DNA of 64,000 nt from Candidatus Bipolaricaulota bacterium (GTDB lineage: Bacteria > Bipolaricaulota > Bipolaricaulia > UBA7950 > UBA9294), in assembly GCA_030606565.1 (NCBI GenBank), contig JAUWGE010000002.1, positions 36,107 through 100,106 on the forward strand. The letters run 5' to 3'. The translations under genes were made by a program, and so were the position numbers. Below the pieces are notes generated by a model, which had not been told where the DNA came from, did no database searches, and saw only the letters and a program-made list of their open reading frames with translations. Each line of letters opens with the position of its first letter. The stretch's first letter is position 1. This document shows positions 1 to 64,000 of this stretch, one piece after another.

Positions 1-618
1 AAATATACCGGTGATATTCTGCCGACAATCCTCTCGCGCAGCCGCGTCGTGCGGCTTAAGCCTCCCTCACAGGAGATCCTTCTCGCTAAGCTCACAGCGG
101 TCGGCTATAGCGAGGAGGAGGGGCGTTACCTGATCGCTGTAACCCACAACGAAGAGGAGCTCGATCGTTTCATCGCAACACGCGAGGATATAGCAACACT
201 GCGCACACAGGCGAAAACGAGCACCCGTACGGCAATTGCCGAGGTTCTGGCCACTGCCGTGATCAGCCGCGATCCGATTCTCCGCCACGAAGGGATCCTC
301 TCTCTACTCGACCGTTTGATGAGCCGAGAGATGGAACTTGCCGTGGTAGGAGCACGGATCCTCGCGAAGGTGGAGAGCAAGGCAATAACTACCTTGCTGG
401 AGGACCTCATGCATGTTTCCTTCGACCTGGTTCACACAAACCTCTCCGTTCCTGTTTCATATCAGGATGAGGCTCTCATTTCGTTGAGTGCGCGGGTGGA
501 GATAAAGGAGATACTGCGGTTCTCCGAGTACATTGAGCGGGCGCGACAGGCGGTGGAGGGGCACTCCCCACTGGAGGCGGTTCTCCTCTGGCTACTTCTT
601 GCTGCGGGGAGGTTGTAA
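1..618 (+). CDS. holB: DNA polymerase III delta-prime subunit (HolB), C-terminal part; the gene starts upstream of the window
   Basis: The frame is open from position 1 and reads ...ILPTILSRSRVV, the clamp-loader sensor-2 SRC-like motif. A PSP1/RicT gene follows, which is the holB-yaaT synteny seen in Firmicutes-like gene order. The stop is at 616-618. Confidence 0.5.
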   Translation, partial: KYTGDILPTILSRSRVVRLKPPSQEILLAKLTAVGYSEEEGRYLIAVTHNEEELDRFIATREDIATLRTQAKTSTRTAIAEVLATAVISRDPILRHEGILSLLDRLMSREMELAVVGARILAKVESKAITTLLEDLMHVSFDLVHTNLSVPVSYQDEALISLSARVEIKEILRFSEYIERARQAVEGHSPLEAVLLWLLLAAGRL

Positions 619-619
619 G

Positions 620-1441
620 ATGGCTGACGGACAGATTGCCCTGGTACGAGTCCTCAATTTGGAGCGCGATACGGAGTACTTCCACGCTTCCTCTCTCTCC
701 CTCACCCCGGGGATGCACTGTATAGTTGACCACGGCGGACTGAGGCTGGGGGTAGTGAAGAGCCTCCTGGCCGCCGGTGAGGGGATCGGCGAGCAGCTCG
801 AGCGAATCGTGCGGCCGGCTACAGCTGCCGACCTCGACGCCTACGAGCGCAATCGGACTGGCGCCGAGCGTGTTCTTTTCTCCACCCGGGAGGCGATCGC
901 CCGCCACGAGCTTCCGATGCACCTTGTCGCCGCCGAGTACACGCTCGACCGCTCGCATTTGCGTATTTACTTCACCGCCCCGCATCGAGTCGACTTTCGT
1001 GTCCTGTTGCGGGAGTTAACTACTCTCTTCGGAGTGCGGATTGAACTGCGGCAGATAGGGGTGCGCGACGAGGCGCGGATCAAGGGTGGGGTCGGGCGCT
1101 GTGGGAGGACCATCTGTTGCTACGCGTTCCTACGCGAGCCGAAACCGGTCCCCATGGAGTTGGCGTACGACCAAGAGCTGTTCGTCTCACCGGAGCGGAT
1201 CACCGGAATCTGCGGCCGGCTGATGTGCTGTCTTTCCTATGAACACGAAGCCTACAAGCGTGAACTCAAAGGGATGCCGAAGCTGGGAACGTCGGTCTCC
1301 TGCAACGACAAATGTGGAAAGGTCATCGCGCACAACATCTTCCGCCACACCGTAACCATCCTCACTAATGCCCAGGAGCGTATCGAGGCGAATGTCGCCT
1401 CGGTGAAGATCATTCCCTCTGGAAAGAAGAGCAAGCGATAA
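620..1441 (+). CDS. PSP1 C-terminal domain protein (RicT/YaaT family)
   Basis: The ATG at 620 is one nt after the holB stop. The protein starts MADGQIALVRVLNLERD and has Cys-rich motifs GRCGRTICCYAF and ICGRLMCCLSYEHE typical of YaaT/PSP1. Confidence 0.75.
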   Translation: MADGQIALVRVLNLERDTEYFHASSLSLTPGMHCIVDHGGLRLGVVKSLLAAGEGIGEQLERIVRPATAADLDAYERNRTGAERVLFSTREAIARHELPMHLVAAEYTLDRSHLRIYFTAPHRVDFRVLLRELTTLFGVRIELRQIGVRDEARIKGGVGRCGRTICCYAFLREPKPVPMELAYDQELFVSPERITGICGRLMCCLSYEHEAYKRELKGMPKLGTSVSCNDKCGKVIAHNIFRHTVTILTNAQERIEANVASVKIIPSGKKSKR

Positions 1442-2753
1442 TTCGTGCCCCTGCCTTCCTCAACCGACCAAGCTCGTGGGTAGAGAGCAAGGCCTCAATC
1501 TCGATTCCTTCCTCAGTGTATTCCTTGATGGTCCCCCTTCCTTGCTGGGTGAAGCGGTGCACAAGGTCGCTCGCCGCGTAGGGGACCAACAAGGACGCTT
1601 CGACCTCATCTTGGTTCAACACGGTGCGGATGCGGTGAAGCAGACCGTCGATGTGAGTGCCTTCTTTCGCCGAGATCCGAACCCCCGCAGACGAGAACTC
1701 CGCCCTTTCTCCATCATGATCGATCAGGTCAAACTTGTTCAGAACGTTGAGGATCGGTGGGCGAAAGGCATCGGTGGTGAAAACCTCCTGATTGAGGGTC
1801 TCAAGAACAGCTTCATAGTCCTCCTCGAGTGAGGAGCTATCAAGGTCGACGATGTGGAGGATCAGGTCAGCGTCGCGTACTACCTCCAGCGTAGCGGCGA
1901 AAGCGGGGATCAAATCATGCGGGAGGGCGCGAATGAACCCAACCGTATCGATGAACAGTGCCCATCTCCCTGAGCCGAGTTCTCCTCGGCGGACCGTGGT
2001 AGAAAGGGTAGCGAACAGCTTGTCCTCGACAAGGGCATTTGACCCACACAGGCGGTTCAACAGCGTCGACTTGCCGCTGTTGGTGTAACCGACGAGGACA
2101 ACCTGCGGAAGAGAGCTCATCTTCCGCCTCTTCCGCCGCAGTGCGCGCTCGGCCTTCGCCTTCACGAGGCGGCGCTCGATAGTGTGAATCCGCCGATTGA
2201 TCTTCTTACGGTCGAGTTCGAGCTGCGTCTCCCCAGGGCCACGCGTCCCGATCCCTCCGCCGAGTCGGGTAAGGGCGCTCCCCCAGCCGCGTAAACGCGG
2301 GAGGAGGTAGCGAAGCTGGGCAAGTTCCACCTGCAGTTTTGCTTCTTTCGTTGCCGCCCGCTGAGCGAAGATGTCCATGATCAGCTGTGTGCGGTCGATC
2401 ACCTTTCTACCAATCGCCTCCTCCAGGTTGCGCGCCTGTGCTGGCGAGAGCTCGCCATCGAAGATGATTACCTCAGCATCAAGCTCGCTCGCTACCGCCT
2501 TCACTTCTGTAGCCTTCCCCTTCCCAATAAAGGTGGACGAGTCAGGACGCGGTCGCTTCTGGATTACATGCGCTAGGACCGGGACCCCTGCTGTATCAGC
2601 GAGTAACTCCACCTCGCGCAGGGAATCCATCGCTCCCTCACCGGGAGGTTGTAGGCCGACAAGTAAAGCTCGCTCGGAGCCATAGATGCGCGCCCGCTCA
2701 CCGAGACGGTCCTCGATCAATGGCCGGCCTTTTCGATCACCGCTCTCGTTCAA
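1410..2753 (-). CDS. hflX: GTPase HflX
   Basis: 447 aa. N-terminal HflX domain followed by the G domain with P-loop GYTNSGKSTLLNRL. Overlaps murA by 17 nt. Confidence 0.9.
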   Translation of the reverse strand: MNESGDRKGRPLIEDRLGERARIYGSERALLVGLQPPGEGAMDSLREVELLADTAGVPVLAHVIQKRPRPDSSTFIGKGKATEVKAVASELDAEVIIFDGELSPAQARNLEEAIGRKVIDRTQLIMDIFAQRAATKEAKLQVELAQLRYLLPRLRGWGSALTRLGGGIGTRGPGETQLELDRKKINRRIHTIERRLVKAKAERALRRKRRKMSSLPQVVLVGYTNSGKSTLLNRLCGSNALVEDKLFATLSTTVRRGELGSGRWALFIDTVGFIRALPHDLIPAFAATLEVVRDADLILHIVDLDSSSLEEDYEAVLETLNQEVFTTDAFRPPILNVLNKFDLIDHDGERAEFSSAGVRISAKEGTHIDGLLHRIRTVLNQDEVEASLLVPYAASDLVHRFTQQGRGTIKEYTEEGIEIEALLSTHELGRLRKAGARIIACSSFQRE

Positions 2754-3984
2754 TCTGTGCCCCCAAGAGGCTTAGTTTTACCTCGATCTTTGCATAGCCA
2801 CGGTCAATCTGCTCAAGCTGAGAAATCGTGGTGCAACCCTGGGCAGCGAGCCCGGCGAGGACGAGGGCGGCTCCAGCGCGAATGTCTGGCGCGTCCACTT
2901 CCGCTCCCCACAGGGTGCTCACACCGGTGATGGTGGCCGTCCGATCTGTGAGTACAATGTGAGCTCCCATACGCTTGAGTGACGGGATATATCCAAAGCG
3001 GCGCTCAAAGACCGTTTCCTTAATCACACTTTTTCCCCTCGCCAAACTGAGCATGGCGACAAGCGGAGGCTGGAGGTCAGTTGGAAATCCCGGGTGGGGC
3101 GCGGTACTCACTCGCACTGGGTGCGGACGCTCGGTATTGGCAAGCACGATTGTATCGTTCCCCTCGACACACATCATCCCGGCCTCCTTAAGGACGGCGA
3201 GCAACGGGCGCAGGTGCTTCGGGACCACACCTCTCACTTCCACTTCGCCGCCTGTGATTGCCGCCGCAAGGAGATAGGTTCCCGCCTCCAACCGATCAGG
3301 GATAACCGTATGCTCGGCCCCGTGAATACTCTCTGTCCCTACGACTCTGATCGCAGTTGGCGTGACCTCGATTTGGGCGCCCATTTTACGTAGAAGGTCG
3401 ATCAGATCAGCGACTTCAGGTTCCTTAGCCGGGTTCTCAATCCACGTCTCTCCCTTGGCCAGCGTGGCAGCCATGACCAGCTGTTCGGTTGCTCCCACTG
3501 ACGGGTACGGAAGGTCGATCCGAGCACCACGGAGTTGCTCCGCACTGACGGCGATATAGTCAACACGCTCCTCGATTATTGCCCCAAGTCGTTTAAGCCC
3601 CTGTAGGTGAAGATCGATCGGGCGGGGTCCGATCGTGCATCCACCGGGAAGCGGAACCACAGCGTGCCCGAGGCGGGCAAGAAGCGGACCGAGGATGAGA
3701 AACGAAGCACGCATCTGTTTAACATAACACGCCTCCGCCTCCGCTTTCAACGCGCCCCCGTGGGTAATCTCCACCCGGTCCCCTTCACGTGTTACCCTCT
3801 TCCCCAACGAGGTGATGGTGGCGAGAATCGTGCTCACATCGCGTAACTGCGGTATGCGATAAAGGGTGACTGGCTCGTCGGTCAGGAGAGTAGCGACGCA
3901 AGCAGGCAGAGTAGCGTTCTTTGCCCCCTCTACGTTGATCGATCCGGTAAGCCGCCTTCCTCCCTTAATTGACAGGTACTCCAT
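2737..3984 (-). CDS. murA: UDP-N-acetylglucosamine 1-carboxyvinyltransferase
   Basis: 415 aa starting MEYLSIKGGRRLTGSINVEGAKNATLP, collinear with MurA over its full length. Confidence 0.9.
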   Translation of the reverse strand: MEYLSIKGGRRLTGSINVEGAKNATLPACVATLLTDEPVTLYRIPQLRDVSTILATITSLGKRVTREGDRVEITHGGALKAEAEACYVKQMRASFLILGPLLARLGHAVVPLPGGCTIGPRPIDLHLQGLKRLGAIIEERVDYIAVSAEQLRGARIDLPYPSVGATEQLVMAATLAKGETWIENPAKEPEVADLIDLLRKMGAQIEVTPTAIRVVGTESIHGAEHTVIPDRLEAGTYLLAAAITGGEVEVRGVVPKHLRPLLAVLKEAGMMCVEGNDTIVLANTERPHPVRVSTAPHPGFPTDLQPPLVAMLSLARGKSVIKETVFERRFGYIPSLKRMGAHIVLTDRTATITGVSTLWGAEVDAPDIRAGAALVLAGLAAQGCTTISQLEQIDRGYAKIEVKLSLLGAQIERER

Positions 3985-3992
3985 CGGCTAGG

Positions 3993-4958
3993 TTAAGGAA
4001 GATAACGGAGCGGATCAACCGGAAACTCGCGATTGCACACCTCAAAGTGCAGGTGGGGACCACTGGAGATTCCACTGTTCCCTGATTCGGCGATCGGTTG
4101 TCCCGCCTCCACAAACTGCCTCGCGTACACGAGAATGCTCGAAAGGTGTCCATAGGCGGTATAGTAGCCCTCCGCGTGCTCGAGGATGACCAGGGTCCCG
4201 TACCCTTCCTCCTCCCCAACATAGGTCACCTTTCCCATCGCGGCGGCATAGACGGTCGTCCCAACCGGCACGTCTATGTCGATCCCATTGTGATGATGAT
4301 GGTACCCGAGAACAGGGTGAACCCGCCAGCCAAATTTTGAGACAACCTCGCCCGTAAGCGGCCAGATGAAGCGCATTTCCTCCCCTTTGGAGAGGTAGAT
4401 GACGTTCTCCCATGGGGAGGCAACCACCTGGGGAATCAAGATCTCCTCCCCCGCGTAGATCATCCCCGGATCGCTGATTCCATTGGCAGCTGTAATCTCC
4501 TCGATCGGGACAGCATAGGTGAGAGATATATCGGTCAAGGTCTGTCCCTCCTTGATGAGGTGGAGGATCCCTTCTTTAGGGACACGCAGGGTCTCACCTG
4601 GTCTGATCGCCTCCGGGGAGCGAATACGGTTGCTCGCCATGATCCGCTTGACGCTGACCCCCAGGAGGGAAGCGATCGAACTCAGTGTTTCCCCTTCTTC
4701 TACGGCGTGCTCAAGGAGGACGAACTCTTCCTCCTGCCGGAGTTCTACAAAGAGGGGCTCCTCTACAAAAGAAGGCTCTTCCATCGGCGGTTCTTCTAAC
4801 GATGGTGCTTCCTGCGGCGGTGCTTCTACTATCGAAAGTGGGGATTCTGGAGGCTCTGGGCCTCCCGAACGCAGCAAGATCGGTATAAGGATCACTCCCA
4901 GCAGGATGACAATCACCAGAAGGACGCGGTCTTTACGTATCGGTTTCTTATCAATCAC
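3993..4958 (-). CDS. LysM-domain peptidase M23 family protein
   Basis: N-terminal TM anchor, a Pro/Glu-rich linker, two LysM-like segments (GETLSSIASLLGVSVKRI; GQTLTDISLTYAVPIEEI), and an M23 catalytic region (HNGIDIDVPVGTTVYAAAMGKV, HLHFEV). Confidence 0.8.
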   Translation of the reverse strand: MIDKKPIRKDRVLLVIVILLGVILIPILLRSGGPEPPESPLSIVEAPPQEAPSLEEPPMEEPSFVEEPLFVELRQEEEFVLLEHAVEEGETLSSIASLLGVSVKRIMASNRIRSPEAIRPGETLRVPKEGILHLIKEGQTLTDISLTYAVPIEEITAANGISDPGMIYAGEEILIPQVVASPWENVIYLSKGEEMRFIWPLTGEVVSKFGWRVHPVLGYHHHHNGIDIDVPVGTTVYAAAMGKVTYVGEEEGYGTLVILEHAEGYYTAYGHLSSILVYARQFVEAGQPIAESGNSGISSGPHLHFEVCNREFPVDPLRYLP

Positions 4959-6201
4959 TGCTCATCAACTCGAGGAACTGCTCGTTGTCCTTAGTCGCCT
5001 CCATCTTGCTCTTGATCAACTCGAGAGCGGCCTGTGGATCGTTTCGTTCGGCCAACATCTTACGCAGGATCCACATGCGGTTCAACACCTTTTCTTCTAG
5101 AAGGAGTTCCTCCTTACGAGTCCCGCTCTGTTCGATGTCGATCGCTGGAAAGATTCGCTTGTTAGAGAGGCTTCGATCAAGGATCAACTCCATATTACCA
5201 GTCCCTTTGAATTCCTCAAATACAACCTGATCGAGCTTGCTTCCGGTATCGACGAGGGCGGTAGCGATAATCGTTAGACTCCCTCCCTCCTCGATGTTGC
5301 GAGCTGCCCCGAAGAATTCCTTTGGTTTGTACAAGGCAGTTGGGTCCACCCCGCCTGAGAGAAGCTTCCCTGATGGCGCGATCGAGAGGTTGTAGGCACG
5401 CGCCAGACGGGTGACCGAATCCATGAGAATCACCACATCATGCCCGACCTCTATCAGCCTCTTTGCCCGATTGGTGACAAGCTCAGCGATCCGCGTGTGA
5501 TGCCGCGGTTCCTGATCGAAGGTTGCAGCGATTACCTCACCATTTGCGATCGACCGCCTAAAGTCGGTCACCTCCTCCGGCCGCTCGTCGACCAACAGGA
5601 CGAAGAGCTTGACGTCAGGGTAATTGAGATTGATCCCTTTGGCGATATCCTTGAGAAGCGTCGTCTTCCCTGCCTTCGGTGGAGAGACAATCAGGCCTCG
5701 CTGTCCCTTACCGATCGGGCAAAACAGGTCGATAATCCGTGTGGCGATGTCCTCCGGGGAGTGCTCCAACCTCAGGTGCTCATCCGGGTGAAGCGGGGTG
5801 AGTTCCCGGAACTCCGGGCGATGGCGCATTTCCTCAGGATCACCGTAATTGATCTGTTCTATCTTGAGGAGGGCAAAGTAACGTTCATCGTTCTTTGGGG
5901 CCCGGATCAACCCACCCACCAAATCCCCGCCTCTTAGAGCAAAGCGCTTAATCTGCGAGGGGGAGACGTAGATGTCATTTCTCCCTGGCAGACAGTTACC
6001 ATCGCGCAGGAACCCATACCCGTCGGGAAGGATCTCCAAGATTCCGTCGTTGAAACGCAGTTCGTTCGCTTTGGAGAGCTGCACCATGATCGCTCGCAGG
6101 AGCTCCTCTTTTCCAAACTGCATTCCGTTTCTTATCTTCAGTTCTTGAGCGAGTTCCCGGAGGGAGCTAATGCTTTTTCCCCTTAGTTGTGCCAGTTCCA
6201 T
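4951..6201 (-). CDS. rho: transcription termination factor Rho
   Basis: 416 aa. N-terminal RNA-binding domain, Walker [16 protein letters not shown] and the Rho C-terminal ATPase region. Confidence 0.92.
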
Positions 6202-6213
6202 AATTGTATCACC

Positions 6214-7212
6214 TCAAATATTGATTCCACGATAGATAATCAGGTAAGTTCCGAGCAGGTACGCAGTGAGGAGTAAAGCGGCGTCGACCCCCATCCCAAG
6301 GACACGACGACGGGAACGGTAGCCGATGGCGATGATCGCGATAGCAGTGAGACCGATCCCCAAAGAGGCAACGATTAACTGGTCGTCTTTCCCTGTACCC
6401 AAACGGGCAAGGATCGCTCCACGGCGGAAGGCGATGTCGGCGACAAAGACGGTCAGGATATTAAACATGTTCGAGCCGAACAGGTTTCCCAGGATCATGT
6501 CGTACGCCCCAATTTTAAGCGCTCCGATCGAGGTAGAAAGCTCGGGAAGCGAGGTGACAACCGCCACCAGGATCGCCCCCATAAATGAAGCCGAAAGCCC
6601 GGTCTCGACCGAAATTGCCTTGCTTGCGTGAATCAGGAAGACTCCTGCGGTGATGATCACCGCAGCACAGATGAGGAACCCACCGACCGCTCGGACAAGC
6701 GACATCGTCCCCACCTCAGCCGGCTCGGTTAGCCCTTCCCTCTTCTCAACACGGTAAAGGATGAATATCCCGAAGAGGTAGGTAAGGAGGATAATCAGGC
6801 TGATCGGACTTAGTCCCAGGATCTCCACTCCGGGATCGAACGCAATTCCGAGGATGACGAGCGTGGTGAGCAAGATAGCGAACCCACCGCTTATCATGTG
6901 GTAAGAGCGTACTTTAACCAAGAACGGGCCACGCCCGAGTAAGAGAATATCCATGACAGTAACGATGGCGACGTTGAACATGTTGCTCCCCAGGGCATTG
7001 CCCACAGCGATGTTGGGAGCGTCAATCGCCGCCCCGGTGACGGTGGTGGTCAGCTCGGGGATCGAGGTGATGGTGGCAAGAAACAACAGCCCAATCCACC
7101 CCTGACCGATTCCAGTTCGCTTTCCGAGCGCCTCCCCGAAGGAGGCAAGCTTGACTCCGGCGATGATGATCGCCAAAGAAGCGAGAAGAAAGGTAATCCA
7201 ATGGATAGTCAT
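6214..7212 (-). CDS. Na+/Ca2+ exchanger (CaCA/YrbG family) membrane protein
   Basis: 332 aa polytopic protein with duplicated alpha-repeat motifs GNALGSNMFNV and GNLFGSNMFNI. Confidence 0.8.
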   Translation of the reverse strand: MTIHWITFLLASLAIIIAGVKLASFGEALGKRTGIGQGWIGLLFLATITSIPELTTTVTGAAIDAPNIAVGNALGSNMFNVAIVTVMDILLLGRGPFLVKVRSYHMISGGFAILLTTLVILGIAFDPGVEILGLSPISLIILLTYLFGIFILYRVEKREGLTEPAEVGTMSLVRAVGGFLICAAVIITAGVFLIHASKAISVETGLSASFMGAILVAVVTSLPELSTSIGALKIGAYDMILGNLFGSNMFNILTVFVADIAFRRGAILARLGTGKDDQLIVASLGIGLTAIAIIAIGYRSRRRVLGMGVDAALLLTAYLLGTYLIIYRGINI

Positions 7213-7247
7213 TCGGTAGTTAAGTCCTTGCCTCTAACGCTTAGTGC

Positions 7248-7670
7248 CTATCCGATCTTGCCAACCCGACGCGCGTGTTTTCCCCCCTCGAAGGGGGTGG
7301 TAAGCCACGTTTCTGTAATCTTTTCCGCCATCTCCACCCCGATCACCCTCGCCCCCAGGCAAAGGATGTTCGCATCGTTGTGGCGCCTACTCATCTCGGC
7401 CGAATAGGGTTCCGTGCATGTCGCCGCCCGGATCCCCGCTATCTTCCCTGCGGCCATCGCCATACCGATTCCGGTCCCACAGATAAGGATTCCTCGTTCG
7501 GCCTTCCCTGACGCGATCACACTGGAGACCCGCTTGGCAATATCCGGATAGTCGACTGGCTCCGGCAAATCGGTTCCAAGGTCGATGATCGTGTGGTCGG
7601 CAAGGACGCACTCAATGAGAGCACGCTTCAATGCCACGCCAGTGTGATCGCAGCCGATCGCGACCTTCAT
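7248..7670 (-). CDS. rpiB: ribose-5-phosphate isomerase B (RpiB/LacAB family)
   Basis: 140 aa starting MKVAIGCDHTGVALK, the conserved RpiB N-terminus. Confidence 0.85.
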   Translation of the reverse strand: MKVAIGCDHTGVALKRALIECVLADHTIIDLGTDLPEPVDYPDIAKRVSSVIASGKAERGILICGTGIGMAMAAGKIAGIRAATCTEPYSAEMSRRHNDANILCLGARVIGVEMAEKITETWLTTPFEGGKHARRVGKIG

Positions 7671-7671
7671 C

Positions 7672-8307
7672 CTACACCTTCTTCACGAGCCACCTGATCA
7701 TATCCCCGTACATCTTGAGCCGGTCACACACCCCCCTGGTGAACCCCCGCTTCTCCTCCTTCAGGATATGGGTCACTCCGTCAAGCTTCACCCTCTCCTT
7801 GCGCCACCCCTCTTTCGCCGCCAGCTTAGAGAGGGCTATCTCGATACCGTAATCCATCTCTGCTACGTTTTCCTTCGCCCGTTCCCAAAGGGTCTTAGAG
7901 AGCATGCGCTGTCCAGAGGCGAACGGATTGATCTTCTGCGCAATATCGGTATTCATACGACCGTTGGCGAAAACCCCTACCACCATATCTACTTCCCTTG
8001 GTCGGTAGGCGCTGATAAACCGCTCTATATGCTCCTCCTTAAGTCCAACCAGATCGGCATCAAGAAAGAGAAGGATGTCATTTCGTGCCTGAGCGACTCC
8101 TTCGTCGAGTGCAGCTGCCTTACCGCGGTTCTCTGGAAGGGAGATTACCTGCACCCCAAAACGACTGGCCACTTCAGCGGTGCCATCGTCGGATCCGTCG
8201 TCGACCACGATCACCTCATCTACATGAGAACAGGATACGAGGGGACGGAGAACAGCGCCAATTCGACAGGCCTCGTTGTATGCTGGCACCACCACGGAAA
8301 CATTCAT
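7672..8307 (-). CDS. family 2 glycosyltransferase (polyprenyl-phosphate sugar transferase-like)
   Basis: MNVSVVVPAYNE...VIVVDDGSDDGT...LFLDADL are GT2 signature motifs. The ORF runs to 8331, but M at 8307 gives the conserved N-terminus. Confidence 0.7.
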   Translation of the reverse strand: MNVSVVVPAYNEACRIGAVLRPLVSCSHVDEVIVVDDGSDDGTAEVASRFGVQVISLPENRGKAAALDEGVAQARNDILLFLDADLVGLKEEHIERFISAYRPREVDMVVGVFANGRMNTDIAQKINPFASGQRMLSKTLWERAKENVAEMDYGIEIALSKLAAKEGWRKERVKLDGVTHILKEEKRGFTRGVCDRLKMYGDMIRWLVKKV

Positions 8308-8482
8308 CAGACCAGAATTAGGACAGCCCAATCAGAGATATGAATCACTTTATTACCTATATTCTACCCTTTCAGCACGCGAAAGTCAATCTTTCTGTTC
8401 GAGGACGGCAATCCCGAAGGGGATGAGATGACAAGACAAGACCAGTACTTATAGTTATCTCCTATGGTAATGGTGACTGAGT

Positions 8483-10954
8483 TCAAGAGTAGTCAAACCA
8501 CGAGTGAAGATCCAGAAGGAGCTCCCTGAGACTGCTCATCTTCCTTCCCGTAACTGGAAGCGACGTGGTGAACAGGTGACCATAGCTCTTGTGTAAGATA
8601 CGATGATCGGTGATGATCACCACACCGCGATCGCTCCTCGTTCGAATCAGCCGGCCAGCCCCCTGGCGCAGCTTGAGAATAGCCAGTGGAACGGAAAGCT
8701 CCAAGAATGGGTCCCTCCCCTCGTGTGCCAGACGCTCCCCCAAGGCAGAGAGCACGGGGTCGGTAGGGACGGGAAACGGAAGCCGCGTAATGACAAGCAC
8801 TTCCAGGTCCTTCCCCGGAAGATCCACCCCCTCCCAGAAGCTGTCCGTGCCAAGGAGAACCGCACCCCCATCGCTGCCCCTGAACCGCTCAATTACTTTG
8901 CTGCGGGGGCCATCTATCCCCTGAGCAACAACGGGCAGGTCCCTTCCGATCCACGCATGGACGGCGCGTAGGAGGAGGTAAGAGGTGAAAAGGACCAAGA
9001 CTTTCCTCCTGGTCTCCCTCGCTACCCGCCTTACAAGGGAGGCGATCGCCTTGGCATACACCTCGTTTGGACCGTCGACCGGAGGGAGAAACTCGGCGAG
9101 GTAAAGGCGCATCCGCTCATTAAGAGAGAAGGGGCCCTCGACCAAGGTGTAGGTCACCTCCGCCGGGGCGGCAGCAAGTCCCAGGGACTCACGCAGGTAG
9201 CTGAACCCTCCCCCGAGGGAGAGGGTCGCCGACGTCAGAACCAGCCCTTTAAGCTTTGGGTAGAGAGCCTCCTTAAGAGAGGTTGCCACCTCAAGCGGTG
9301 AGGAGTGGAGGGCCACTCCTTCATTTATCCGCTCGTACCAGTAAACGGTGTTCTCCTCCCCAGGGCCAAACAACGCGGCGAATAGAGCGGTGACCGCCTC
9401 GATCTCCGCGATCAAACCGTCGGCCTCGCGTCGCGCCTCCGGCTCATCAACCGCCTCTCCGATTGTTTCAATTGTCGATTGTAGCTCCTTGAGCGTCCGT
9501 AGGATCCGCTCGACCTCTGGGTGGAGAGCCTCTAGAAAGGGGGTGGGGCCCCGTCGCTCCTGAGCCAGGCAATCGGCAAGGCCGGAGAAGAGGCGTGCGT
9601 TAACCACACGCAGGGCTCCGGCCAACTCCCGCACACGCGCGATCTGCCCATCGGTGCGGGAACGGGGAAGACGGGCAATCCACCCACCCATCTGCCGTCT
9701 AGCTGGGTGCTCAATCTCCGCAAGCAGACTATCAAGTGTGCGCTGCGTCAGCGTTGAGGTGAACGCTTGCCGTGTTGCCCCTTCCAGGGCATGTGCCTCA
9801 TCGATAACCAAGTACTGATAGTCTCCGAGGATTCCTTGGTCAGCTTTGAGGTCGGCAAGGAGCAGAGAGTGATTCACTACCACTAGATTTGCCCCCTTGG
9901 CGCGACGGCGAGCAGCGATAGAGAAACAGTCGTCGAAGAATGGGCAGATCGTCCCCAGGCAATGTCGAGGGTCGTCACGCAACCGGGGCCACAGCGCGCG
10001 CCCCTGCGGATCGGCAAGGAAAACGCTGTTTTCTTCGATGTCACCTGTCTTTGTTTTGAATAGCCAGGTAACTAGCGGTGCGAGCACGGGGAGCAAGTCC
10101 CGCTCGAGCCCTTGCGTGATCTCCCCTAGGACGAGCCGCCATCGCCGCAGGCATATGTAGTTCTCGCGTCCCTTAAGCAAAGCAATCTTAAGCTTTGGGG
10201 AAAGGCGAGAGATGAGGAATGGAAGGTCCTTGGTATAGAGCTGCTCCTGTAGTTGCTTGGTACGAGTGGAGACAACAAGGTGGGCGGTATCGTGGGATCG
10301 CAAGTAAAAGAGGGCCGGAACGAGGTAAGCGAACGTCTTCCCGATCCCTGACCCGGCCTCGACGACGAGGGTTCCACCCTCCTCGAAGGTTCGAGAGACA
10401 AGCTTGGCCATCTCCTTTTGTCCAATGCGATCCTCAAACGCGATGAGCCCCTTGCCAATCATCTCGCCACTTAGCACCTCCTCCACGGAAGTGCTCGGTC
10501 CCACCTGCAACTCTTTTGGGACCTCCTCGTGATGTGCAGAGGGGTTGTTCCTCTTCACTAAAGGAACCATGCGCGCCAATAATTCCCCACTGGGGGCAGG
10601 GAGGAGCTGGCTTAAAAGTGAGACGAGGTCACGCTTGAAGGTCAACGCCTCCGCGATGAGAAAGGCGAAAAGAATGCCGGTTGCCTCCCTCTCCGCCTCC
10701 AGTGGGATCTTGTAGTGAGCGCAGAGGCTCTTCAAGGTGTGATCAGGAAAAGTAGGAAGGAGGACGCGGGAAATAAGCCGCAGGTCAATTACACGCGCGT
10801 TATCTTCCTCCACAGTATAGGAAACGCAGGGGAGCTCTTCGCCCAGCTCAGCCCTCGTCTCCGGGCATGGTTCTCCGTCAACGAACAACAGGGTCCCGTG
10901 AGAATCAAGCGCGAGGAATTTAGAGAGCCCTAGCTCTCCCCATGGAAGGTCCAT
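8483..10954 (-). CDS. dinG: DinG-family ATP-dependent DNA helicase with an N-terminal degenerate exonuclease-like domain
   Basis: 823 aa. Walker A GSGIGKTFAYLVPAL, DEAH box VIDEAHALE, and C-terminal helicase motifs. The N-terminal ~110 aa resemble a DnaQ-like domain, but motif I reads FLALDSHGT, so the acidic residues are lost. Confidence 0.8.
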   Translation of the reverse strand: MDLPWGELGLSKFLALDSHGTLLFVDGEPCPETRAELGEELPCVSYTVEEDNARVIDLRLISRVLLPTFPDHTLKSLCAHYKIPLEAEREATGILFAFLIAEALTFKRDLVSLLSQLLPAPSGELLARMVPLVKRNNPSAHHEEVPKELQVGPSTSVEEVLSGEMIGKGLIAFEDRIGQKEMAKLVSRTFEEGGTLVVEAGSGIGKTFAYLVPALFYLRSHDTAHLVVSTRTKQLQEQLYTKDLPFLISRLSPKLKIALLKGRENYICLRRWRLVLGEITQGLERDLLPVLAPLVTWLFKTKTGDIEENSVFLADPQGRALWPRLRDDPRHCLGTICPFFDDCFSIAARRRAKGANLVVVNHSLLLADLKADQGILGDYQYLVIDEAHALEGATRQAFTSTLTQRTLDSLLAEIEHPARRQMGGWIARLPRSRTDGQIARVRELAGALRVVNARLFSGLADCLAQERRGPTPFLEALHPEVERILRTLKELQSTIETIGEAVDEPEARREADGLIAEIEAVTALFAALFGPGEENTVYWYERINEGVALHSSPLEVATSLKEALYPKLKGLVLTSATLSLGGGFSYLRESLGLAAAPAEVTYTLVEGPFSLNERMRLYLAEFLPPVDGPNEVYAKAIASLVRRVARETRRKVLVLFTSYLLLRAVHAWIGRDLPVVAQGIDGPRSKVIERFRGSDGGAVLLGTDSFWEGVDLPGKDLEVLVITRLPFPVPTDPVLSALGERLAHEGRDPFLELSVPLAILKLRQGAGRLIRTRSDRGVVIITDHRILHKSYGHLFTTSLPVTGRKMSSLRELLLDLHSWFDYS

Positions 10955-10959
10955 ACGAC

Positions 10960-11394
10960 CTACAGAAGATGACGAAGCAGATCGATCCGCTTGACTACAC
11001 CGACCAGTCTTCCATCCTTGTCGATCACGGGAAGGCTTTTCAAATCCTTGCGGATGATCAGGTCTGCCGCCTGAAGATCGTCATCGTCCTCTTCCACACA
11101 GACGACGTTGTGCTGCATGTATTTCTCAATTGGATCATCAGCGATCTGAGCGAGCTTCTTAACGAGCTGATTCATGTCGGGAATAAACGAGGTGCTGTGG
11201 AGCATTTCAAAGTAACCGGGAAGAGCAGCCTTGATGAGGTCCTTCTCGGAGATGAACCCAATGAGCTTCCCCTCCTCATCGACAATCGGCATGTTGGACA
11301 TCCCCGCGTTGTCCAGGGTGAAGATCAGCCCCCTCACCAGAGCGTCCTTCTCCATTGATGTCAGGTCTTTGGTCATGATCTGGTGAACCTTCAT
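10960..11394 (-). CDS. CBS domain pair protein
   Basis: 144 aa with two CBS-like segments (VHQIMTKDLTS...PIVDEEGKLIGFISEKDLI; VEEDDDLQAADLI...LPVIDKDGRLVGVV). Confidence 0.7.
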   Translation of the reverse strand: MKVHQIMTKDLTSMEKDALVRGLIFTLDNAGMSNMPIVDEEGKLIGFISEKDLIKAALPGYFEMLHSTSFIPDMNQLVKKLAQIADDPIEKYMQHNVVCVEEDDDDLQAADLIIRKDLKSLPVIDKDGRLVGVVKRIDLLRHLL

Positions 11395-11406
11395 GGGATC
11401 TCCTCT

Positions 11407-12363
11407 TTATATCCGCTCTAGGGAGATGTGTGCCATCTCCTCCTCGATCTTCTCCATGTTCTGACAAATCTTCTTATCGCTCTCTGCGCTCAGGATACCG
11501 GCAGCCATGCCAAAGCGCAGCGCCTCCTTGAGGTCCTCCCCCTTGTCCATCATGTAGAGGATCCCCCCGAGGAGGACGTCGTCCGCACCGACCAGGTTCT
11601 TGAACTGCGTCGTTTTCACCCGCGCTTTGATCTCCCAGATTGTATCCTGAGTGATGACGATGTCCCCGGTCACCTCGTGGGAGACAACGAGGATCCTAAC
11701 GCCAGTCTCGATGATCCTCCTCCCGGCGGCGATAATCTTGCTCCGGGTGGTGAGAGGGGCCCCCTCCATGGAGAGGTGCTCCCGCGTGTCCGGCTTGACG
11801 AGGTAGGGGACAGCGCGGAGGGCGTGGGTGAGCGCGTTTCCGCGGGCGCTCACCACCACCTTAGCCCCGGCCTCTGTCGCCATCTCGGCGAGTACGCGGT
11901 AGAGATCGGCATCGACCTTTGGGGGGAGACTTCCGGCAAGGACGACCCAGGTGGCGCGTTTGAGCATCCGCTTGTAGCGCCGCAGGAAGTAGGAGATCTC
12001 CTCCTGCGAGACCGGGCTGCCTTCCTCATCGATTAGGATGGGAATGTGCGCACGCTCGCGCTCCAGCACGGTCACATTGGTCCGCGTCTCCCCGTTCACC
12101 CAGACGAAGTTGGTCGTTACCCCCTCCTCGCGTAGGTCACGAACTACCACGTGGCCTGTGTGCCCCCCAACGAACCCCATCGCGACGTTCTCTACTCCCA
12201 TGCGGGCGAGGAAGATTGAAATGTTGATCCCCTTTCCGCCCGCGGAGGTGTCACTCCTAATGGCACGGGTCAGGAACTCCTCACGGACGACCCTCCCCAT
12301 CTTCAACCGATCGACCCAATACATCTTGTCGATAGCCGGGTTCGGTGTAACTGTGATGATCAT
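11407..12363 (-). CDS. PfkB-family carbohydrate kinase (1-phosphofructokinase/tagatose-6-phosphate kinase-like)
   Basis: 318 aa starting MIITVTPNPAIDKMYWVD, typical of FruK/LacC. The PfkB C-terminal motif GAGD is present as VGADDVLLGG. Confidence 0.8.
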   Translation of the reverse strand: MIITVTPNPAIDKMYWVDRLKMGRVVREEFLTRAIRSDTSAGGKGINISIFLARMGVENVAMGFVGGHTGHVVVRDLREEGVTTNFVWVNGETRTNVTVLERERAHIPILIDEEGSPVSQEEISYFLRRYKRMLKRATWVVLAGSLPPKVDADLYRVLAEMATEAGAKVVVSARGNALTHALRAVPYLVKPDTREHLSMEGAPLTTRSKIIAAGRRIIETGVRILVVSHEVTGDIVITQDTIWEIKARVKTTQFKNLVGADDVLLGGILYMMDKGEDLKEALRFGMAAGILSAESDKKICQNMEKIEEEMAHISLERI

Positions 12364-13679
12364 AGGACTCCTTTCACCACGGCGGGAATAAGAGCTCTCC
12401 CCGCGAGTGCGGAAGTGGAGGCCGCCTCAATACAGACGGAGACAAACGCTCCCAACTCTGTCTCTCCGCTTAGGACCACCGTGCGGTGATCGTCTCCCCT
12501 TCCGAAGAACGCTCCTACCCGGGTTCTTCCCTCCACGAGGACCTCCACTGTCTCCCCGATCCGGCGGCGGTTCTCTGCAAGAGCAATACGCCGCTGGTGG
12601 CTGAGGACCTCTTGCAGACGTTCGTCCTTGACTTCCTTAGGGATGTCATCAGGAAATGAAGCGCTGCGGGTACCTGGCCGCGGGGAGTACTTCGCCACAA
12701 AGATTGAGCCGAAACGAGCCTCCTCGATCAGCTCAACGGTATCGCGGAAATCCACTTCGCTCTCCCCGGGGTAGCCAACGATCAGGTCGGTGGTGATATT
12801 GATCCCCTTCACAGCTTTCCGCGCGCCTTTAATGATGGATAGGAACTCTCCCCGTGTGTAGCCCCGGTTCATTTCGCGGAGGATCCGGTCGCTCCCGGAC
12901 TGGCAGGCGAGGTGGATGTGGTTGCAGATATTCTCATGGCGAGCGATCGTCTCGATCACCTGTAGGGTCATGTCCCGAGGATGAGAACTCGTGAAGCGGA
13001 TGCGTGGGATCCCAATCTGCGCCACCCGGGTAAGAAGCTCAGCAAAGTCGCCGTAGCCCGGGAGGTCCCTCCCGTAGGAGTCGACGTTCTGCCCCAGGAG
13101 AAGGACCTCCCTATATCCGGCCTCCATCAACCTCTCCACTTCAGCTAAAAGCTTATCTGGCGGTCGGCTGCGCAGGGGCCCCCTGGCGTAGGGAACGATG
13201 CAGTAGGAACAGAAGTTAGAGCAACCTTCAGTGATGGTGACCATCGACGTGACTGAACTTCGTCGCCTATAGGGAATCTCCTGCGTCCCATAGGGATCGG
13301 GAAGGTGGACAACGCCGCCCTTGCCCTTATCTGCCTTGTGAATGAGTGAAGGAAGGGCGGCCAGGTCGGTAGTAGAAAAGAGGAAGTCGATCACAGGAAA
13401 CCGTTTCAACAGGGCCTCCCCACGCACTTGCGCCATGCACCCACCGACCCCGAACAGCACGTTCTTCTTAACTTTCAACGCTTCTATCGCCCCGAGGCGA
13501 CCGTAGACCTTCTCCTCGGCCTTCTGTCGGACAGTACAGGTGTTGAACAGGACTATATCAGCGTCGGAGAGTGAGTCGGCGACTTCAAACCCAGCATCCT
13601 CAAGGATACCGGCGATTCCCTCCGACTGATGGAGGTTCATCTGGCAACCCCAGGTCTCGATGTACAGGCGCTTTTTCAT
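12360..13679 (-). CDS. miaB: tRNA-i6A37 methylthiotransferase MiaB
   Basis: 439 aa. MTTase N-terminal domain (YIETWGCQMN), radical-SAM CxxxCxxC (CSNFCSYC) and a TRAM domain. Confidence 0.88.
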   Translation of the reverse strand: MKKRLYIETWGCQMNLHQSEGIAGILEDAGFEVADSLSDADIVLFNTCTVRQKAEEKVYGRLGAIEALKVKKNVLFGVGGCMAQVRGEALLKRFPVIDFLFSTTDLAALPSLIHKADKGKGGVVHLPDPYGTQEIPYRRRSSVTSMVTITEGCSNFCSYCIVPYARGPLRSRPPDKLLAEVERLMEAGYREVLLLGQNVDSYGRDLPGYGDFAELLTRVAQIGIPRIRFTSSHPRDMTLQVIETIARHENICNHIHLACQSGSDRILREMNRGYTRGEFLSIIKGARKAVKGINITTDLIVGYPGESEVDFRDTVELIEEARFGSIFVAKYSPRPGTRSASFPDDIPKEVKDERLQEVLSHQRRIALAENRRRIGETVEVLVEGRTRVGAFFGRGDDHRTVVLSGETELGAFVSVCIEAASTSALAGRALIPAVVKGVL

Positions 13680-13802
13680 GATCGGTCCACTTCAATATAA
13701 CTGATAGGGGATAGTCGGTCAAACGCTGATCAGGGCTGAATTCGAGGAACGCAGTTATCGCGGTGGCCGCCAGTGTGTCTATTCCAGTATCATCTTAGCA
13801 AG

Positions 13803-16800
13803 ATGATTATCCGCCGGTGCGATCGATATGTGCTTCGGGAAATGAGCGGGCCATTCCTCATCTCCCTATTTGGCCTACTTCTCTTCATCCTCTTGAACTT
13901 GATCCTCTCCCTTTCTGATCTAATGGTCGATCGAGGAGTAGGGATTACCACGCTCATGAGACTCCTGTTGCTAAAGATGCCCAGTCTGCTTGTCCTTGCT
14001 CTCCCCGTAAGCGGGCTCTTTGCCACCTTCCTCGGCTTGGGGAGGTTGGTACATGACCGGGAGGTAATGGCCTTAGAAGCAGCGGGGATTTCGCTTCGTC
14101 GCATTCTTCTACCCTTACTGGCAGCTGCATTCCTCCTTGGAGGTCTTGACTTTGCTCTCTACAACTGGGCCGTCCCCTTCTCGGAGCATGCCTATCAGCA
14201 GGAGCTGCGGGGAATAATCTTCCGCCATGGGGTACCGCATATCCAGGCAAACACCTTCTTCAAAGGACCGGAAGGGCAGTTCTTCTATGTGCGTCGCTAC
14301 GATGCGCAGGATGGTACCCTTCGCGGAATCCTCGTTTACGACATCGAGGGAAAGATATTTCCCCAGGCGGAGGCAGCGGTAACGATCCTCACTGCCGAGA
14401 CGGGGCGTTGGGAGCAAAGAGCGTGGGATCTTAACGAAGGTAGGGTGTACAGCTACAATCAAAAAGGAGAGCTGATCTACACCGGCACATTTGAGCAGTT
14501 CCACGTGGCGGTCGAACGGAGTGAGGTGGACTTCCTTCTTCGATCGCGCACACCAGCAGAGATGGGGATTGGGGAGCTTCGCAGCCGGATCACCCTGTTG
14601 CGAACAAGCGGTCTTCCTGCCGCCGATTTCATCGTCGAGTGCCACCTCAAAGCAGCAATTCCGTTGGCAACGCTGGTCTTCGTCTTGTTCGGTGGCTCGA
14701 CTAGCCTGATCTTCGGGTGGCGGAGCCGGGCAGCAGGAGTGGTAATTAGCCTCCTGCTTGTCGGCCTCTTCCAGGGTGTTCTTCTGTGGACACAGACCTT
14801 GGGAAGGCGAGGGATGATCCCTCCTTCACTTGCCGCCTGGATACCTAATATCCTGTTCGGCCTTATAGGAATCTTCCTTTTCCTCCGGCTCGACCGGTTG
14901 CGCTACCGAGACCTGTGGACTCGGATTCGCCACACCTTCCCGTTTTTAGGAATTCTTCTTTTGGTAAGCCTCCTCGCGTGGGGAGATGAGATCCCAGTCG
15001 AGATCGAGTGTGAAGAGCTTTTCATCTCAGCCGACCGCACGCATGTGCACGCTCAGGGAGCGGTACGCCTCTCCTATGGGGAGACTCTACTCTCGGCCGA
15101 CCAGGTGACCCTGGATGAGGAGGAGGAAGGTTCCTGGAAGCTGCGTGCCTCGGGGGAGGTCCACCTCGCCATCGGGGAGGATTTAACCCTTTCTGGGGAT
15201 GATCTCTCGACCCTTCTTGTACTTGAGGATAGATCGCTCATCACTCGCGAGGCAACGGCGGTCTGCTTTCGCGGCAAGAGCTTGTTTTTGAACTCCCAGG
15301 GAGAGGAGCAACTCCTCCTCTACCAAGGGAAGGAGGGACGTATCGAGTTCGATTCCAATGGGGAGGTCACTTTGATCGAAGTGCGCGAGGGACAGCTGAC
15401 GACTTGCGACTGTTACGGAAGGGCCCTCCGGGACCAGCCCTACTCGATCGAGATGGGGAGGCTTCTCCTCTACCCTGATCGGCTGCTCGTTGCTTTTAAT
15501 CTCACCGTTTCGTCCTTCGGATATCCCGTCTTTTGGCTTCCTGTCTACGTTCAGCCGCTTGAGGAGACGCTTGATAGCCCGCTTTTCCCCGCGATCGGGA
15601 AAAGCGGGCTTCGTGGCTGGTTTCTCAAGTGGAACTTCCCATTCTACCTCGACGAGGAAAACTATGGGGCGGTCCTATTCGATTGTTTCAGTCGCTTCCA
15701 CGAAGTGGGATTGGGTACGGTCTTACACTACGCTTTTGCCGCACATCAAGGTAAAGCAAAGGTGTATTACTTCCCGGCGCAAGTCGGGGATCGCGTCTTT
15801 GAGGTCTCCCTCGACCACACCGTTACCCTCACCGAGAGGTGGGGAATGGGGGGGCGCCTTGCATACAACCAGCTCGGAGAGGAGAAGAACCTCTCCTTTG
15901 CCTTCTCCCTGAACGGGGACGTGGATGGTTGGAGGTTCAATCTCTCCGCAGAGCGAAGTCGTGAAGAGGAAGAGGAGGTGATCTATACTACCGAGCGCCT
16001 ACCTGAGTTGGTCATCTCCCGGACGCGGATTGACATTGATCCCTTTTACATTCTCCCGCGCCTCGAAGCGGGGTGGTTTCGCGAGTGGAAAGGGGAGAAA
16101 GGGGGCGAGGTGTCAGTGAGTGAGTCGTTCCGTTTCGACGGTTCTTTAGAAACTACGCTAAGACCGTTCTCCTTTTGGGGATTCACCCTCACACCTACGA
16201 CCAGTCTTCGCTTGACCCACTACGAGGCCGGCGTGGAAAGCCAAAGCCGAGAAGCCCTCTCCTGCTCCGCCTCGCTTTGCTACCCTGGAATGGATCTATC
16301 CTACACCTACCTCCAGATTAACGGGAGGAGCCCCCTCTATTTCGATCGCCTCAAGTCCGTAAACCAGATCAGTTGGCGCTTCGCACGTGAGAACACACTC
16401 TCGCTACATGTCAATGGGGGATTCGATTTGGCAACCGTGACCTTCGACCCACTCCTGATAACCGCCCGTTGGAGTGGATGGTCATCTTTAACCCTCCTTA
16501 CCCGCTACGACCTCATGACCGCAGTAGTAGAGGAGATCAGCTTGAGTGGGCGATGGAACAGTGAGACAAACGAGATCTCCTGGGAGGTTCCCTACGAGCC
16601 CCGAGTTGGGAGATTCAAGCCGATTGTATTCGAGATTCGTGGAAAGGGTAAGACAGGGAAGCTCACCCTGACGGGAAAGGTCGACCTCGGAGAGGCGAAG
16701 TTGATCGAGGAAGTACTACACGTCGAGTTACGATCGGAAGTGGGATGGGGAATTAACTTAAGCGGCCGCTATGAGCAAGGAAGCCAAACGATCCTGGCTC

Positions 16801-16955
16801 CCAGCCTCGGTCTGTTTCGTGACCTGTGCGACTGCCTGCGGATTGGGATTGAGTACAAATCTGGGCAAGTCTGGGTCTACACCTCGATCCTTGCCTTCCC
16901 CAAAGCAGTCCTTCGCTACGCACCAACCGGGGCCGGCTTGGAAGTGGGGCAATAA
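13803..16955 (+). CDS. LptF/LptG-family LPS export permease fused to an LptD-like (OstA N-terminal jellyroll plus C-terminal barrel-like) domain
   Basis: The N-terminal ~370 aa (YVLREMSGPFLISLFGLLLFIL..., six predicted TMs with a periplasmic insert) match YjgP/YjgQ. An extra TM follows (FLGILLLVSLLAW). Next comes an OstA/LptA-like repeat region (ISADRTHVHAQGAVRLSYGETLLSADQVTLDEEE...) and a long beta-rich C-terminal domain with an LptD-like motif (GYPVFWLPVYVQP). The ORF runs from 13773; M at 13803 is the likely start. Confidence 0.65.
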   Translation: MIIRRCDRYVLREMSGPFLISLFGLLLFILLNLILSLSDLMVDRGVGITTLMRLLLLKMPSLLVLALPVSGLFATFLGLGRLVHDREVMALEAAGISLRRILLPLLAAAFLLGGLDFALYNWAVPFSEHAYQQELRGIIFRHGVPHIQANTFFKGPEGQFFYVRRYDAQDGTLRGILVYDIEGKIFPQAEAAVTILTAETGRWEQRAWDLNEGRVYSYNQKGELIYTGTFEQFHVAVERSEVDFLLRSRTPAEMGIGELRSRITLLRTSGLPAADFIVECHLKAAIPLATLVFVLFGGSTSLIFGWRSRAAGVVISLLLVGLFQGVLLWTQTLGRRGMIPPSLAAWIPNILFGLIGIFLFLRLDRLRYRDLWTRIRHTFPFLGILLLVSLLAWGDEIPVEIECEELFISADRTHVHAQGAVRLSYGETLLSADQVTLDEEEEGSWKLRASGEVHLAIGEDLTLSGDDLSTLLVLEDRSLITREATAVCFRGKSLFLNSQGEEQLLLYQGKEGRIEFDSNGEVTLIEVREGQLTTCDCYGRALRDQPYSIEMGRLLLYPDRLLVAFNLTVSSFGYPVFWLPVYVQPLEETLDSPLFPAIGKSGLRGWFLKWNFPFYLDEENYGAVLFDCFSRFHEVGLGTVLHYAFAAHQGKAKVYYFPAQVGDRVFEVSLDHTVTLTERWGMGGRLAYNQLGEEKNLSFAFSLNGDVDGWRFNLSAERSREEEEEVIYTTERLPELVISRTRIDIDPFYILPRLEAGWFREWKGEKGGEVSVSESFRFDGSLETTLRPFSFWGFTLTPTTSLRLTHYEAGVESQSREALSCSASLCYPGMDLSYTYLQINGRSPLYFDRLKSVNQISWRFARENTLSLHVNGGFDLATVTFDPLLITARWSGWSSLTLLTRYDLMTAVVEEISLSGRWNSETNEISWEVPYEPRVGRFKPIVFEIRGKGKTGKLTLTGKVDLGEAKLIEEVLHVELRSEVGWGINLSGRYEQGSQTILAPSLGLFRDLCDCLRIGIEYKSGQVWVYTSILAFPKAVLRYAPTGAGLEVGQ

Positions 16956-17909
16956 CCCTCTGCTTGCTCTCTTCTGTCCCTTTCATTAGACTATGCACGG
17001 TTTTTTTCTGTATGATGCTTGACGAACCGTGCCCTTAAGTTGTTGATTTGATGGCGTGCAAGCTGTGGAAAGGAGGTGCACTATAGCAGCTGATTTTTCG
17101 TGGATTGTTCTGTTTTTGATGGCCGTGATCCTCGCAGCAAAGCTGTTCGGTTGCGGGGGGAGCTGCAGATAAACAGAGGTGCCAAAAGGCGAGGCCAGCC
17201 TTTGTCATGGGTGACAGAATCCGAAGGACATCAACTCCTCTACATAGCCGTTTGTGCCGGAAGTTAGAACGGGAGATGAGGAAGGAGCCCCATCTTTGTT
17301 ATGTGCTTTACTCGATGGGTTCTGCTCTTATTGGTAGAGGCTAGGCTTCCAGCTCAAGTTCTTGAGGGAGTCTTTTATTCCCCTGCTCTAGGAGCGACTT
17401 CGAGCGAGTTATTGCCAGGATGTTTTGATCCCCTGTTTCCTTAAGTTGCCCTCGCCAAGCTAACGGGGGCGTAAGAGATCCTGCGCATCAGTCGCTGAAT
17501 AGGCTCTTTGAGTGCAGCAGGATATAACCAGTAACCTACCAGGCCTTCGATCACTAACCAGAGACTCAGTCTGTCACGTATCCGGGGACGTTTCTCCGGA
17601 ACGCTACCCGTCGCCGAGAAGAAAGTAGAACGTGCCTGCATCCTCACGCTTTCAGACCACAAGCAGCTTAGCGTCTTTGATGAGGACTACCTTCGACGCA
17701 TTGCGGATTTGCTTTATGTGGTTCCTCAATCAGGTTCGAAATCTCCCCCGGATTAACCTGCTTATTTAACCCAACAACAGGGTGGATGAATCAGGAGCGT
17801 CCTCCCTCGATCTTTCCATGAACAGACTCGTCACTCACTGCTCACCTCTTTTATCTGGGCCTTTTTGTTAAGAGATACCCAAAAGCGTAGGATAACAAGA
17901 GGTATAAAC

Positions 17910-18849
17910 ATGATAGCTAGGTTCATCGGGGTGTTTATCCTGCTTTGCGCGGCAATTGCTCTTGTCGGCATGGCGGAGCTCTCTTTGAGCGGAGATTTCT
18001 GGGCCAAGACAACACTAAAGCAGGATAAAATCGAGTTTGACACATCGATTGCCCTCTCCCTAAGCGCCAATAAATCCGAACTTGACTTTACCTGGAAAGG
18101 CGACGAGAACGGATTCTCCTCCTTTAAGACCGTCTTGGAAACAGAGTTATCTAAGGACATCGATGGTCGCGCTGAGGTCTTATTCGATGAGAAGAAGCTA
18201 AAATCCATCAAGCTGAAAGTGTATGACCTTCCGTGCTCGGAAGCCCTCGTTGATATCCAGGCTTGCTTCAAGCACAAAGAAGGCCTCTATCTCCACGAGA
18301 TGAGATTCGACCTTGACGAGCTGACACTTGCCAGACTTCCCGCCTCGCTCGATCTTGTTCACAGAGAAAGAATACCTGCGCGCGAAGCTCACGTTCGATC
18401 GCGAAAATGACAGCATCAGCTTGCAGGGTATCTGGAAGAAGAGAACTCTTTATGAGGGAAAGGCCACTTTGGACCACAATGGTGAAGACTGGTCGGTAAA
18501 GGAGGTGCTGATCTTCAAACCCACTCTTTCGCTCCTTTACCCAGAGAAGGGCACGCTGACCGTAGACGGCGATATCATTGATGACCTCTCGCTCAAGGTC
18601 GCCTGCTATCACACGTTCCTTGAGAGAGGGATCGAAGTGACTAAGCTCGTTTCAACGATAAAGCTGGAGATGGGAGATTTTGACCTCACCTGGAAAGGGA
18701 CGTTCTGTCCTACGGGGACCGCCTTCTGTCTGGGCGACTACGATCTCACCCTGGCCGCCGAGGCCAAGCTTAACGATCTCACACTTAATACTGTGCTCAA
18801 ACTCGATGAGGATGGTTTTGCCAGTTTCGCGGTAAAGCTCTCTCTTTAG
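17910..18849 (+). pseudogene. secreted/lipoprotein-like protein with internal DxTWKG repeat modules, split into two overlapping ORFs (17910..18410 and 18328..18849) by an apparent frameshift
   Basis: A signal-peptide-like N-terminus MIARFIGVFILLCAAIALVG is preceded by an AAGAGG RBS. The motifs ELDFTWKGDENGF, KLTFDRENDSISLQGIWKK and DFDLTWKGTFCP recur across both frames. The two frames overlap at 18328-18410. Confidence 0.5.
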
Positions 18850-19433
18850 TCTTTCGGGGTGATGATCCGATCGATCAGGCCATAGGCAAGCGCCTCGTCA
18901 GGGGACATATAGAAGTCGCGGTCGGTGTCCTTACGGATTTTCTTCACTGTCTGTCCAGTGTGCTCCGCGAAAGCGCCGATTATCTGATTATGCAGACGGA
19001 GCAGTTCATCGGTTTGAATCTTGACATCGGTTGCCGGTCCCTGAGCCCCGCCGAAGGCCTGATGAATGAGAATACGTGAGTTAGGTAGGGCTGAGCGTTT
19101 CCCTTTAGTTCCAGCGGCGAGGAGGAGCGCCGCCATGCTCGCTGCCTGGCCAATGCAGATCGTGGTGACGTCAGACTTCACGTAACGCACGGTGTCATAG
19201 ATGGCGAAGCCGGCAGTAACCGATCCGCCCGGAGAGTTGAGGTACAATTTGATATCCTTCGCCGGGTCCTTCGCCGCCAGGAATAGGATCTGCGCGATAA
19301 CTAGGTTTGCCACCTCGTCATCGATCTGATGGCGCAGAAAGACAATCCGATCCTCCAGCAAACGGGAGTAGATATCATAAGTCCGTTCAGTGTGGCCGGT
19401 GTGATCGATCACAAACGGGATCTGGGCTCTCAT
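18846..19433 (-). CDS. clpP: ATP-dependent Clp protease proteolytic subunit
   Basis: 195 aa. Catalytic Ser context [14 protein letters not shown], and strongly ClpP-like throughout. Confidence 0.9.
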
Positions 19434-20698
19434 TTCTCCTCCTTGGTAAGCTGTGCTTCCTGGTACAGGAGGTCAAGGACGCGCTCGTTCACCCTCTCAG
19501 TGCGATAGTCATCCCAACGCTCCTCGGCCTTGAGGCGAGCGATGAACCGAAGTGGAGCTTCCCCTTTACTTGCTGCCTCCGCAGTAGCGATTCGCTCTAG
19601 TTCTTCATCCTCGACGGCGATCTCCTCCTTCTCGGCGATCTTCTTAAGGAGAAGCTCATGGCGAATCCTGCGGGTTACGATCTCACGGTAGTCGGCCCGC
19701 ACATCTTCCTCGCTCCTCTCGTGTTTGTCGAGATAGTCCTCGAAGGATAGTGGGGAGCGTGGGTGGGAAAGGTTCTTCTTCAGCCGTTCAAACTCTTCTG
19801 CGGCGACCTCTTCCACCAGTGCCTGGGGAAGAGGAATCTCCACCTGATCGATAAGATGATCGAGAAGGTTTACTTTTATTGCACGTTCTCTCTTCGCGAC
19901 ATGGGCCTGCTTTAGCTTCTCCATTACATCTGCCTTCAGGGCAAGCAGGCTCTCAAAGCCCGCGTCCTTAGCCAGTTCATCATCCACTTCCGGAAGGACG
20001 ATCTCCTTTAAGCCTAGGATAGAAAGGGACGTGTGGACGGGTTTACTTCCAGGAAGATCAAGCTCGATTTTAACTGTCTCCCCAATCTTGTGGCCGATCA
20101 ACTTCTCAGTCACTGGGTTTCCCACTTCGGCGCGGGTGTCCCACTCCTCCTCCCCCTCCTGCACGTGGACGATGTCCCCGTCGGTGATGAGCCCTCCTTC
20201 CTTAGAAGAGAGCGTTCCGTACTGACGACGAATCTCCTCCAAGGCCGCCTGCACGCTGTCGTCAGTAATCTCTTTCACTGGCTCTGCTGCTAGCTCAATT
20301 CCCCGGTAGGCTGGAAGGTCAAACTGAGGGAGGACGGAAAAACTCGCCTCGAAGACGAACGGCTCGCTTTCCTCGAAGGAGACAGTCTTTACCTGCGGGG
20401 GCGTGACCGGGTGGAGGCTCAGTTCGGACAGAGCCTTGGGGAGGTGTTCTTCCGTGAGTTCCTTCTGTGCCTCTTCGATGAACTTCTCGCGACCGAAGCG
20501 CGAGTCGAGGAGGCTTCGTGGCACGTGGCCTTTGCGGAAACCGGGGATCTCGACCTCCCGGCCATATCGGCTATAGATCGTATCAATTCCATTCCGCACG
20601 ATCGGTGGCTCCACGGTCACCTGCAGGGTGACCTCGGTGGCCGAGCGTTCCTTGATCTCGTAGTTAATACCGTTGCTTGTCACGAAAAAACCCTCCAT
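19430..20698 (-). CDS. tig: trigger factor
   Basis: 422 aa. Ribosome-binding N-domain, FKBP-type PPIase middle domain (GFRKGHVP) and a C-terminal chaperone domain. tig-clpP synteny. Confidence 0.9.
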
Positions 20699-20780
20699 AT
20701 CCTTCTTTCTTTGCTGCCAGAGATTATACGAGTGGACTGACCCTCAAGCAAGACAGTATTGAGAATAGGTCCGGGAGTTC

Positions 20781-21512
20781 TTAAATTCTTGCGATTAGTC
20801 GCCAGTAGTCGCCCAGGAGCCCGTTCCAGATTCCACCCATCAGGCCAAAGAGGGCGTTAAGCCCTCCAAGAAAGATAAATGCAATAAGGATCAGGAACCC
20901 GTACCGTTCGAGGAGGATCATCACCCGTCGTCCTTCCGAGGGAAGGAAGTAGGTGAGGACACGCGACCCGTCGAGCGGTGGGATGGGAATCATGTTGAAG
21001 ACTGCAAGGAGGATGTTGATGATGACGAAGACACCGAGAAGGTAGAAGACGTTATGCACGAGATTGGCGGTGAAGCTTTGGCTGATGGCAGAAACGCGAT
21101 AAAAGGCTCCATTCCTTTCAACCAAACCAAAGAGTGAGTTTGGAACAGCGAGGAGGGCAAGTCGCCCGATCCCAGTGGTAGCCAGGGCTAGAGTGAGGTT
21201 TATCGCTGGTCCTGCGATGGCCACGTAGAGCATTCCCCTAAATGGGTTGCGGAAGTAGTTGGGGTTTATAGGGACAGGTTTTGCCCAACCAAAGAGGAAG
21301 GGAGAGCCCAGAACCACCAGAACAAGCGGTACGAGGACTGTCCCGATCGGATCGATGTGCGCCAGCGGGTTCAGACTCAACCTTCCCCGCGCCTTAGCGG
21401 TGGGGTCGCCAAGGCGGTAAGCGACGTAGCCGTGCGAGACCTCGTGGAGGACAATGGCGGTAAATACGGCAACAAGCGAAAGGATTATCTCCAGGATATG
21501 TGCGATGTTCAT
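20781..21512 (-). CDS. site-2 protease family (peptidase M50) membrane metalloprotease
   Basis: 243 aa polytopic protein with HExxH as HEVSHGYVAYRLGD in the first TM region. Confidence 0.8.
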   Translation of the reverse strand: MNIAHILEIILSLVAVFTAIVLHEVSHGYVAYRLGDPTAKARGRLSLNPLAHIDPIGTVLVPLVLVVLGSPFLFGWAKPVPINPNYFRNPFRGMLYVAIAGPAINLTLALATTGIGRLALLAVPNSLFGLVERNGAFYRVSAISQSFTANLVHNVFYLLGVFVIINILLAVFNMIPIPPLDGSRVLTYFLPSEGRRVMILLERYGFLILIAFIFLGGLNALFGLMGGIWNGLLGDYWRLIARI

Positions 21513-23116
21513 GGCTCCTTCTTCCCCTCGCTTGGATTCACGGTGAGTGTATCCTCCTGGGTGAGTATTACCAGGCCAAGGGGGGCTCCTTTTGGCTTGC
21601 GCACGTACTTAACTGGGGTATAGCTCACCTCGACACGTGTTTCCCCTTTCAACTTCGAGAACCTGGCAGCGAGCAGGGCTGCCTCCTTGATCACGGCCTG
21701 TGGAATCTGTTGCTTCTCGCGATGGCGGATGATGACGTGTGAGCCGGGGACTCCTTTGACGTGCAACCACAGGTCTTCCGGGTGCGCACTCCGCAAGAGC
21801 GCCTCGTTCTGCACGGCGTCCTTTCCCACCTGCACACTGTAGTCGAGGATGGAGAAGATGCGGGGCGCAGTCGGGGGTGAAGTTTTTTTTCGCGTCCTTT
21901 GGGTTGAGACAAGAGAGAGTAGGTTATCACTCAATCCCTCACCGCTCTCGAGGGCCTTAACCCCTTCTCGTAACCGCGCAAGCTCCCTTTCCAACCGGTG
22001 CAGGCGTCGGGTGACAATCGGGTGTCCCCGACGAAGCCGTTTGGCTCGCTCATACAGGGCCTGTGCGTTCTCGATTGGGTTCAACCGTGGGTTGAGTGGA
22101 ATTACGATCTTCTCTTCACTTACTGGGTCAAGGAGGGCCGCCTCGCGCATCCGGCGGGTGAGCGAACTCTGGTGGATCATAATCAGGTCGGCGTGATATC
22201 GAAGTCGCTCCTCAAATTCCGCACCAGCGAGCCACTCCTTGAGCTTCTTCACGGTCCGTTTTCGCTTAGCGATCGCGCGCAAGAGCCCCTCTCGAAACGG
22301 CTTCTGTGCCCCATTACTCTGTGTCACCTCGCGCTTTTCTCCCCACTCTGTGTCGAGCGCGTCGGAGAAACTGGGGTATCTTTTGCCAGGAGGAATGAGC
22401 GGGAAGAACGCGGCCCGATTCGTCGCGAGATCGACCTCTGCTTGCGGGTCCTCCACCCGTTTTAGGAGGAACAACAAACTCTCCAGGATCCCCTCTGTCA
22501 GCGATCCATCGGAGCGAGCCTGTGCTCGCGCGACAATCTCCTCCGCCGTCTTGCGCCCGATTCCGTCGATGCGATGTACCAAGGCACGAACCGGCTCCTC
22601 TTGATCAAAGGCCTCTTCGAGAAGCGCACAATTCATCTTTGGCGGATCGATCTTGTCCTGGGATGAAAGCGGCTGATAGACCTCTCCAGGGGCCACACGA
22701 GGCCCAGTTCGAAGCGCCGCGAGAACTCGGTCGCCCCGCAGGAGGGTCAGGTTCCCGCGCACTCCAAGAAGCTCCACAACCAGGAGGAATGTTTCTTCCT
22801 CCCCCGCCCGACGACGTTCTACCGTCAGGGTGACGACCCGGTCCCACCCCGATTGCTCGATACTAACGATCTTCCCGCCACGCAAGTGTTTCCGCAGGAG
22901 CATCACAAACGGCGAAGGAATCACAGGATAGGGAAGCTCAAGCTGCGTCAGGTGAAAGGCCGCTTCTCTCGGGGAGACAAGGAGGCGGATGGCCCTGCCC
23001 ACAAACAGATGTAGGACAAACGTCCCATGTTCCGGCTGGTAGATAGTCCGAATGACCCCTCCAACGACCGGCTTCTCTATCTCGGTGAGCGAGGCTGCAA
23101 TCGCCAATCCGTCCAT
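21509..23116 (-). CDS. rqcH: RqcH/FbpA (NFACT) family ribosome quality control protein
   Basis: 535 aa. NFACT-N domain (MDGLAIAASLTEIEKPVVGGVIRTIYQPEHGTFVLHLF), coiled-coil middle, and C-terminal DUF814/NFACT-R. Confidence 0.8.
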   Translation of the reverse strand: MDGLAIAASLTEIEKPVVGGVIRTIYQPEHGTFVLHLFVGRAIRLLVSPREAAFHLTQLELPYPVIPSPFVMLLRKHLRGGKIVSIEQSGWDRVVTLTVERRRAGEEETFLLVVELLGVRGNLTLLRGDRVLAALRTGPRVAPGEVYQPLSSQDKIDPPKMNCALLEEAFDQEEPVRALVHRIDGIGRKTAEEIVARAQARSDGSLTEGILESLLFLLKRVEDPQAEVDLATNRAAFFPLIPPGKRYPSFSDALDTEWGEKREVTQSNGAQKPFREGLLRAIAKRKRTVKKLKEWLAGAEFEERLRYHADLIMIHQSSLTRRMREAALLDPVSEEKIVIPLNPRLNPIENAQALYERAKRLRRGHPIVTRRLHRLERELARLREGVKALESGEGLSDNLLSLVSTQRTRKKTSPPTAPRIFSILDYSVQVGKDAVQNEALLRSAHPEDLWLHVKGVPGSHVIIRHREKQQIPQAVIKEAALLAARFSKLKGETRVEVSYTPVKYVRKPKGAPLGLVILTQEDTLTVNPSEGKKEP

Positions 23117-23168
23117 ATCCTCTCCAGTTGATTGATTGAAATAAGACCACTATAATCGCCATTATACC

Positions 23169-23240
<72 letters not shown>

Positions 23241-23570
23241 TTTTACTCTTTACCGTCAGAATCAGCCCTTTGAGGATCCTACGCTTGGCAAAGACAGACT
23301 AACTATCACGCACGTCCTGGAGTAAAGCGCGAATTATCTTACCTATCTCAAGGAAGCAAGTCAGGGCCATCTCCTTTTACCGTTCCTCTTCCTACAACCT
23401 CGGTGGCGTTGGCTCGCCTGATCAAGCCTTCCGGTCCTACGGCCCCACAAAAGTGGTGACCGGCTTCCCTTTCCTTATGGCCAAGTGAGGTTCTCAGTTG
23501 ATTTCTGTAATGGCATGATAAGGTAAACTTGATCGGCTAGGTAAGGATTTTTAAAAAGGGGTGAGGAAAC

Positions 23571-24167
23571 GTGGATGACATTGTGAAAATAGGGATTATC
23601 TCTGCTGTTATGGCAGCCCTGCTTCTGGGTGGCCTTGCACTTAGATACACAACCGTAGCGCCAGAAGTCACAGAGGTCGCAGAAACTACGGAAATAAACG
23701 TGCTTCCTCCAAAGTCGCTTGAGATGTTGGACCCAATCTATTCGGAGAAGGCAGTCTACCAAGACGACACTATCCGCATATCTTTTGACGCCGCTTATAC
23801 GGCTGACGGCGTAGAGAGCAAGCTGCCTTTCTGGCTACACAACGCCTCAGACGATGTCGTTACCGTCTTATGGAACCTTTGCTCAATACAGCTCCCCTGT
23901 GCAAATACGGTCAACATCGTCCATGAAGAGCAGTTAGGTCTATTCGGGCCGCTGGCCTCCCCACCCATCTCGATTGCTCCGGGTGGTGATTTGTTCGACG
24001 CGGTCTTCCCGCTATCAGAGGTTGATTGGATCGACGATAGTTGGTCCGTCTCTTCCGATGTGCTTGATCAGGGACCGTTCTTGTTCGTGTTGGCGTTAGA
24101 AGCCAGTGACCCATGTTGCACTGAACGCCAGATAAAGTATTACACTTTTAGGTTTATTATCAGGTAG
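23571..24167 (+). CDS. hypothetical membrane-anchored/secreted protein (lower-GC islet)
   Basis: 198 aa with an N-terminal hydrophobic anchor IGIISAVMAALLLGGLAL. An RBS-like GGTGAGGAAACGTGGATG lies upstream. No recognisable family. Confidence 0.45.
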   Translation: MDDIVKIGIISAVMAALLLGGLALRYTTVAPEVTEVAETTEINVLPPKSLEMLDPIYSEKAVYQDDTIRISFDAAYTADGVESKLPFWLHNASDDVVTVLWNLCSIQLPCANTVNIVHEEQLGLFGPLASPPISIAPGGDLFDAVFPLSEVDWIDDSWSVSSDVLDQGPFLFVLALEASDPCCTERQIKYYTFRFIIR

Positions 24168-24377
24168 CGACCGTCGTTTAAGGGTTTACTCCAACGTCCA
24201 CATCCTGCTATCGGTGAGAGGGAATTATGAGAGCCTGAACTCTTTTTTAGAAATCATAGACGCGGTTTCGTAAGGCACCTCGCCCTTTTCGTAATGAGCA
24301 AGGGGTTAATTTTGTGCATTTCTTTCTCCTATGCTATAGAATGTACAATGCAATAAAGACCTTAAGGAGGTAACCAC

Positions 24378-24548
24378 ATGGCTAGAAAGGAAATCTTTGA
24401 CAAAATCTCCATCTACATCCCGCAGACAAAGAAGGATCAGAAACCCGTCGAGCGGCTGATTCGCCTGAGTAGGAAACGCGATCGGTCGATCAACTACCTG
24501 GTTGTTGACGCGATCCTTGACTATCTCAAGCGGGAAGAGAAGAAGTAG
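24378..24548 (+). CDS. ribbon-helix-helix (CopG/Arc-like) small DNA-binding protein, 56 aa
   Basis: Not in the ORF track because it is under 60 aa. A strong SD TTAAGGAGGT sits 7 nt before the ATG. The protein reads MARKEIFDKISIYIPQTKKDQKPVERLIRLSRKRDRSINYLVVDAILDYLKREEKK: a beta-strand (ISIYIP) then two helices, the RHH pattern. Confidence 0.5.
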   Translation: MARKEIFDKISIYIPQTKKDQKPVERLIRLSRKRDRSINYLVVDAILDYLKREEKK

Positions 24549-24984
24549 ATCAACTTAAGACACAGCCTTCAAGCTTAAGAAAGCTGATCTACGACGCTGG
24601 CCCTTGTGACGCACCTCCAAGCAAAAGCGATGAACATCGCGGTGTGGTTGGAGTATGGCAAAAGTTTCACATCTTTTACCCGCGCCATGAGCGCTTGGAA
24701 GTTTTTCAAGCTCAGTTTAGAGCCACTCATTAAAGGAATCCCTGGTTCTGGACTCAAATAGCTTGAATTTGAACCTTCCTTAGATTCATGTCACAACCCC
24801 GAGGGATCGAAAAGCGGCGTTTCGACGCTCCACTTAAAAACCCATCGTAGTTCGGCGGAATGTGGCGCAGGCGGTAGCGCATCCTGGTTAAGATCTCCTG
24901 TCCAATTGGATCCAAGAAGTAGCCTTCAGAACGCAAGTGCGGTTGAAATCGTGGCTCTTTGCCCCTAGAATGATCAATAAAGCA

Positions 24985-25069
24985 GGAGGGGTGGGTGAGC
25001 GGTCTAAGCCGCTAGTTTGGAGAACTGGTGTACCTTCGGGTACCGCGGGTTCGAATCCCGCCCCCTCCG
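24985..25069 (+). tRNA. tRNA-Ser (anticodon GGA)
   Basis: GGAGGGGTGGGTGAGCGGTCTAAGCCGCTAGTTTGGAGAACTGG, then a long variable arm TGTACCTTCGGGTACC, then T-arm GCGGGTTCGAATCCCGC and CCCCTCCG. Class II tRNA. Confidence 0.85.
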
Positions 25070-25073
25070 AAAA

Positions 25074-25345
25074 CGCCTGTGCTAGGTGGGGGGCTAGCGG
25101 TCCCCTCCATCCACAACCCGCTATAGTGGAGCCGAAGGGTTCCCAGAGGGGGAAGGCAGTAGGGTCCGTTCTCGGGCAAGCGGTGTTGAGGGTCGAGCCC
25201 TCTGCGGCGCATGTTTGTGAATCCCGTCAGGCCCGGAAGGGAGCAGCGGTAAGCGAGCCTCTGCGGGTGTTAGAGAATAACTTGGCCTGAGCTGGCTGCC
25301 CGTGAAGCGCCTGGTGTCTTCTCACAACGGGACCACGCACAGGCG
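25074..25345 (+). ncRNA. ffs: signal recognition particle RNA, long (Bacillus-type, Alu domain-containing) form
   Basis: Domain IV motif GTCAGGCCCGGAAGGGAGCAGC at ~25228. The 5' Alu-like region CGCCTGTGCTAGGTGGGGGGCTAGCGGTCCCC resembles B. subtilis scRNA. A terminal helix is formed by 5' CGCCTGTGC (25074) pairing with 3' GCACAGGCG (25337-25345). Confidence 0.8.
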
Positions 25346-25474
25346 CAAAAATTATGTGGGACTACTCATCCCAGGAATGGATGACTCTCGTCCTCCTTCT
25401 CTTTACCTCGTGATCTAGCAAAAGCAGTCGTTCGATCGGTGCTCGTTATGCTATCATTCAGTGCGGAGGTGAAT

Positions 25475-26083
25475 ATGCGCACGTTTCTGTGCATCCCGAT
25501 TGACACTCCCCTGCGCGAAGCACTCTCTAACCTCTCCGGGGAACTTCGCTCATTAGTGCGGGTTCAGGCCTCGTGGGTAAAAACAGAGAACTTCCACGTG
25601 ACGCTGCGCTTCCTGGGGGAGATTGATCCCATGCTGACGATCGAGCTTCAGCAGCTCTGCCGCGTAGTCACTAAACGGATCCAACCTTTTAACCTTTCGA
25701 TAGACCGGCTGGGGATGTTTCCTTCACCGGAGCGCCCGCGGGTTCTATGGGCCGGTGGCGAGGCTCCTTCGACCTTCCGCGATCTCGCCTCCTCCCTTAA
25801 CCACGAACTGGTGAGGATCGGCTTTTCCAAAGAACGAAAGGCCACCATCTCACACATTACCCTGGCGAGGATCAAGGGAAGGGCTGACCGGTCGATCGGG
25901 GAGGCAATCCGCTCGCTGGGGAAGCTTCCGGGATGGACCCTGCATGCTGACCGACTCATACTGATGGAGAGCCGCCTCACCGCAGATGGGGCAGCCTATA
26001 CCCCACTGTTTACGCAACGATTTGGTGATGCCGCTGCCTGCGGTACCGACGCGAGTGGGGGTGCAAATGATCATGCCATTTGA
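25475..26083 (+). CDS. thpR: RNA 2',3'-cyclic phosphodiesterase (2H family, ThpR/LigT)
   Basis: Two H-x-T-x motifs, HVTLRFLGE and HITLAR, with correct spacing. The ORF runs from 25439, but MRTFLCIPI at 25475 gives the conserved N-terminus. Confidence 0.8.
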   Translation: MRTFLCIPIDTPLREALSNLSGELRSLVRVQASWVKTENFHVTLRFLGEIDPMLTIELQQLCRVVTKRIQPFNLSIDRLGMFPSPERPRVLWAGGEAPSTFRDLASSLNHELVRIGFSKERKATISHITLARIKGRADRSIGEAIRSLGKLPGWTLHADRLILMESRLTADGAAYTPLFTQRFGDAAACGTDASGGANDHAI

Positions 26084-26495
26084 ATACCTTGACCATACTG
26101 CCGATGTGTGCCTGCGTGGGACCGGGGAGACGGTCGAGGAGGCGTTCTGTGAGGCGGCGCGAGCGCTGTTCAACTTGATGATCGACCTGGAGCAGATCGC
26201 ACCGAAGCGATCACAGCGGGTCTCCTTATTCGCGGAACGACTCGAACTCCTCCTAGTGGAGTGGCTGTCCGAGTTGTTGGTCCAAAAGGACCTCACTGAC
26301 CTTTTCCTATCGAGATTTCATGTTGATATCCGGCAAGGCAAGGATGGGTTCCACCTTGAAGGAGAAGGGTGGGGGGAACCGCTTGATCCGCCCAGGCACC
26401 GCGTGAAGCTTGAGGTCAAAGGGGTAACTTATTCCGGGCTTCACGTCGCTCATAAAGGGAAAATTTGGATTGCCCAGTGTGTAGTCGATATCTGA
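26067..26495 (+). CDS. archease (RtcB activator)
   Basis: MIMPFEYLDHTADVCLRGTGETVEEAF... is the canonical archease N-terminus. The start overlaps the thpR stop by 17 nt. Confidence 0.85.
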   Translation: MIMPFEYLDHTADVCLRGTGETVEEAFCEAARALFNLMIDLEQIAPKRSQRVSLFAERLELLLVEWLSELLVQKDLTDLFLSRFHVDIRQGKDGFHLEGEGWGEPLDPPRHRVKLEVKGVTYSGLHVAHKGKIWIAQCVVDI

Positions 26496-26505
26496 AGGAG
26501 GAACG

Positions 26506-27966
26506 ATGAGCGAGGAATTCACCTTGAAGAGAATCTCACAGTCGGAATGGCTCCTTGAAAAAAGCGGAGAGATGCGGGTCCCCGGACGGATATTCGCCGA
26601 TATTCAAACGATCGAACAGCTACAAACTGACGTAGCGGAAAAAAAGGAGTGGAACGCGCTGCGGCAGGTGCGCGATGTCGCCTGCCTCCCTGGAATCGTG
26701 ACCGCAGCCCTCGCCCTCCCTGACGTCCACCCAGGTTATGGATTCCCCATCGGTGGAGTGGGGGCGTTCGACCTCAAGGAGGGGGTCGTCGTGGTCGGTG
26801 GAGTCGGCTTCGATATCAACTGCGGGGTCAGACTTCTCGCCACCCCGCTCCATAAGGAAGACTTAAGCGACGTCCTTTCCGAGCTCGCTGATGACCTCTA
26901 TCGCACTGTCCCCGCCGGACTTGGCTCGGAGGGGAAGCTCCGCCTCACACTCGATGAGATCGACCAACTCCTTCGGGAAGGAGCGCGCTATGTCGTTAAG
27001 CGGGGCTATGGGGTGGAGGAAGACCTGGTCCACATTGAGGAGGAAGGGCAAATCCCTGGGGCTGATCCGACCGTGGTCAGTCGGCTTGCCAAGCAACGCC
27101 AGTTTCGCCAAGTGGGGACCCTTGGCTCGGGAAATCACTACCTGGAGGTGCAGACGGTGGCACGAATCATCGATCCAGAGGCTGCAGCGGCCTACGGCCT
27201 CGAGGAGGGACAGGTCGTCATCTCCATCCACACTGGCTCGCGCGCCCTCGGCCATCAGATCTGCCAGGACTACTTAAAGGAGATGGAGCAAGCGAGCCAC
27301 CGGTATCAGATCCCGATTCGGTCAAAGGAGCTTGTCTGCGCCCCGATCTTAAGTGATGAAGGAAAACGTTACCTGAGCGCTGTGGCCTGTGGGTCAAACT
27401 GTGCCTTCGCCAACCGCCAGGTGATCGCCCATCTCGTCCGTTCATCGTTTGCTCGCATCCTCAGCCTGGCCGCAGAGAAAGTGCGCACCGTCTATGACAT
27501 TGGGCACAACAACGTTAAGGTTGAGCACCACCTCGTTGATGGAACGACGCGTGAGCTCCTTGTCCACCGCAAAGGGTCGACGCGGGCGTTCGGCCCGGGA
27601 CGAAAAGAGTCTCCACCTGCCTATCGAGCTGTTGGTCACCCAACTCTCGTCGGCGGCACGATGGGGACCGCCTCCTACGTCATGCGGGGAACAGACCTTG
27701 GGATGGAGAAGGCATTTGGCAGTGGAATCCATGGAGCAGGGCGGGCTCTGTCACGCAGGAAAGCGGCCAAGAAATACTGGGGGGAGGATGTGAAGTCGGC
27801 GATGGCTGCAGATGGAATCATTCTGCGTGCGCATAGTCTCCGTGGGGTTGCTGAGGAGGCGCCGGGCGCCTACAAAGACGTTGAGCGCGTGGTCCACGCT
27901 GCAACAGATGCGGGGATCAACCAACCGGTGGCGTGCCTCCGTCCCCTTCTCGTGATCAAGGGGTAA
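26506..27966 (+). CDS. rtcB: RNA-splicing ligase RtcB (3'-phosphate/5'-hydroxyl RNA ligase)
   Basis: 486 aa. RtcB motifs include DxNCGVR (DINCGVR), GSGNHYLEVQ, and GHNNV. Confidence 0.92.
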   Translation: MSEEFTLKRISQSEWLLEKSGEMRVPGRIFADIQTIEQLQTDVAEKKEWNALRQVRDVACLPGIVTAALALPDVHPGYGFPIGGVGAFDLKEGVVVVGGVGFDINCGVRLLATPLHKEDLSDVLSELADDLYRTVPAGLGSEGKLRLTLDEIDQLLREGARYVVKRGYGVEEDLVHIEEEGQIPGADPTVVSRLAKQRQFRQVGTLGSGNHYLEVQTVARIIDPEAAAAYGLEEGQVVISIHTGSRALGHQICQDYLKEMEQASHRYQIPIRSKELVCAPILSDEGKRYLSAVACGSNCAFANRQVIAHLVRSSFARILSLAAEKVRTVYDIGHNNVKVEHHLVDGTTRELLVHRKGSTRAFGPGRKESPPAYRAVGHPTLVGGTMGTASYVMRGTDLGMEKAFGSGIHGAGRALSRRKAAKKYWGEDVKSAMAADGIILRAHSLRGVAEEAPGAYKDVERVVHAATDAGINQPVACLRPLLVIKG

Positions 27967-29263
27967 ACAAGCTGCGGGAAAAAGCGCGCGAATGATGGAT
28001 GATCACCCGTGCTAGCTTGCTGGGATCGTGCTTCACGGTCGGTTTTCCTTCTAGCTCGATCGTCCCCACGAGGTCAGCGCGGATCACCTCCATCCCGTAT
28101 TGGTTCTCTTCTCCCAGGTCATCTTCCACCGGCTCGGCTGCCTCCTCGAGGTAGCCGACAAGGAGATCCTTATCAGGGAGGGAAGTATTGACGATGACAC
28201 TGTCAAAGCAGTTAAGGTTGATGTACTCATCGAGGGTGCGCAAGTGATCGCGGAGGGTATAGCCCTCGGTCTCTCCTGGTTGTGTCATCAGGTTCGCTAC
28301 GAGGATCTTCTCCGCAGCTGCCTCCTCGATCGCCGCGGCGATCCCCTCGACAAGCAGGTTGGGGATAAGGCTGGTAAACAGGCTACCCGGCCCGAGGAGG
28401 ATCAACTCAGCGCGGGCGATCGCTTGAAGAACCCGGCCGTAGGGTTTGACGTTTGCAGCGGAGAGTCTAATCCGTTCGATCCGCCGTGGGTCGGCGCTGA
28501 TCCGAGTCTCCCCTTCTACCCATTCCTCATCTTCCATCTGGGCGATGAGGTGGGTCTTGCAGAGCGTCGCTGGAAGGACCTGGCCGCGCACGTTTAGGAT
28601 ATGGCTCATCTCCTCAATCGCGTGGTCGAACCCGCCGGTTGCTTGCTCTATCCCTACCAGGAGGAGGTTCCCCAGGGAGTGTCCCTTAAGGTCAGTCGTT
28701 CCACGGAAGCGGTGCTGGAAGAGGCTTGCCATCCTTTCCTCGTCCGCGGCGAGGGCGAGAATGCAGTTGCGAACATCGCCAGGGGGGAGCACATCCAGTT
28801 CGTCCCGCAGGCGGCCCGAGCTCCCGCCGTCGTCCATTACCGTCACCACCGCGGTGAGGTTTGATGTCCCCCCCTTCAATCCACGTAGGAGGGTAGAGAG
28901 GCCGGTTCCTCCTCCCAGGCCGACAACCCGCGGGCCTTTTTGAAGAACACGAGTACGGTAGATAAGATCCGAGGGTTTCTCCTCTCGTCCGGGGGCGACT
29001 CCACGGGCGATCGAACGAACGAGGCATGCTACTCCTATGGCGAACCCACCGATCCCAACAAGGAGAATGACGGCGACCAAAGCGTAGCGAGCCAGTTCCC
29101 CTTTCGGAAGGAGCCGGTAGATCTCCCTAATCCTTTCTTTGCCTACAATCTCAAGTACGCCAAAGACGATAAGGCCCATCGAGAAAAGAGATAACAGGGC
29201 CCAACGCTTCACCCGCATTCCAGGATAGAGCCAGCGAAGCCCCCCTCGCAGGTGGAGGCTCAT
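27956..29263 (-). CDS. YvcK/CofD-like (UPF0052, gluconeogenesis factor family) protein with N-terminal membrane anchor
   Basis: Core begins VVGLGGGTGLSTLLRGLK (YvcK signature). It is preceded by ~100 aa with two hydrophobic helices (LLSLFSMGLIVFGVLEIV; ALVAVILLVGIGGFAIGVACLV). Confidence 0.75.
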   Translation of the reverse strand: MSLHLRGGLRWLYPGMRVKRWALLSLFSMGLIVFGVLEIVGKERIREIYRLLPKGELARYALVAVILLVGIGGFAIGVACLVRSIARGVAPGREEKPSDLIYRTRVLQKGPRVVGLGGGTGLSTLLRGLKGGTSNLTAVVTVMDDGGSSGRLRDELDVLPPGDVRNCILALAADEERMASLFQHRFRGTTDLKGHSLGNLLLVGIEQATGGFDHAIEEMSHILNVRGQVLPATLCKTHLIAQMEDEEWVEGETRISADPRRIERIRLSAANVKPYGRVLQAIARAELILLGPGSLFTSLIPNLLVEGIAAAIEEAAAEKILVANLMTQPGETEGYTLRDHLRTLDEYINLNCFDSVIVNTSLPDKDLLVGYLEEAAEPVEDDLGEENQYGMEVIRADLVGTIELEGKPTVKHDPSKLARVIIHHSRAFSRSLFTP

Positions 29264-32200
29264 TGCCTTACCCCGTTTAGGAAGCGGACCCGCCCCTCAC
29301 CAAGCAGTGCTTCCAACCCCTCCCTCAGCTCAGAGGAGGGATGCACACAGAAGCTCCGCCCTGCCATCACCTCGACACTTTCTCCCTCGTTCTCCACAAG
29401 GAACAGGACCGGCGCCTCTCCCGGGTGCTCCTTCATCAAAGTGGAGACCGCTTCAAGCCTCTCTGAATCAACCTCTGGCTCCTTCAGGGTGAGGGTGACG
29501 GAGAGCCGCTTGCGTGTTTCAAGTTCGTCGAGTGGGAAAGCCTCCTCAGCAATCAAGTTGAGTTCGCCGTTGCGATTCCCCGCGGTGAGTTTGAGGCCCA
29601 CGAGTCGGTCCACGTTCAACAGGTCGTAGGCAGTCTCTAGAACCCTTGGGAAGACCGTCACCTCAGCCTCAGCGGTGCCATCCTCTAGGGTGAGAAAGGC
29701 CATCTGGCTTCCATTTCTTGTCGCGATTCGGCGAATCTTCTTCACCCGCCCACCCACGGTTTCACCCTCTCCCTCTTTGATCGTGGTGATCTCAGAGAGT
29801 GGAGTGCAATAGAGGGCGAGCGCCTCGCGGTGGCGGTCAAGGGGATGAGCACTAACGTAGAGACCGAGAAGCTCTTTTTCGAAGGAGAGGAGCTCGGCCT
29901 GAGGAAACTCCTCATCCATGATGGTCGGCTCTACGAATGTTTGTCCCACGCCGTTGAAAAAGGAGCATTGCCCACTCTGCCGCTCGCGGCGGGCAATCTG
30001 CATTAACTCCAGCCCCTCCGAGAGTTGCATGAGAAGACCACGTCGTGTGACACCGAGGCTGTCAAAGGCACCCGCCTTGATCAACGCCTCCAACGTTTCC
30101 CGATCCACTCCGTCCCCTTCGATCCGTTGGCACAGGTCGAAGAAGGAGGAAAACCCGTCTCTCCGCACGGCAAGGATCGAGGCGATCGCCCCGTTCCCGA
30201 CGTGCTTGATCGCCCCGAGACCGAAGCGAATTCGGCCATCGCTCACCGGAGTGAAGTCGCATTCGCTCTCGTTAATATCCGGTGGGAGAACCTCGATTCC
30301 CATCCTCTGACACTCGCCGATGTACTGTGCTACCTTATCCGTGTCCCCCTGCACGCTGGCAAGGAGGCTCGCCATAAAGTGAGTCGGGTAGTTGGCTTTC
30401 AGGTAAGCGGTCCAGTAGGAGACAATGGCGTACGCGGTGGCGTGAGATTTGTTGAACCCGTACCGGGCGAACTTCTCCATATCGTTAAATACCTGAGTGG
30501 CTAGCTCCTGGGAGACCCCGTTTGTCCGACAGCCGGCGATGAACTTCTCGCGCAGGCTCGCCATGATGTCCTTCTTCTTCTTCCCCATTGCCTTTCTCAG
30601 GATGTCCGCCTCAGCAAGGGAGAAGGAGGCGAGTTTCTGCGCCATCAACATCAGCTGATCCTGGTAGATCGGAAGTCCGTAAGTCTCCTCAAGGATCTCC
30701 TTTAGGCTCGGATGAGGATAGCTCACTGACTGGCGACCGCTGCGCCGTTGCACGTAATCATCGGTCATTCCACTCTCCAGTGGCCCCGGGCGGTAGAGGG
30801 CCAAAAGAGTGATCAAATCCTCGAAACGGTCCGGCTGCACCCGCCGTATAAGCGCCGTCATTCCTGTACCCTCAAGCTGGAAGATCCCAGCCGTACGCCC
30901 CTCCTGAACCAGTTTGACAGTCTTCGTATCGTCAAACGGGATTTGATCGACGTCGATCTTGATCCCGGCTCGTTCTTGCAAGGAAGAGCAGGTTACATCG
31001 ATCAGGGTGAGATTACGCAAACCTAAAAAGTCGAATTTCAATAGCCCCACTGCCTCTACATCCCCCATGTCAAACTGGGTGACAATCTCCCCGTCGGACA
31101 AGCGCAGCAGAGGGACATGGCGAATCAGCTCGTCTGCGGCGATCACCACACCGGCGGCGTGTGTCGAGGCATTGCGCGTTAACCCCTCGAGGCGTAGGCC
31201 AATGTCGACGATCTTTCTCACTTCTTCATCGTTATCATAGAGGGACTTCAGTTCAGCCACGTTCTTTACCGCCGTCTGCAGCTTGTAGCCGTAGGGAATC
31301 AGCTTGGCCAACCGGTCAGTCATTCGATAGGGAGTGCCGAGGACACGCCCCACGTCACGGACCACGCTACGGGCAGCCATCCGGTCATAGGTGGCGATCT
31401 GGGCCATCTTCTGCTGACCGTACTTTTCCTTAACGTAACCGATTACCCGATCACGGCCTTTGACACAGAAGTCGATATCGAAGTCCGGCATGCTGATGCG
31501 GGCGGGATTGAGAAACCGTTCGAAAATCAAATTATACTTCAAAGGATCGACTCGGGTGATCCCGAGGCAGTAGGAGACAAGGCTCCCCGCGGCTGAGCCA
31601 CGTCCAGGTCCCACCGGTATGCCACTGTCATGCGCGAAGCGGACAAAATCCCACACGATGAGAAAGTAGGTGGCATAATGCATCCTCTCAATTACCCCAA
31701 GCTCGTAGTCCAGACGCTCTTCTACCGCGCCGCTCACAGTATCAAAGCGAGCCTTCGCGCCCTCATAGGCAAGGGTCCTCAGGTACTCGTCTGCATCCTC
31801 GAATCCTTCGGGAAGGTCAAACGGTGGGATCATGGTGGAACCAAACTGAAGCTCGAGGTTACAGCGTTCAGCAATCTTGCACGTGTTCTCGATCGCCTCC
31901 GGAAGATCGGAGAAGAGCTCCACCATCTCCTCAGAGCTACGAAAGTGATATCCGTCCCCGTCAAAGGACATCCGGTCAGGGTCAGTGATCTTCTTGTTCG
32001 CCCGGATATTCAGCAACACCTCGTGTGAAAGGCGGTCCTCCGGAGAAAGGTAGTGGATGTCAGTTGTGGCAACAAGGGGAAGGTCTAACGACCGAGCAAG
32101 CCTCCTTAAGCGCTCCTTAAGGAGCTTTCCCCGGTCGGTTCCGTGGTCCTGAAGCTCAATGTAGAAATTTCCTTCCCCAAAGATCTCAGCGTACTTAGCC

Positions 32201-32688
32201 GCTGCAGTTGCAGCCTCTTCCTCGCGGCCGGCAAGCAGGAGCATTGGAATCTCGCCGCTCTCACAAGCGGAGAGGGCGATCAGCCCAGTGTGATAGTGCC
32301 TTAACAGTTCCTTATCAACTCGTGGCTTGTAATAAAACCCCTCAGTATGGCCGAGGCTGACGAGAGCGATGAGGTTCTGATACCCCTCCTGATTTGTAGC
32401 GAGCAGGACAAGATGGTAGTACTTCTTGCCGTTTCGCACCCTGCGTTCACGCCGGTCCCCGGGAGAAAGGTAGACCTCGCAGCCGATAATCGGCTTAATT
32501 CCCCGTTTCTTTGCCTCTCGGTAGAACTTGATCGCTCCGCTCATCACTCCGTGGTCGGTAAGAGCGAGGGCGTGCATATCGCAGGCTACAGCTTTGTCGA
32601 GAAGCGCAGGGATCTTGCAGGAGGAATCCAGAATACTGTACTCGGAATGGGTATGGAGGTGGACAAACTTTTCCGTCAACGTCTTCAA
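29260..32688 (-). CDS. dnaE: DNA polymerase III alpha subunit
   Basis: 1142 aa. N-terminal PHP domain (HLHTHSEYSILDS), polymerase core, and OB fold. Collinear with DnaE. Confidence 0.92.
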   Translation of the reverse strand: MKTLTEKFVHLHTHSEYSILDSSCKIPALLDKAVACDMHALALTDHGVMSGAIKFYREAKKRGIKPIIGCEVYLSPGDRRERRVRNGKKYYHLVLLATNQEGYQNLIALVSLGHTEGFYYKPRVDKELLRHYHTGLIALSACESGEIPMLLLAGREEEAATAAAKYAEIFGEGNFYIELQDHGTDRGKLLKERLRRLARSLDLPLVATTDIHYLSPEDRLSHEVLLNIRANKKITDPDRMSFDGDGYHFRSSEEMVELFSDLPEAIENTCKIAERCNLELQFGSTMIPPFDLPEGFEDADEYLRTLAYEGAKARFDTVSGAVEERLDYELGVIERMHYATYFLIVWDFVRFAHDSGIPVGPGRGSAAGSLVSYCLGITRVDPLKYNLIFERFLNPARISMPDFDIDFCVKGRDRVIGYVKEKYGQQKMAQIATYDRMAARSVVRDVGRVLGTPYRMTDRLAKLIPYGYKLQTAVKNVAELKSLYDNDEEVRKIVDIGLRLEGLTRNASTHAAGVVIAADELIRHVPLLRLSDGEIVTQFDMGDVEAVGLLKFDFLGLRNLTLIDVTCSSLQERAGIKIDVDQIPFDDTKTVKLVQEGRTAGIFQLEGTGMTALIRRVQPDRFEDLITLLALYRPGPLESGMTDDYVQRRSGRQSVSYPHPSLKEILEETYGLPIYQDQLMLMAQKLASFSLAEADILRKAMGKKKKDIMASLREKFIAGCRTNGVSQELATQVFNDMEKFARYGFNKSHATAYAIVSYWTAYLKANYPTHFMASLLASVQGDTDKVAQYIGECQRMGIEVLPPDINESECDFTPVSDGRIRFGLGAIKHVGNGAIASILAVRRDGFSSFFDLCQRIEGDGVDRETLEALIKAGAFDSLGVTRRGLLMQLSEGLELMQIARRERQSGQCSFFNGVGQTFVEPTIMDEEFPQAELLSFEKELLGLYVSAHPLDRHREALALYCTPLSEITTIKEGEGETVGGRVKKIRRIATRNGSQMAFLTLEDGTAEAEVTVFPRVLETAYDLLNVDRLVGLKLTAGNRNGELNLIAEEAFPLDELETRKRLSVTLTLKEPEVDSERLEAVSTLMKEHPGEAPVLFLVENEGESVEVMAGRSFCVHPSSELREGLEALLGEGRVRFLNGVRQ

Positions 32689-33005
32689 TTCCCTTCGATA
32701 AAGATGACCTTTTCTTCGCCCGGTTTCACCAAACCGAGTAATCTACGTGCCGCGTTCTCAATCATCACGGGGTCATTTTGCAGGGCAAGGCGTGCCCGCA
32801 GTTCCTCCTGGGTGGCAAGGGCTCCCTTCGCTTGTTGCGCTAGGATAGACAGATCGCCTCGAAGTCGCCTTATCTCAAAGGTACGACCAAGATAGAGGAA
32901 GGTAAGTAAGAACAATATGGCAAGAAGTGCCCACACAAGGATATGCCGGCAACTTCGTCTAGCACGACGCTTAAGCACAGGATACCCGTACGTGCTCGTT
33001 CGCAT
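32685..33005 (-). CDS. ftsB: FtsB/DivIC-like septum formation initiator
   Basis: TM helix ILVWALLAILFLLTFLYL, a coiled-coil segment, and the C-terminal motif DPVMIENAARRLLGLVKPGEEKVIF. The ORF runs to 33056 but that would overlap eno; M at 33005 is the preferred start. Confidence 0.55.
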   Translation of the reverse strand: MRTSTYGYPVLKRRARRSCRHILVWALLAILFLLTFLYLGRTFEIRRLRGDLSILAQQAKGALATQEELRARLALQNDPVMIENAARRLLGLVKPGEEKVIFIEGN

Positions 33006-33031
33006 CCCCCCCATCTTTCCGTGCAGCGATC

Positions 33032-34309
<1,278 letters not shown>

Positions 34310-34448
34310 CTACCACTCCCTTCATATCATGCCGTGGGGAGTATAATCATCTGCTTTCAACTGGACAAGGACAGCCGTTCCTAGGTCAGCTCACCAAAGG
34401 AAAAGGGGGCCAATTTCTCGGCCCCCATGTATAAGGTCTATATACGAA

Positions 34449-35990
34449 CTAGTCTTTCCAGATCCGGTCGATGTGAACATCCATGGTGATGTTAAGCGTG
34501 CATCCATGGACGTTTGGCAACCAGGCCATAACCATCTCGTCGGTCATCGCCCACAGTGGGATCCACATGACATCCTGCACGCTCAGGATCTGAATCGCCT
34601 TGTACAGTTTCGTCCGTTTCGTCGGATCGGCGGTGGTCGTGGCGACCTCCATGATGTGCTTGTATGCCTCGTAGTTGGGATGGTTGTTGAAGTATGTTCC
34701 CATCCCTTCAGGCGACTCGGTCGTCCACGGGGCGAGGAAGTTCGACGACTCGAGGTAATCCGGGTGCCAACCGAGGAAGAACATGTCAAACCCACCGCTC
34801 GACATGCGCTCCACATAGGCTCCCCACTCCAGGACCTGGATCGTGATCTTGATTACACCTGTTTCCTCCAGGCTCCCCGCGACAACGGTTGCCACGTCGG
34901 CCTCGGTCGTCCCGTAGTGCTTCGGGGTGTACCACAGGTTAAGGTCGAGTGGGTTATCCTTGGTATACCCGGCCTTAGCCAACAACTCCACCGCCTTCTC
35001 CAGGTCGCGCTCCGGGAAGACAGGAATCGCGCCGAAGAACGGCGGATCGACCATCGGAACCATGGTGTAGATCGGATCGACTATTCCCTCGAACACCTGC
35101 GAGCAGATCGCAGCCCGATCAACCGCGTAGCTGATCGCCTGTCGCACCAGCGGATCGTCAACCGGCGGCTGAGTCACGTTGAACAACAGGTAGCGGACCC
35201 CCGGGCTGGGCGGGAAGAATTTCAGCACGACGTTCGGGTTGGCATCCAAGTCCCTGATGTCCTGCGGAGAGAGGGTCCTGAAGACAAAGTCGACGTCACC
35301 AGCCTCAATCGCTGCGCGCAGGGCCGCCGCATCCGAGTACAACTTCTCGATCACGTATTTGCTCTTCGGCGCCTCGCCGTAGTAGCCGTCGTAAGCCTCG
35401 TACTTCACGTACTGATCGGGCACGTGCTCGATCAGCTTGTACGGACCAGTCCCGGCGTAGACACCGTTAGCAAAGTCATTCTCCGGGGTCGTCTTCGGCG
35501 AGTAGATCAGCGCCGGGGCGAGGCTCTCTTCCATGCGCAGAAGGAAGATCGCGTCCGGCATCGTTAGGTAGATCTTCACGGTGAGATCGTCGATCACGAC
35601 GATGTGGTCGATGACCTTGATCAACCCAACACCACCTTCTGGACCATCCAGTCGGAGGTTGCGGTCAAGACACCACTTCACTGCATGCGCGTCGCACTTC
35701 TCGCCGTCCCAGAACGTGATCCCTGGCCGGATGTGGAACGTGTACTCCATTCCGTCCGCGGAGATGTCCCAGGACTCGGCGATGCCTCCCTTGAGTTCCA
35801 GTGTATCCGGATCGAGCTTCATCAGCGCATCGGTGGTCGCTCGCAGCACGTGCCAAGAGTAGTGGTCATAGCTGTTCGCGAACGCAAGCTGAGTGACCCG
35901 ATCAGTCGTCCCCATGATCAGGGGTTCTTGCCCTACTGCAACCAGGGCAAAAAGACCAACCACGAATAGAACTCCCAAAAGTTTTCTCAT
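34449..35990 (-). CDS. ABC transporter substrate-binding protein, family 5 (peptide/nickel, DppA/OppA-like)
   Basis: 513 aa with signal peptide MRKLLGVLFVVGLFALVAVG. SBP_bac_5-like throughout. Confidence 0.8.
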   Translation of the reverse strand: MRKLLGVLFVVGLFALVAVGQEPLIMGTTDRVTQLAFANSYDHYSWHVLRATTDALMKLDPDTLELKGGIAESWDISADGMEYTFHIRPGITFWDGEKCDAHAVKWCLDRNLRLDGPEGGVGLIKVIDHIVVIDDLTVKIYLTMPDAIFLLRMEESLAPALIYSPKTTPENDFANGVYAGTGPYKLIEHVPDQYVKYEAYDGYYGEAPKSKYVIEKLYSDAAALRAAIEAGDVDFVFRTLSPQDIRDLDANPNVVLKFFPPSPGVRYLLFNVTQPPVDDPLVRQAISYAVDRAAICSQVFEGIVDPIYTMVPMVDPPFFGAIPVFPERDLEKAVELLAKAGYTKDNPLDLNLWYTPKHYGTTEADVATVVAGSLEETGVIKITIQVLEWGAYVERMSSGGFDMFFLGWHPDYLESSNFLAPWTTESPEGMGTYFNNHPNYEAYKHIMEVATTTADPTKRTKLYKAIQILSVQDVMWIPLWAMTDEMVMAWLPNVHGCTLNITMDVHIDRIWKD

Positions 35991-36125
35991 CTCTTGTACC
36001 TCCTTGTTAACGCTTGCCCGTTGTCTCTACCAGATAGATGCTTTGCTTGGTGGACATCACCTCCTGATAACGTGATGAGAGTTTCTACTTTTTCGTTACT
36101 AGTCTAGCACAGCTATTTTAGAAAG

Positions 36126-37052
36126 TCAAACTCTCTTCCGCCTTCGCTTCGGGTTCACCAGGTCGCTGATCCCTTCACCAATCAGACCAAACCCGAGGGA
36201 GAGGGCGATGATCATCAACCCGGGAAAGGTGATCAGCCACCATGAACCCGACTGCAGGTACTTCTGCCCGTTTTGTATGTCGAAACCCCAATCCGGAGCC
36301 GGCGGAGGCAGCCCAAACCCGAGGAAGGAGAGCGCGGCAACGGTGAGGATGGCATCGGCGAGGTTAAACGAGGAGACAGCCATGATCGCGTTTACCGTGT
36401 TGGGAGCCGCATGTCTAAGGATAATGCGGGTGTTGCTCGCCCCCACGGCGCGTATTGCCTCGATGTATGTCGTCTCCCGAACCTGTAAGACCTCGGCGCG
36501 CGTCACGCGGAAGTAGGTAGGAATGTAGACAAACCCAACGGCCCAGATCATCGGCCCGATTCCCGCCCCGAACATGGCGACGAGCACGATGGCAAGGATC
36601 ATCGAGGGAAAGGAGTAAATCGCGTCCATGATCAGGGAAAGGACGCGGTCGAGGAATCCACCGGTAAACCCGGAGATCCATCCAAGGACGGATCCCACTG
36701 TCATGCTTAGGGCAATCGCCCCGAAGGCAACGATCAAGGACGCCTTCCCCCCAGCCAGCACCCGGCTGAACACGTCGCGGTGCAGCTGATCGGTTCCCAT
36801 TAAATGGCTGGCCGAAGGCCCTTGAAGTCGGGGAGCGTCTCGGTACTTTGTCGTGTGATACGGAGTGAGTCCCTCGATCTGCGTCAAGCCTGTGGTGAGA
36901 ATGAAAAGAAACACGATGATCAGCCCGACCTTGAGGATGGTCTGTCTGCGCAGGGCATGTCGTCCACTGGAGAGTCGCCTCACGATCCAGCGAATAACCC
37001 CGATTACAAAAGTAGGATTCTCGATCTTTGTTTGTCCCGTGTTTTCTGGCAT
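36126..37052 (-). CDS. ABC transporter permease (DppC/OppC-like)
   Basis: 308 aa polytopic protein with the EAA-like motif of BPD transporters. Confidence 0.8.
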   Translation of the reverse strand: MPENTGQTKIENPTFVIGVIRWIVRRLSSGRHALRRQTILKVGLIIVFLFILTTGLTQIEGLTPYHTTKYRDAPRLQGPSASHLMGTDQLHRDVFSRVLAGGKASLIVAFGAIALSMTVGSVLGWISGFTGGFLDRVLSLIMDAIYSFPSMILAIVLVAMFGAGIGPMIWAVGFVYIPTYFRVTRAEVLQVRETTYIEAIRAVGASNTRIILRHAAPNTVNAIMAVSSFNLADAILTVAALSFLGFGLPPPAPDWGFDIQNGQKYLQSGSWWLITFPGLMIIALSLGFGLIGEGISDLVNPKRRRKRV

Positions 37053-37055
37053 GAA

Positions 37056-38075
37056 TTAATACCTCACCCGTGGGTCAATGACCGAGTAGAGGACATCAAC
37101 GATTAAGTTAATGATGGAGATAAAGATCGCAATGAATACGATACTCCCTTGAATTGCGGGCCAATCGCGCGCCTCGATACTACGAACAAGGAAGCTCGCC
37201 ACTCCGGGCCAGGAAAAGACGGTCTCGGTGAGGACCGCCCCACCCATGAGGATAGCAAACTGAAGCCCGAACACGGTAACGATAGGAATGAGGGCGTTTC
37301 GTAGCGCATGGGCGAGGATCACCACCCTTTCTTTTAGTCCCTTTGCCCTCGCTGTGGTAACGTAGTCTTGGTCGAGCACCTCGAGCATGCTCGCCCGGGT
37401 CATCCGCCCGAGCAAACCGGTTAGAGCAAACCCCAGGGTGATCGATGGCAACACCAAGTGCTTGGCGATATCGGCGATCACTTCCCCGTTTCCTCGAATC
37501 AAAGAATCGAGAAGATAAAAGCCAGTGATTGGTTCAAAAGTAAACGCGATCCGTCCCCCGAGTCGGCTCGCCACCGGGAACCAACCAAGCTTCACGGCGA
37601 AGAGCACCTGCAACATCAGCCCAAGCCAAAATAGAGGCATGGCAAACGAACCGACGTGGAAGATGCGTACGGCGTGATCAATCGGCCGATCGGCACGAGT
37701 AGCAGCGAGGACTCCAGTGGTAAACCCGAAAAGAGCGGCAAACAGCAATCCGAATGCGGCAAGCTCTAATGTAGCGGGAAAGCGCTGGAACAGTTCCCAC
37801 ACAACGGGTTTGTTCGTACGGAATGACTTTCCGAAGTCACCGTGGATGATCCCGTTAAGGTATTCGGCGTACTGCACCGGGATCGGACGATCGACCCCCA
37901 TCTTGTGGCGATACACCTCGATCAGCTCAGGAGATATGTTTCTGCCGCCGAGCATCGCCAAGACCGGATCGCCTGGCATCACCCGCAGGATGAGGAAGAC
38001 CAGGGTCAGGAGAATGAGGAGCATCGGAATGGTCAACAGGAGCCGCTGCGCGATGTATCGGCTTATACCACCCAT
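37056..38075 (-). CDS. ABC transporter permease (DppB/OppB-like)
   Basis: 339 aa starting MGGISRYIAQRLLLTIPMLLILLTLVFLILRVMPGDP, the DppB family N-terminus. Confidence 0.8.
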   Translation of the reverse strand: MGGISRYIAQRLLLTIPMLLILLTLVFLILRVMPGDPVLAMLGGRNISPELIEVYRHKMGVDRPIPVQYAEYLNGIIHGDFGKSFRTNKPVVWELFQRFPATLELAAFGLLFAALFGFTTGVLAATRADRPIDHAVRIFHVGSFAMPLFWLGLMLQVLFAVKLGWFPVASRLGGRIAFTFEPITGFYLLDSLIRGNGEVIADIAKHLVLPSITLGFALTGLLGRMTRASMLEVLDQDYVTTARAKGLKERVVILAHALRNALIPIVTVFGLQFAILMGGAVLTETVFSWPGVASFLVRSIEARDWPAIQGSIVFIAIFISIINLIVDVLYSVIDPRVRY

Positions 38076-38213
38076 GACATCCTCATTTCGGTCTACAAAT
38101 CACTCCACGACCAAAGAAAATCGAAGTCACAGTCTACAATAGCGAGTTAAGAATTACAACGCCAAGATGGAAGCTTTGATTTCCTGGGAGGGGCTTATTA
38201 GAATTCTTGCGCG

Positions 38214-40835
38214 TTGCAAAAGGGGGTTCTCATAAAGACCGACCAGCTTCGCAAGCTATATCTTGATTACTTTGCCGAGCGAGGGCATAAGGTCCTCCCG
38301 AGTGCTTCGTTGGTGCCCAAAGATCCAACGCTCTTGTTCACTTCAGCGGGGATGGTCCAGTTCAAAGATAGCTTTTGGGGACAGATCGATCCGCCTTCCC
38401 CTCGTGTGGTCACGTGTCAAAAGTGTTTTCGCACAACAGACATAGAAAATGTGGGAAAGACCGCGTTTCACCATACGTTTTTCGAGATGCTCGGAAACTT
38501 CTCTTTCGGAGACTACTTCAAGGAGGGGGCGATAAAACTTGCCTGGGAGTTTGTTGCCAGGGAACTGTCGATCCCTCATGAGCGGCTGTGGGTATCGGTA
38601 TACGAGGAGGATGAGGAGGCATACGCTATTTGGAGGGATGTCATCGGCCTACCGCCTGAGCGAATTGTCCGATTGGGAAAGGAACACAACTGGTGGGGGC
38701 CGGTGGGGAAGTCCGGACCGTGCGGACCGGATTCCGAGATCTTCTACGACGCCGGAGCTGACAAGGCGTGCGGACCAGGCTGCTCTGGTGTCTCTTGTGA
38801 GTGCGCTCGATTCTCTGAGATCTGGAACCTTGTGTTCATGCAGTATGAGGCAAAGGATGATGGAAGCTTCGTCCCACTTAAACGGAAGAACATCGACACT
38901 GGAATGGGCCTTGAACGAACCGCTGCCGTACTGCAGGGGGTGACAAGCGACTTTGAGATCGACTTGTTTAAACCAATTGTCGGAGCGATTAAAGAAGCAG
39001 TGCCAGGGTCGGCAACGGAAGGAACTATAGCCTATCGTAACCTCATTGCCGATCACATTCGTGGTGTGGTCTTCCTCATCGCTGACGGCGTGTTGCCAGA
39101 AAACGAAAAGCAAGGATACGTCCTTCGCCGCATCCTGCGACGGGCGATCAGAGCCGGGGAGCAACTCGAACTTCCCGCTGGAACCCTGAAGGACCTTGTC
39201 GATCCGGTCATCGACACCCTCGGTGACGTCTATCCGGAGATCGTCTCTGTTCACTCGCTCGCTGAGCGGATCATCGCTCGCGAGGAAGAGACCTTCCGCA
39301 AGACGCTTCGCAGTGGAGAGAACCGATTGCAGGGCATCTTGAAAGACCTACTCTCGGAAGGCCAGACAACACTTTCTGGAAAAGTCGCGTTCGAGCTCTA
39401 CGATACGTACGGCTTTCCTCTTGAAATGACCGAGGAGATTGCTGCAGAGCAGGGTTTGTCCACTGACCTTGGAGAATTTCATGATGCAATGAGTCAGCAA
39501 CAGGAGACGTCGAAGGAAGCCTCTGTACACATCAGCGCTTTACCGTCGGTCATTGCCACTGCAACCGTCATAAGGTCTTGGCACAGGGAATCGACTGAGT
39601 TCGTGGGATACGAGAAGCTTGAGGCAGAGGCCGAAGTAATCGGCGTTGAGAAGGAGACAGACCGTATTCATGTTGTCTTCTCGCGAACTCCATTCTATGC
39701 ACGGGCAGGCGGTCAAGTGGGTGACACAGGGACGGCTGAGAACCTTGCACGCCATGGGCAAGCTGTCATCTATGATACTGTCCGTCATGAAGCCGGGGCC
39801 ACGCTTCACTATGTTCAAATTACGAGTGGCCAGTTCAGGAAGGGTGACCGCTGTCAATTAACAGTTGATGCCAACCGCCGCAAGCAAATCCAGCGCAACC
39901 ATACCGCGACACACCTTCTTCACGCCGCCCTCCGCGAGGTGCTCGGCGAACATGTGGTCCAGGCTGGTTCTTACGTCTCCGATGACGAGCTGCGCTTTGA
40001 CTTCTCCCATTTCGAGAAGGTCACGCCTGAGGAACTCGCGCGCGTCGAAGACCTCGCCAATACCGTCGTTATGAAGGACCTACCGGTCAAAACCGAAAAG
40101 ATGTCACTTGAAGCGGCGAAAGCATCGGGGGCGGCCGCCCACTTCGACGAGGAGTACAAGGGGAAGGATCTCGTCCGCGTTGTCTCGGTCGGTGACTTCA
40201 GCCGCGAGTTATGCGGTGGGACTCACGTGATGCGAAGCGGGGAGATCGGCCTGATCAAGGTCATCTCCGAGGAGAGCATCGCTGCAGGAACGCGAAGGAT
40301 CCGCGCCGTCACCGGTGATGGAGCGCTTGCTCAATTCCGCTCTCAGGAGGATCTCCTCGGGCAGCTAAAAACTGAGTTAGGTGAGGAGCCGCTTGCGGGG
40401 CTAGCGCACCTGCAAGATGAGATCGCTACCTTACGCGAAAGCTCGAAGCAAATGACCGAGGAGACCCTTAAAAGAAAGCGCGATGAGATCCTCGCTCATG
40501 GGGAGAAACACGGTAAAGTGACCCTCCTCTCCGGTCGGTTAGACATGAGTCCCGAGGAGATCAAGCGCCTCGCCGATCTGCTCGAAGAGAAATCGCGTCC
40601 GGCGGTCGTCCTTCTAGTTGGAAATGCCGATGATCGTGGGATTGCGGTCTGCAAGGTGAGCAAGGGCCTTGGTGCTGTGGATGCGAGCGCACTTCTCCAC
40701 ACAATGACCGTGTCCCTCGGCGGCGGTGGAGGGGGAAACCGTTCTTTCGCGCAAGGGGGCGGATCCCAGGTTTCCAAGCTCGACGAGGCACTTACAAGCG
40801 GCGTCACAGCCGCCCGTGCCGCGCTTGCCAGCTAG
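38214..40835 (+). CDS. alaS: alanine--tRNA ligase
   Basis: 873 aa (TTG start in the ORF track). Class II core LLFTSAGMVQFKD, editing domain HTATHLLH, and C-terminal DHHA1-like domain. Confidence 0.92.
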   Translation: MQKGVLIKTDQLRKLYLDYFAERGHKVLPSASLVPKDPTLLFTSAGMVQFKDSFWGQIDPPSPRVVTCQKCFRTTDIENVGKTAFHHTFFEMLGNFSFGDYFKEGAIKLAWEFVARELSIPHERLWVSVYEEDEEAYAIWRDVIGLPPERIVRLGKEHNWWGPVGKSGPCGPDSEIFYDAGADKACGPGCSGVSCECARFSEIWNLVFMQYEAKDDGSFVPLKRKNIDTGMGLERTAAVLQGVTSDFEIDLFKPIVGAIKEAVPGSATEGTIAYRNLIADHIRGVVFLIADGVLPENEKQGYVLRRILRRAIRAGEQLELPAGTLKDLVDPVIDTLGDVYPEIVSVHSLAERIIAREEETFRKTLRSGENRLQGILKDLLSEGQTTLSGKVAFELYDTYGFPLEMTEEIAAEQGLSTDLGEFHDAMSQQQETSKEASVHISALPSVIATATVIRSWHRESTEFVGYEKLEAEAEVIGVEKETDRIHVVFSRTPFYARAGGQVGDTGTAENLARHGQAVIYDTVRHEAGATLHYVQITSGQFRKGDRCQLTVDANRRKQIQRNHTATHLLHAALREVLGEHVVQAGSYVSDDELRFDFSHFEKVTPEELARVEDLANTVVMKDLPVKTEKMSLEAAKASGAAAHFDEEYKGKDLVRVVSVGDFSRELCGGTHVMRSGEIGLIKVISEESIAAGTRRIRAVTGDGALAQFRSQEDLLGQLKTELGEEPLAGLAHLQDEIATLRESSKQMTEETLKRKRDEILAHGEKHGKVTLLSGRLDMSPEEIKRLADLLEEKSRPAVVLLVGNADDRGIAVCKVSKGLGAVDASALLHTMTVSLGGGGGGNRSFAQGGGSQVSKLDEALTSGVTAARAALAS

Positions 40836-41983
40836 CTACCGAGGCGAACCGGCATGCAGACGTAGAGGAATCCCTCGTCTTCTGGAGCAATCTTCTCCCC
40901 TGAGGGCTCGATCAGGCCCGCCTTCTCCGAGGAGGAGAGCCAAAGCACGGTCTCCTCGGAGTGCATCCGCTTGAGTGCATCGATCAGGTATTCGGCCTTA
41001 AACGAGACCTCGATTTCCCCTTGAGGGACCTTCTTTAAGCGCACGCGCTCCTCAGCCTCTCCTTTCACCTTGTCGGCAGAGTTGATCCGGGCAGCGCTCT
41101 CCTCATTTGCGACACGGAGGGTCACCGCTCCCGATTCCTCTGCCGCAGTGATCTCGATCCGCTGCATCGTCTCCAGGAAGGCGCGGCGGTCGAAGACGAG
41201 GGAGATCGGGTTCTCCTTGGGAATCACTCGCTCGAAGTCAGGGAACTCCTCAGCGATCGTCCTTGCCATGAACGTCACTCCATCTGACTGGAAGAAGAGC
41301 TGTCCCTCCCCCTTGTACAGATCGACCGTCTCCCCTTCTACCTGGGATAGGACCCGATCCAGGTCAGTAAGGACGCTGGCGTCGATGAGGTATTCTCCCT
41401 CCTCGAAAACCTCATCCACCCCTACCATCTTCATCGCGAGGCGGTAGCCGTTGGTGGCGACCATCTTCAGCGAGGCACTTTTAAGGACAATATCTACACC
41501 GGTGAGACTAAGACGGGTCGTCTCCGCCGCTTTAAGCGTGGCGAAGGCCGTCTGGTCGAGCCCCTGGTGGAAGCTCTTGACCTTGAGTGAGGCGATTTTG
41601 GTCTGCGGGAGTGAGGGAACCTCGGGGTAGTCCTCCACAGGGAGTGTCGGAAGGTCGAACGACGCTTCCCCGCATCGTAGCTTGACAACTGTTCCATTCT
41701 CGGCATCGGTCTTCAACGTGATTCGCTCGTCCTCTGGGAGGTGAGCCGCGATCTGTGAGAGGACAGCTCCATTCAGCACCACTGCCTCATCGCCAGCTTG
41801 GTTGTCGATCGGAATCTCGCAGCGTACCGCCCGCTCGAGGTCGGTCGCGTAAAGGCGCAACCGATCCCCCTCGATTTCCATCTTCAAGCCCGAGAGAATC
41901 GGCATGCTACTACGAGTCCCCAAGGCATAGCTTGAGAGCTTTACCCCGAACACCAAGTCATTCTTCACACATACAAAGTCCAT
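40832..41983 (-). CDS. dnaN: DNA polymerase III beta subunit (sliding clamp)
   Basis: 383 aa with three-domain clamp architecture, starting MDFVCVKNDLVFGVKLSSYALGTRSSMPILSGLKMEIEG. Confidence 0.88.
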   Translation of the reverse strand: MDFVCVKNDLVFGVKLSSYALGTRSSMPILSGLKMEIEGDRLRLYATDLERAVRCEIPIDNQAGDEAVVLNGAVLSQIAAHLPEDERITLKTDAENGTVVKLRCGEASFDLPTLPVEDYPEVPSLPQTKIASLKVKSFHQGLDQTAFATLKAAETTRLSLTGVDIVLKSASLKMVATNGYRLAMKMVGVDEVFEEGEYLIDASVLTDLDRVLSQVEGETVDLYKGEGQLFFQSDGVTFMARTIAEEFPDFERVIPKENPISLVFDRRAFLETMQRIEITAAEESGAVTLRVANEESAARINSADKVKGEAEERVRLKKVPQGEIEVSFKAEYLIDALKRMHSEETVLWLSSSEKAGLIEPSGEKIAPEDEGFLYVCMPVRLGS

Positions 41984-42050
41984 TTGGTCACCCCTTGCTC
42001 TCGATTCTTACCCGCTTCATGATACCCGATTGGTTAGGCCCTCGGCAAAA

Positions 42051-42824
42051 CTAGAGTCCGAGATGCTCTGCCACCTTCTCTGCTATTCGTTCAATGGGGA
42101 GCCTTCCGTCGATGACATAGAAGTGGGAGTTTCTGGCAGCAGCCCTAAGGTACCCCTCCCGAACGCGTGTAAGAAAATGGCCATTGAGACTTACCTTCTC
42201 GTCATCGGGTGTCTCGGGATAAGAGGGGGCAACGGACTCAGAGAAACTGAACTTCACTAGTTCAGCAAACAGTGGGAGATTCGCACGCACTCCATACGCT
42301 TTCAGATAGCCTTGTCGAACTTCTTGGTAGAAAACTCGGTCCTCTTGCTCGATTCGATCAACAACTTCCGGTTTGCGTTCCATAAGCTCCTCAACGGACA
42401 GATCTATGAGAAACGTCACATCAGCACGCTTACCTTCCGTAACTTGATCGTTTAGCTGTTCGATCAGGTCGAGGCTGATTTCCCTACCATACCCTTGATA
42501 CATTACGCTGGAGTCTCGAAAGCGGCTGGAGAGAACTACGTCGCCGCGTTCAAGAGCTGGCCGCACTATTTCCCTCCAAAGCTGGGCTCTGCAAATCATG
42601 AAAAGCAGGAGTTCAGAAAGAGGAAGCAGGCGGGTATTCCTATCCGAGAGGATCACCTTGCGTATTAGCTCTCCAATGGCCGTCCCGCCAGGTTCACGGG
42701 TAATCGTAACGTTATATCCAAGATCGCGGAGCCTTCGGCCCAGGATGCGAACTTGAGTTGACTTGCCAGTGAAGTCAAGCCCCTCGAAGACGACCAACTT
42801 ACCCCGAAGCTCGATCCTTCTCAC
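42051..42824 (-). CDS. tmk: thymidylate kinase with C-terminal extension
   Basis: P-loop FEGLDFTGKST, TITREPGGT and LSDR motifs. 257 aa, so about 50 aa longer than typical Tmk. Confidence 0.8.
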   Translation of the reverse strand: MRRIELRGKLVVFEGLDFTGKSTQVRILGRRLRDLGYNVTITREPGGTAIGELIRKVILSDRNTRLLPLSELLLFMICRAQLWREIVRPALERGDVVLSSRFRDSSVMYQGYGREISLDLIEQLNDQVTEGKRADVTFLIDLSVEELMERKPEVVDRIEQEDRVFYQEVRQGYLKAYGVRANLPLFAELVKFSFSESVAPSYPETPDDEKVSLNGHFLTRVREGYLRAAARNSHFYVIDGRLPIERIAEKVAEHLGL

Positions 42825-43260
42825 CTCCGAGGAACGTACGAATGAGGATCAGCCCCACCCCCACAGTGACACAGGCATCTGCCAGGTTGAAGACGGGAAA
42901 GCCGCGGACCTCAAAAAAGTCAAGCACGTATCCAAAGTATAGCCGATCGATTAGGTTTCCGATTGCCCCTCCGAGAACTAAAGCCAGACCTATCTTTAGA
43001 AGAGGGCCTCGTAGGTTGACAGCGAGCAGTAGAATAAGCAGTCCCACCGCCACGATCGATGAGACAGCGAGAAACAGGTCACCGTTTTCATGGAAGATCC
43101 CAAATGCACCGCCGGCGTTATGCACCCGCGTCAGCCGGATCGCCTGACCCAACAGAGGGCGTGGCTGTGAAAGAGCTAGAGAACTCACTACCCACCCTTT
43201 GAGAAGGCGGTCAAGGCCAACAACAAGGCCGGCGATAAGGAGATAGGGAAACCTGCTCAT
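42799..43260 (-). CDS. lspA: lipoprotein signal peptidase (signal peptidase II)
   Basis: 153 aa, four TMs, conserved FNLADACVTVGVGLIL region. Confidence 0.8.
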   Translation of the reverse strand: MSRFPYLLIAGLVVGLDRLLKGWVVSSLALSQPRPLLGQAIRLTRVHNAGGAFGIFHENGDLFLAVSSIVAVGLLILLLAVNLRGPLLKIGLALVLGGAIGNLIDRLYFGYVLDFFEVRGFPVFNLADACVTVGVGLILIRTFLGGEKDRASG

Positions 43261-43364
43261 AACACTACAGCCTATCAGTGAGCGTATGTGCCGTCAAGAT
43301 GAAACGATCGACCGGCGCAGCATCTTTTAGACCAAATAACTCTCTCTTTGGAAGAAAGGCATAG

Positions 43365-43437
43365 TGGTCCCGAGGGGATTCGAACCCCTGTCGCCGGGAT
43401 GAGAGCCCGATATCCTAGGCCACTAGACGACGGGACC
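43365..43437 (-). tRNA. tRNA-Glu (anticodon CUC)
   Basis: Reverse complement reads GGTCCCGTCGTCTAGTGGCCTAGGATATCGGGCTCTCATCCCGG...GGGGTTCGAATCCCCTCGGGACCA. Confidence 0.8.
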
Positions 43438-43509
43438 GATTGCTAACACCAAATTATGCTGAAATGCGGCTTCCACCATCAAGGAAGATTGGCACATAGG
43501 GTAACTGGA

Positions 43510-43791
43510 CTACGAAGCCGCTTCTTGCTCTGACGCTGCTTCCTTAGAACGCTTCACGATCAGTGGTTCGGCCTCCTTGAGAGCTGCCATCAGCTCCGCG
43601 TACAATTCGACTGGGATAGCAATCCCCTTCCGGGTCGGCCTCCACTCACCCTCCTCGGCCTCGTAGAAGTTGCGGATGTCAAGGTAGTCACGCTCACGGA
43701 ATCGGGAAAGACGAACGTGAATCTGTCCCCCTACTCCTTTATCAATAACTTTCACCAACTTCTCATCGCTGCCCTGAACATCATCGGCCAT
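43510..43791 (-). CDS. PC4/YdbC-like ssDNA-binding transcriptional coactivator family protein
   Basis: QIHVRLSRFRERDYLDIRNFYEAEEGEWRPTRKGIAIPVELYAELMAAL matches the PC4-fold signature (Y.DIR.F...G...PT.KGI). The ORF runs to 43860; M at 43791 is preferred. Confidence 0.65.
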   Translation of the reverse strand: MADDVQGSDEKLVKVIDKGVGGQIHVRLSRFRERDYLDIRNFYEAEEGEWRPTRKGIAIPVELYAELMAALKEAEPLIVKRSKEAASEQEAAS

Positions 43792-43872
43792 AGTCCCTCC
43801 TTCAACCTGTGTGTGCCCTCTCATAACAGGTAATACAGCATTATACACTAAGCGGAGCATGGGGTGAAAAAA

Positions 43873-43946
43873 TGGGCCTGCCTGGACTCGAACCAGGGAC
43901 CTCCCGCTTATCAGGCGAGCGCTCTAACCAACTGAGCTACAGACCC
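43873..43946 (-). tRNA. tRNA-Ile (anticodon GAU)
   Basis: Reverse complement reads GGGTCTGTAGCTCAGTTGGTTAGAGCGCTCGCCTGATAAGCGGGAGGTCCCTGGTTCGAGTCCAGGCAGGCCCA. Confidence 0.85.
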
Positions 43947-44026
43947 TAGAACCACGATTATGGTAGCAACGGGGCGAGCGCTTGTCAAGGAACAATTCGC
44001 CCAAAATCAAGACTTAAAGGGATGTT

Positions 44027-45091
44027 TTAAACCACGATCTCTTCCGCAGCTGCCGCGTGGAGCTTATCGACCAACAGATCGAGGTCCCCCTCAAGGATCC
44101 CTGCAAGGTCATAGAGGCTTATCTTAATCCGGTGATCGGTCACCCGGTTCTGCGGGAAGTTGTAGGTACGAACCTTCTCACTGCGATCGCCAGAGCCAAT
44201 CTGTTTGCGTCGCGTCGCTGTAAGTTGCGCCTCCTGTTCCTTCTCGTAGCGATCCTTCAACCGAGCGCGCAGGACACGCAGCGCCTGGGCCTTGTTCTTG
44301 TGCTGCGACTTTTCATCCTGGCATCTCACCACGAGCCCTGTGGGGAGGTGGGTGATCCGCACCGCGGAATCGGTCGTGTTCACACTCTGACCCCCTGGAC
44401 CGGTGGAACGGAAGGTATCGATCTTTAAATCCTTGGGGTCGATAGTGACCTCTACTTCTTCAGCCTCGGGGAGGACGACGACCGTTGCGGTCGAAGTGTG
44501 GATGCGGCCCGAGGACTCTGTCGCGGGGACGCGCTGCACTCGATGCACGCCGGACTCGTAGCGGAACCGGCCGTAGGCGCCCTCCCCCTCAACGGCGAAC
44601 ACAATCTGCTTGAACCCACCAAGGGGGGTAGGGTGACTATCGAGTAAAGAGACCTTAAAGTGCTTTGCTTCAGCGTAGCGGCCGTACATGCGAAATATGT
44701 CGGCAGCAAACAGGCTCGATTCATCGCCTCCGGTTCCGGCGCGGATCTCCACGATTGCACTCTTGCGGTCATTGGGATCTAGCGGGATAAGGAGACGGAG
44801 AAACTCTTCCTCCACCTGTTCCAACCGGTGACGGTCCTTCTCCAACGCCTCTTCGATCTGACCTCGCAGCTCCTCCTCACTCTCCCACAGCTCCTCTTCT
44901 TCGGCGATGGAAGATGTGAGCCTTTCCCACTCCTCTCCCAGGTGAATGACCTCGCGCAGGCGGGCATAGCGTTGGGCCAAGTCGCGGTAGGAGGGAGCGG
45001 CGATTACCTTATGGTCGCTCAGTTGCTCCTCGAGAGCGGCGTACTCTTCTCGTGCTCTTGAAAGTCGTTCGCTTAATCCCGTTATTGCCAT
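44027..45091 (-). CDS. prfA: peptide chain release factor 1
   Basis: 354 aa with GGQ motif ([24 protein letters not shown]) and the RF1-type PxT tripeptide ([13 protein letters not shown]). Confidence 0.88.
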
Positions 45092-45125
45092 TCCAAGCTA
45101 AACCTACGGGATGCGCAGGAGGAAT

Positions 45126-45392
45126 TCAACTTGAAGGAGAAGGAAAATGCCCTTTAAGGAAACGATTCTCGTCGAGGAGCAGGGCTACCTGTGCGTCCTT
45201 TTCGGCAAGGCGCGCCCGCAGCTCAGTGATGACGCCGTCCCTCTCAAGGGCGTCTTGGGTAGCACAGGCATTGATGACCTGCCGCAGGTACTTCACCTCT
45301 TCAGCAAGAACCCGCTCAAGGTCACAGGCGAAATCGATCTCATCGAGTGAGACCCGAGAAAGGAGCTTATCCATGAACTCGTGCATCTCCAT
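45126..45392 (-). CDS. hypothetical small protein
   Basis: 88 aa ORF upstream of prfA on the same strand. Helical/charged composition. No family recognised. Confidence 0.4.
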   Translation of the reverse strand: MEMHEFMDKLLSRVSLDEIDFACDLERVLAEEVKYLRQVINACATQDALERDGVITELRARLAEKDAQVALLLDENRFLKGHFPSPSS

Positions 45393-46029
45393 GGCTCTTA
45401 TTCTCTTTAAAAGATCGCCCCAGAGAGGGGACAGATGACCCTGACGGTCAAGAACTTTCCTCCTTCTAGCAAGGGAAATTCTCTTAAATATCCCCTTTAC
45501 TTCTGTTGAATCTGTTTTCGGTGGGATGAGGCGCCGGCTCGGGGTTTAAACGAGAATACTCTTTAATGCAAGCGCACGTGTTTAGCGGCTTTGGTCCCTG
45601 AATCGCGCGGCCAGACCATCAACTAAAAAGCAAAGATTAACTCGCAAGCTTTACCCTGCAGGCTTGAGGCTCGCCACTAGCAGCGTTATTTGCCATTATG
45701 ACCGTTGTCTCTTGTCAGTAAGGAACGTCGCACACAAGGTACGACGCTACAAAAACGGATGTACGTCGGAGTTTATCGCCGACGTTGAGGGATTTATTCT
45801 TACGAGAACTCATGCAGCCAGTACGAACAACAGGCAAATTCGCCTTAGACGAATCTCCGCTTTCCTCACCTTAAGCTCGCTTAAGGGTATAAAGCAGAGG
45901 ATTTTTATGAGAAGAGAAAAACCAGGGAACGGTGGCCTTTGCTCCTTTTAGAGAGTCAGGGAAAGCCGATCGTGGCCATCCCACACCTTCATTTTCCTTA
46001 AAGATAGATAAGGCTTTGGATCGAGCTTT

Positions 46030-46851
46030 TTAAAAAAGTATCCCGATTTCCGCCTCTTCTTTCGCCTCACTGAACCATGCCTCCCAGGTATCAGCTTCGA
46101 TCTTTGGCAGAAGCTTCTCACGAATCTGATCTTCTACCTCGACAAGCGGAGGGATGGATTCATCTTCGGAAGCAAATTCATCCCCGTGCTCTTCGTAATA
46201 AGCAGCTATCTCCTCATCGCTCACTGTGGCGTCCTGGACGATCTTATCATGGAGCCCTTGAACCAAAAGTTGCTCGCGGAAGGAGGTCCTCAATCGTTCC
46301 TTGTACTCATCCAAACTCGACCCCTTCTGTTTCAAGATTCCGTCGATGTCCTCGAGCGTCAGTTGGTTCTGCTCCATGATCTGATCGAGCTGTCCCTCAA
46401 CCCGCTCCTCGACTGTTGCCTCGTCCACCTCAATCGTTTCTTCAATCGCCTTCTGAACCAACAGACGACTATCTATCATCTGATGAAGCACATCGAGTTG
46501 ATAGACACGTAAGAAGGCTTCTCCTTCAGGGGTGGAGAGAAGGACCTGCCCAAAATGTAAAAATTGCGTAAAAAGCACCTGAAATATGCTGTTTAGGCCC
46601 GCGGCTGCCGCCAATTCGTCTTTGGTGACAATCTCACCGTTTACTAGAGCAGCGATTGTCTCTGATCCTGTCTGTGTTTCATCCTGAGCGGATGTACTCT
46701 GCGCGATAGCAATCGATGAGACTGAGACGAGGAAAAAACCTGCCAATAGAAAGATAAGCGCCTGTTTCAAGTTAAGCCCCCCTCTTGAGTTTCGAGTATG
46801 AAGATCTTTCCTCATCCTGACTGTCTTTTCAAGAAGGCCGGTTTGCTTCAT
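46030..46851 (-). CDS. SurA N-terminal domain-like periplasmic chaperone (no PPIase domain)
   Basis: Signal anchor [20 protein letters not shown], then a region resembling the SurA/PpiD N-terminal chaperone domain ([18 protein letters not shown]...[13 protein letters not shown]). Confidence 0.6.
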
Positions 46852-46889
46852 TGATCCTCCTCCGCGGAATTGCTACCATGTACGATAGG

Positions 46890-48884
46890 ATGAGTATGCC
46901 AAGAGTCGGAGAAAAAGCAGGATTTCAAATTTCTAAACGCTTAATTCCACGGGGGGACCAGCCGCGGGCGATCGCACAGCTCACCGAAGGCCTCCTCTCT
47001 GAAATGAAGTTTCAGACGCTCCTCGGGGCGACAGGTACCGGAAAGACGTTCACTATCGCCCACATTATCCAGGCCGTGCAGCGGCCAACGCTGGTGATCG
47101 CCCACAACAAGACCCTTGTCGCGCAGCTTTGCAACGAGTTCCACGAGCTCTTCCCGGACAACGCGGTTCACTACTTTGTCTCCTACTACGACTACTACCA
47201 ACCAGAGGCCTACCTTCCGCAGACCGACACCTACATCGAGAAGGACTCCTCGATCAACGACGAGATTGACCGCCTCCGACACGCCGCCACCTGCGCCCTG
47301 TTCGAACGTCGTGATGTGATCATCGTCGCTTCGGTCTCCTGTATTTACGGCCTTGGCTCGCCGGAGAACTACCACGACATGTCGATCAGCCTCACCTTGG
47401 ACGATGAAAAGGATCGCGACGAGGTGATGCGCGACCTTGTCACCTTGCAATATACCCGCAACGAAATCGGATTTGAGCGGGGGACCTTCCGTGCTAAAGG
47501 GGACACACTGGAGATCATCCCCGCCTATCAGGAGAACGTGGTGCGCCTCGAGTTCTTCGGTGATGAGATCGAGCGGATCGCGATCCTCGATCCGATCACC
47601 GGCCATACACTCCGGGAAGAGGAGGAAGCGACGATCTACCCCGCCTCACACTTCATCACCCCGCGCGAGCGGACGCGGCGTGCTATCGAGTCGATCGAGG
47701 AGGAATTAGAGGAGCGCTTGGCGCAGTTGCGGGGGGAGGAGAAGCTCCTCGAGGCACAAAGGCTCGAACAGCGAACGCGCTACGACCTGGAGATGATGCA
47801 GGAGATGGGTTACTGCTCGGGAATCGAGAACTACTCACGTCACCTCGACGGCCGGGCAGCCGGGCAGCCTCCGTCGGTCCTCCTCGACTACTTTCCCGAG
47901 GACTTCCTGATGGTGATCGATGAGTCGCACCAGACCGTACCTCAGGTCCGTGGAATGTACCACGGGGACCGCTCGCGCAAGGAAACGTTGGTCGAGTATG
48001 GGTTCCGTCTGCCCTCTGCGCTTGACAACCGGCCGCTCATGTTCCCGGAGTTCGAAGAGCGCCTGAACCAGGCGATCTTCACCTCAGCGACGCCGGGCCC
48101 GTATGAAGAGCGGCACAGCCAACAAGTGGTGGAGCAGATCATCCGACCGACCGGTCTCGTCGATCCAGAAGTAGTGGTCCAACCGGTCACCGGCCAGGTC
48201 GATCACCTGCTTGAAGAGATCCGCGCCGTGATCGAGCGAAGCGAGCGGGTGTTGGTCACCACCCTTACCAAGCGCATGGCCGAGGATCTCACCGAGTACC
48301 TGGTCGATTTGGGGATCAAAGCGCGGTACCTTCACTCCGAGATCGACACCCTTGATCGGGTCGAGATCCTGCGCGACCTGCGGCTGGGAAAGTTCGATGT
48401 GCTGGTGGGGATCAACCTACTGCGAGAGGGGCTGGACCTTCCCGAGGTGTCGCTGGTAGCGATCCTCGACGCAGACAAGGAGGGGTTCCTCCGCTCGGGA
48501 ACCTCCCTCATCCAAACGATCGGCAGAGCGGCGCGGAATGTGCGCGGAAAGGTCCTCCTGTATGCCGACACTATCACTGACTCCATCCACCACGCTGTCG
48601 ATGAGACGAACCGGCGCCGCGCCGTGCAGACCGCGCACAATAGGAAACACGGGATAACTCCAAAGACGATCGAGCGCGCAGTCACCGACATCGTGCAGTC
48701 GATGCGTGCCCCGCAACAGGTAACCCACCCGCCGCTAAAAGAGATCGAAGGCCTTTCGCCAGAAAAGATCATCACTACGATTAAACAACTCGAGAAGGAG
48801 ATGTTGCAGGCGGCCGAGCGGCTGGAGTTTGAGCTTGCCGCGGCGCTGCGCGATGAGATAAGAACGCTTAAAAAGAAACTATGA
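46890..48884 (+). CDS. uvrB: excinuclease ABC subunit B
   Basis: Begins ...[18 protein letters not shown] (UvrB N-terminus), Walker [10 protein letters not shown], beta-hairpin, helicase motifs, and C-terminal UVR domain [10 protein letters not shown]. The ORF runs from a TTG at 46851; ATG at 46890 is preferred. Confidence 0.9.
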
Positions 48885-51712
48885 ACGTCCTTCGTGTAAA
48901 AGGCGCCAGAGAGCACAACCTAAAAAACATCGACCTGGAAATCCCACGTGATCAACTGGTCGTCATCACCGGGATCTCCGGATCGGGAAAGAGCTCACTC
49001 GCCTTTGACACGATCTATGCCGAGGGGCAACGCCGCTACGTGGAGTCGCTCTCCGCCTATGCCCGACAGTTCCTCGGCCAGATGGAAAAACCGGATGTTG
49101 ACTTTATCGAAGGGCTTTCACCGGCGATCTCCATCGATCAGAAGACGCGTAGCCACAACCCGCGTTCGACCGTGGGGACGGTGACTGAGATATACGACTA
49201 CCTGCGACTCCTTTATGCCCGCATCGGGCATCCTCACTGCCCCCGGTGTGGCCAGCCGATCACGCAACAGTCGGCGCAACAGATCATCGACGCGATCATG
49301 GCCTTCCCACAAGGGACCAAGGTACAGATCCTCGCTCCGGTGGTGCAGGGTCGCAAGGGGGAGTACAGAAAGACGTTTACGGAGATCCGTCAGGAGGGGT
49401 TCACCCGCGTGCGCGTCGACGGGGTCACCCGCACCCTATACGAGGAGATCGAGCTCGTCAAGCAGAAGAAGCACACGATCGACATCGTGGTCGACCGGGT
49501 GGTCGTGGAGCCGCGCAAGCGCTCCCGGATCGCCGACTCGGTGGAGACTGCCCTAAAGCGCGGGGGAGGAGTCATAAACGTCATCACTGGCAAGGGAGAA
49601 GAACACCTCTACAGCGATCACTACGCCTGTATCCATTGTGGGGTGAGCTACAATGAGCTCTCCCCGCGGATGTTCTCGTTTAACAATCCCTACGGTGCCT
49701 GCCCAGAGTGTAGCGGCCTGGGCTATCGCAAGGAGATCGATCCTGAGCTTATCGTCGATCAAACCCGTAGCCTTGAAGGCGGGGGGCTGCTCCCATGGGC
49801 GAATTCCAAGAGCCGCTGGTTCGAAGCGGAGATGAGCGCCCTGTGCGAGATGTTTGATATCGATCCCAACCTCCCTCTGGGAGATCTTCCAGCGGAGAAA
49901 CTAGATCTGATCCTTCACGGGACGCGAGGAACAAAAATCAAGTTTGACTACACCTCCACAAAAGGTCGTACACGCACCTACATTCGTGCTTTTAATGGCG
50001 TGATCCCCACCCTCGAGCGCTGGTATCGTGAGACCAGCTCACAGGAGTGGCGTCAGGAGATGGAGCAGTTCATCGCCACCCTTCCCTGCCCGGCCTGCCA
50101 CGGTGCGCGGTTGAAACCGGAGATCCTGGCGGTGACCGTAGACGGGCTTAACATCCACCAGGTGACAGCCCTCTCCATTCGCAGCACCCTCACCTTCTTT
50201 GAGAACCTCTCGCTTTCTTCTCGCGAGGAGATGATCGCTTCCCAGATCTTAAAGGAGATAAGAGCGCGGCTTGCGTTCATGGTGGCAGTCGGCATTGACT
50301 ACCTCACCCTTGACCGCGAGGCAGGGACCCTCGCCGGGGGGGAGGCGCAGCGAATCCGGCTCGCCACCCAAATCGGGAGCCAGTTGACCGGGGTCCTTTA
50401 CGTCCTCGATGAGCCATCGATCGGTCTGCACCAGCGGGACAACCGCCGACTGCTTAAAACGCTCAAGGAGTTGCGCGATCTGGGAAACACGGTGATCGTG
50501 GTGGAACACGATGAGGAGACGATGCGCGAGAGTGACTACATTATCGACCTTGGTCCCGGCGCCGGGGCGCACGGCGGCGAGGTCGTAGTGGCAGGAACTG
50601 CTGAGGAGGTCGCCGCCTGTCCGGGCTCGATCACCGGCCAGTACCTCGCGGGGACCCTTTCCATTCCCATCCCAAAGCTGCGACGTGATGGAAACGGGAA
50701 GTCCCTGCGGGTGGTCGGTGCCGCAGTGCACAATCTTAAAGAAATCGACGTAGAGATCCCACTTTCCCGCTTCGTCTGCGTGACAGGGGTCTCTGGATCG
50801 GGAAAGAGCTCCCTCATCGAGGACGTCCTCTACCGCGGCCTCGCCCATCGTCTTCACCAAGCGGCCCGCCGGCCCGGTGAGCACCAAGACATCCTCGGGA
50901 TCGAGGGGATCGACAAGGTGATCGAGATCGACCAGTCCCCGATCGGCCGCACCCCCCGCTCCAATCCGGCAACCTACACCAAGCTGTTCGACGACATCCG
51001 AGCTCTGTTCGCCCGCACTCCGGACGCCAGACTGCGTGGCTACACGGCAGGACGGTTCAGTTTCAACGTCAAAGGAGGGCGCTGCGAGGCCTGTCAGGGA
51101 CAGGGGAAAGAGAAGATCGAGATGCACTTTCTTCCCGATATTTATGTCCCGTGCGAGGTGTGCAAAGGCACCCGTTACAACCGCGAGACCCTGCAGATCC
51201 GCTACAAAGGAAAGTCGATCGCCGATGTGCTTAAGATGTCGGTGGAGGAAGCGCTCACCTTCTTTACAAACATCCCGCGCGTGCGCAGAAGGCTTCAAAC
51301 CCTCTACGATGTCGGCCTCTCCTACATCGAACTCGGTCAGCCAGCGCCGGAGCTCTCCGGGGGGGAGGCACAGCGGATAAAGCTTTCAAAGGAGCTCTCC
51401 CGTCGTTCCACCGGGAGGACCCTTTATATCCTCGACGAGCCGACGACAGGGCTTCACGCTGCCGATGTGCGAAAGCTCCTCCAGGTCCTTCACCGGCTCG
51501 TTGATGGGGGGAACACCGTGGTGGTGATCGAGCACAACCTCGACGTGGTCAAGACAGCCGACTGGATTATCGACCTTGGCCCTGAGGGGGGCGATGCCGG
51601 CGGGAGGGTGATCGCTACGGGGACCCCGGAACAGATCGCGAAGACCCCTGGCTCCTACACGGGGGAGTACCTGACCGAGATCCTAAAAGCGAAGCTCTCT
51701 TCACCCACCTGA
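48881..51712 (+). CDS. uvrA: excinuclease ABC subunit A
   Basis: 943 aa starting [65 protein letters not shown]. Two ABC modules and zinc-finger Cys clusters. Start overlaps the uvrB stop. Confidence 0.92.
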
Positions 51713-51733
51713 GCAGTGCAAGAGTTGAGTGGT

Positions 51734-52492
51734 CTATTCCTTGTGGTACACATCGGCGAAGCGGTTTTGTGCGATGATGTTGTCGTGCATTTCAACACTT
51801 ATAACATAGCTTCCGATGCGTACCCCTACGCCCTGCTCGAGGTTCCAGCCATTGTCGGTTATCGTACAGCCGGTGATGATGAGATGCTCCACGGACTGGG
51901 CGTCCATCCCGTCCATCCCGTTTGCGATGAGTTGGCAGTCCTCCACCCGCAACTCGCTAATCTTCCCCCGCGGGCCGATGATGTGAATCCCGGTCCACTC
52001 GTTTTCTTCGATGTGGCAGTTGCGGATTGTGATCCGATCGATCACCTCGCGGTTGACCTCGATTCCGTGTCCGCTGGACATGTTCTTGCGCGCGCCGGTG
52101 ACCGCAATACGATCGAGGATGACTCCGTCGGCATCGACCTCCACCGTGCCCCAGATGTCGGCCATTTCCTCAGCATCTGCATCGGTCGTTACCGTTATGC
52201 GCGGGGTGAGGATCCATACATCCACCTTGTACTGACCGGGGTCAAGCACGATTACGTCGCCGGGATGGGCCTCGATATGCGTATCGAACCAGTCCGTGTT
52301 CCGCACGCCGTTTGCCCCCTGCCACACGGCGATGTCAAGCGGCACCTGTACATCATCAACAATCTTGTAGAACGACTCAGCGATGAGCACCGTGCCCGCG
52401 AAGGGCGCGTCGGCGGGGATGTAAATCTCGGCCCCGATGACGAGAACACCGAAAACAACTGCAACAATGACCACAGCAAGAACATTTTTCAT
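51734..52492 (-). CDS. secreted right-handed parallel beta-helix repeat protein
   Basis: Signal peptide MKNVLAVVIVAVVFGVLVIGA. Repeated beta-helix rungs with Asn/Gly ladders (ITIRNCHIEENEWTGIHII; CTITDNGWNLEQGVGVRI; HDNIIAQNRF). Confidence 0.65.
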   Translation of the reverse strand: MKNVLAVVIVAVVFGVLVIGAEIYIPADAPFAGTVLIAESFYKIVDDVQVPLDIAVWQGANGVRNTDWFDTHIEAHPGDVIVLDPGQYKVDVWILTPRITVTTDADAEEMADIWGTVEVDADGVILDRIAVTGARKNMSSGHGIEVNREVIDRITIRNCHIEENEWTGIHIIGPRGKISELRVEDCQLIANGMDGMDAQSVEHLIITGCTITDNGWNLEQGVGVRIGSYVISVEMHDNIIAQNRFADVYHKE

Positions 52493-52545
52493 CTATGAAT
52501 CCTCCTTAACGATTAACATAACACGAACAACAGACAAAGGCAAGA

Positions 52546-52571
52546 CAAAAAAGGGGAGTGTCCCCCTTTTT
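52546..52571 (-). terminator. rho-independent terminator hairpin (functional on the minus strand; A/T-flanked on both sides)
   Basis: AAAAAAGGGGAGTGTCCCCCTTTTT lies immediately 3' of the stop of the 52578..54662 gene. GGGGA/TCCCC stem with T-run on the minus strand. Confidence 0.6.
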
Positions 52572-52577
52572 GTCGTT

Positions 52578-54662
52578 CTAGATCGTTAGATCAAGCTTAA
52601 TCTGAAGGATCAGTTCATCGCTATCCTTTGTTGGATCATTCCAGTCTACTACGTTCTTCCACGCCAAGGAGAAGGAGATGTCCAGACCATCGGCGATCTC
52701 TCCGTCCCACGAGAGCTCAGCGTGGCGCGTTTCCTTGACCAATGTCTCATTTGACAGGGCTGTCAACGTCCGCTTCGTCTCATCGCTCAGCTGGAGCTGA
52801 AAGGTTCCTTCTGCGACCTCCCAAGAGGTGTCCAGGCTGATTGTCGTCTCCCTCGAAGTGGGTTTAGCGGCATTATTGGGGTGAGCGGTCACCTTGTTTG
52901 TGAGTCCAGCCGAAATGCTCGCCTCAGAAAGATCGAAATCGAGCTGTAGACCGATCTCCTGTACCCATTGGTCCTTCTTGCTGGCGTGAGGGTAGGTCGT
53001 CTGTTGATGAAAGAGCGTCAGCGCAAGGTCGCCGCAGGCCATCTCATTCTCGACTGATCCCTCCCATTTTCGCAAGGAACGGTTCTTGACCGTAGCATTG
53101 GGGTAGACCAGTTCTTCTCGCTCGAGATAGCCGCTGATCGTGGATGCGGACTCATCCCTGGTGTAGCTCACCTTTTGGGTAGACGTGTCACGATTGAGCA
53201 GGCTATCCGCCGGGTAGGTCTTGTTCTCCCACTCAAGGTCGAGCGTCAGGTCTCCGTCATGGAATGGGAAGCCGCACGACAACGGGATGTCAAGCTGCCG
53301 AATTCGCTTACGCGGAAGGATCAACAGCGCCTTGTCCGCCAAGAGCTGGGCAGCGTCGGAGGTGATATCACCATCCCATTTCGCATCGTAGACCTCATCG
53401 ATGAAATCCTCCAACTGGTCGACGGCCTCTCTGCGATCCCCGGCTACAAGTTCCCCCAACGCGCCCTCTTCTCCCAACTCCTTTAGCAGGTCATCTTCCA
53501 CCGCTGCGGGCAGCCCCAATGCGCGCACCTCGTCGATGAGACTCTGAATCGCTGCAATCGCTTGTGAAACCCGGGCGGGCTCAATCTCATCGTCGATATA
53601 GTTTGGGTAGGACTCGGAGTCAAAGGAGACCGACCCCGATGCCGCCCAAGGATCGCGATCCCAAGAGAGCGCAAGGTCGAGACTGTGGCTGATCCTGTCT
53701 TTATCGTCCTTCAACCGGTCCGTGTAATCACGATGTTCCTGCTCGTAGTTGATAGAGGTCCCCCAGTCCTCATCTTCAAACCCCGCCCCAATCTCCAAGT
53801 CCGTCGTATGAACGTCCTTGCTCGGGGCACGGTAGTCATCCGACTCCCAAGTGAGCGTACCATCGAGGTCAATACCCCCAACCGTAGTCGATAGCTCTAG
53901 CTCCCAGAGGCGCTCTGTCCCCTGCTCTTGCACCTTTCGCAGCAGGTAGTCGCCCTTGTACCTGATCCTGTCTGCCTCTTCCTCCTTGATCGCCTCGCCA
54001 CGGTATTGATCAATACGGACTAGAAGCTTCTCTAAATCGCGAATATAGTCTGCCTTGTTGCCATCGGTGAGGTGAAGGACGGTCTCCCGCAAGAGGCTCG
54101 CGATCTGCGGCTTCACCTCATCCCTTGTGTATTTTCTGACCTTGTTTACGATGCACTTCAAGTAGTCGTAGCGTTGCTCGATCGGCTTTGCAACGACAAG
54201 GAGCCTTCCCTTATCCGTACGAGAGATTTCTAGGCAATCGTTCACACGATCGATAAACTGCTTGTCAAGTGCCTTCTCGATGTCCTTCAGCTTATGATAT
54301 AGAGTATCGATTGAGATCCCATTGCCAGCGTTCCTGATCTCAGCAAGAGCAGCCTCAGCCTGCCCGAGCGCCTGTTCCAATGTGTCTTTAAGCGTGCCTG
54401 GGGGCAGGGTGTCTGTCTCGCTGCGAAGGTCATTTAGCGTTCTAAGACTCACTCCACTTAAAACCCCTTCCACGGTGTAGTCCACGTCCATCGATATATC
54501 CGCAAGCGCAGAGGAAAGAGTAAACTGCGATTCTAAGTTAAGCTTTTGCTCGGCAAGGCCTACGATGTCCTGGGTGAAGGAGAGCGCATCCTCCTGTTTA
54601 AAATCGATCGTTTGCGAGAGGGCCGGCGGGGTTAGAAAAAGGAAAAACAAAGCCCAAATCAC
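52578..54662 (-). CDS. large hypothetical secreted protein (acidic, beta-rich C-terminal half)
   Basis: 694 aa with signal peptide MIWALFFLFLTPPALSQ. No recognisable catalytic motif. The C-terminal third has an alternating hydrophobic pattern suggestive of beta structure. Confidence 0.55.
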   Translation of the reverse strand: MIWALFFLFLTPPALSQTIDFKQEDALSFTQDIVGLAEQKLNLESQFTLSSALADISMDVDYTVEGVLSGVSLRTLNDLRSETDTLPPGTLKDTLEQALGQAEAALAEIRNAGNGISIDTLYHKLKDIEKALDKQFIDRVNDCLEISRTDKGRLLVVAKPIEQRYDYLKCIVNKVRKYTRDEVKPQIASLLRETVLHLTDGNKADYIRDLEKLLVRIDQYRGEAIKEEEADRIRYKGDYLLRKVQEQGTERLWELELSTTVGGIDLDGTLTWESDDYRAPSKDVHTTDLEIGAGFEDEDWGTSINYEQEHRDYTDRLKDDKDRISHSLDLALSWDRDPWAASGSVSFDSESYPNYIDDEIEPARVSQAIAAIQSLIDEVRALGLPAAVEDDLLKELGEEGALGELVAGDRREAVDQLEDFIDEVYDAKWDGDITSDAAQLLADKALLILPRKRIRQLDIPLSCGFPFHDGDLTLDLEWENKTYPADSLLNRDTSTQKVSYTRDESASTISGYLEREELVYPNATVKNRSLRKWEGSVENEMACGDLALTLFHQQTTYPHASKKDQWVQEIGLQLDFDLSEASISAGLTNKVTAHPNNAAKPTSRETTISLDTSWEVAEGTFQLQLSDETKRTLTALSNETLVKETRHAELSWDGEIADGLDISFSLAWKNVVDWNDPTKDSDELILQIKLDLTI

Positions 54663-54805
54663 AAAAAAGCTTCCAAAGAAGCCATCCCGCTGCGAGCCTA
54701 TCTTTCACCTCCATAGAATGCCGTAGGGTCCGTGACCCCATGACCCCAAAGTATGCCCGTCACCTGTTGTAAAATTCAATGGTAGACCCCATACTACGAC
54801 GCGCC

Positions 54806-54922
54806 TTAGAGACCTGGTCTTTGGCTGATTGCTGAGAGCTGCCCGCTGATAGCTTTTTACCGCAGAAGCGCTGAAGTCACAGAGTGAAGTGACATGGTAG
54901 AGGCGCGAATTGCGGTATCCCG
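54806..54922 (+). repeat. intergenic repeat family, copy A (core ~117 bp)
   Basis: TTAGAGACCTGGTCTTTGGCTGATTGCTGAGAGCTGCCCGCTGATAGCTTTTTACCGCAGAAGCGCTGAAGTCACAGAGTG...GGCGCGAATTGCGGTATCCCG aligns with copy B (55950..) and copy C (57069..). Confidence 0.8.
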
Positions 54923-55040
54923 CCCCCCTCTCCCTCTCTCCCCATCGCCCCCTCTCCCTCTCCGCACTCTCCGCCCTCCGCATTCCGAACTCATCCTTCC
55001 CTCTTCCTCTTCTCTTTTCCCCACCGGTCCAGTACAGTAA
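54923..55040 (+). repeat. polypyrimidine (CT-rich) tract following repeat copy A, ending in the shared tail TTTTCCCCACCGGTCCAGTACAGTAA
   Basis: About 100 nt that are almost entirely C/T on the + strand (CCCCCTCTCCCTCTCTCCCC...). A similar tract and tail follow copy C at 57181..57292. Confidence 0.8.
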
Positions 55041-55149
55041 TAGAGGGGTTATCTTTGTGCTGGTGCCAAGCGGTTGTCTATCTCTTGTCTTTGAGTTATC
55101 ATAAAATTGATTGGGCTGATTAGAAGGGCAGGAGGGGAGGGAGTACGCT

Positions 55150-55425
55150 ATGGCGGTGAGTACCAAGATCCCGAATGATCTGGATAAGCAAACCTTTGCC
55201 AAGCGGGCTAAAGCCCTTTACAACCACAGATACCGCAAGAGACTTGAAGCGGCCGAGTGGGGTAAAGTAATTGCCATTGAAGTGGAAAGCGGGGAGGTTT
55301 TCATCGGCCGTACAGCTTTGGAAGCTGGATTAAAGGCTCGAGAGAAATATCCTGATAAGTTCTTCTACTTTATCCGGATCGGATATCCGGCAGTTCACTG
55401 TCTAAAGAGCCCTGGCAAGCCGTGA
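55150..55425 (+). CDS. small partner protein of retropepsin-like protease module (DUF5678-like)
   Basis: 91 aa with a ...GKVIAIEVESGEVFIGRTALEAGLKAREKYPDKFFYFIRIG pattern. The stop overlaps the start of the downstream protease gene. Confidence 0.55.
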   Translation: MAVSTKIPNDLDKQTFAKRAKALYNHRYRKRLEAAEWGKVIAIEVESGEVFIGRTALEAGLKAREKYPDKFFYFIRIGYPAVHCLKSPGKP

Positions 55426-55805
55426 GTTATCTCGGAAAGGTGTTCTTACAAGGGTTCATCAACGATAATCTGGAGCCAATAGTGGAGAACGTTATCTTAG
55501 TCGGTAAGGAAGAGCGGATTTCACTAGAAGCCATTCTGGACACCGGTTTTAATGGGATGTGCTGCTTGCCAAGGAAGTTCCAACCCCTGTGCGAGCTCAA
55601 TGCTCTCGGCATAGAAACTTTCGAGTTAGCCGATGGAACCTTGGTTGAAGAAGAACTATACGTGGGACAAATTCTCGTGGGTGACGTTTGTTATTCCGTT
55701 GAGCTGACCCTGACTGATGCCGATCGAGCCCTGTTAGGTATGCAATTGTTGCTAGATAAAGTTGCTATCTTCGACCTTAAGACGATGCGAATCGAGGTGA
55801 AATAA
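55422..55805 (+). CDS. retropepsin-like (clan AA) aspartic protease
   Basis: 127 aa with the catalytic motif ILDTGFNGMC (D-T-G), which is a retroviral-type aspartyl protease fold signature. Translationally coupled to the upstream small gene. Confidence 0.65.
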   Translation: MSYLGKVFLQGFINDNLEPIVENVILVGKEERISLEAILDTGFNGMCCLPRKFQPLCELNALGIETFELADGTLVEEELYVGQILVGDVCYSVELTLTDADRALLGMQLLLDKVAIFDLKTMRIEVK

Positions 55806-55949
55806 GGAGCGGGTTCAGTTGGAGCCCTGGTATGGTATGCGCACAACCGGTCGCTGTGGCTCGATCTGATCATTCGGTAAACCGCGGGTCTACGCAACGC
55901 TAGTCGAGAATCGATGCACTACTACCTTCCAGCAATCAGTTTGCGCATC

Positions 55950-56080
55950 TTAGAGGCCTGGTCTTTGGTTGGCAACTGGCAGCTGATAGCTTTTTACCGC
56001 AGAGGCCTTGAAGTCACAGAGTGGGGATGACACGTTAAGGGCGCGAATCGCGGTATCCCGAAATCATTTTGTGTCAAGTG
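55950..56080 (+). repeat. intergenic repeat family, copy B
   Basis: TTAGAGGCCTGGTCTTTGGTTGGCAACTGGCAGCTGATAGCTTTTTACCGCAGAGGCCTTGAAGTCACAGAGTGGGGATGACACGTTAAGGGCGCGAATCGCGGTATCCCGAAATCATTTTGTGTCAAGTG. Confidence 0.8.
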
Positions 56081-56148
56081 CCCCCGGGTCCTATGGACAT
56101 CAGACTTCGGACTAAGTAGACTATCAGCTATAGGAAGGGGTGTTTTTA

Positions 56149-56445
56149 ATGGTGCTAACAGTACGGACGCAAGAGCTGCTGGAAAAGGTATTGGCAGTCC
56201 TGCCGACTGCTGAGGATGAGGTTATCACTAAGGGCATCACCAGTAGCGTGGCCGATCGGATTCTGGAGTTGAAGAGATCCGCCCACCGCTTGAAGGAGAC
56301 CTATGGCAACGTTGAGAAGCTGGAGAAACGGATCGAGGAGGAAAGTGTCTCCGCGGACGATCATACACTCTACAATGACCTCCTGGAGTGGCGGGCAACT
56401 CTGGACGAGTTGGATAAACTGTTGCAGATTCTAGAATCCCTCTGA
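56149..56445 (+). CDS. hypothetical small helical protein (first gene of a coupled small-gene string)
   Basis: Start MVLTVRTQELLEKV... with an RBS-like GGAAGGGG upstream. The stop overlaps the next start (TGATG). Confidence 0.45.
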   Translation: MVLTVRTQELLEKVLAVLPTAEDEVITKGITSSVADRILELKRSAHRLKETYGNVEKLEKRIEEESVSADDHTLYNDLLEWRATLDELDKLLQILESL

Positions 56446-56843
56446 TGCCAGTCTCTCCGTCTTGGCACCAGAGGGTTCGAACCAGCCTAGAAGCGTCGGG
56501 TATCTTTGCTGGTGTGAAGATCATAGGAGCTAAGGTGCGCGGGGTCATCAGCAAGGAGCTGTATGTGGACATCTATTATGACCCAACCACCAACAGTTAC
56601 TCCTATGCCTTGATCGATCAAACCCTTCCCTATCCAGGGGACAAGCGAGTCTTTCTTTGGGTGGGATGACTATCCACACAAGAACGTGCGGAAATCAAAC
56701 AGCTCGAAAGCTTCCCGCACCATTTCCAGAAACGAAACAAAGAAGGATGGATCTTTGAGGAGTCTCCGATGCGCGGGAACGTGAAGGGCGAGATGGACTT
56801 GGTAATCAAAATGGTGAAAGAATATCTGAAAACATCAACATGA
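56445..56843 (+). pseudogene. small ORF interrupted by an in-frame TGA at 56667-56669; the frame stays coding-like to 56843
   Basis: Reads MPVSPSWHQRVRTSLEASGIFAGVKIIGAKVRGVISKELYVDIYYDPTTNSYSYALIDQTLPYPGDKRVFLWVG, then TGA, then continues in the same frame as LSTQERAEIKQLESFPHHFQKRNKEGWIFEESPMRGNVKGEMDLVIKMVKEYLKTST. Confidence 0.4.
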
Positions 56844-57022
56844 GAATTGAGCAGTTTGAGGATCTTTTAAGACCCTACGTTGAGGGTTTCAGATTTATGG
56901 AAGATGGTTCAAGTCAAGAAATTGGTTTAAGGATATTGAAATTTGGAGAGCGGCGAGGAGCTGTCCCAAGAAGGCAGCCTTCAGCAATCATGATTCAGCG
57001 GTCAGGAAGTGACAATCAGTGA
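56840..57022 (+). CDS. hypothetical small protein (third coupled ORF)
   Basis: 60 aa, with ATGA start/stop overlap with the preceding reading frame. Weak support. Confidence 0.3.
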   Translation: MRIEQFEDLLRPYVEGFRFMEDGSSQEIGLRILKFGERRGAVPRRQPSAIMIQRSGSDNQ

Positions 57023-57068
57023 TCAGTTTACAACAACCCATTACTCACCGGCTTTCACGCTTTTGCTT

Positions 57069-57171
57069 CTGGCTGAATGCTAATTTACCGGTAGAGGCGC
57101 TGAGGTTGCAGCGAGAGATGACACGTCAAGGGCGCGGATCGCGGTATCCCAAAATCGTTTTGTGTCAAGTG
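57069..57171 (+). repeat. intergenic repeat family, copy C
   Basis: CTGGCTGAATGCTAATTTACCGGTAGAGGCGCTGAGGTTGCAGCGAGAGATGACACGTCAAGGGCGCGGATCGCGGTATCCCAAAATCGTTTTGTGTCAAGTG. Its 3' half is nearly identical to copy B. Confidence 0.8.
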
Positions 57172-57180
57172 TAGGCCTGA

Positions 57181-57292
57181 CCCTCTGCTGCCCCTGCCTC
57201 GACTTGCTTTTCCTTCTCCCCCTCTCCGTGTCGCCCCCTCTCCCTATCTCTCCTTTTCCCCTTCGGCTTTTCCCCACCGATCCGGTATACTA
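57181..57292 (+). repeat. polypyrimidine (CT-rich) tract following repeat copy C, ending in the shared tail TTTTCCCCACCGATCCGGTATACTAA
   Basis: CCCTCTGCTGCCCCTGCCTCGACTTGCTTTTCCTTCTCCCCCTCTCCGTGTCGCCCCCTCTCCCTATCTCTCCTTTTCCCC... It sits directly upstream of the RBS of the 57310 gene. Confidence 0.8.
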
Positions 57293-57309
57293 AGAAAATC
57301 CAACCGGAG

Positions 57310-58117
57310 GTGAGTCTCATGATGAGACGGCCTTACTTCATCCTTCTTTCCTTGCTGCTCATCGCGGTCCCTATTCTTGGCGGTGACTTGCCCCAGGTCG
57401 TTCAGCCTAACACAACAGGCTATTCGGCCACAGAGGTTGCCGCTCTTGTCCGAGAGATCTCCGCCCTCGAAGAAACGCTCAACGATCATTCCTTCGGCTC
57501 ACGGCGCAGCTTTGCCCCCAACGGGTGGCAGGGCCGCAACTTTGCCGAGTACACCGGGGGAGTCCTCGCCGAGCGGGGATACCCAATTACGCTCGCCAGC
57601 CAACCTGGCTGGCCCGACGGCGTCCATACGTGGGCTCTCAACTGGAGGACAAACGGCCTGGGTCCCGGTGGAAGCCTCCCCGGAACCTGGGAACAGCCAG
57701 CGGAGCCTCGGCTATGTCCCGAGCTATTCAGACAGTACCGGAGACCTGTGGTTCGAGGCGACGTATCTTGACTTCAACGAGGCAGTGAGCCTGCCGGCAA
57801 ATCTCCCACCCGTTGCGAAGATTCGCCCACCCTCCCCTCCTGTTGTGATCAATAAGGGCGTCAGAATCTTCACGGTTGGTTCTCACGACCCAGATGGGGA
57901 AATCGTGCTTTATCGATGGGACTTTGGCGATGGAAATATCAAGACAGCCACAGCATCCAGCATCCGCCACAAGTTCAGAAGACCCGGCACCCATACCGTC
58001 TCCTTGACCGTTGTTGACAACCGCGGCAAGAGCGCTGCCACCAGCGTCACCATCTCGGTTATGGAGCCTGATGGGAGTGTAGCCCCATCCGACGGGGGGT
58101 GTGGGTGTGGGACTTGA
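57310..58117 (+). pseudogene. secreted PKD-domain protein, apparent frameshift between ORFs 57310..57771 and 57377..58117
   Basis: Signal peptide MMRRPYFILLSLLLIAVPILG in frame 1. The PKD domain (YRWDFGDGNIKTATASSIRHKFRRPGTHTVSLTVVDNRGKSAATSVTISV) is in frame 2. The plausible junction is near 57690-57710. Confidence 0.55.
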
Positions 58118-58476
58118 AGATGAACTGAACCGCTTCATTGTGTTCGTTTCCGAGAAGGAGGCCCAACTACTTGAGCAAGTTCCAACGGTACGTCAAACGA
58201 TCGCTTGCTCTCCTCCTATGGCTTACTGGCACGGATAGTCTGACTATCCCGTTTTGAGCTAGCCGTTGAAAACAGGCTCTTCTTACGGTAGTTACTAGAC
58301 TGTAGTTTTCGATCCCAGGGGCCTGTCATCATAAAATCCCGAGATGAGGAAGCCTTTTATCTTCCAGGCTGTATAAAACAAAACCCTCTTTTCTCCTTCC
58401 TTTATCCACAGAACCTAAGAACCAAAAAAGGGCCCTGGCGAACCAGGGCCCTGTATTCACTTGAGTTAAACCTGGG

Positions 58477-60426
58477 CTACCAAATGAAGCCAAAACCCAG
58501 GCTGAAGATCTCCCATCCGCGGAAGGAAACCTCGGAACCAACGGTGAGGGTGAAGTTCGAGAAGAGCGAGACGCTGACATTGACGTCGGTCGCCATCCAG
58601 CTAAACAGCTGGTTGAGCTGGCCGACCTCGGTGTAGTTGGCGTCCTGTGTGAACTCACAGTAGTATACGGGTTCCGCCGGATCCAGGAAGCAGCACTCTT
58701 TCTCATAATCTTTAATGCAGATGCAGCCACAGAACTCTGGATCGGCCTCGTACTCCTTCCCGATGTAGTTGTCGATTGTGATCTCGTAGGCGCCGCCGCA
58801 GCAGGCATCCCCAGCGAGCACGATACCGAACGACTCCCAGGCGTAGTACTTGTACTTGGGCGTCTCCCAGTACTCGAGGTGGATCCCATCGTCAGGACCC
58901 GTGAGGTCGCCGTCGCCATCGTCTTCGAACGGCGGACACCAAGCGGCACAGCCAGTCGGAACGAGGAACCGCAGCATCTCATCCGATGAGATCGTCTTTA
59001 AAGCGTTTGTCGGCAGGTCGTAAAGCACGGTCTTGAAGGTAGCCGTTGCGCCGTTGAACTCACAGGTGAGCGAGAAGTCCTTGATGTCGATCCCGGTCAG
59101 CTTGTTCGCGATAGAGTTGTGTGACTCGTCCTCTTTCCAGTTGGCGAGAAGGGTCATGCTGAAACAGGTATCGAGCCCGAAGCTGGGCTGGCCGCACAGC
59201 GCGAACTCCTTCTCATCGGTGGTTAACTTGATCGAGGCCGTGAGGTCGTAGAAGCCGGGGATGAACGGGATGTCCTTCACGAGGAACTGCAGGTACTCAA
59301 AGCCGACAACCGCCGTCGTGAATGTGCAATCCTCATCCCAGGAAGGCAAGTAGATGGGGATTAGCGTCCCATCAGGCATCACATACTCCTTCAACAGCTC
59401 GTCCTCGCACACGCAGGTGAGGGTCTCCGACTCCTCAGGGCAGACAAGCTTCAGGGCCACATCAAGGGTGGTGTTGCAGCAGAAGGGGATTCCCTCTACC
59501 ATGAAGTATTCCTCGATGAAGCCAATGCCACACCCTGCGGCAACGGCGTAGTTGCCCTTCTTGCCAAGCACGGGACAGCCGGAATCGGTATCCGCCTTCT
59601 TATCCGACTCGGTCATGTTGAAGTAGGTGAAGCTGGTGAAGTTCATACCGCCCACGCTGCCGGCGAGATTCAGCCGGAATCCGGCCCCGATCGGAGTCGA
59701 CCCAGGAACGGTGCAGGTGCCAGTCTGAAGCACGTCTACACCAACAGCATGCGTAGAGCCACTCTGCGGCACGTGCGTCCAGTAGATGTTCTCCGGCATC
59801 TCAACCGGGAATAGGTACTCAGTACAGACGTCCCACAAGAAGATGTCTGTTATGGTGGTCGTCCCGGCCCAGGCGTTCATCAGGAACAGGCCTCCAAGCT
59901 GAACTCCGGCGAGGCTAATATCCACAGCCAGCTCAAAGTCCTTAAACGCTGGCCCAGTTACCTCGGCCCAGCGGTCGAGGCTGCACCCTGGGAAAAGCGT
60001 GAGTACGGTGGTCTTGCAACAGGTAGCGGCGAAATTGTTGTAGAGGTACCAGGGCCAGATCTGGGCTGGGTCAATCCCCCCCCACCATCCCTGCGTCTTT
60101 GTTAGGACGGCAGAAGGCAGGAACTCCATCTTGGCAGCGAGGTTAATCGCCCCGAGGCTGCCTGCGGCGCTGAACTCCTGGGCGTTGAAACCGTGCTGGG
60201 CGTCGAAGCTAGACTTGCTTTCAAAGACGAACCCACCCACGGTATAGTCCACTACCAAGTCGGAACTTAAGCCCCATATCTCCCACCATTGGTAGGGACA
60301 TGGGCTTCCCAACTTATAGAGGTCAAAAGTGTATGTAAAGTCCCAACTGCCTGTAAACGTCTGGGCGGATACTAATGCACCACCCGCCAACACCAACATA
60401 CATGCTATTACGAGAGCTTTCTTCAT
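58477..60426 (-). CDS. large Cys-rich secreted protein, candidate outer-membrane beta-barrel/porin-like partner of the upstream SLH protein
   Basis: 649 aa with signal peptide MKKALVIACMLVLAGGALVSA, more than 30 Cys, beta-rich composition and a C-terminal aromatic end ...SLGFGFIW. The SD AGGAGGTAATGATAG precedes the ATG. Confidence 0.6.
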   Translation of the reverse strand: MKKALVIACMLVLAGGALVSAQTFTGSWDFTYTFDLYKLGSPCPYQWWEIWGLSSDLVVDYTVGGFVFESKSSFDAQHGFNAQEFSAAGSLGAINLAAKMEFLPSAVLTKTQGWWGGIDPAQIWPWYLYNNFAATCCKTTVLTLFPGCSLDRWAEVTGPAFKDFELAVDISLAGVQLGGLFLMNAWAGTTTITDIFLWDVCTEYLFPVEMPENIYWTHVPQSGSTHAVGVDVLQTGTCTVPGSTPIGAGFRLNLAGSVGGMNFTSFTYFNMTESDKKADTDSGCPVLGKKGNYAVAAGCGIGFIEEYFMVEGIPFCCNTTLDVALKLVCPEESETLTCVCEDELLKEYVMPDGTLIPIYLPSWDEDCTFTTAVVGFEYLQFLVKDIPFIPGFYDLTASIKLTTDEKEFALCGQPSFGLDTCFSMTLLANWKEDESHNSIANKLTGIDIKDFSLTCEFNGATATFKTVLYDLPTNALKTISSDEMLRFLVPTGCAAWCPPFEDDGDGDLTGPDDGIHLEYWETPKYKYYAWESFGIVLAGDACCGGAYEITIDNYIGKEYEADPEFCGCICIKDYEKECCFLDPAEPVYYCEFTQDANYTEVGQLNQLFSWMATDVNVSVSLFSNFTLTVGSEVSFRGWEIFSLGFGFIW

Positions 60427-60612
60427 TCTATCATTACCTCCTTACATGTACGTACGTACACTCTCTTTTGCTTTTGACAAGAAGCACGCTCTCTCACCAA
60501 GTTTTTTAAGAGTGTAATCACCTCCTTAGTTCTTGTAGGTTCCGCCTCTCCACTAGATCTTGTCCCTACTATAACACACAAAAAGGTCGATGTCAAGTGA
60601 TCGATATCACCT

Positions 60613-61272
60613 TCAAAGGCCGAGTGTTGCCAGTGCTACAGCGATAATCCCTATAAGAAGTGCCGTCAAAGAGATGATGAAGTTGGCGTTTATGCGATTT
60701 AGGAGCTTTCCAGATGGGCCTTGCTCTTCGAGTTGAGCGATCTGTTGCTCGTTACGCGCTACCCGCGCCTCCAATGGGGAGCTACCCCCTCCCACAAGTG
60801 AGTCCATCTGCGCCTGGAGGCTTGAAAGGTTGTCTGAGACCTTGAATATCAGGTCCTTTAGGATATCTAGATCCTGCGGGGTGACTGACTCGGGGTTGTT
60901 TTGAAGGTAGCGGATCGCTCGCGCGATCAGCGCGGCAGCGGAGTAGCGGTCGAGCGGTTGGTCTCCTTGGTAGCTTCCCCCGGGAAGCCCGGTGATGATC
61001 CCACGCTCGACAAGGTATGAAAGATCATCGTAGGCCCAGTGGTCCCGTGGGACATCACTAAACAGTCCACCGGCCTGCGGTGGCTGCGCAGTTCCATTCC
61101 CTGCTCCCCCATCCCCAAAGGCGATGCCACCCAGAAAAAGGGATAGGGTCGCGATCAACAGGATGACAAATAGATTCTTTTTCACCTTGAAAACCCCCTC
61201 TTCTTCACAGAATCGATAAAGCAGTATAGAGCTTGTTTCGCTCTGAGTCAATAACTGGCTTTTAGCCGCCAA
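60613..61272 (-). CDS. SLH-domain / coiled-coil / C-terminal TM anchor protein (Omp-alpha-like)
   Basis: SLH motif FSDVPRDHWAYDDLSYLVERGIITGLPGGSYQGDQPLDRYSAAALIARAIRYL. Coiled-coil segment (LSSLQAQMDSL...EARVARNEQQIAQLEEQ). C-terminal hydrophobic helix IISLTALLIGIIAVALATLGL. Confidence 0.75.
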   Translation of the reverse strand: MAAKSQLLTQSETSSILLYRFCEEEGVFKVKKNLFVILLIATLSLFLGGIAFGDGGAGNGTAQPPQAGGLFSDVPRDHWAYDDLSYLVERGIITGLPGGSYQGDQPLDRYSAAALIARAIRYLQNNPESVTPQDLDILKDLIFKVSDNLSSLQAQMDSLVGGGSSPLEARVARNEQQIAQLEEQGPSGKLLNRINANFIISLTALLIGIIAVALATLGL

Positions 61273-61372
61273 TCAGCTATCAGCAGTCAGCTAAAAGCCA
61301 AACTGCAAAGACCGACAAGCCAACGTATGAAATGTAGGTTGCTTCTTGCCGTAAGCTGAGAGCTGATCACTG
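61270..61372 (+). repeat. degenerate copies of the intergenic repeat family (one inverted, one direct fragment)
   Basis: CAGCTATCAGC...CAAAGACC (61274-61313) is the reverse complement of the GGTCTTTG...GCTGATAGCTG segment of copies A/B. GCTGAGAGCTGATCAC (61355-61370) matches the CTGAGAGCTG segment of copy A. Confidence 0.55.
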
Positions 61373-62149
61373 CTTCACCTTGAAGCTTCGGCGGTGGATC
61401 GATGATGGACCGAGGCGCTTGAGCGCCGCAAGATGAGCAGGCGTCCCGTATCCCTTGTTAGAATCGAGTCCATATCCAGGGTATTGAGCGTTAAGCTTGA
61501 CCATCATCCGGTCACGATAGACCTTGGCGAGGATGGAAGCAGCCGCGATGTGAAGGGAGCGGGAATCCCCTTTGGTGAACGACAGCGCGGGAGGGCGAGA
61601 AATTGAGTGATTGAGAGATTGAGTGATCGGGGGATTGGAAGATTGAGAGATTGAAAGATTGAGTGATTGAGTGATTGAGTGATCGGATGATTGAGAGATT
61701 GGATGGTTGGGAGTTCTAGGTTGTAAATGATTCAATCTCTCACTCGCTAAATCTCTCAATAGTGTGAGCCCGCGGTCGAGCAGGAGGAGGTCGACCGGGT
61801 GTCTCATGGCGCGATAGGCGCGCTGGGCGGCAAGGGTTAGGGCAAGAACGATCCCGACACGATCGATCTCGGACGGTGTAGCGTAGCCGATCCCCCAGTT
61901 AGAGACGGAAGTGATCCGGGGAAAGAGCGCCTCCCGCCTCTTTGAGGAGACCCGCTTGGAATCGTCGATCCCAGCGAGGAAATCAAGAATCGATGTTCCA
62001 CGTCGGGCATGAAGCCCGACGCTACAGGGATTCCTTTCCTCCTCAACGTCGGGCATGAAGCCCGACGCTACAGGAATGTGGACACAGCAGACGACAACCG
62101 GACCGGCAAGGGCCCCACGACCCACCTCATCGAAGCCGGCAATCTCCAT
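61367..62149 (-). CDS. rnhB: ribonuclease HII with internal low-complexity insertions (the ORF is open to 62467)
   Basis: Canonical N-terminus MEIAGFDEVGRGALAGPVVVCCV at 62149, and C-terminal RNase HII region (SKRREALFPRI..., KGDSRSLHIAAASILAKVYRD). An in-frame 8-bp tandem array and an extra insert (VASGFMPDVEEERNPCSVGLHARRG) interrupt the fold. Confidence 0.8.
   Translation of the reverse strand: MEIAGFDEVGRGALAGPVVVCCVHIPVASGFMPDVEEERNPCSVGLHARRGTSILDFLAGIDDSKRVSSKRREALFPRITSVSNWGIGYATPSEIDRVGIVLALTLAAQRAYRAMRHPVDLLLLDRGLTLLRDLASERLNHLQPRTPNHPISQSSDHSITQSLNLSISQSSNPPITQSLNHSISRPPALSFTKGDSRSLHIAAASILAKVYRDRMMVKLNAQYPGYGLDSNKGYGTPAHLAALKRLGPSSIHRRSFKVKQ
61601..61713 (+). repeat. tandem repeat (GATTGAGN)x14 inside the rnhB reading frame
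   Basis: Fourteen consecutive 8-bp units (gattgagt gattgaga gattgagt gatcgggg gattggaa ...). On the minus strand they encode an 8-aa periodic SITQSLNH-like insert. Inverted partial copies (CAATCTCTCACT, AATCTCTCAAT) follow at 61731-61762. Confidence 0.85.
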
Positions 62150-62453
62150 GGTTTTTATTCTTTTCGTTTCACCGCAGAGATCGCGGAGGCCACAGAGGTT
62201 TTTACCTCTATAGGAGTTCTCCGCGTTCTTTGCGTACCTGGGGGGTGTAGTAAATCCCTCTCCGGACACTACACCCCCCGAGACGGTAGAAGCTTTTGAA
62301 AACGGACGTCGGACGTTGGGGACAAGGCCCTCAACGTCGGGCGTAAAGCCCTCAACGTCGGGCACAAGGCCCTCAACTACAGAGGAGCGGATCTGTTCGT
62401 CGAAGGCGTAGAGCTCACGCACGCGTAAAACAGGTGAGGAGGGGTTCTTGCTC

Positions 62454-63341
62454 CTAGTTTTTGCCATGAAGGCTGAAGTAGCCGTTCATCGGCCCAAAGC
62501 GGGGAAGCGGCCACACACGCAGGTACGGCTCGCCGATGAGGTCGTCCTCATCGACAAATCCCCAGAAACGCGAATCCCAGGAGTCCTCCGAGTTATCCCC
62601 GAGGACAAACCACTTACCTTCCGGGACGAGAGTCGGAGTTACCCCGTAGTGCATACGGGGGTCGCTCGAGGTGTAGTGGCGGTCAAAGCGCGGGCCTTTA
62701 AGTTTCTCTTCGTTTAGATAGATGTCCCCGCCCTTGATATATACGGTTTGCCCTCCTACGGCGATCAGCCGCTTTACATACCGTACTTTCTTTTCACGCC
62801 CCAAAATCCCTAAATCGGCAAGCGAATCGATTCCCACTTCTCTTAACCCCAAGTCCAGTTGGCGGCCTTCATACAATGCAAGATAGATGTGCGTTCCCTC
62901 AGGGAGGGAAGCGATAATCTCATCTGCCCCGGCGGCGACCGCTTGCTGGTTTATATAGATGATCCGATCTTTAACATTAAGACCGGCGCGTGCGGCCCGT
63001 GAGCCGTCTTTTACTTCCTTCACCAGAACCGCTTCGGTGTGCCAAAAGACAACGATGTCCCCTGGCTTGGGATCGCGGAAATAGTAGGAGATCTTATCGA
63101 CAAAGAAACTGTCGGCCACAAGTACACTACGGTCGCCATTGATCGTTGGGTACATCGAATCAGTGGGTACGTGCATGCGCACGGTGACAAAGCTGATCAC
63201 AAGAAAAGCAAGGACACCCGCGACAACAAGGACCTCAACCCACTCCAGGATCTCGCTTGATACTCGCCCGGGGTTATAGCCGAAACGGCGAACCAGGCGC
63301 AGGATGAACGCTTGCTTCTTCTCCTTCTTTTTTCTTTTCAT
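62454..63341 (-). CDS. lepB: signal peptidase I
   Basis: 295 aa with TM anchor, catalytic Ser box PTDSMYPTI, and GDNSEDSWDSRFWGFV (box E). Confidence 0.85.
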   Translation of the reverse strand: MKRKKKEKKQAFILRLVRRFGYNPGRVSSEILEWVEVLVVAGVLAFLVISFVTVRMHVPTDSMYPTINGDRSVLVADSFFVDKISYYFRDPKPGDIVVFWHTEAVLVKEVKDGSRAARAGLNVKDRIIYINQQAVAAGADEIIASLPEGTHIYLALYEGRQLDLGLREVGIDSLADLGILGREKKVRYVKRLIAVGGQTVYIKGGDIYLNEEKLKGPRFDRHYTSSDPRMHYGVTPTLVPEGKWFVLGDNSEDSWDSRFWGFVDEDDLIGEPYLRVWPLPRFGPMNGYFSLHGKN

Positions 63342-63665
63342 CTAGTGGATGCGCCGCAGGCGGCGGAGGAAATAGGGTTTCGCCTGGCGGGTACGGTGGG
63401 ATCTCACTAGTTCAATGGCCTCGATCTTGGGGGAGTGGACGGGATAGGTCTTCTCCACCCCGATCCCGGAGGAGACCTTGCGCACGGTCACCATCTCCCG
63501 CGTACCGGCCCCGCTCCGCTTAAGGACGATCCCCTCGAAGATCTGGATCCGCTCCTTTGACCCCTCGGAGACCCGCTCGTGCACCTTGACGATGTCCCCA
63601 GGAGAGAACTCCTCCCTTTTCTCCTTTAGGTATTCTTTTTCCACAGCTTTTAAGATGTCGTCCAT
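63342..63665 (-). CDS. rplS: 50S ribosomal protein L19
   Basis: 107 aa reading FSPGDIVKVHERVSEGSKERIQIFEGIVLKRSGAGTREMVTVRKVSSGIGVEKTYPVHSPKI, the L19 signature. Confidence 0.9.
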   Translation of the reverse strand: MDDILKAVEKEYLKEKREEFSPGDIVKVHERVSEGSKERIQIFEGIVLKRSGAGTREMVTVRKVSSGIGVEKTYPVHSPKIEAIELVRSHRTRQAKPYFLRRLRRIH

Positions 63666-63674
63666 TATCTCCTC

Positions 63675-64000
63675 CTAACGCTCTCCTACCACGCGGTCGA
63701 GGACGATCGCCACTGCCGCCCGCACCGATAGGTGATTGAAGTCACTTTCCACCATGATCGGTGGCAGGATAACGTCGCAGACATCGATCAACTCGTCGGC
63801 CATCCCCCACCCCGTTCCAAACAGGATGTATACCGGCCCTCCCTCATTGCGCAATCTCTCTTTCAACTTAGCACAAGTAATACACTGCTTTCCCTGCCGC
63901 CGCGCCGAGGTAGCGACCAGTAGTGGTGAGCCCCCCTCTGCCTCGCGGATCCAATCTGTTGTCTCCTCCAGATCACCGGCGACAAAGACAAGCTCGAGCG
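63675..64000 (-). CDS. SPOUT (SpoU/TrmH-like) RNA methyltransferase, C-terminal part; gene continues beyond window end
   Basis: The frame is open to 64000. The C-terminus FGTGWGMADELIDVCDVILPPIMVESDFNHLSVRAAVAIVLDRV matches the SpoU pattern G.E..G...E....CD..h.IPM.G...SLNVS.A..I.LYE. Confidence 0.45.
   Translation of the reverse strand, partial: LELVFVAGDLEETTDWIREAEGGSPLLVATSARRQGKQCITCAKLKERLRNEGGPVYILFGTGWGMADELIDVCDVILPPIMVESDFNHLSVRAAVAIVLDRVVGER

Follow-up and report, generated by a model that had tools for sequence, protein, structure and literature searches.

Background

In Thermotoga maritima, the anchor and the large barrel of the outer membrane (OM) are encoded by separate, neighboring genes, which code for Omp-alpha and for Omp-beta (Engel 1992; PMC3387000; PMC10160955). 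Omp-alpha, a protein of ~400 aa (~45 kDa), forms a rod 45-50 nm long, and the toga fraction is enriched in it; for Omp-beta, 22 strands are predicted. The Thermotoga barrels have been reported to be without homologues in other phyla (Sexton et al., PMC10160955). In Veillonella OmpM and Deinococcus SlpA, both of them trimeric, the barrel is instead fused to the stalk within one polypeptide.

For the Bipolaricaulota, a sister lineage of the Thermotogae with a toga-like sheath, the concept of a split tether is not new. The preprint by Witwinowski et al. (bioRxiv 10.1101/2021.05.31.446380), in which SLH proteins were screened for adjacent barrels, describes a split OmpM-like system in Bipolaricaulota and Fraserbacteria, so the present finding mainly refines and documents a published concept. 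The first isolate, J31, which now makes such envelope work possible, is Gram-negative and has an outer lipid layer and a toga-like sheath with a hexagonal 6.25-nm 'S-layer' lattice. Hao et al., who listed a gene for an OM 'bacterial surface antigen' in Ran1, a Bipolaricaulota genome, could not decide between a monoderm and a diderm envelope. In many bacterial trees Bipolaricaulota and Thermotogae branch close to the base, and their sheath-like outer membranes figure in debates on the origin or loss of the second membrane.

Here we describe a gene pair in a 64-kb window (the whole stretch of Ca. Bipolaricaulota DNA analyzed, 64,000 nucleotides), in which the gene of a small SLH protein is followed by that of a large, cysteine-rich barrel. 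As an envelope module the pair is genuine, though for the most part expected. What is added is an unannotated family of Cys-bearing barrels, a very short stalk, and the barrel gene's own putative promoter and conserved, unstructured leader.

Gene arrangement and expression signals

Both open reading frames lie on the minus strand where the earlier note had placed them: the anchor gene at 60613-61185 and the gene of the 649-aa barrel protein at 58477-60426, stop codons included. The barrel gene is downstream in the same orientation, behind a spacer of 186 bp. The anchor had been given as 219 aa long; the frame exists, but it is only the maximal TTG-to-stop ORF. A product of 190 aa with a GTG start at 61185 is indicated because a promoter (61251-61223) lies inside the longer ORF, the ribosome binding site GAAGAGGGGG precedes the GTG, and exactly this 190-aa product is present in NCBI/Logan (P0018).

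The promoter upstream of the SLH gene is sigma-70-like (TTGACT-17-TATACT, 10/12 matches, minus strand). A strong second one (TTGACA-17-TATAGT with a TG, 11/12 matches) occupies the spacer at 60568-60596 on the same strand, and its -35 and -10 elements are kept in relatives. An intrinsic-terminator-like hairpin with a 10-bp stem (8 GC) and a T-run is located just past the barrel gene (58429-58452, minus strand). Given the spacer promoter and a terminator solely after the barrel gene, the pair is described here as adjacent and co-oriented rather than co-operonic.

Judged by its sequence, the barrel gene is served by a separate promoter and preceded by a leader of ~130 nt (60427-60567, minus strand) that is strikingly conserved. 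The leader contains an exact 16-mer, ATCTAGTGGAGAGGCG (60543-60558), an internal, perfect anti-16S Shine-Dalgarno-like element, TAAGGAGGTGAT (60517-60528), and a block, GCTTCTTGTCAAAAGC (60470-60485), all on the minus strand and all ahead of the true ribosome binding site of the barrel gene at 60432-60445. RNA structure was rejected as the reason for this conservation: single-sequence fold z-scores ranged from +0.66 to -0.98, RNAalifold gave -3.9 kcal/mol with covariation absent for 6 leaders and no structure for 80 unique leaders, and Rfam had no match in the leader at the gathering threshold. A scan of metagenomes for the 16-mer returned ~30 sites with neither gene nearby, about as many as chance would give in so large a collection.

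An SLH anchor with a very short stalk

The anchor begins with a predicted Sec signal peptide (residues 1-24, VKKNLFVILLIATLSLFLGGIAFG; 61114-61185, minus strand), recognized by hydropathy and inspection as a hydrophobic N-terminus with a putative A-x-G cleavage site, here A-F-G. A single SLH domain follows (residues 41-95; 60901-61065, minus strand). The SLH domain proposed in the earlier note was recovered by Pfam (PF00395, E 9.9e-8, with 32.3 bits where the cutoff is 20.8), and the N-terminal part of the NCBIfam model por_somb matches as well (E 1.5e-11). In a phmmer search of PDB sequences, the SLH region aligned with the corresponding domains in SlpA, Sap, and OmpM. The best solved relatives are D. 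radiodurans SlpA (7zgx, E 5.7e-15, residues 21-164) and Veillonella OmpM (8bym, E 5.9e-9, residues 37-136), and both alignments reach beyond the SLH domain into the stalk, where the anchor aligns to the SlpA/OmpM stalk. The usual TRAE motif is replaced by DRYSAA, in which the Arg is kept and the Thr and Glu positions differ; the homologue at locus L010 has TRYS.

Heptad analysis places a two-segment coiled-coil stalk at residues 103-130 and 138-155, with VGGGSSP between them (60721-60879, minus strand). In the first segment all a/d positions are hydrophobic (8/8), and in the second, with the core L-V-N-I-L, four of five are. The coiled coil claimed earlier is thus real but short: the stalk comprises ~46 heptad residues, roughly 7 nm of helix. 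The protein ends in a predicted transmembrane helix, residues 169-190 (FIISLTALLIGIIAVALATLGL; 60616-60681, minus strand), which are its last residues, equal its own signal peptide in hydrophobicity (KD19 2.65), and are conserved among homologues, in agreement with the membrane helix first proposed. At E<=1e-5 the anchor has homologues in 379 clusters, the best 120 of which are all ~180-230 aa long.

With a signal peptide, one SLH domain near the N-terminus, a coiled coil, and a transmembrane helix at its other end, the protein has the Omp-alpha-type architecture that had been assigned to it, on a much shorter stalk; the long coiled-coil rod of Omp-alpha (~45-50 nm, ~45 kDa) is not found in this 190-aa anchor.

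A predicted cysteine-bearing outer-membrane barrel

The 649-aa protein has a signal peptide (60364-60426), a mature part (58480-60363), and a C-terminal beta-signal, FSLGFGFIW, of the pattern polar-x-G-x-x-hydrophobic-x-aromatic (58480-58509), all on the minus strand. Both the signal peptide and the GFGFIW ending noticed earlier are therefore present, the C-terminus reading ...SLGFGFIW. Within the family, 121 of 166 sequences have the beta-signal with G at -6 and hydrophobic residues at -3 and -1, the last residue is F or W in 140 of the 166, and a terminal W or F is present in 60 of 62 complete metagenomic members.

Neither Pfam nor NCBIfam has a match to the protein at E<=1, and this includes the TonB-dependent receptor models Plug and TonB_dep_Rec. 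It is predicted to be all-beta, as the description 'beta-rich' had implied, and two independent AF2 models each matched OM barrels only, the best being 22-strand TonB-dependent receptor barrels, ushers, and LptD. The Foldseek TM-scores are only 0.2-0.3, which suggests a generic barrel without a close solved relative. Sequence similarity to the barrels of OmpM or SlpA was not detectable by profile search against PDB sequences; the sole match to all PDB sequences, a glycerol kinase (E 1.6), was dismissed as chance. On these models, the protein is confidently predicted to be a large transmembrane beta-barrel with between 22 and ~30 strands. The Sec signal peptide, the predicted fold, and the aromatic-ended beta-signal are those of a BAM-dependent OM barrel, and barrel prediction, which the earlier note had proposed as a check, supports its reading.

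The cysteines are fewer than supposed: instead of more than 30 there are 28, of which the mature protein has 27. The remark that they are highly unusual for a porin is weakened, since the protein belongs to an unannotated family whose members generally bear cysteines, with 6-24 per protein in all 62 complete metagenomic members; a few distant relatives have 0 or 1. Five are invariant in an alignment of 51 members. C316 and C455 are jointly present or absent in 20 of 20 cases, including their joint loss in P0017, and C137-C299 stands out more weakly. Co-occurrence was discarded as a general map of disulfides, being mostly confounded by phylogeny apart from these pairs. From such patterns the cysteines appear to behave as a structural feature of the barrel. 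Bipolaricaulota are anaerobes, and thus disulfide formation is not guaranteed.

Conservation of gene order and genomic context

The window and loci L001-L004 and L010-L015 each have an SLH gene immediately upstream of a family barrel, and the SLH-then-barrel order is kept in all sufficiently flanked loci. Among metagenomic barrel sites with at least 750 nt of upstream sequence (n=54), 47 have the SLH gene directly upstream. Some paralogous barrels lack an SLH gene beside them (L006, and the second copies in L055 and L073). Along this syntenic lineage, identity between the barrels falls to ~28%, and their lengths vary from 359 to 903 aa. Comparison of the relatives shows a putative surface barrel that evolves very fast, next to an anchor and a leader that appear nearly frozen.

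The barrel has 17 close and 188 distant cluster representatives as relatives, which, with the 379 clusters of the anchor, marks both genes as genuine and conserved. Cluster look-ups gave no name other than 'hypothetical protein', and profile searches retrieve only proteins that share the lineage-typical termini. Pfam found no SLH domain in the superfamily members examined. The longer ones (687-927 aa) were considered as fused SLH-barrel proteins and rejected on this ground, so the family offers no fused intermediate. All organism-named matches are Ca. Bipolaricaulota. The sole match in a scan of GTDB genomes, a 3.5-kb contig labeled 'Ca. Eisenbacteria', is probably mis-binned, given that the named matches of two other proteins are all Bipolaricaulota.

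The window also encodes a SurA-like chaperone and a 1060-aa LptF/G fusion like the 'pABC permease' of the Thermotoga toga, the C-terminal 690 aa of which have a sub-threshold match to LptD (E 0.082). These two genes were counted as a diderm-type context of the gene pair. The pyruvyl transferase CsaB was not found in the 64-kb window or within +/-10 kb of the related loci.

Proposed function and alternative explanations

It is likely that the pair constitutes a bipartite (split OmpM/SlpA-like) OM tether and the major OM barrel of Ca. Bipolaricaulota, analogous to Omp-alpha/Omp-beta. The homology of the SLH domain and stalk, the predicted barrel, and the lineage-wide synteny all speak for the tether/porin pair suggested in the earlier note. 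By analogy with SlpA and OmpM, the stalk would join three anchor chains into a trimer and thereby bring three SLH domains together as the wall-binding unit, which may bind a pyruvylated secondary cell-wall polymer on the peptidoglycan. The C-terminal helix would sit in the outer, toga-like membrane, beside the barrel or in complex with it; this insertion is assumed from Omp-alpha. The barrel, presumably inserted by BamA, would be an abundant, surface-exposed, fast-evolving porin or lattice protein whose many loop cysteines may pair in disulfides and so stiffen the extracellular face. With ~7 nm of helix, or no more than ~10 nm when linkers are included, the short stalk would set a narrow distance between wall and outer membrane.

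Alternatively, the anchor could be a cytoplasmic-membrane protein that links the inner membrane to the wall, with its helix acting as a stop-transfer segment, and could be a mere neighbor of an unrelated OM porin. A C-terminal helix behind a Sec signal stops by default in the cytoplasmic membrane, and this established topology rule for Sec substrates favors such a placement; further, the short stalk could bridge the gap between inner membrane and wall, the barrel gene carries a separate promoter and leader, and some barrel paralogues have no SLH gene. We nevertheless consider this unlikely. The two genes stay neighbors at 47 of 54 sites, and wherever a locus is fully flanked, despite the divergence of the barrels to ~28% identity, the homologous SLH and stalk module of SlpA/OmpM is covalently joined to an OM barrel, and in Thermotoga the toga fraction is enriched in Omp-alpha.

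With regard to the barrel itself, its size, its long loops, and its best fold matches (receptor barrels, ushers, and LptD) would also suit a substrate-specific transporter or secretion pore of the TonB-dependent-receptor, usher, or LptD type, in place of a general structural porin or lattice protein. The resemblance to TonB-dependent receptors is confined to the barrel, and we regard this assignment as improbable. Less plausible still is a monoderm-like cell in which the SLH protein holds a soluble, disulfide-rich S-layer protein or adhesin to the wall, the barrel prediction being an artifact. The high Cys content, the lack of a known family, the indecision of Hao et al., and the 'S-layer' lattice on J31 would fit this picture, whereas the exclusive OM-barrel matches of both AF2 models, the beta-signal kept in 60 of 62 complete members, the Gram-negative J31 with its outer lipid layer and toga, and the LptF/G-LptA/D-like fusion in the window stand against it.

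On the preferred reading of a split tether and barrel, a more speculative extension, which we hold to be possible but doubtful, is that the barrel family forms the 6.25-nm lattice of the J31 toga as the chlamydia-like, protein-dominated sheath of a deep-branching anaerobe, stabilized by disulfides within loops and from loop to loop, and that the ~130-nt leader, with its 16-mer and SD-like element, is an undescribed mRNA-stabilizing or regulator-binding expression control, better conserved than the barrel. With tether and barrel genes, family limits, promoter, and leader pinned down, targets are available for proteomics, cryo-ET docking, and genetics.

Comparison with known systems

The chlamydial outer membrane complex, in which MOMP occurs with the Cys-rich OmcA and OmcB, is a precedent for a cysteine-bearing porin and a disulfide-stabilized envelope; its cross-links are intermolecular and developmentally regulated. 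The chlamydial proteins are not known to be homologous to the present barrel.

Members of the SlpA/OmpM superfamily (Veillonella 8bym, Deinococcus 7zgx, and the cyanobacterial Som porins) share a homologous SLH and stalk module with the anchor. Common to both is also that each chain bears a single SLH domain, implying a trimer, and that the likely function is to tether the outer membrane of Terrabacteria-type diderms to peptidoglycan or to a secondary wall polymer. However, SLH domain, coiled coil, and barrel are not combined in one polypeptide here: the stalk leads into a transmembrane helix, and another gene encodes the barrel.

At the phylum level, the SLH protein and neighboring beta-barrel of Witwinowski et al. 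are the same system as the present pair. Their preprint places CsaB in the immediate vicinity in Bipolaricaulota, which differs from the window and loci examined here, and is not known to describe Cys-richness, the size range of the barrel family, or the conserved leader.

Compared with the Thermotoga pair, the anchor is less than half as long (190 aa against ~400 aa), and its stalk is shorter by a factor of about five to ten. The barrel appears to belong to a separate sequence family and is Cys-rich, and its gene has a promoter and conserved leader of its own. The likeness extends from the split anchor and barrel genes to the host, which belongs to the sister phylum and has a toga-like sheath and no LPS, and to the fusion permease of the LptF/G-LptA-LptD type that is present in both.

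Gene pair and anchor protein

The window's ORF listing contains two minus-strand frames in the same orientation, 60613-61272 and 58477-60426. The upstream 219-aa ORF, which opens with TTG, is merely the maximal frame, since it contains a sigma-70-like promoter (TTGACT-17-TATACT, 61251-61223, minus strand), a purine-rich RBS precedes a GTG at 61185, and public databases hold the exact 190-aa product starting there (P0018). This product (60613-61185, minus strand) consists of a signal peptide (residues 1-24), a Gly/Pro linker (25-40), a single SLH domain (41-95; Pfam E 9.9e-8), two heptad segments (103-130, with 8/8 core positions hydrophobic, and 138-155, with core L-V-N-I-L) separated by the break VGGGSSP (131-137), and a terminal hydrophobic helix (169-190) matching the signal peptide in hydrophobicity. 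The SLH domain, coiled coil and C-terminal helix described in the earlier note are thus all present, the Pfam search that it proposed having recovered the SLH domain, and only its length of 219 aa has to be revised. The SLH protein is far better conserved than the barrel encoded downstream. At E<=1e-5 its homologues fall into 379 clusters; the 120 best of these are ~180-230 aa long and at least 58% identical, and one cluster is named 'Candidatus Bipolaricaulota bacterium' at NCBI. All eight organism-named matches (8/8) of the window's trigger factor are likewise Ca. Bipolaricaulota. Eisenbacteria appeared as a carrier through a lone GTDB match on a 3.5-kb MAG contig, which we regard as mis-binned.

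In the window, as in related loci L001-L004 and L010-L015, a barrel-family gene directly follows the SLH gene, within the wider conserved order ffh-rpsP-KH-trmD-PF09936-rplS-lepB-rnhB-SLH-barrel-...-PKD. Tandem barrel paralogues are found in L010, L055 and L073, and L006 has a paralogue elsewhere without an SLH gene. Scanning a metagenome collection with an exact 16-mer from the SLH-barrel spacer (ATCTAGTGGAGAGGCG) yielded 123 sites; a barrel-family ORF starts 115-148 nt downstream at 81 of these and an SLH ORF lies just upstream at 67. Of the 54 barrel sites whose upstream flank extends to 750 nt or more, 47 have the SLH gene, so that the pair is conserved among relatives. The sites with neither gene (~30) are about as many as a 16-mer would hit by chance in a collection of such size.

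On the other side of the barrel gene, a small secreted PKD-domain protein is encoded at 57377-58117 (plus strand). This neighbour is kept in nearly all related loci (L001, L002, L008, L010, L012, and L014), often with a ~320-aa protein that has no Pfam match and is absent from the window. Small overlapping ORF pairs at 55150-55805 and 56140-56669 (plus strand), between the PKD gene and a gene for a 694-aa protein, have no Pfam match; at this position L012, L013, and L007 carry RelB/ParE-YafQ and PhdYeFM/ParE toxin-antitoxin pairs, and the stretch may be a variable islet. The RNase HII ORF (61367-62467, minus strand) is well above usual length at 366 aa (212-329 aa in relatives); low-complexity inserts, such as a repeated SQSS/ITQSLN motif, break its Pfam match into three.

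A cysteine-rich barrel family

The downstream gene (58477-60426, minus strand) encodes a 649-aa protein with signal peptide MKKALVIACMLVLAGGALVSA. It is strongly acidic (84 D+E versus 31 K+R), scarce in Arg and His, and contains 28 Cys, among them four vicinal CC pairs; the earlier figure of more than 30 was a slight overcount. Its C-terminus, ...SLGFGFIW, matches the BAM beta-signal polar-x-G-x-x-hydrophobic-x-aromatic. No match was found in Pfam or NCBIfam. AlphaFold reached a pLDDT of 68.8 from 17 close homologues, and 87.0 (pTM 0.81) from an alignment of 51 family members. The latter model is all-beta, in line with the beta-rich character seen in the earlier note, with ~26-31 strands long enough to span a membrane, and DSSP places the majority of the Cys in loops and at strand ends. 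Foldseek is consistent with an outer-membrane-type barrel, yet TM-scores are just 0.2-0.3, and a profile search against PDB sequences gave no match. Given the model confidence and the Foldseek agreement at low TM-scores, the predicted fold class, an outer-membrane-type beta-barrel, is clear, and a close solved relative is absent.

A word-indexed search found only 17 clusters, each at least 46% identical, and an exhaustive profile search extended the family to 188 representatives of 350-930 aa (E<=1e-10 for 101). These share a stereotyped start (MKKALVL...LGLG..AFAGxLSGSWdT) and end (GFxxTW/F), and no Pfam domains were found in them. The 62 complete metagenomic barrels are 359-903 aa long (median 439), with W or F as the last residue in 60. 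All 62 contain Cys (6-24, median 11), so Cys generally characterise the barrels that carry the leader, most of which adjoin an SLH gene. In a few distant members of the superfamily the count falls to 0 or 1, whereas the window's clade stands at the upper end of the family range. C317, C329, C421, C542, and C543 are invariant in the 51-sequence alignment, and C316 and C455 are jointly present or absent in 20/20 cases, including joint loss in homologue P0017, the co-occurrence that would be expected of a disulfide pair. A second paralogue, P0014 (717 aa, 37 Cys), is encoded at 1456-3609 of L006 (GCA_975000045.1, on the contig of L001) beside a phage-integrase gene, without an SLH gene or the leader 16-mer, suggesting that the surface barrel may have mobile or exchangeable copies.

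A conserved leader

The 186-bp spacer between the genes (60427-60612, minus strand) is more conserved as DNA than the barrel is as protein, and is retained in L001, L002, L010, L012, L014, and ~90 metagenomic loci (L016-L135). It comprises a -35 element (TCACTTGACAT) and, after 17 nt, a -10 element; the 16-mer, ~8-10 nt past the -10; an internal SD-like element; a block GCTTCTTGTCA(A/C)AAGC; and the true RBS and ATG, the last at a fixed distance of 115-148 nt from the 16-mer. In the window's SD-like version, TAAGGAGGTGAT, 12 nt are perfectly complementary to the 16S 3' end, but no start codon is suitably spaced from it. No RNA structure or covariation that would explain the conservation was found among 80 unique leaders. 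The leader would most probably stabilise the mRNA, or provide a site for a regulator to bind, for a surface protein expressed at a very high level.

Envelope context and proposed function

A 1060-aa ORF (13773-16955, plus strand) has an LptF/LptG region at residues 18-372 (Pfam 6.6e-80; PDB LptG 1.9e-14) and a beta-rich C-terminal 690 aa, which begins with an OstA/LptA-like segment and has only a sub-threshold LptD match (E 0.082). It resembles the 'pABC permease' of the Thermotoga toga, an envelope-spanning LptF/G-LptA-LptD fusion (PMC10160955). A gene for a SurA-N/PPIase-like periplasmic chaperone, divergent from uvrB (46030-46851, minus strand; SurA_N 3.2e-10) is compatible with OMP biogenesis; monoderm PrsA-like proteins score similarly. 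The secreted 694-aa protein (52578-54662, minus strand) combines a helical segment of FIMAH type (Pfam 1e-5) with a C-terminal half that is rich in beta structure, looks OMP-like and terminates in ...LQIKLDLTI; the protein has no sequence relative in PDB. A similar-looking 712-aa protein ending WEVGVDVDF is encoded near the SLH-barrel-PKD cluster of L010 (5469-7607), and the 694-aa protein may be a further envelope component.

On the model of SlpA, OmpM and Omp-alpha, the anchor would trimerise, bind a pyruvylated wall polymer through its SLH domain, and place its C-terminal helix next to the barrel in the outer membrane; the barrel, inserted by BAM, would be abundant and serve as a porin or in a lattice. 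Less probably, the anchor would stay in the inner membrane, the default outcome of Sec topology. Besides this topology, two observations may count against the tether reading: no CsaB was found in the window or near the pair in the related loci, and the SLH motif reads DRYS in place of TRAE. The LptF/G fusion and the SurA-like chaperone count as supporting context for the envelope reading, and the domain content of both proteins, SLH and stalk homology, barrel fold class, beta-signal, synteny, and promoter- and terminator-like signals are directly supported. That the pair is a genuine envelope module of a deep-branching phylum is well supported.

Relation to known systems

Hao et al. left the Bipolaricaulota envelope undecided between monoderm and diderm. 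The first isolate, J31, is Gram-negative; its poles bear toga-like sheaths, and its surface shows a hexagonal lattice of 6.25-nm spacing. The earlier proposal of a tether and barrel pair is correct but not new, because Witwinowski et al. (bioRxiv 10.1101/2021.05.31.446380) report the split system in Bipolaricaulota from a screen of SLH proteins for neighbouring barrels; the pair is of a kind already described for this phylum. Details that appear undescribed are the Cys-rich barrel family, which lacks annotation, the shortness of the stalk and the conservation of the leader.

Anchor residues 21-164 are homologous to the SLH domain and stalk of Deinococcus radiodurans SlpA (7zgx; E 5.7e-15), and the anchor likewise to those of Veillonella parvula OmpM (8bym; E 5.9e-9). 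In these trimeric proteins SLH and stalk are fused to the outer membrane barrel, whereas here anchor and barrel are separate genes. The same split architecture occurs in Thermotoga, where Omp-alpha comprises an SLH domain, a 45-50 nm rod and a TM helix, and the adjacent Omp-beta is a barrel with 22 predicted strands (Engel 1992; PMC3387000; PMC10160955). The likeness to Omp-alpha drawn in the earlier note therefore holds for the split SLH/TM-helix type but not for the dimensions, as the window's anchor does not reach half the length of Omp-alpha and has a very short stalk.
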